A DNA stretch of 20,193 nucleotides from a virus. Lineage: Duplodnaviria; Heunggongvirae; Uroviricota; Caudoviricetes. This document shows, piece by piece, positions 1 to 20,193 of the stretch (the stretch's first letter is position 1; each line of letters starts with the position of its first letter). The DNA lies in IMG/VR virus record IMGVR_UViG_3300042894_007411. One strand, 5' to 3'. A model generated the notes under the pieces. The model was not told where the DNA came from, searched no databases, and saw nothing but the letters and a program-made list of their open reading frames with translations. The translations under genes and the position numbers were made by a program.

Positions 1-288
1 AAAAACTTCATAACCTCCATCTATAGCTATTATTTCTTTACATTTTTTTGCTGCCAAGTGAGTAAAGAAACCAACATTTGCCCCCAAATCAACCACCACA
101 TCTTCTGGATTAAGTTTGCAATCCCACATTTCATAAATGCAATTAGTTTCAGAGAATTCCCAGCCATAAATTTCCTTGAAGAGAAATTCATAACCAAAAA
201 AAGAATTGGAACTTAAAACAAAATCAAGATTTTGATTCCAATAATGGTTATTCTTGTCTGAAAAAAGTTTCCAATTTTTTCCTGTCAT
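1..288 (-). CDS. FkbM-family SAM-dependent methyltransferase (partial, runs off the left edge; not in the ORF track)
   Basis: My translation from ATG at 288: MTGKNWKLF...EIYGWEFSETNCIYEMWDCKLNPEDVVVDLGANVGFFTHLAAKKCKEIIAIDGG. VVDLGANVG is the FkbM-type SAM-binding motif I. Confidence 0.8.
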   Translation of the reverse strand, partial: MTGKNWKLFSDKNNHYWNQNLDFVLSSNSFFGYEFLFKEIYGWEFSETNCIYEMWDCKLNPEDVVVDLGANVGFFTHLAAKKCKEIIAIDGGYEVF

Positions 289-303
289 TTTATTTATATT
301 CAT

Positions 304-729
304 TTATTTTTGGCTATCACCTTTCGAAACCCGATAAGAATCTGACTCAATGTGGTGAGTTGAAACTTCAAAGATTATACCCTCTGTTATTGCTTCCAGT
401 TGATGTGGTGTTCCTGGCTTTTGTCTCACACAGTCACCTTTTTTTAAGGTTGTCTCAACTACATCTGCATTCCTGGTGTCGATGAATCTATAAATGAAAG
501 TTCCTTCCTGAACATACCACGTTTCATCCTTAATCAAATGGTAGTGCATAGAAAATTTGGCTCCGGCTTTGAAGCAAAGAAGTTTCCCACAATACAATTC
601 GTTGTTTTCGAAAACAATCTCTTGCCCCCACCCTTTTGGTATATTACAACTGGGGCATTCCAAAGCATTGTAAATATGTGAAAGGTTGATTTCAATCATT
701 TCAATTGGAGGATTTGGCAAATAGGACAT
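304..729 (-). CDS. Cupin-domain protein (sugar isomerase-like)
   Basis: GWGQE...FSMHYHLIKDETWYV (cupin motif 1, HxH...E) and PGTPHQL (motif 2). Confidence 0.75.
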   Translation of the reverse strand: MSYLPNPPIEMIEINLSHIYNALECPSCNIPKGWGQEIVFENNELYCGKLLCFKAGAKFSMHYHLIKDETWYVQEGTFIYRFIDTRNADVVETTLKKGDCVRQKPGTPHQLEAITEGIIFEVSTHHIESDSYRVSKGDSQK

Positions 730-737
730 TTTAATTC

Positions 738-745
738 GATATATA
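738..745 (+). promoter_or_regulatory. NATATATA putative phage late-type promoter motif
   Basis: GATATATA in the divergent intergenic region 730-809; the same motif recurs upstream of several genes. Confidence 0.4.
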
Positions 746-784
746 ATTTTATGGAATTTGAATAAAAGTTTTCGAATTTTGGTT

Positions 785-792
785 TATATTTG
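785..792 (+). promoter_or_regulatory. Bacteroidota-type primary sigma -7 element (TAnnTTTG)
   Basis: TATATTTG 17 nt upstream of ATG 810; no clear -33 element seen. Confidence 0.55.
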
Positions 793-809
793 TAAATAAT
801 TAATTAATA

Positions 810-1016
810 ATGGAAATTGATAAAATAATCAATTCGATCAAAAATCACCTGCTGAGCATCGAGCTTTCATCTGATGGGGAAGATAAAAAAAATCATTTGA
901 TTGTAATTAAGCAGGAAGTTGAAAACTTATCTGTGGAATATCAAAAATTAAAAGAAACACACGATACAATCATTTCTCAGTTGAAACAGGAAATTTCTAG
1001 ATTGAATAGGCTTTGA
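810..1016 (+). CDS. Small coiled-coil hypothetical protein
   Basis: 68-aa ATG ORF with heptad-like pattern, A-rich start context and an upstream promoter box. Confidence 0.6.
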   Translation: MEIDKIINSIKNHLLSIELSSDGEDKKNHLIVIKQEVENLSVEYQKLKETHDTIISQLKQEISRLNRL

Positions 1017-1038
1017 TTTCAATTATTTAAAATTTTTG

Positions 1039-1123
1039 CGGAGAGGGAGGGATTCGAACCCCCGGATCCTTGCGGATCGGCTGTTTTCAAGACAGCTCTC
1101 GTAAACCACTTGAGTACCTCTCC
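1039..1123 (-). tRNA. trnS: tRNA-Ser (anticodon UGA), long variable arm, CCA not encoded
   Basis: Reverse complement folds as a cloverleaf: acceptor GGAGAGG/CCTCTCC, anticodon arm GCTGT-CTTGAAA-ACAGC, variable arm GATCC-GCAA-GGATC, T arm GGGGG-TTCGAAT-CCCTC, discriminator G followed by CAA. Confidence 0.95.
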
Positions 1124-1131
1124 AATTTTTA

Positions 1132-2064
1132 TCAAACGAAAAATTCTAACAAACCTCTTTGGTTGTATTTGACCTTATTTTCTTCATTCAAAACAAATTT
1201 TTTTGTAAGGATAAATTCTTTATCTTGTATTTTAACTTCTGTTAATTCTTCAGAAGGATAATACCAATACGTTCCAGGGTATAGATCAAAACTTTTACCA
1301 TTCACTTCACACTGTAAACCATAATCTTTATTGTTCATAATATACAAATAATAGCCTTGATCAGAAGGAATAGTTTCACAGATTATTTCAATCCCGGAAA
1401 TTCTATTAATATAACTGTTTTCGAAACCTTGAATAGAATTAAATCCATCACACGATTTTATCAAAAATAATTCCTCTTCTGGATAAAAAAAATTATAAAA
1501 ATCATCTTCTAAATATCCACTTAAATTTTTGATGTCTGGACTTTCTTTAGTAATTGGAAATCTAAAATTCCTAACGAAAAAATCAATATTTCCACCAAAC
1601 AATAAAGTATGATAGCCATAACTTGATTCAGTTGGATATTTGTGAAAAATCAATTTTTTATTTTCTTTCAACATCTCTGAAAGATGTAAATCAAATGTTT
1701 GTAAATCAATATCACCAATTAGATTGTCACACTCAGTGAAAAAAAAGTTGACAAATCCCAAACGTTGACCTAGTGAAATTCCATTGATCATATTTCTTAA
1801 AATAGCGATAGAGTGACCTGGATTTGAGATAGAAACTCTAAATTGGGAGTTAGCGAACCAAAACCAAGATGTAGATTCTAACATGATGTTTTCCGAATCA
1901 TAAACACAATAATCAACCATTTTTTGAATTTCTTCTGGTATTGGGAGGTGTGAGCACACCATCAATTTGTAATTTGTTTTTTTCAATCTGGTCAAACAAT
2001 CTTTTAAAATATCCAAATGATATTGACTAGAGTGATAAGAATTGACAATAATTATCTTTTCCAT
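1132..2064 (-). CDS. Hypothetical protein, possibly glycosyltransferase-associated
   Basis: 310-aa ORF. The N-terminus (IIIVNSY...[20 protein letters not shown]) looks Rossmann/GT-like and it lies beside the FkbM and cupin genes. Family not firmly assigned. Confidence 0.45.
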
Positions 2065-2066
2065 AA

Positions 2067-2082
2067 AAAGGCGTAGTTCTGC
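2067..2082. repeat. Left arm of a perfect 16-bp inverted repeat (AAAGGCGTAGTTCTGC)
   Basis: Exact reverse complement of 2501..2516. Confidence 0.95.
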
Positions 2083-2086
2083 GATT

Positions 2087-2479
2087 TTATCCCTCTGTCT
2101 GGGAATTTTTTTTGTTTGAAATATCGTTGAACCTCATTTGGCTCAACTCGTAATTTGCGTTGACCTGAGCCCAGAGTTTATCACATCTGGAATCCAATTG
2201 TTTCTGTAATGATTCAAATAGTTCTTTTTCAGCTCTTATTCTCGAGTCTTCTCGTTTGCCGATTTCATCTGTAACTTCATCGATTCTACTGTGGATGTAA
2301 GAATCATCAGAATGTAGGTTTCCCCTTGTAATTTCAATCTCTTTCCAAACCGATTCAATGCGGTCAGAGATTTTGTTTGTGATTTTTCGGTCTAAATCCG
2401 AATTCATCTTAAACACGCCCACCACAGTGACCAAGACCACCACGGTAAGCGCACCTAAAAGAAAATAAAGTGTTTCCAT
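2087..2479 (-). CDS. N-terminally membrane-anchored coiled-coil protein
   Basis: Hydrophobic LYFLLGALTVVVLVTVVGVF followed by a charged helical region. Confidence 0.7.
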   Translation of the reverse strand: METLYFLLGALTVVVLVTVVGVFKMNSDLDRKITNKISDRIESVWKEIEITRGNLHSDDSYIHSRIDEVTDEIGKREDSRIRAEKELFESLQKQLDSRCDKLWAQVNANYELSQMRFNDISNKKNSQTEG

Positions 2480-2500
2480 AATTTTTAAATTTTTTTTGAA

Positions 2501-2516
2501 GCAGAACTACGCCTTT
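2501..2516. repeat. Right arm of a perfect 16-bp inverted repeat (GCAGAACTACGCCTTT)
   Basis: Exact reverse complement of 2067..2082. Confidence 0.95.
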
Positions 2517-2549
2517 GGGATTTGTATATGAAATTCCACAAAAGTTTCC

Positions 2550-2580
2550 AAAAAAAAAAGTTTGTCCGAAGACAAACTTT
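2550..2580 (-). terminator. Rho-independent terminator after tmRNA
   Basis: Minus strand AAAGTTTGTC-TTCG-GACAAACTTT: 10-bp stem with a C(UUCG)G tetraloop followed by a U-run, directly 3' of the tmRNA. Confidence 0.85.
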
Positions 2581-2584
2581 GTTG

Positions 2585-3021
2585 TGGAGCTGGGCGGATT
2601 CGAACCGCCGTCCTGTTAGGTAGATCTTGGAAACTCATTCACAGGCTTAGTCTATTTTTATAAACAGACAAATCTTTACCTCCTAGTTTTTGACTGTGAT
2701 AGGAGATAATCCACAGCGTCTTCCCTTACAGCGATCTGAAGGGTATTGGGCCGGAGCCCGCAGGGTTACTGAGGGTCGACGAATTTTGTGGTACTATTAA
2801 CCCTTTTTCCCACAATTGTGACTTTCTGTTCCTGGGCGTCACCTCCCGGTGTTTAGGCTGCCAAGGCAACTTCAACCGACTCCACTGAACCTAGTCCAGC
2901 AAGAGCAAAAAATGGATTTTCGCCATTTGAAAAGTACTTAGGATATTTAGGTGCTTCCAAAGCTAGCACCGCCTGCATCATGTCAAAGAACTTGTTCCTC
3001 CAGTCGATTCCTGTCAGCCCC
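2585..3021 (-). ncRNA. ssrA: tmRNA (SsrA), about 437 nt; tag (A)GENPFFALAGLGSVESVEVALAA
   Basis: 5' GGGGCTGACAGGAATCGAC pairs with 3' CAGCTCC-A (G3:U alanine identity). T arm GGCGG-TTCGAAT-CCGCC. Internal reading frame 2924..2853 ends ALAA-TAA. Confidence 0.95.
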
Positions 3022-3032
3022 GAAGTTGTGTT

Positions 3033-3040
3033 TATATATG
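3033..3040 (-). promoter_or_regulatory. NATATATA putative promoter upstream of tmRNA
   Basis: CATATATA 11 nt upstream of the mature tmRNA 5' end. Confidence 0.45.
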
Positions 3041-3056
3041 TACGAAAAAAAAAGTT

Positions 3057-3449
3057 TCATAATTTGACCTCAAATCTTTTCGCCATAGCATCTAACTTGT
3101 CAGAAGGAACTCCGTGAACATTTTCACCCATGTGTCGGTTTTCTACGATCGCGGTGGAAACCAGATAACCGAATTTTTCGGCCATTTGAAAATAAGGTTC
3201 CATTTCCCATTCCTGTGTAAATGTATTTGATACGATAATTAAAGGGTGGTCCAAAAACATCCAATCTTTAACCATTGTTTGGCACCACTCGTGAGCCTGC
3301 TTTAATTTGTCACCTTGGAATTTATATTCTCCATCTACCATGAAAAATTGGTCAGCTTCAACGTGAAAAACCCCATAACCTCCTAACCTTTTGGCCAAAG
3401 TTGATTTACCAGATCCGGGCAAACCCCGGAGTAAAAGAAGTGTATTCAT
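3057..3449 (-). CDS. P-loop kinase (AAA_33 / polynucleotide-kinase-like domain)
   Basis: Walker A GLPGSGKS near the N-terminus, then EADQFF, VSNTFT and NVHGVP as in small phage AAA_33 kinases; no phosphatase domain. Confidence 0.8.
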   Translation of the reverse strand: MNTLLLLRGLPGSGKSTLAKRLGGYGVFHVEADQFFMVDGEYKFQGDKLKQAHEWCQTMVKDWMFLDHPLIIVSNTFTQEWEMEPYFQMAEKFGYLVSTAIVENRHMGENVHGVPSDKLDAMAKRFEVKL

Positions 3450-3462
3450 GATTTAAATTTGT

Positions 3463-4137
3463 TTAATTGGTTTTCTTTGTGATTACCCCATCGATGATTC
3501 CATAGGCCTTGGCTTCCTCGGCATCGAGCCAAAAATCACGGGTTGCGTCCTCCTGAACCTTTGCCGGATCCTTACCACAAAAATCACCAAGTAGTTCAAA
3601 TAGGATTTTATTCACCTTTTCCCATTCTTGAAAGTCAATTTTTGCGTCCTGGATGTTTCCTTCGAAGCCTCCAGAAGATTGGTGCAACATCACCTTAGAG
3701 AAGCGAAGAGAAAATCTTTTTCCCTTGGTCCCAGCACCTAATAGCACAGATCCCATAGAAGCTGCCATGCCCGTGTTGATTGTGGAGATGTCAGATTTAA
3801 TGTACTGCATGACATCCACCATTGAAAGTCCAGATTTAACCGATCCCCCTGGTGAATCGATGTGCATTGTGATGTCCCTTTCATCAACGGAATCTAAAAA
3901 CATCAGCTGTGCCTGAACTACTGTCGACATGGAATCACGGACCGGACCTGCCACCCATAAAATTCTGTCCATCATGAGTCTTGAAAAAATGTCCAATTGT
4001 GTCACCCGAAGTTCTCTTTCTTCTAGAATGTAGGGGGTTAGTGAGCTTTGAACTTGTTTTTCATAGTAGTCCAAAGTGGAGGAACTAATTCCTTGAGATA
4101 GGGAGAATTTTTGAAATTCCGAAAAAAGTTTTGACAT
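3463..4137 (-). CDS. clpP: ATP-dependent Clp protease proteolytic subunit
   Basis: LTPYILEER, DIFSRLMMDRI, DSPGGSV; catalytic Ser (AASMG), His (MLHQ) and Asp (RDFW). N-terminal extension of the Bacteroidota type. Confidence 0.97.
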   Translation of the reverse strand: MSKLFSEFQKFSLSQGISSSTLDYYEKQVQSSLTPYILEERELRVTQLDIFSRLMMDRILWVAGPVRDSMSTVVQAQLMFLDSVDERDITMHIDSPGGSVKSGLSMVDVMQYIKSDISTINTGMAASMGSVLLGAGTKGKRFSLRFSKVMLHQSSGGFEGNIQDAKIDFQEWEKVNKILFELLGDFCGKDPAKVQEDATRDFWLDAEEAKAYGIIDGVITKKTN

Positions 4138-4169
4138 GGTTTTAATTTAAAATGTAAAATTTTCTAACC

Positions 4170-4177
4170 CAAATATA
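4170..4177 (-). promoter_or_regulatory. Bacteroidota-type -7 element upstream of clpP
   Basis: CGTATATTTG on the minus strand, the same 10-mer as at 18010..18019. Confidence 0.6.
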
Positions 4178-4218
4178 CGAACAAGAGAACTTAAAATTCC
4201 CTTACTTGTGATAATTAA

Positions 4219-4326
4219 TTAACCTTTGATGATTCCTTTTAAAAAGGTTTCTTTAGCAATACACTCATCCTCAAATTCGTTCAAAAGCATGAACATGAAA
4301 CCAAACAAAAATATGGCCCAAAACAT
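4219..4326 (-). CDS. Candidate 35-aa small membrane protein (not in the ORF track)
   Basis: MFWAIFLFGFMFMLLNEFEDECIAKETFLKGIIKG; ATG lies 10 nt after the upstream stop and fills the intergenic gap. Confidence 0.4.
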   Translation of the reverse strand: MFWAIFLFGFMFMLLNEFEDECIAKETFLKGIIKG

Positions 4327-4336
4327 GCTATGAAAT

Positions 4337-4648
4337 TTAAATCAAAGAGGTGTTTACTGTTCTATTTGCAACCCCGGCTATTCCTGGAAAAGAAGAAAAA
4401 ACGTTGGTCATATCTTTAATCGTCGTGTCCCAAGGAGAATGGCTTTCGTTAAATCTGACCATAGGATAAAATACTGGTGATTCGTAATTTCCACCCCGGA
4501 TTGGCATTTTGCACCTGACTGGCGGGTGACTAACCGCCTGTAAATAAAAAACTGCAGATCCATCTGGAGTAAATCGAATTTCGGACACCTCAATGTCACT
4601 TCTCTCTTTTCCAGTGAGAAAATTTTTTAACTCGTCTCTGAAGTTCAT
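4337..4648 (-). CDS. Hypothetical protein
   Basis: 103-aa ORF with an ATGA overlap with the thioredoxin stop (translational coupling). Confidence 0.6.
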   Translation of the reverse strand: MNFRDELKNFLTGKERSDIEVSEIRFTPDGSAVFYLQAVSHPPVRCKMPIRGGNYESPVFYPMVRFNESHSPWDTTIKDMTNVFSSFPGIAGVANRTVNTSLI

Positions 4649-4929
4649 AATTCTGAAGTGTGTTTTTGAATGAGATCCTGATAAAAACCTTCGGGTTTCA
4701 AACCTTTAACGTTTTCTAAAACTGAATTTTCTTTCATAAATAAAACCGTAGGCAAAGATCTAATTCCAAATTCCGCTGTTCTTTCCTTATTTTCATCAAC
4801 GTTAATTTTCACAATTTCAACGTTTGGATTTTTTGATTTTAAATTTTCTAAAATTGGATTAAGCATACGGCAGGGTCCACACCATTCGGCATAAAAATCT
4901 AAAATTGTAAGTGGAGTAGGGTTTGACAT
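4645..4929 (-). CDS. trxA: Thioredoxin
   Basis: DFYAEWCGPC active site and GIRSLPT cis-Pro loop. Confidence 0.95.
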   Translation of the reverse strand: MSNPTPLTILDFYAEWCGPCRMLNPILENLKSKNPNVEIVKINVDENKERTAEFGIRSLPTVLFMKENSVLENVKGLKPEGFYQDLIQKHTSEL

Positions 4930-4974
4930 AAAAGTTTTTAAAATATTAGATAAAATAGAAAAAATTGTTTCTTT

Positions 4975-5295
4975 TCAATAAACAATAGTTTGTGTCATAT
5001 CTGGATTTGTTCTGTAAATTACCTCGGGACCAGGTGACATGATAACTGAAAGTTCATCTGACAGTGTTTGCAAACTTTGGATAAAATTTTGAACGTCGTC
5101 TTTTTTGGAAGCGGGAAAATTAAAATGAGTCATAACATCATTAGTCAGGGACTCAATAGAATCATCAAATTGCCCGGCATCATGAAAATCCATGTCCTTT
5201 TCATATTTTGAAACGAAGTCTTTGATTTCGTCCTGTTCTACCTGTGACAAAGAAAGATTCGACACAAAATCATCAAATTCTAGAATTCTTTTCAT
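4975..5295 (-). CDS. Hypothetical acidic protein with an N-terminal MKRILEFDDF motif
   Basis: 106-aa ATG ORF; AATATATA motif 21 nt upstream. Confidence 0.6.
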   Translation of the reverse strand: MKRILEFDDFVSNLSLSQVEQDEIKDFVSKYEKDMDFHDAGQFDDSIESLTNDVMTHFNFPASKKDDVQNFIQSLQTLSDELSVIMSPGPEVIYRTNPDMTQTIVY

Positions 5296-5310
5296 ATGAC
5301 AAATTTTTTT

Positions 5311-5324
5311 GATATATATATATT
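5311..5324. promoter_or_regulatory. Bidirectional (AT)n promoter motif between divergent genes
   Basis: GATATATA (+, 5311..5318) and AATATATA (-, 5317..5324) overlap, 25 and 21 nt from the two divergent ATGs. Confidence 0.5.
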
Positions 5325-5343
5325 ATAACCAAATAAATACAAA

Positions 5344-5790
5344 ATGGAAAAACATGATAAGGATAAAGATTTCTTGATCCAAGATTCGACAGAAGAATTT
5401 GAAACAACTGATTTGGATTCAAATGATGAATTCACCCTTGAAGAGGAGGATTTTGACGAAGAGCCAGCAGAAGATATCGTAATTCAACCCCAAGAAGATA
5501 AAGACGAGGATGAAGATGATGATGATGAGGAAGATGATGACGAAGATCAGAAATCATCTGACACCGAAGATGAAATTTCCATGCAATATTACATGGATGA
5601 TGAACCAGGAAAACCGGAGTTTAAAAAATCTAATAAAGAAGAAGATGATGGGGAAGATGATGAGGATGATGAAGATGAATATATTTCTTTAAGTCACTCA
5701 GGGGAAGAACACAAAACCCCACAGAAATCCTCAAAAGGAACAAAGATACTTTCATTTGAAGATTTTGTAGATGGTCTGGACGAGGATTAA
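5344..5790 (+). CDS. Highly acidic low-complexity protein
   Basis: 67 of 148 residues are D/E by my count; C-terminus KILSFEDFVDGLDED. Confidence 0.75.
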   Translation: MEKHDKDKDFLIQDSTEEFETTDLDSNDEFTLEEEDFDEEPAEDIVIQPQEDKDEDEDDDDEEDDDEDQKSSDTEDEISMQYYMDDEPGKPEFKKSNKEEDDGEDDEDDEDEYISLSHSGEEHKTPQKSSKGTKILSFEDFVDGLDED

Positions 5791-5969
5791 TCCTCTGAAG
5801 TAGTACTTCTTCCAAGATCTCTACGGATCAGTTTTCTGACATAGTGAGAAATAGAAACTGGGGGATCACCTTTAGTTAAAGCTTGTTTCGAGATTTTTTT
5901 CCCAAGTTCTTCTAGATCTTCGCTAGAAAGCAACACTTGGATTTTTTCGGATTTTTCTTCTTTTGCCAT
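5787..5969 (-). CDS. Ribbon-helix-helix (CopG/Arc-like) DNA-binding protein
   Basis: KIQVLLS strand, SEDLEELGKKI helix, then SISHYVRKLIRRDL helix; 60 aa. Confidence 0.6.
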   Translation of the reverse strand: MAKEEKSEKIQVLLSSEDLEELGKKISKQALTKGDPPVSISHYVRKLIRRDLGRSTTSED

Positions 5970-5982
5970 GATTGATTTTTTT

Positions 5983-7488
5983 TTAAATTGATTCGAATTT
6001 TATACCTCCATGAGGCATTCCTTTTGTTTTAAGTGGTCTGTAACCTTTCATTTCGTCTGTAACTACGAATGCCTTATGAGGATTAACCATTACCCCCATT
6101 CTTTTCATTAAACCTCTATTTGCCAAAAAAGGAGTGCTTTTTTGAATTCTGTCAGTAGGTGCAACCTTAACATCGGAAATTTTAACTCCATTGAGCATCA
6201 AATCCAATGATATAATAGGTCTTTTTTCTTTTTCCCTTCCAATTTCAGTGTTTGTGTAACCTATAATTTCATCTGCGAAAGTATTTTCACCTATTTTCCA
6301 ATATAGAACTCCATTTTTTTCCTCCAATTCATCAGCGTGAATCGAAGAGGCTGAAGATCCATTACCAGTGTCAAATTTTGCCACCATTTTACCAATTCTG
6401 GGAATATCTAAAGTTTCTAAATAGCCAACCTCCATTTTGCTATAGCTCCAATTATTCTTGTCTATAACATAGTCAATAACATCTCCAACAATAGGTCTTC
6501 CAATTGCCTGAGAAATACCTTCTGTTCCAGGAGAAGAATTGACCTCCAAAATGTAGGGTTTACCCGATTCAGCATCAATCATGATGTCTACTCCACACCA
6601 GTGGCTTCCGACTGCATTAGCGGCTTCACAAGCGAGAGCTGCTGTTTCTTCGTCGATATCATAGGATGAAACCTGCCCTCCCAAAGAGTAATTAGTTCTA
6701 AAGTCTTTTTCAACAGCTTCTCTTTTCATGGAACCGAGAATGGTGTAATTTCCTTTTTTTGAAATAAGTGGATCGAATCTTTTAACGATTACCTGAATTC
6801 TAAGATCAAAATTAGAATTAATCTTTTCTTGTATCAAAATTTCCTTTTCCGGGTCTAGCTTTGCTATGGTCTGATAAACCGACTTTAAAGAAGCATAAGA
6901 ATCAACAATCGAAACTCCAATTCCCTGGGTCCCAGACAGTAATTTCATAACGACAGGAAATTTACCTCCAATCTGCTCCAAAGCGGAATCTAGATTGTCT
7001 TCCCCGTTGACTAATGCGTATCTAGGAACGGGTAAACCCTCACCCTCCAAAATCCGGGAGGTAAGAAATTTGCTTTCACAAATCTCAATTGATTCTAAAG
7101 AGTTAACGCAAAAATATCTAGATGCCTCCAAATCTCTCATGATTTGTTTGGTGTAGGAGTTGGTAATAACTCCTCTCCGAGGAATAATTGCAGTTTTATC
7201 TGGTTTAATTAGAATTTCTTTGCCATCTTTTTTTCCTTCACGAACCATGTGTCCGTTGTAAATTTTTTCCAACGTTATGTTGTTTATGTCCACCACGTTG
7301 CAGACGATTCCCCGATTTTCACACTCGGCCATAAAAGATTTAGAGGTAGGGCTGGGTTTGGCGGTACCGGACAGGATAAGAATTTCTACCCCATCTGAGG
7401 ACTCGGATTCATTCAAGAAGGTTGAAAAATTAACAACAGAAGGAGCAAAGGACATGAAAGTGGGAAGAAATTTTTCCTTATATATCAC
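5983..7488 (-). CDS. rimK: RimK-family ATP-grasp ligase fused to a C-terminal retropepsin-like (RimB / Zn_protease-type) domain
   Basis: ATP-grasp motifs VVMKLLSGTQGIGV, IQEKI, DLRI, FRTNYSLGG, GVDIM, LEVNSSPG; C-terminal AKFDTGNGSSASSIHA. Preferred start is ATG 7455 (MSFAPS), 23 nt below a GATATATA motif; the GTG at 7488 overlaps the upstream stop. Confidence 0.85.
   Translation of the reverse strand: MIYKEKFLPTFMSFAPSVVNFSTFLNESESSDGVEILILSGTAKPSPTSKSFMAECENRGIVCNVVDINNITLEKIYNGHMVREGKKDGKEILIKPDKTAIIPRRGVITNSYTKQIMRDLEASRYFCVNSLESIEICESKFLTSRILEGEGLPVPRYALVNGEDNLDSALEQIGGKFPVVMKLLSGTQGIGVSIVDSYASLKSVYQTIAKLDPEKEILIQEKINSNFDLRIQVIVKRFDPLISKKGNYTILGSMKREAVEKDFRTNYSLGGQVSSYDIDEETAALACEAANAVGSHWCGVDIMIDAESGKPYILEVNSSPGTEGISQAIGRPIVGDVIDYVIDKNNWSYSKMEVGYLETLDIPRIGKMVAKFDTGNGSSASSIHADELEEKNGVLYWKIGENTFADEIIGYTNTEIGREKEKRPIISLDLMLNGVKISDVKVAPTDRIQKSTPFLANRGLMKRMGVMVNPHKAFVVTDEMKGYRPLKTKGMPHGGIKFESI
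7479..7486 (-). promoter_or_regulatory. NATATATA putative late-type promoter
   Basis: GATATATA overlapping the upstream TGA, 23 nt before ATG 7455. Confidence 0.5.
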
Positions 7489-8114
7489 TTTTTTTCAACA
7501 AACTCTGTAAAATAATGTTGATCTGTCTCGAAATTTGTTTTATTTTCTACCGAATAAACATTCATATCAATTTTGTAACCAGGATTTTTTTCTATCCTCT
7601 TAAATGTCCACGCATTATCCATCCAAATTATTCTATTATTTGGATAGATGAAATAATTTCCATTGTCCATCTTGAAAACGTGTCCACATTTGTGTTCTGG
7701 TGTTTCTGAAAAATTGGTATCTAATAAGGATCTATTTTCAAAAGACCAATCAAGAGTAAAAAGGTAAATCCCCTGTCTTTTTAAACCCGAAATTGAAATT
7801 AAATCTGCTCTTAATCCGCTCATTCTTGCCCTCACCTGAACATCGATGTACGAGCTAAAGCAATCCCAATAAATATGCTCGCTTAAAGGCAATAATTCAG
7901 CATCCTTTTTCCAACAAAAAGCGTTAATGGGTCTTCTTGTCCAATTGACCCCATTTTCCAAAAAAGCTTCAAATAATGGAACTCTTTTTTCAATCGAAGC
8001 AACCGAATGAACATCTGCTAAGGTAAAATCACCGTGTCCTTTTTCGTGGTTAAATAAAAATTCATTTCTGATGAAACAGGTCAGAGTTGGGATGTTGTGA
8101 TTTAGATAGGGCAT
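7485..8114 (-). CDS. Conserved phage hypothetical protein
   Basis: 209 aa; motifs NIP..CFIRNEFL, WDCFS, FTLDW, EHKCGH and DNGNYFIYPNNR resemble an uncharacterised family I associate with large aquatic phages. Confidence 0.6.
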   Translation of the reverse strand: MPYLNHNIPTLTCFIRNEFLFNHEKGHGDFTLADVHSVASIEKRVPLFEAFLENGVNWTRRPINAFCWKKDAELLPLSEHIYWDCFSSYIDVQVRARMSGLRADLISISGLKRQGIYLFTLDWSFENRSLLDTNFSETPEHKCGHVFKMDNGNYFIYPNNRIIWMDNAWTFKRIEKNPGYKIDMNVYSVENKTNFETDQHYFTEFVEKK

Positions 8115-8142
8115 TTTTTGGAATTAAAATCGATTTTCGAAT

Positions 8143-8406
8143 TTAAATATCAAGCAAATATTGGATTTCTACTGCATTCTTGATTTTAAGAAGTTCTGCA
8201 CACTGTGTGTAATTTTCTTCTAACAACAAAAAATCGATTATTTCCTGAACTCTCTCGCACTTAAATCCGGAGGTAAAGGTGGGGTCAGAAATAAATTCAA
8301 ATTTGTATTTCAAAATTTGGTTGGCATTTTCAAACATGAATTGCCTGTAATCTTCAAATTCTTGGTCAATCTCGTCCAGAAGTGGGGTTGTCGTTTCTTT
8401 TTTCAT
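8143..8406 (-). CDS. Hypothetical protein with a UVR-like ENYxxCxE motif
   Basis: EENYTQCAELLKIK near the C-terminus. Confidence 0.55.
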   Translation of the reverse strand: MKKETTTPLLDEIDQEFEDYRQFMFENANQILKYKFEFISDPTFTSGFKCERVQEIIDFLLLEENYTQCAELLKIKNAVEIQYLLDI

Positions 8407-8566
8407 TTTGAATTAATTGTTTCATATAAGACATAGATTCTTCGGGTCCAGTCAAAGCGTCGGGCTTGTGCCAATACAGTTTCATGAATCTTTGGTCATC
8501 TGCCATTCTTTCCCTAATAAGAATTAGTTCCTCTACAGAAGGTAAAGTGCGTCGGTGGAATCCCAT
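8366..8566 (-). CDS. Small hypothetical protein
   Basis: 66-aa ATG ORF starting 1 nt after the polymerase stop; overlaps the next ORF by 41 nt. Confidence 0.5.
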   Translation of the reverse strand: MGFHRRTLPSVEELILIRERMADDQRFMKLYWHKPDALTGPEESMSYMKQLIQNEKRNDNPTSGRD

Positions 8567-8567
8567 T

Positions 8568-9734
8568 TTAAAAAAGAGTATTAATCATGAAAAGGTTGGG
8601 AGAAATCGGGTGGTGACCCATTACTTCTATGAAGCGGTTGATTGGATCTAAAATTGTTTTGGTGAACTGTTGGTCTAAATCCACCGGAGGAGCATACTCG
8701 TAAGGGTAATTTCCTTGAGAATAGGCAAAAACATTGTTTTCCTGTGGATTATTGGTTTTAACAAAGTAAAATCTAACTTTTTCTCCGCTTCCTAACAGGG
8801 GATATTTGTCCTTGTACTTCGAGTTGTTTAGTATGTAATTATGATAGCCAGAAGCTCTGACGTGAATAGGGGTAGCCTTGGCAAATTCGAAACCTGTGGT
8901 GTCGTTTAAAATGAACTTCTCGTAGTTGTTAACCGAAATAGCCAAGGCGATCCGTTCTGGTTCCTGGGCTTTAAAATCTTTCTTGATTGATTTTAACTCT
9001 GTAACGAACTCCCTAATGTTGAAAGACCTACCTTTCGTTAAAATAAACTTAGTTAAGTACATTAGCTTCTCACGAACAAAGGCAGGTGTGCCTCCTTTTA
9101 TCATCTCAACTCCAGTGGTTTTGATGTTGCTTAGAGGTTCGAACTCCACACCATCTGAGTAAACTGTGTTCGTAACATATTTTTTCTTGCCAAGAAAGAT
9201 GGCATTAATCGACAAGGTCTCAAGTTCGAAATCCTGATAGTTTTCCGTGTTCCATTTTTTGGCGTAAATCTCAAAGCACTTTTTAAGATAACCTTTTAAT
9301 CTAAATTCATTGATTTTTAAAATCAATTCCTTTGGATCTCCTTGCCAGTTACAAGACGCCACGACTTCCTGAAATGTTACATAATTGGAGTCAGTATCAC
9401 CATAGATAGTTAAGGGCCGGTGTACCTTCTTGACATCGGTGACTCCTAGTTTTTCATGAAGATCGACATCATCGTGCCAGAAATCGTGAAAGTATCTATG
9501 AATAATTTTTTCTGAATACTTGATTAAATCCTGTCCCTGAAGAGTAACTGCTTCTGCAACGTCTGTATTAAAGCAAGCAAAGAAATTATTTCCTACCGCT
9601 CCATAGATGGAGTTCATCGTTAACTTTACGGCTTGTTCCTCGTTCTTGAGCTCATTCTTTAGGGAGGTGAGCTCTTCTATTTTTAATTTTAGTTCTTTCG
9701 CATTTAGATTATGTGGTTCCATTCTTGTTCCCAA
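8568..9734 (-). CDS. polB: Family B DNA polymerase, C-terminal subunit only (split gp43-like)
   Basis: Motif B KLTMNSIYG, motif C YGDTDS, then KKKY and GVEMIKGGTP; no exonuclease domain or motif A (DxxSLYP). Likely start is ATG 9722. Confidence 0.9.
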   Translation of the reverse strand: MGTRMEPHNLNAKELKLKIEELTSLKNELKNEEQAVKLTMNSIYGAVGNNFFACFNTDVAEAVTLQGQDLIKYSEKIIHRYFHDFWHDDVDLHEKLGVTDVKKVHRPLTIYGDTDSNYVTFQEVVASCNWQGDPKELILKINEFRLKGYLKKCFEIYAKKWNTENYQDFELETLSINAIFLGKKKYVTNTVYSDGVEFEPLSNIKTTGVEMIKGGTPAFVREKLMYLTKFILTKGRSFNIREFVTELKSIKKDFKAQEPERIALAISVNNYEKFILNDTTGFEFAKATPIHVRASGYHNYILNNSKYKDKYPLLGSGEKVRFYFVKTNNPQENNVFAYSQGNYPYEYAPPVDLDQQFTKTILDPINRFIEVMGHHPISPNLFMINTLF

Positions 9735-9740
9735 TCTAAT

Positions 9741-10502
9741 TTATTTCTCGATGATTCCAATCGCAGTGGAAGTTTTTGTCTGCTCTGAACAGAAAACGAT
9801 GCGATTATCGTGAACATAACAGTGGGATGATTCAGAGTCTACATAATTCAAATGCGATTTGTAAATTGAGGAATCCATTTTACCTGACCCCTTGATTTCT
9901 GAAGTTCCAATGTTTAATTTAAAGTCAAAAGAATCTCCGGTTACCCTAACGTTGTCTTTTTCAATTCGGAAAACAAGAAGTTCCTCTGCGTTGGACTCCA
10001 TGCCACACAAAGAAGATAAAGAAGAAAAATCGGAAGAATACAATTTGAAGTTTGCTTCTGAATCTTCTTTCGAATGAACCATTTCTCCAATTGAATCCTC
10101 GACATAAGACAGCAAAGAAAGATCTGCACACTTAATCTTAATTTTCAGCGAGTTTGAAATGACATTGAGTTCGGTAGCCACACAAGATCCATCCAATTTA
10201 GAAATCTCAAGATTCAAAAAGATTTCTTCTTCTGCACGGTAGTACCTGAAGCAGTCTATCAATCTAACGACATCGATCAAACCAATTTTAATTCTTTCGC
10301 ACTTCAATTTTGCGAATCCTTCGAGTGGTTCGAAAATTTGATCTACTGGAATCGATGCAAATTTCATAACAGATTTATCTGGTGTGTGAATTTTGCAAAA
10401 AAGTTCAGTTTCATTCAATTCCAATAGAACGCTTCGATCTACAACCTTTAATTTCTTCAGAAATGCGATTAAGTTGGTGGTACTTAAAACCCTAATTTTC
10501 AT
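9741..10502 (-). CDS. Probable DNA polymerase sliding clamp (gp45/PCNA-like)
   Basis: 253 aa, directly upstream of PolB; alternating strand/helix pattern, and IGLIDVVRLIDCF recalls the gp45 AIYDLNGFL segment. Not confirmed. Confidence 0.55.
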   Translation of the reverse strand: MKIRVLSTTNLIAFLKKLKVVDRSVLLELNETELFCKIHTPDKSVMKFASIPVDQIFEPLEGFAKLKCERIKIGLIDVVRLIDCFRYYRAEEEIFLNLEISKLDGSCVATELNVISNSLKIKIKCADLSLLSYVEDSIGEMVHSKEDSEANFKLYSSDFSSLSSLCGMESNAEELLVFRIEKDNVRVTGDSFDFKLNIGTSEIKGSGKMDSSIYKSHLNYVDSESSHCYVHDNRIVFCSEQTKTSTAIGIIEK

Positions 10503-10566
10503 GTGTTTAAATTTTTATGTTTATTGTATGTCGGGCCCGAGATTTGTTTTCGTCTTTGCCCAAAAT

Positions 10567-11952
10567 TTATTCTTCTTCTTGTTCTTCGGTTGGTGTTTCT
10601 TCTTCTACCTCGAAAATTTGAATGTCGGAATCCAAATTTCTGACGGAAGGTTGTGAAGAGGTAACAAGTAAGGTGGCAGAAGTCTTTTTAACCGGAATCA
10701 CCTCGAGAAGTTTTACGACCTTTTCTTGTGCTTTAATAGCCACCTGTGTTGTCTTTATTTGTTGTTTGATGGATTTAATTTCCTCTTGAATTTCAACAAT
10801 GTGATTGGTAGAAAGCTTTACTAGTTGAATCGATGAAAGACGTCCAGAGATGGATTTATTAAACTGGGTCAGGAATTCCAAAATCTCTTCGTTTTTCCTT
10901 TTGCTTCCGCTCATGTAAATTAAAAATTTCAATTTTGCCTCCAGAAATTCCATTTCGTTGGTCAAATCCTGAACATCCCGATTTAATCTTTTAAGTTTAA
11001 CATATTCAAGATGAGATTTGAATTCTTCGAGATAGGACTTTACAGAATCAAACTGCCTGACCCCTCCATCTTTGATAAAAACAATGTCCTCCTTAACCAA
11101 AATTTGAGTTAGCTTTTTTACTGTCTGTGTTAAAGATGTAAACTCGGCAGAGGTGCTTTTATAAAACCAAAGGGTAATGTCACACTTGCTTTGTGAGTTA
11201 TTGTTTAACTTGTAGTCGACGCCCAGATTTTCCAATTTTCTGACAATTTTTTCCATAAAGGAATCAAATCTCATCACTGGGGGAAGATCAAAAATACGTA
11301 TGGATTTTTTTTGTTGGTTAGCCTCAAACCCGCTCTCCAATAACCACACATTTTCGTGATCTTCGTATTTGTAAATTTTACCGGAGAAATCTTTAAAGTA
11401 GGGCTTTAATACCTTGTTCTTTCCCTGTAAAAATTCAACAATGTCCTCAAGCTTACGTGGCAAGATATTGGTTCGATATCCTACTGCTATGCCAATGATA
11501 TGGGTTAGCAATCCGATGGGTATTTCCACGTTAAGCCAGTCGTGGCCTCCCTCTTCGTTCTGCTCATTCAAATCGGAATGCCGAGTAATGATATCTTTCA
11601 CACCACGGTTTATTCTCACCGAAGTGTATCTTGGAGCGGATGGATTTGGATTGACCGGTGATCCAAAAAATCCATCTCCTTCTAAAATGGAGAAGGAACA
11701 TCCAAAGGGTCTGGCCAATTTTGAAATAGCTCCGGCCAAAGAAGAATCTCCGTGGTGATATAAACCAGTTCTGATGACCTCTCCAACTAAACCAATTGTT
11801 TTGTGAAAAGTAGACGGACTATTTTCTAAAATAATTCTTTGAACTGGGGTTAGAGAATCGTAGAAATTTGGAATACCTCTGGACTGAAGAACATAAAGAG
11901 CATAATCCCTATATTGGGTATTAATTTGGTCTGTAATCGAAATAAAGTTCAA
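10567..11952 (-). CDS. Type IIA DNA topoisomerase, breakage-reunion subunit (gp52 / GyrA-ParC-like, no CTD)
   Basis: YALYVLQSRGIP..YDSLTPVQR, YHHGDSS, catalytic APRYT, GIAVGY; TTG start; acidic tail. Confidence 0.92.
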   Translation of the reverse strand: MNFISITDQINTQYRDYALYVLQSRGIPNFYDSLTPVQRIILENSPSTFHKTIGLVGEVIRTGLYHHGDSSLAGAISKLARPFGCSFSILEGDGFFGSPVNPNPSAPRYTSVRINRGVKDIITRHSDLNEQNEEGGHDWLNVEIPIGLLTHIIGIAVGYRTNILPRKLEDIVEFLQGKNKVLKPYFKDFSGKIYKYEDHENVWLLESGFEANQQKKSIRIFDLPPVMRFDSFMEKIVRKLENLGVDYKLNNNSQSKCDITLWFYKSTSAEFTSLTQTVKKLTQILVKEDIVFIKDGGVRQFDSVKSYLEEFKSHLEYVKLKRLNRDVQDLTNEMEFLEAKLKFLIYMSGSKRKNEEILEFLTQFNKSISGRLSSIQLVKLSTNHIVEIQEEIKSIKQQIKTTQVAIKAQEKVVKLLEVIPVKKTSATLLVTSSQPSVRNLDSDIQIFEVEEETPTEEQEEE

Positions 11953-12051
11953 TTTTCAAATTTTTAATTATAGCAACAAGAAAAGCTCAATGTTTCTCAT
12001 TTTAAAATTTAAACGAGTAAACAAAAGATGTGATTTGAAATTAGTGAATGG

Positions 12052-13191
12052 TTAAGAGGTAGACTTATCGCCCTCGCCTTTAATTGCAGAAGCCAGAACA
12101 GGAGCTGGAACATCGTCCATTTCTACCAAAACAAAGTCAATTTGATTCTGGTTTTCCTTCCTCATTTCTTGAAGAACTTTTTGTAAATCGGTTGCATTTT
12201 TGAAAACGATACATCCAGCTGAATACCAACCTATTTCTTCTGTGGTGCCTGTTTTATTTCCTCTGTGAATGTTGATTCCATAATTTCCAGTTTCCGCATT
12301 TCCAGGAGAAAAGGTGGTGAACTTGGCCTTATTCACATCATCGACAATTGGGAATCTTTCTACCTTTACAGGTCCAGCCTGTACCAAAGCATCATAATCA
12401 TTATGTTTACCAATTTTGTAAGGATATACCCCTGGCCGTAAAATTGCCAATCCATCTGGATTAAGAGCTTCTTTGCTTTTGGCGAACCAATAATTTCTCA
12501 ATTTAGAAATTAGAAAACTAGCACCTGGAACCGTGGTTCCTTGCATGATGGACAAAGATTTTTCATTTTCTGGACTCATCAAAATCAAAGCATCAATAAA
12601 TCTATTGGGATAATTCTTTTTAACCGAAAGGTAATTTCTAAGACCAACCAGGTTATATTTTTTAAAGTTCATTTCCCTGGCCAAACCTTTTTTTTCTAAA
12701 ATGTATTTTAATCCTTCCCAAGACAAATCTTTAACGTCGTCAAATTTGTAATCTCCAGATTTTAATTCTTTGAAAATTTCTTTTGTTTCAGCCTCATCTG
12801 CAGTGGAAACCCCGGCAGAATTTAAAGCCTCAATGTCTTTTTCGGTTGTATCTTTAGAATTAGAAGATTGATCACCGGATGTCCAATCCTGAGGGAGAAT
12901 CCCCTTTTTTTTCAAAGCATCGAGTAATTCTTTATTTTCGTCCTTATGGAATTCCCCGGCAATTTTTTTGCCAATTTCGGTTCCATAAAAAAGGTCTGCA
13001 ACGGAGATCGAGCTTTTACCCAGAGAGGTTGATTTGGACGTACTAGAACTATCCTCAGATGAAGATTTTGTTTCTTTTGTTGCTTGTTTTAAAATAGATT
13101 CACTGGAATCTTCCTGAATTTTGGTGTAGCTATTAGAATTCAGAATAACGAAAAATTCAGAAAATTTCAAAATGTTTTGTGACACAGACAA
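12052..13191 (-). CDS. Protein with a C-terminal L,D-transpeptidase (YkuD)-like catalytic domain
   Basis: GINIH-x14-SAGCIV matches the Hx14-17[S/T]xGC motif; Ser/Thr-rich linker in the N-terminal part. Confidence 0.65.
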   Translation of the reverse strand: MSVSQNILKFSEFFVILNSNSYTKIQEDSSESILKQATKETKSSSEDSSSTSKSTSLGKSSISVADLFYGTEIGKKIAGEFHKDENKELLDALKKKGILPQDWTSGDQSSNSKDTTEKDIEALNSAGVSTADEAETKEIFKELKSGDYKFDDVKDLSWEGLKYILEKKGLAREMNFKKYNLVGLRNYLSVKKNYPNRFIDALILMSPENEKSLSIMQGTTVPGASFLISKLRNYWFAKSKEALNPDGLAILRPGVYPYKIGKHNDYDALVQAGPVKVERFPIVDDVNKAKFTTFSPGNAETGNYGINIHRGNKTGTTEEIGWYSAGCIVFKNATDLQKVLQEMRKENQNQIDFVLVEMDDVPAPVLASAIKGEGDKSTS

Positions 13192-13200
13192 GAATTTTTT

Positions 13201-13554
13201 TTAGATTTCTCCATCTGTATATATCTTTCCTGGACTATTTTTTATTAGATAAACAATTAGGGTATTAATAATGACACTTGCCCCGCTAATCCAAAATCCA
13301 GAAAAAAGTATTGTTAGAATTTGGTAAAAATACCCATCATATTCCAATAAAAACATGAAAGGATTAACCATCTGATTGGCGGAAATCAGCAAACCAAATA
13401 AGATTCCCACCCAAAAGCCAGAACACTGCATACAGGTCAATAATTTTCCCAAAGTTGGGTACATTACCTGCAAATAAATTCTGAGAGGATCAAATATGGA
13501 ACCATTGACTAAAATACTGGTGATGGCCCAACCTAAAAAACTAAATTCAATCAT
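13201..13554 (-). CDS. Small multi-TM membrane protein with CxxC (DUF1360-like)
   Basis: About 3 hydrophobic segments; LGKLLTCMQCSGFWVG resembles the DUF1360 LLTCxxCxxxW motif. Confidence 0.55.
   Translation of the reverse strand: MIEFSFLGWAITSILVNGSIFDPLRIYLQVMYPTLGKLLTCMQCSGFWVGILFGLLISANQMVNPFMFLLEYDGYFYQILTILFSGFWISGASVIINTLIVYLIKNSPGKIYTDGEI
13218..13225 (-). promoter_or_regulatory. NATATATA putative late-type promoter inside the 3' end of the upstream gene
   Basis: GATATATA 26 nt before the start at 13191. Confidence 0.45.
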
Positions 13555-14588
13555 GACGGAAAGATTTTCTTGTAAGTAGACAAGAAATCCCTTTGTGTTT
13601 CATTTAATTCTTTAGGAATTCTTAATTTTAATCTGATTAATATGTCTCCTCTGAAATCAGAGTTAAATTCAGGAATTCCCTTTCCTGCTAACCGGAGAAT
13701 CTTTCCTGGATCTGATCCAGGAGGTATTGAAATTTTATATTCTCCGTCTGGAATTTCTAAATTTGGAATTTTAACCTCTGCACCCATACAGGCATCATAA
13801 AAATCAACATCCATATCACAATACAAATTCAGGGAATCACGTTTGTAAAAATGATGTTGAATATCCTCTACAGACACAATTAAGTCTCCAGGATCACATG
13901 GGGATTTTTCAAAATCTCCACCTCCGTCGATCTTGAAATTTATACCCGTAACTGAACCTTTAGGAACCGTAATGTCTACCTGTGTTGTCTGTCTTATGGT
14001 TCCAGAACCAGAACAAGAATGGCAAGGTGTTTTGGCAGTTTCTCCAAATCCACCACAGGAAAAACACGTTCCATCCACAGCCATTTGACCAAACCCTGTA
14101 TTTACAATTTTTCTATTTACTCCTGTTCCATTACACTGAACACAAAAAACGACCTCAGCATTATGTGCTCCTGTCCCTTTGCACGGTTCACAAGGAAATC
14201 TTTTGAATAGTGTTACCTTTTTCTGTGCTCCCTTTAGTACATCCGCTAGATTAATTTGCAATCTGGCGTTTATATTTTTCCCCTTTCGAATTTGTGTTTT
14301 ATGTTGATGCCAGGAGTTTGCTGAATTGAAATTATTAAAAAAATCTGCAAATGGACTTCCCCAGTTTGCTTGATTAGGTCCGCTCCACTTCGGAGAATCA
14401 TATGCTTTCTTTTTTGAAGGATCCCCTAAAGTTTCGTAGGCTTCGTTTATTTGTTTAAATTTTGCCTCTGCAGAGGTGTCTCCTGGATTTTTATCTGGAT
14501 GATATTTTAAGGCCAATCTCCTGTAACTTTTTTTTATTGCATCAGAAGACGCTTCTCTTCCAACTTCTAAAATTTGATAAAAGTCCAT
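13551..14588 (-). CDS. dnaJ: Molecular chaperone DnaJ (type I)
   Basis: J domain with HPD, short G/F region, four CxxCxGxG repeats, C-terminal substrate-binding domain. Confidence 0.95.
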   Translation of the reverse strand: MDFYQILEVGREASSDAIKKSYRRLALKYHPDKNPGDTSAEAKFKQINEAYETLGDPSKKKAYDSPKWSGPNQANWGSPFADFFNNFNSANSWHQHKTQIRKGKNINARLQINLADVLKGAQKKVTLFKRFPCEPCKGTGAHNAEVVFCVQCNGTGVNRKIVNTGFGQMAVDGTCFSCGGFGETAKTPCHSCSGSGTIRQTTQVDITVPKGSVTGINFKIDGGGDFEKSPCDPGDLIVSVEDIQHHFYKRDSLNLYCDMDVDFYDACMGAEVKIPNLEIPDGEYKISIPPGSDPGKILRLAGKGIPEFNSDFRGDILIRLKLRIPKELNETQRDFLSTYKKIFPS

Positions 14589-14596
14589 TTGGGATT

Positions 14597-14944
14597 TTAA
14601 AATGTGGATTTAAGCCATGATCTAAGTTGATCGATCTTGGTTTTTTTCTTTTTAGGAAGGGATTTCCATTTTTGAATCAGAGACTCTTTGAGGAGAAGTA
14701 TTTCACCGCATATTTCATAGTTTTCTACCCCTTCCCAATAGCCCAACATTAAATTTGTAAATTTTTCGATTTGAGATTCATCTGAAAAAATATGAAGGAA
14801 TTCTTCTGATTGTTCTCGAAGGGACTCCAAATACAAATCATGAACCGCCCGATCAATGTTTGCCTTTAAAACCGAAAATTGAGGATGACTTTCAAAAGAG
14901 GTTCCCCATCCTGTAAAAGAAGAGTCTTTGTTTGGGTTTGACAT
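14597..14944 (-). CDS. Hypothetical protein with a UVR-like ENYxxCxE motif
   Basis: VENYEICGEILLLK; start overlaps the upstream stop (TAATG). Confidence 0.55.
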   Translation of the reverse strand: MSNPNKDSSFTGWGTSFESHPQFSVLKANIDRAVHDLYLESLREQSEEFLHIFSDESQIEKFTNLMLGYWEGVENYEICGEILLLKESLIQKWKSLPKKKKTKIDQLRSWLKSTF

Positions 14945-15234
14945 TATTGTATATTCTCTAAAAGTTGAAACAAATGTTTGTAAATTTCCGGATTTAATAA
15001 ATCCTGAGTTGATAAATTCAATTTCTGCATTTCCTGCAGAGTACGATCTAATCCGAAATTTTCTTCCAAAACTGCAAGTTTAATTTGGGATTCAATCTCT
15101 GTATCAGGTTTATAACGAATTTTTTTTGAATCTAATCCTAAAATTTGATTTTCAAAATTCCGGAAAGATTGAATATCTTCAGAAGTGATTTTCGTGTTTT
15201 TCATGGTGTTCAAAATTATATTCAAATTGAACAA
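14944..15234 (-). CDS. Hypothetical protein
   Basis: ORF in the operon direction; ATG 15204 (MKNTK) is a likelier start than TTG 15234. Confidence 0.55.
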   Translation of the reverse strand: MFNLNIILNTMKNTKITSEDIQSFRNFENQILGLDSKKIRYKPDTEIESQIKLAVLEENFGLDRTLQEMQKLNLSTQDLLNPEIYKHLFQLLENIQ

Positions 15235-15271
15235 ATAAATTTCGGATCAATGAAAATTTGTACATTTATTT

Positions 15272-16192
15272 TTAAACATCAAAATCTTTCAGATATTTCA
15301 ATAAAGCCTTTTCCTTCATTTTTACCTCGAATTCAATTGAAAAATCGTAACCGTAATTTTTTACCTTCTCATAAATCCAATCTGAGTGTGCAAGATCCTT
15401 TGTTGAAGAATCTTCCCATTGTTTTTTCGAATCTGAATAGTGAACAATTGGACTGATTTCTTTTGGCCAGGTTTTGATACAAAGGTCAAGTGCTTCTTGT
15501 TCCGATAGATCAGATGGATTACACTTATGATGTAAATAATCATAGGTCAAGGGAACTCCAATTTTTTTGAAAACAAGTTCGTACAATTCAGAAGGAGTGA
15601 ATCCCGATTTTTTGTCGTCATTTTCTACAACCAAACGTTTTTTAACTGATTCGGGTAACATCTGAAAATTTTCACAAAATCTAGATGCAGCTTCTTCCTT
15701 AGTGGGTTGGGAAGTGTAAACATGAACGTTGATCGGATAAAAGTGTGTTTGGTCCAATCCCATGAGATCCATGATTTCTGCGTGCTGTCTTAAATCTTTT
15801 ACTGCCTTGATCACAACATCTTCCCTCTGTGATGCTAGAACGGAATAAGGCGATGGATGAAATGTAATTCTTTGATCTCCTGCTTTGGCAATAGATCCAG
15901 CCTCTGCCAAAACAGTTTTTATTTCCTCGAAGTGTGGAAGATCATGAAATTCATATTCGCTGTACCAAGGGAAAATATCAGATGACATTCTATACATCCG
16001 GATTCCCATTTCATTGTTCCATGAAATAATCTTAACCAAATCTAAGCAGTTCAAAAGTGCCGTTTCGGAAGCGAAGGAAATTCCTTTTTCTTCAAAAGTT
16101 TTTTTGACCATAGACCGATTGGTGGTAATTCTATTTAATCCTTTACCTTCACCCAAAGTAAGGTTTATACAACAATATCCAAATCTGTGCAT
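15272..16192 (-). CDS. uvsE: UV DNA damage endonuclease (UVDE)
   Basis: RFGYCCIN, MYRMSSDIFP, RITFHP, INVHV, RLVVENDD, LTYDYLHH, VHYS, AHSD, EVKMKEKA. Confidence 0.93.
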   Translation of the reverse strand: MHRFGYCCINLTLGEGKGLNRITTNRSMVKKTFEEKGISFASETALLNCLDLVKIISWNNEMGIRMYRMSSDIFPWYSEYEFHDLPHFEEIKTVLAEAGSIAKAGDQRITFHPSPYSVLASQREDVVIKAVKDLRQHAEIMDLMGLDQTHFYPINVHVYTSQPTKEEAASRFCENFQMLPESVKKRLVVENDDKKSGFTPSELYELVFKKIGVPLTYDYLHHKCNPSDLSEQEALDLCIKTWPKEISPIVHYSDSKKQWEDSSTKDLAHSDWIYEKVKNYGYDFSIEFEVKMKEKALLKYLKDFDV

Positions 16193-16201
16193 AATGTAAA
16201 T

Positions 16202-17986
16202 CTATGACTTTTTTGACAACCAAATCTTTCTTAATTCGGAAGAATTTCCAAAAGCCATCTCTAGCATTTGTCCTGATTTTTTATCCCGTACTATGGTAAC
16301 AACTCTTTTGTTTTTCATGACATAATCCCAATCATCCAAAGACAAAGATCCCAATCCCTTAAGATATCTGACATTTGCCAGTTTTTTTCGTGCTGTCGCG
16401 GTTTTAAATTCTGTTAGGGAGTAAAAATATTCCTTCGATTTGTCCCCGGTCGTGACCAATGGGGTATCCAAAAAATTCAACATTTTCTTGTCTATAATCC
16501 AGGGAAACCAATTGTAAAATAAAGAAATCAGAAGTGAGGTGATGTGAGATCCATCTGGATCCTGGTCGGTGGCAATCACAATTTTTTCATAAGGACATTC
16601 GCCCTGGGAATTTTCTGGATCTAAATTTAAAATCTGCATCAATTCCAAAATTTCACGATTATCAGAAAGATCCGATAAATTTCTGGCGTTTTTAATTTTT
16701 CCCTTCAAAGCATATACTCCATCTCTAGATGGATTTCTTTTTTGCAAAATCGAGCCCATGGCTGAAAGACCCTCCACTATAAATAAATTTTCTGCTATTC
16801 TTGAGGTTGGAGGAAAATATTTGTGTGAAAATTTAACATTGACATTTTTCTTTTCTTTTCTAATTTTCTTTAAAGCTGCGTCTTTCTTTCTTCTTTCGAC
16901 TTTTTCCTTGATGGTTTTGAAAAGTGGTGTGGTATAAAACTTTCGGAGAGATCCCTCAAAAGATTCCAAAATAATTTTTTCTACCTCTTCTCTTTTTGTC
17001 ACAAATCTAGTTTTATTTTGATCACCAAATTTAACTAAGGAAGGAGGTAAATTCAAAATAAAACAGAAGTCATAAAAGTGATGGGCAAGAGAATCTTCTA
17101 AGACGTCGGCGATCTGGTCCATGATGATTTTCTGGTGAATTCCTGAACACATGGCACTGTTTACAAAAGATACAGACCCAGATTCCCCCTCCTTCTCCCA
17201 AAATAAAATTTCACCCAATTGGGTTTTGAACGACATTTGTTGAAGAGAAGAAGTAGAAATTTGATGGATATCTGATTTCCAAACAAATTCTAGCTGAATA
17301 TTTTTCGTGTGGGCTTCAGATTCTAAAACTCTTTTTTTCAGGATTAATAGAGAAATTAAAATATCCTTATTCCATTTACAGTGTTCGAATATTTCATGTA
17401 AAGGAATAAATGTAACTGAAGTCCCAAGATTTTGAGTTGTTCTTTTTTGAATTTTAGGTTTGGTCGATTTGAAGTTAACCCATTGTTGTGAATAAACTTC
17501 TTTGGAATTGGTCGAAACGATTGAGAATTCGGATGATAATGCGTTAACCAAACTAACCCCCATTCCATTGGTTCCTATGAGTGTGTCCGATAATCCATCA
17601 TTGTCAAAGTTGCTTCCCGCTCTCAACATAGAAACTGCCGTTTCAATGTTACTTACTCCACTTTTCTCGTTAATTTTAGAACCATCTACAAATCCTTCTC
17701 CCGTATCTGCTATTGTGATCTTATTTGTTGAGGGTTCCACTTCAATACGAATCAATTTCATTGGTTTCTTCATTCTTTTGGCTTCATCTACACAGTTAGA
17801 AAAAACCTCATCGAAGAGCTTATACATACCCACAGATATGTGCCTGGGGACCAATGAAATTTTGTCTTTATCGACCTTTGGAATGGATTCTTCCGTTATC
17901 TTGACAGATCCTACATAAATGGTGGGCCTTTTGAGAATGTGCTCAAAGTCGCTGAGAACCTGGATTTTCTTTTTAGATTGGGTCAT
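16202..17986 (-). CDS. Type IIA DNA topoisomerase, ATPase+TOPRIM subunit (gp39+gp60 / GyrB-ParE-like)
   Basis: EHILKRPTIYVGS, DEVFSNCVDE, DTGEG, GTNGMGVS (GHKL); FIVEGLSA, ATDQDPDGSHI (TOPRIM); RYLKGLGS. Confidence 0.95.
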   Translation of the reverse strand: MTQSKKKIQVLSDFEHILKRPTIYVGSVKITEESIPKVDKDKISLVPRHISVGMYKLFDEVFSNCVDEAKRMKKPMKLIRIEVEPSTNKITIADTGEGFVDGSKINEKSGVSNIETAVSMLRAGSNFDNDGLSDTLIGTNGMGVSLVNALSSEFSIVSTNSKEVYSQQWVNFKSTKPKIQKRTTQNLGTSVTFIPLHEIFEHCKWNKDILISLLILKKRVLESEAHTKNIQLEFVWKSDIHQISTSSLQQMSFKTQLGEILFWEKEGESGSVSFVNSAMCSGIHQKIIMDQIADVLEDSLAHHFYDFCFILNLPPSLVKFGDQNKTRFVTKREEVEKIILESFEGSLRKFYTTPLFKTIKEKVERRKKDAALKKIRKEKKNVNVKFSHKYFPPTSRIAENLFIVEGLSAMGSILQKRNPSRDGVYALKGKIKNARNLSDLSDNREILELMQILNLDPENSQGECPYEKIVIATDQDPDGSHITSLLISLFYNWFPWIIDKKMLNFLDTPLVTTGDKSKEYFYSLTEFKTATARKKLANVRYLKGLGSLSLDDWDYVMKNKRVVTIVRDKKSGQMLEMAFGNSSELRKIWLSKKS

Positions 17987-18009
17987 ATAAATTTAAAAGG
18001 GAATTGCAG

Positions 18010-18017
18010 CAAATATA
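18010..18017 (-). promoter_or_regulatory. Bacteroidota-type -7 element upstream of the topoisomerase large subunit
   Basis: TATATTTG 23 nt upstream of ATG 17986. Confidence 0.6.
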
Positions 18018-18067
18018 CGGTTTTATACAAACCAGCACCCTAATTATTTCGTATTTGTTTTAGTAAA

Positions 18068-18622
18068 TTAGGAATTAGAAGGTTTGTAAAAAATTTCTTC
18101 CACCTTCATAGGGGCAATTGGTGCTTCAAAACCTTTCTTTTCTAAAGAGGCTGGAGTCCCTATAATATACTCTTTGGATCCGATTTTTTCAATCCTCTTT
18201 ACAATAAATTCAGAATCAAAAAAGATGGTTCTTTGGTTGCCGAATCTATCGATGTCAAAATCAAAATCTTTTGAATTTGGATCGATTTCTTTTCCTGTTT
18301 TTGCCTTGTAGGCCAAAGCAACTCTTTGTCTTTCTTTTTGAATTATATCTTGTATGTACTGTGGTGTACCCTTTCCCTGTGTCGGGACATCTGCTACGAC
18401 AGTTATCTTTTTAATTTCTCCAGATTTTTGAAGTTCCAATAATTTTTGTAAGGTAGAAATAACCTCTGAATATTTGATGTTCTGATCAGGAGACGCTTTT
18501 ACATCCGCCATAAACTTTACCTCATTGTAAACCGGAATAACCGAATAGGAACTTTGAGGTTCTTTTCTGACTTCCATAATTGGTTTTTTGGAGAAGTTTT
18601 CAAACAATTGTAAATGCTTCAT
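18068..18622 (-). CDS. Hypothetical protein with an N-terminal MKHLQLFENF motif (possible virion-internal protein)
   Basis: 184-aa ATG ORF; AATATATA (18647..18654) lies 24 nt upstream. Confidence 0.6.
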   Translation of the reverse strand: MKHLQLFENFSKKPIMEVRKEPQSSYSVIPVYNEVKFMADVKASPDQNIKYSEVISTLQKLLELQKSGEIKKITVVADVPTQGKGTPQYIQDIIQKERQRVALAYKAKTGKEIDPNSKDFDFDIDRFGNQRTIFFDSEFIVKRIEKIGSKEYIIGTPASLEKKGFEAPIAPMKVEEIFYKPSNS

Positions 18623-18645
18623 GAATAGAAAATTATTTTATACAT

Positions 18646-19518
18646 TTATATATTCTTAAAAATCTTAGTTTCGAAAAAACCTGTAAACAACCCGAACTGA
18701 TCTTCATATTCTTTAGGAATTTTAATTTTAGATTTCAGATCATCTGGCATGTGTTTCCACGCCTGTGACAGAAGGAGAACTATCTTCCCGGGATTCCTTC
18801 GGAGTTCCAAGTTCAACGAGTCCGGTTGGAGATATGGCAGGGTTAGGATTAGTTTCTGTGCATTTTCTGATCCTTTTTCCAGAACTTCCAGCCATCCCTT
18901 CATGTTCCATTTACCCTTGATTAATTCAAATTCATCACAAAAAAATCGACCATTTATTTCTTGTGGTGCTCCTTCCAAGGATTGGAGTTCGTTGCGGGAA
19001 CAATTAAAAACTCCACCAACTTTCTTTGGTGCTCCTTTCAAGGACTGTAATTGGTTTTGTGAACAATTAAAACCCATGCCAACTTCCTTCGGTGCTCCTT
19101 TTAATGATTGGAGTTCATTGAGCGAACAATTAAAACTCCCTCCAACTTTTTGTGGTGATCCTTCAAGTGATCGTAGTCCGTTGTTGCGAAAATAAAAATT
19201 ACCACTAACTTCCTTTGGTGCTCCTTCCAGAGATCGGAGTTTGTTGCCGAAACAAGTAAAATTCCCAGTGACACTTCCAAATTTAATTAATCCCATAAAA
19301 CTTTTTATTCCCTTTGGAGGATCATACAAGTTTTTAGAAATTTTAGATCCATAACAACGGAAATCCCCCCGAATGTCTACCAAACCTGTTGATGGATTTA
19401 CTCTCCAGGTTCCTTTTGTGTTACGATTCAGGAAAATCCCATTATATCGATCAAAACCCACAGGAATCCATTTTTGATTTATGGATTCGTAGATCCTAAA
19501 TGGAATCAGATGTCTCAT
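18646..19518 (-). CDS. Protein with 21-aa LRR-like repeats (CxxNxLxSLEGAPxxVxGxFx)
   Basis: Five consecutive 21-aa units, an N-terminal MRHLIPFRIYES leader, and a C-terminal domain shared with the next gene. Confidence 0.8.
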   Translation of the reverse strand: MRHLIPFRIYESINQKWIPVGFDRYNGIFLNRNTKGTWRVNPSTGLVDIRGDFRCYGSKISKNLYDPPKGIKSFMGLIKFGSVTGNFTCFGNKLRSLEGAPKEVSGNFYFRNNGLRSLEGSPQKVGGSFNCSLNELQSLKGAPKEVGMGFNCSQNQLQSLKGAPKKVGGVFNCSRNELQSLEGAPQEINGRFFCDEFELIKGKWNMKGWLEVLEKGSENAQKLILTLPYLQPDSLNLELRRNPGKIVLLLSQAWKHMPDDLKSKIKIPKEYEDQFGLFTGFFETKIFKNI

Positions 19519-19522
19519 GTTT

Positions 19523-19530
19523 TATATATC
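19523..19530 (-). promoter_or_regulatory. NATATATA putative late-type promoter
   Basis: GATATATA 4 nt before ATG 19518. Confidence 0.4.
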
Positions 19531-19532
19531 CT

Positions 19533-20192
19533 TTAAAACAAACCCAGCTCGTCAAATCCGGAAAACAGTTCGAAATCATCTTCATATCCTTTAGGAATCT
19601 TAATTGCAGATTGCATGTCCTTTGGCATGTGATTCCATGCAGTGGCCAATAGATGAACTGTTTTCCCCGGATCACGTTGGAGTTCCTGGTTCCACCAGTC
19701 CGGTCCTAGCCATGGGAGGGTGAGAATCAATTTTTGGGCTGATGGTGTTCCTGTGTTCAGAACCTCGACCCATCCTTCCATGTTCCATTTGCCTGAATCT
19801 AATTGGAATTCGTCACACCGAAAACTCCTACCCACCGTCTGAGGTGCTCCTTCGAGGGAGGTCAGTTGGTTGCCGCCACAGTAGAATCCCCGGCCCAATT
19901 CCTGAGGTGCTCCGACCAGAGATTGGAGTTGGTTGACGTCACACCGAAAATCCCCATTTACCGTCTGAGGTGCTCCTTCCAGGGATTGGAGTTGGTTGTC
20001 GATACACCAAAAATCCCCATCTACCGTCTGAGGTGCTCCTTCCAGGGATTGGAGTTTGTTGTGGGAACACCGAAAATCCCCATTTACCGTCTGAGGTGCT
20101 CCTTCCAGGGATTGGAGTTGGTTGTCGATACACCAAAAATCCCCATCTACCGTCTGAGGTGCTCCTTCCAGGGATTGGAGTTTGTTGTGGGA
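19533..20192 (-). CDS. Second LRR-like repeat paralogue (5'-partial, open to the right edge)
   Basis: The frame is open from 20192: SHNKLQSLEGAPQTVDGDFWCIDNQLQSLEGAPQTVNGDFRC... continuous with the 19533..19898 ORF; C-terminal domain clearly homologous to that of 18646..19518. Confidence 0.85.
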   Translation of the reverse strand, partial: SHNKLQSLEGAPQTVDGDFWCIDNQLQSLEGAPQTVNGDFRCSHNKLQSLEGAPQTVDGDFWCIDNQLQSLEGAPQTVNGDFRCDVNQLQSLVGAPQELGRGFYCGGNQLTSLEGAPQTVGRSFRCDEFQLDSGKWNMEGWVEVLNTGTPSAQKLILTLPWLGPDWWNQELQRDPGKTVHLLATAWNHMPKDMQSAIKIPKGYEDDFELFSGFDELGLF

Positions 20193-20193
20193 A
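19815..20193. repeat. 63-bp coding tandem repeat (about 6 units) including an exact 126-bp duplication
   Basis: CTGAGGTGCTCC recurs with period 63 (unit anchors 19835, 19898, 19961, 20024, 20087, 20150); 19941..20066 is identical to 20067..20192. Confidence 0.95.

What the first reader, a model, noticed from the sequence alone, without database searches (positions are those of the whole stretch)
2550..4177. Phage clpP - kinase - tmRNA arranged as one apparent tag-and-degrade transcription unit
Seen: a host-type promoter box (4170), intact clpP, a P-loop kinase, tmRNA and a strong UUCG terminator lie in series on one strand, with no convincing terminator between them. Established: tmRNA tags stalled nascent chains with a C-terminal LAA degron that ClpXP destroys. 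Inference: the phage co-expresses the tagging RNA and the peptidase to run its own ribosome rescue, for example after host-defence or phage-driven mRNA cleavage, and the kinase may heal RNA 5' ends. No smpB or clpX/clpC is in the window.
Basis: partly seen in the sequence, partly recalled or inferred. Interest (0 to 1): 0.75.

Follow-up and report, generated by a model that had tools for sequence, protein, structure and literature searches.

The report
Phage clpP, RNA kinase, tmRNA neighbours
A 219-kb lake phage of Bacteroidota really has a ClpP protease gene, an RNA-repair-type kinase gene and its own expressed ribosome-rescue RNA (tmRNA) in a row, but the row is a one-off local rearrangement, not a conserved tag-and-degrade operon.

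Summary
All parts exist as described on the minus strand. They are a Bacteroidota-type promoter box, an intact ClpP, a 130-aa P-loop kinase, a tmRNA and a strong terminator. No terminator lies between them.

New points:
- The tag is 23 aa (GENPFFALAGLGSVESVEVALAA). Tags in 33 Bacteroidota genomes are 9-10 aa.
- Four lake metatranscriptomes hold 256-430-nt RNA contigs covering only the tmRNA.
- The kinase has the T4 Pnk / bacterial Pnkp fold and sits beside RNA ligases in relatives.
- An ATATATAA phage-promoter box lies 10 nt before the tmRNA, and also in its nearest relative.

The three-gene order is not conserved:
- Of 80 ClpP relatives, 79 have no tmRNA within 6 kb. Where both genes were located they are 5-160 kb apart.
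- The closest tmRNA relatives (92%) show no clpP.
- Near relatives' tmRNAs have their own promoter and terminator.

ClpP does lie in a shifting neighbourhood of tRNAs, RNA-repair genes, smpB and a ClpC-like ATPase. A looser functional link therefore stays plausible. This record has no smpB and no Clp ATPase, so host partners are needed.

The scan reported the same theme before on other genomes (ClpP-SmpB pairs, tmRNA beside truncated ClpC, long tags).

The parts
4170..4177 (-). Bacteroidota-type -7 promoter box TATATTTG, 32 nt before the clpP ATG
   Evidence: Read. TAnnTTTG occurs 46 times in sense and 28 in antisense in upstream spacers. The full TTTG-N17-23-TAnnTTTG form is 8 to 0. TATATTTG occurs only 31 times in 439 kb of both strands. 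No matching -33 TTTG is present here.
3463..4137 (-). clpP: cellular-type ClpP proteolytic subunit, 224 aa, catalytic Ser127/His152/Asp201
   Evidence: PF00574 1.3e-58. NF011091 249 bits over residues 7-222. PDB 8r04 E 2.7e-48 with the triad aligned. The closest cellular ClpPs are from Bacteroidota at 44-48% identity. One 234-nt RNA contig covers 3833-4063.
3057..3449 (-). Kinase-only polynucleotide 5'-kinase-like protein (Pnk-like), 130 aa
   Evidence: AAA_33 3.7e-12. phrog_2071 2.9e-39 and phrog_505 'polynucleotide kinase' 3.2e-8. AlphaFold2 model pLDDT 86. Top fold matches are C. thermocellum Pnkp kinase and T4 Pnk, TM 0.75-0.79. It lies next to Rnl1, Rnl2 or a metallophosphoesterase in relatives.
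3032..3039 (-). ATATATAA box (phage promoter-like, probably late class), ending 10 nt before the tmRNA 5' G
   Evidence: 42 of 50 GATATATA copies in the genome lie within 60 nt before a gene. The chance of an ATATATAA in a given 30-nt stretch is about 0.003. AATATATAA lies 5 nt before the 92%-identical tmRNA of L204, where the rest of the upstream DNA is unrelated.
2582..3021 (-). ssrA: one-piece tmRNA, 440 nt, acceptor stem with G3:U70, discriminator A, CCA not encoded
   Evidence: ARAGORN. Rfam 67.2 bits, positions 1-374 of 374. RNA contigs of 256-430 nt at 99% identity or more from 4 metatranscriptomes cover 2584-3013 only, with zero cover on both flanks.
2853..2924 (-). Tag reading frame: GGC resume codon to TAA, GENPFFALAGLGSVESVEVALAA*
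   Evidence: The resume codon is placed by the Rfam alignment. The same frame, length class and AA/VA ending are kept in 20 relatives' tmRNAs, after a conserved (t/a)aaa(t/c) lead-in in most. L204 differs by 2 residues.
2547..2580 (-). Intrinsic terminator: 10-bp stem, UUCG loop, U10
   Evidence: -11 kcal/mol, z -3.2. The same stem carries a GUAA loop in L204.

Best explanation
These are three separately functional genes that ended up next to each other in this phage lineage. They lie in a fast-rearranging part of the genome that holds translation and RNA-repair genes.

1. clpP encodes an active-looking ClpP of Bacteroidota descent. It sits behind a host-sigma-type promoter. The record has no unfoldase, so it must dock onto a host Clp ATPase.
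2. The kinase is a Pnk-like RNA 5'-kinase. It probably works with the phage's Rnl1 and Rnl2 ligases, which lie 76 and 31 kb away here but beside it in relatives.
3. ssrA is made as a discrete, stable RNA of about 430-440 nt. It most likely has its own ATATATAA promoter, with read-through from the clpP promoter possible. It ends at a strong terminator and needs host RNase P, CCA-adding enzyme, AlaRS, EF-Tu and SmpB. It adds a 23-aa tag ending in ALAA.

Tagging by this tmRNA followed by degradation through Clp proteases, phage ClpP included, is plausible. It is a loose functional link, not a conserved operon.

Shown: gene identities, expression of the tmRNA as RNA, lack of conserved synteny, and the neighbourhood pattern in relatives.
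Inferred: promoter use, host partners, kinase substrate, and any link between the tag and ClpP.
For: Identities.

Expression: four metatranscriptomes from four studies hold contigs at 99% identity or more, confined to 2584-3013, at depth about 10. Both flanks have no cover. clpP has one contig at depth 2.4.

No conserved synteny:
- tmRNA lies within 6 kb of clpP in 1 of 80 loci.
- Distances are 5.6-158 kb where both were located in whole records.
- No clpP was found in G093, G094 or G095, whose tmRNA is 92% identical.

Own promoter for the tmRNA:
- TAAATTTG or TATCTTTG boxes with an upstream terminator in L089, L091 and L094, and ttaATATATAA in L103 with close variants in L096-L107.
- ATATATAA here and in L204.

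Rearrangement: genes upstream of clpP are collinear with G001, G006, G008 and G011. In G001, 14.6 kb holding Rnl2, Rnl1 and other genes separate the kinase from the tmRNA.

Neighbourhood of clpP in 80 loci: ClpC-like ATPase 26, kinase 24, metallophosphoesterase 20, cREC_REC 16, Rnl1 11, Rnl2 10, smpB 9, tRNAs 28.

No SmpB or Clp ATPase in the record.
Against: - There is no terminator and only 13-nt and 35-nt spacers between the genes. Co-transcription from the clpP promoter cannot be excluded and may be the main early source of the tmRNA.
- The box before the tmRNA is the only CATATATA variant in the genome. Its use and timing are untested.
- Clp genes and trans-translation genes are juxtaposed in three different ways in this phage group: clpP-smpB, ClpC-like beside ssrA, and clpP-pnk-ssrA here. 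That hints at more than chance.
- The record is 88% complete, so smpB or an ATPase could lie in the missing part.
- RNA contigs cannot show true ends, strand or precursors.
Confidence: 0.62

Rival explanations
1. clpP, kinase and ssrA form one dedicated tag-and-degrade transcription unit driven from the 4170 promoter. The phage co-expresses tagger and peptidase to run ribosome rescue after RNA cleavage, and the kinase heals RNA ends.
For: - Same strand, 13-nt and 35-nt spacers, no internal terminator, one strong terminator at the end.
- The TATATTTG box before clpP is specific to this genome; relatives lack one there.
- The kinase is Pnk-like.
- In relatives clpP is directly followed by smpB, or ssrA sits beside a ClpC-like ATPase.
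Against: - The order is unique to this record and its near-identical strains.
- clpP was not found in the closest tmRNA relatives.
- A promoter-like box lies between kinase and tmRNA and is kept in L204.
- Near relatives' tmRNAs are stand-alone units.
- clpP-smpB adjacency is a single inherited event, one clade with 98/93 support.
- The record has no smpB and no unfoldase.
Confidence: 0.17
2. The adjacency carries no shared function. ClpP serves another phage purpose, such as turnover of host or phage regulators or defence proteins. The tmRNA only keeps ribosomes free, and the kinase belongs to tRNA repair. The genes are neighbours only because accessory genes pile up in this region.
For: - Presence is mosaic among records rated 85% complete or more. 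All but G093 carry ClpP, which was the search query; G093, found through its tmRNA, shows none. All have a tmRNA or tmRNA-like hit. SmpB is in 9 of 11 records at 90% or more, and a ClpC-like ATPase in 6 of 11.
- Neighbours of clpP vary widely.
- In some relatives clpP sits among tRNA genes.
- In others clpP overlaps a cREC_REC RNA-repair gene.
Against: Clp and trans-translation parts are placed together in three separate ways. The tag keeps the AA-type C-terminus that Clp unfoldases read in bacteria (the recognition rule is established knowledge from E. coli ssrA-ClpX).
Confidence: 0.18
3. The ClpP homologue is the phage's head-maturation (prohead) protease and has nothing to do with tmRNA tags.
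For: PHROG matches labelled 'head maturation protease', with phrog_94 at 5.4e-34. No T4 gp21-type protease (PF03420) was found in the record, but that search had no positive control.
Against: - Cellular ClpP models score 193-249 bits over the full length.
- The ClpP-related head-maturation model scores 66 bits against a cut-off of 120.
- The neighbours are tRNA, RNA-repair, smpB and Clp ATPase genes, not head genes.
- The N-terminal region matches the Bacteroidota ClpP model from position 3.
Confidence: 0.03

Closest known systems
Bacterial trans-translation with ssrA-tag proteolysis (tmRNA-SmpB, then ClpXP/ClpAP; E. coli model)
   Same: One-piece tmRNA with G3:U70, a resume codon after an A-rich lead-in, and a tag ending ALAA. 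ClpP has the Ser-His-Asp triad.
   Different: It is encoded by a phage. The tag is 23 aa, against 9-10 aa in 33 Bacteroidota genomes. No SmpB, ClpX, ClpA or ClpC is in the record. The tmRNA is barely similar to host tmRNAs (nhmmer 16.5 bits).
tmRNA, SmpB and Clp genes of huge phages (Al-Shayeb et al. 2020, PMC7162821; Bacillus phage G with ClpP, ClpX and a tmRNA, PMC12484599)
   Same: A large phage carrying translation-rescue and Clp protease genes. Relatives of this phage carry the full set of tmRNA, SmpB, ClpP and a ClpC-like ATPase.
   Different: This genome keeps only tmRNA and ClpP, and places them in series with a Pnk-like kinase. The papers I read do not describe the long tag family or the link to RNA-repair genes.
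T4 polynucleotide kinase with RNA ligase 1 (tRNA repair after anticodon nuclease attack) and bacterial Pnkp
   Same: P-loop kinase fold, TM 0.75-0.79 to 1ly1, 2ia5, 4jt2 and 4gp6. It lies beside Rnl1, Rnl2 and a metallophosphoesterase in relatives.
   Different: It has a kinase domain only (130 aa) with no fused 3'-phosphatase. No metallophosphoesterase homologue was found in this record. The ligases lie 31 and 76 kb away here.
Two-piece ssrA of marine T4-like phages such as Melnitz (PMC9004378)
   Same: A T4-related phage with its own tmRNA behind a predicted promoter. That paper already proposes that the phage tags proteins for degradation.
   Different: The tmRNA here is one-piece, of Bacteroidota type, with no riboswitch. 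It sits beside clpP and has a long tag.

Membership tests
tmRNA (Rfam RF00023) | Covariance-model score above the gathering threshold over the full model | tested here: met
   67.2 bits against 47, model positions 1-374; the same result on the whole record.
tmRNA (Rfam RF00023) | tRNA-like domain with the G3:U70 alanine identity pair and a T-arm | tested here: met
   5' GGGGCUG pairs with CAGCUCC, which gives G3:U. The T-arm GGCGGUUCGAAUCCGCC aligns at high posterior probability.
tmRNA (Rfam RF00023) | Internal reading frame from a resume codon to a stop, ending in a hydrophobic degron | tested here: met
   GGC to TAA, 23 codons, ending VALAA. The frame is kept in 20 relatives.
tmRNA (Rfam RF00023) | Four pseudoknots | tested here: inconclusive
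   PK1 aligns well. The PK2-PK4 region aligns with low posterior probability and a 93-nt insertion. No separate pseudoknot test was made.
tmRNA (Rfam RF00023) | Charging with alanine and use on ribosomes with SmpB | not testable with these tools
   Only presence as RNA is shown. No SmpB is in the record.
ClpP (Pfam PF00574; NCBIfam TIGR00493 / NF011091) | Family model above its cut-off | tested here: met
   Pfam 198.3 bits against a cut-off of 20.2.
ClpP (Pfam PF00574; NCBIfam TIGR00493 / NF011091) | Equivalog-level score, meaning the same function as cellular ClpP by NCBI's cut-offs | tested here: not met
   NF011091 249 bits against 361, and TIGR00493 193 against 308.6. It is a diverged, virus-specific branch at 63-84% identity within the branch and 44-48% to cellular ClpP.
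ClpP (Pfam PF00574; NCBIfam TIGR00493 / NF011091) | Ser-His-Asp catalytic triad | tested here: met
   Ser127, His152 and Asp201 align with the triad of 8r04.
ClpP (Pfam PF00574; NCBIfam TIGR00493 / NF011091) | Docking of a Clp ATPase (ClpX, ClpA or ClpC) | not tested
   No ATPase is in the record. Relatives carry a ClpC-like ATPase 0.3-2.4 kb upstream of clpP.
ClpP-related head maturation protease (NF045542) | Model score above its cut-off | tested here: not met
   66.4 bits against a cut-off of 120.
Polynucleotide 5'-kinase (T4 Pnk / bacterial Pnkp kinase domain) | P-loop kinase fold closest to solved polynucleotide kinases | tested here: met
   Foldseek ranks 1-13 are C. thermocellum Pnkp and T4 Pnk, probability 1.00, TM 0.74-0.79. 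phrog_505 E 3.2e-8.
Polynucleotide 5'-kinase (T4 Pnk / bacterial Pnkp kinase domain) | Catalytic Asp after the P-loop and the arginines that hold the phosphate | tested here: inconclusive
   E31-A32-D33, R105 and R125 are invariant in 15 homologues. I did not check residue-by-residue equivalence to T4 Pnk.
Polynucleotide 5'-kinase (T4 Pnk / bacterial Pnkp kinase domain) | Partner end-healing phosphatase and RNA ligase | tested here: inconclusive
   Rnl1 and Rnl2 are present in the record but 76 and 31 kb away. No metallophosphoesterase homologue was found in the record. Relatives have Rnl1-phosphoesterase-kinase in series.
Single operon (one transcription unit) | Same strand, short spacers, no internal terminator | tested here: met
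Single operon (one transcription unit) | No internal promoter | tested here: not met
   An ATATATAA box at 3039-3032 belongs to a motif class that lies before genes genome-wide. It is kept before the tmRNA of L204. This is a consensus match only; its use is untested.
Single operon (one transcription unit) | Gene order conserved in relatives | tested here: not met

The most novel reading that the evidence does not exclude
The long tag (21-31 aa), conserved only in these phages, may be a phage-private degron. It would route truncated proteins to phage Clp parts: ClpP here, and the N-domain-less ClpC-like ATPase in relatives. On this reading the shifting block of Pnk/Rnl RNA repair, tRNAs, tmRNA/SmpB and Clp genes is one counter-measure against host immunity that cuts tRNA or mRNA. 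It would repair what can be repaired, rescue the stalled ribosomes and recycle the fragments.
Probability: 0.2. Interest if true: 0.8.

Novelty: new variant of a known kind. Interest (0 to 1): 0.4.

Why it matters
Phage tmRNAs, SmpB and Clp genes are already published for huge phages, so their presence here is not news. This case adds four things.

1. Environmental RNA evidence that such a phage tmRNA accumulates as a discrete RNA.
2. A family of phage tags two to three times longer than those of the host phylum. This asks what reads the extra residues.
3. The observation that ClpP in this phage group keeps company with RNA-repair and ribosome-rescue genes.
4. A clear negative: the neat three-gene 'operon' is a lineage-specific accident of gene order.

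If the wider link between RNA repair, ribosome rescue and proteolysis holds, it would point to a phage answer to RNA-cutting host defences. That could be tested with reporters carrying the two kinds of tag.

Tried and rejected
- ARAGORN's tag for the window (VPQNSSTLSNPAGSGPIPFRSL) is rejected. It starts 130 nt downstream of the Rfam-aligned resume codon, has no AA ending and is not conserved.
- No RNA contig bridges kinase to tmRNA or runs past the terminator. Contigs cannot show precursors, so this neither supports nor refutes co-transcription.
- The PF03420 (T4 gp21 protease) search of the record found nothing, but it had no positive control anywhere. It is uninformative.
- A blastn search of the phage collection with the 2-kb stretch gave only weak partial hits: a 634-kb uncultured phage on clpP and Aeromonas phages on the kinase.
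- A sequence search of the kinase against solved structures gave only P-loop matches. The fold search was needed.
- The sigma-70 consensus scan found no more sites than in shuffled sequence (29 against 25.2). The host is Bacteroidota-like, so that consensus is the wrong one.
- Third-codon-position excess in the tag frame is modest (5/6/11 and 13/9/16 variable sites). On its own it does not prove peptide-level selection.
- No complex prediction was run. No protein-protein binding claim rests on these data.
Full report
WHAT IS THERE

The window is bases 173327-193519 of a 219,475-bp IMG/VR virus record. The record is linear and CheckV rates it 88% complete. It has 35.8% G+C.

The following lie in series on the minus strand.
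- A TATATTTG box at 4177-4170.
- clpP at 3463-4137.
- A 130-aa P-loop kinase at 3057-3449.
- A tmRNA at 2582-3021.
- A hairpin terminator at 2557-2580 followed by ten U.

The terminator folds at -11 kcal/mol, z -3.2. The 13-nt and 35-nt spacers between the genes do not fold. No terminator-like site lies between the promoter box and the end of the tmRNA.

THE PARTS

ClpP
- It matches PF00574 at 1.3e-58.
- Cellular ClpP models score 193-249 bits over the full length. The ClpP-related head-protease model reaches only 66 of the 120 bits it needs.
- Ser127, His152 and Asp201 align with the catalytic triad of solved ClpPs.
- The nearest cellular ClpPs are from Bacteroidota at 44-48% identity. Hits at 63-77% are large contigs filed in assorted metagenome bins and are probably phage.

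tmRNA
- It scores 67.2 bits against Rfam's threshold of 47.
- It has the G3:U70 pair and discriminator A. CCA is not encoded.
- ARAGORN's tag is a mis-call. The resume codon placed by the Rfam alignment (GGC, window 2924) opens a 23-codon frame, GENPFFALAGLGSVESVEVALAA, that ends at TAA.
- Twenty relatives' tmRNAs keep this frame after a lead-in that is (t/a)aaa(t/c) in most. Nineteen have tags of 21-31 aa and all 20 end in AA or VA; one tag is short (DNAELAMAA).
- ARAGORN itself reads this frame in relative L211.
- Thirty-three Bacteroidota genomes have tags of 9-10 aa, such as GENNYALAA.
- The phage tag therefore begins and ends like a host tag but is about 2.5 times as long.

Kinase
- It matches AAA_33, and PHROG families named 'ATPase' and 'polynucleotide kinase'.
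- A model built from 15 homologues has pLDDT 86.
- Its best fold matches are the kinase domain of Clostridium thermocellum Pnkp and T4 polynucleotide kinase, TM 0.75-0.79.
- Homologues occur in 628 GenBank phage records. Some lie under or beside annotated RNA ligase genes.

HOST AND PROMOTERS

Many genes of the record are preceded by TTTG-N19-21-TAnnTTTG, the Bacteroidota promoter type.
- The -7 box is 46 sense to 28 antisense in upstream spacers.
- The full two-part form is 8 to 0.
- The clpP box cgTATATTTG fits the -7 element, but it has no good -33 element.

A second motif, [GA]ATATATA, is 56 sense to 15 antisense. Forty-two of 50 GATATATA copies lie within 60 nt before a gene.
- One variant, CATATATAA, ends 10 nt before the tmRNA 5' end.
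- The chance of an ATATATAA in a given 30-nt stretch is about 0.003.
- The tmRNA of L204 is 92% identical. It has AATATATAA 5 nt upstream, although the rest of its upstream DNA is unrelated.
- The tmRNA therefore probably has its own promoter. Read-through from the clpP promoter remains possible.

EXPRESSION

Fourteen lake or freshwater metagenome runs hold at least half of the sampled words of the 1.9-kb stretch.

Four metatranscriptomes from four studies hold contigs of 256-430 nt at 99% identity or more. The three longest (414-430 nt) span 2584/2585/2600 to 3013, and a 256-nt contig spans 2594-2849. All lie within the tmRNA.
- Word depth there is about 5-11.
- Cover is zero on 3028-3780 in all four runs. 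On 1900-2557 it is zero except one partial, roughly 90%-identical piece at 2445-2485 in X18.
- One run also has a 234-nt contig on clpP at depth 2.4.

The empty flanks argue against DNA carry-over. Contigs cannot give true ends, strand or precursors. This shows that the tmRNA accumulates as RNA in nature, and nothing more.

SYNTENY

ClpP has more than 590 relatives in IMG/VR. The best 80 (74-83% identity) lie mostly on contigs of 50-430 kb.
- ARAGORN, blastn and nhmmer find a tmRNA within 6 kb of clpP in one of them, 5.6 kb away.
- On 48 whole records, 23 have a tmRNA above threshold. All 11 records that are at least 90% complete have a tmRNA or tmRNA-like hit.
- The distance to clpP is 5.6-15.5 kb in the four nearest relatives and 37-158 kb in others. 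In one case the genes are on opposite strands.
- In L089, L091 and L094 the tmRNA follows a terminator hairpin and a TAAATTTG or TATCTTTG box. In L103 it follows ttaATATATAA, with close variants of that box in L096-L107.
- Searching from the tmRNA side found three further records with a 92%-identical tmRNA and the same two downstream genes. A ClpC-like ATPase gene lies divergently upstream, and no clpP was found anywhere in those records, which are 61-85% complete.
- Genes upstream of clpP (window 4337-10502) are collinear with G001, G006, G008 and G011. In G001, 14.6 kb holding an Rnl2-like ligase, an Rnl1-like ligase and other genes separate the kinase from the tmRNA, and 16 tRNA genes follow the tmRNA.

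The three-gene row is a local compaction.

WHAT CLPP KEEPS COMPANY WITH

Counts within 6 kb of clpP in the 80 loci:

| Neighbour | Loci |
|---|---|
| tRNA genes | 28 |
| ClpC-like ATPase | 26 |
| Kinase | 24 |
| Metallophosphoesterase | 20 |
| cREC_REC domain protein | 16 |
| Rnl1 | 11 |
| Rnl2 | 10 |
| smpB | 9 |

- The ATPase has AAA, AAA_lid_9, UVR, AAA_2 and ClpB_D2-small domains and no Clp_N domain.
- In eight of the nine smpB loci, smpB starts within about 45 nt of the clpP stop.
- A typical cassette is L024: rnl1, phosphoesterase, kinase, two unknown genes, then cREC_REC overlapping clpP by 4 nt, and later rnl2.
- On a ClpP tree the smpB-adjacent loci form one clade (98/93 support), so that juxtaposition is a single inherited event.

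Clp and trans-translation parts thus meet in three arrangements: clpP-smpB, ClpC-like beside ssrA, and clpP-pnk-ssrA here. That is suggestive of a functional theme, but it is a small number of events.

The components are mosaic.
- Six complete records carry tmRNA, SmpB, ClpP and the ATPase.
- This record has ClpP and tmRNA only.
- Its nearest tmRNA relatives have the ATPase and tmRNA, and no clpP was found in them.

This pattern implies that each phage part can work with host partners.

MECHANISM I COMMIT TO

clpP is transcribed from a host-type promoter, and the kinase is probably transcribed with it. The tmRNA is produced from its own box, from read-through, or from both. It is then trimmed by host RNase P and 3' processing enzymes, given CCA, charged by AlaRS, and used with host SmpB.

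It adds a 23-aa ALAA-ended tag to peptides on stalled ribosomes. Clp proteases, including phage ClpP docked on a host ATPase, degrade them. The kinase phosphorylates 5'-OH RNA ends for the phage ligases.

- Shown: gene identities, RNA presence, synteny facts.
- Inferred: everything about timing, partners and substrates.

COMPARISON WITH WHAT IS KNOWN

Phage tmRNAs are documented.
- PMC4131195 lists Bacillus phage G and mycobacteriophages.
- PMC9004378 finds them in 2.3% of phage genomes and already suggests that phages tag proteins for degradation.
- Huge phages carry tmRNA and SmpB (PMC7162821).
- Phage G has ClpP, ClpX and a tmRNA (PMC12484599).

In the papers I read I did not find the long tag family, the link to RNA-repair genes or this arrangement. 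My literature search was limited to two queries.

Earlier notes of this scan on other genomes report the same themes: a ClpP-SmpB pair, tmRNA beside a truncated ClpC, and 23-residue tags. I reached the same results here independently, before reading them.

VERDICT

This is a new variant of a known kind, and interest is moderate.

Noticed in passing
window 13551-14588 (-): A full-length DnaJ/Hsp40 with J domain, CXXCXGXG zinc-finger domain and C-terminal domain, encoded by the phage 9.4 kb from clpP. It is a second protein-quality-control gene in the same window.
   Followed up: partly
L024:5603-6004 and 6001-6675; also L010, L035, L060, L062, L072, L077: In several relatives a cREC_REC protein (PF20274, 'cyclic-phosphate processing receiver domain') lies directly before clpP. 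In L024 it overlaps clpP by 4 nt, downstream of rnl1, a metallophosphoesterase and the kinase. ClpP there looks like part of an RNA-repair cassette.
   Followed up: partly
G093/G094/G095 (loci L204, L208, L210) compared with the window: Complementary losses. Records with a 92%-identical tmRNA carry a ClpC-like ATPase beside it but show no clpP. This record carries clpP beside the tmRNA but no ATPase.
   Followed up: partly
window 2557-2580 compared with L204:3412-3440: The tmRNA terminator keeps the same 10-bp stem but swaps one stable tetraloop for another, UUCG here and GUAA in L204.
   Followed up: no
window 5983-7488 (-): A 501-aa RimK-like ATP-grasp ligase with a weak C-terminal match to an ATP-dependent zinc protease domain. 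It is conserved and collinear in G001, G006, G008 and G011 (48-71% identity).
   Followed up: no
window 8568-9734 (-) and 9741-10502 (-): A 388-aa ORF matches only the C-terminal two thirds of family B DNA polymerase (profile positions 137-451). It may be one piece of a split polymerase.
   Followed up: no
L129-L137 (genome contigs): Contigs of 44-254 kb carrying this phage-type ClpP (63-77% identity) are filed in bins named Saprospirales, Bacteroidetes, Flavobacteriaceae, Prochlorococcus, Gammaproteobacteria and Methanobacterium. They are probably phage contigs mis-binned into those genomes.
   Followed up: no
L205:5347-5421 and L207:3604-3680: ARAGORN reports tRNA-like genes with a two-base 'anticodon' (tRNA-??? 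aa) inside the tRNA arrays next to relatives' tmRNAs. They may be related to the tRNA-chassis RNAs noted earlier in this genome.
   Followed up: no
window 10567-11952, 16202-17986, 15272-16192 (-): Topoisomerase II subunit genes (a DNA_topoisoIV domain and a Toprim domain on separate ORFs) and a UvdE UV-damage endonuclease lie on the same strand.
   Followed up: no
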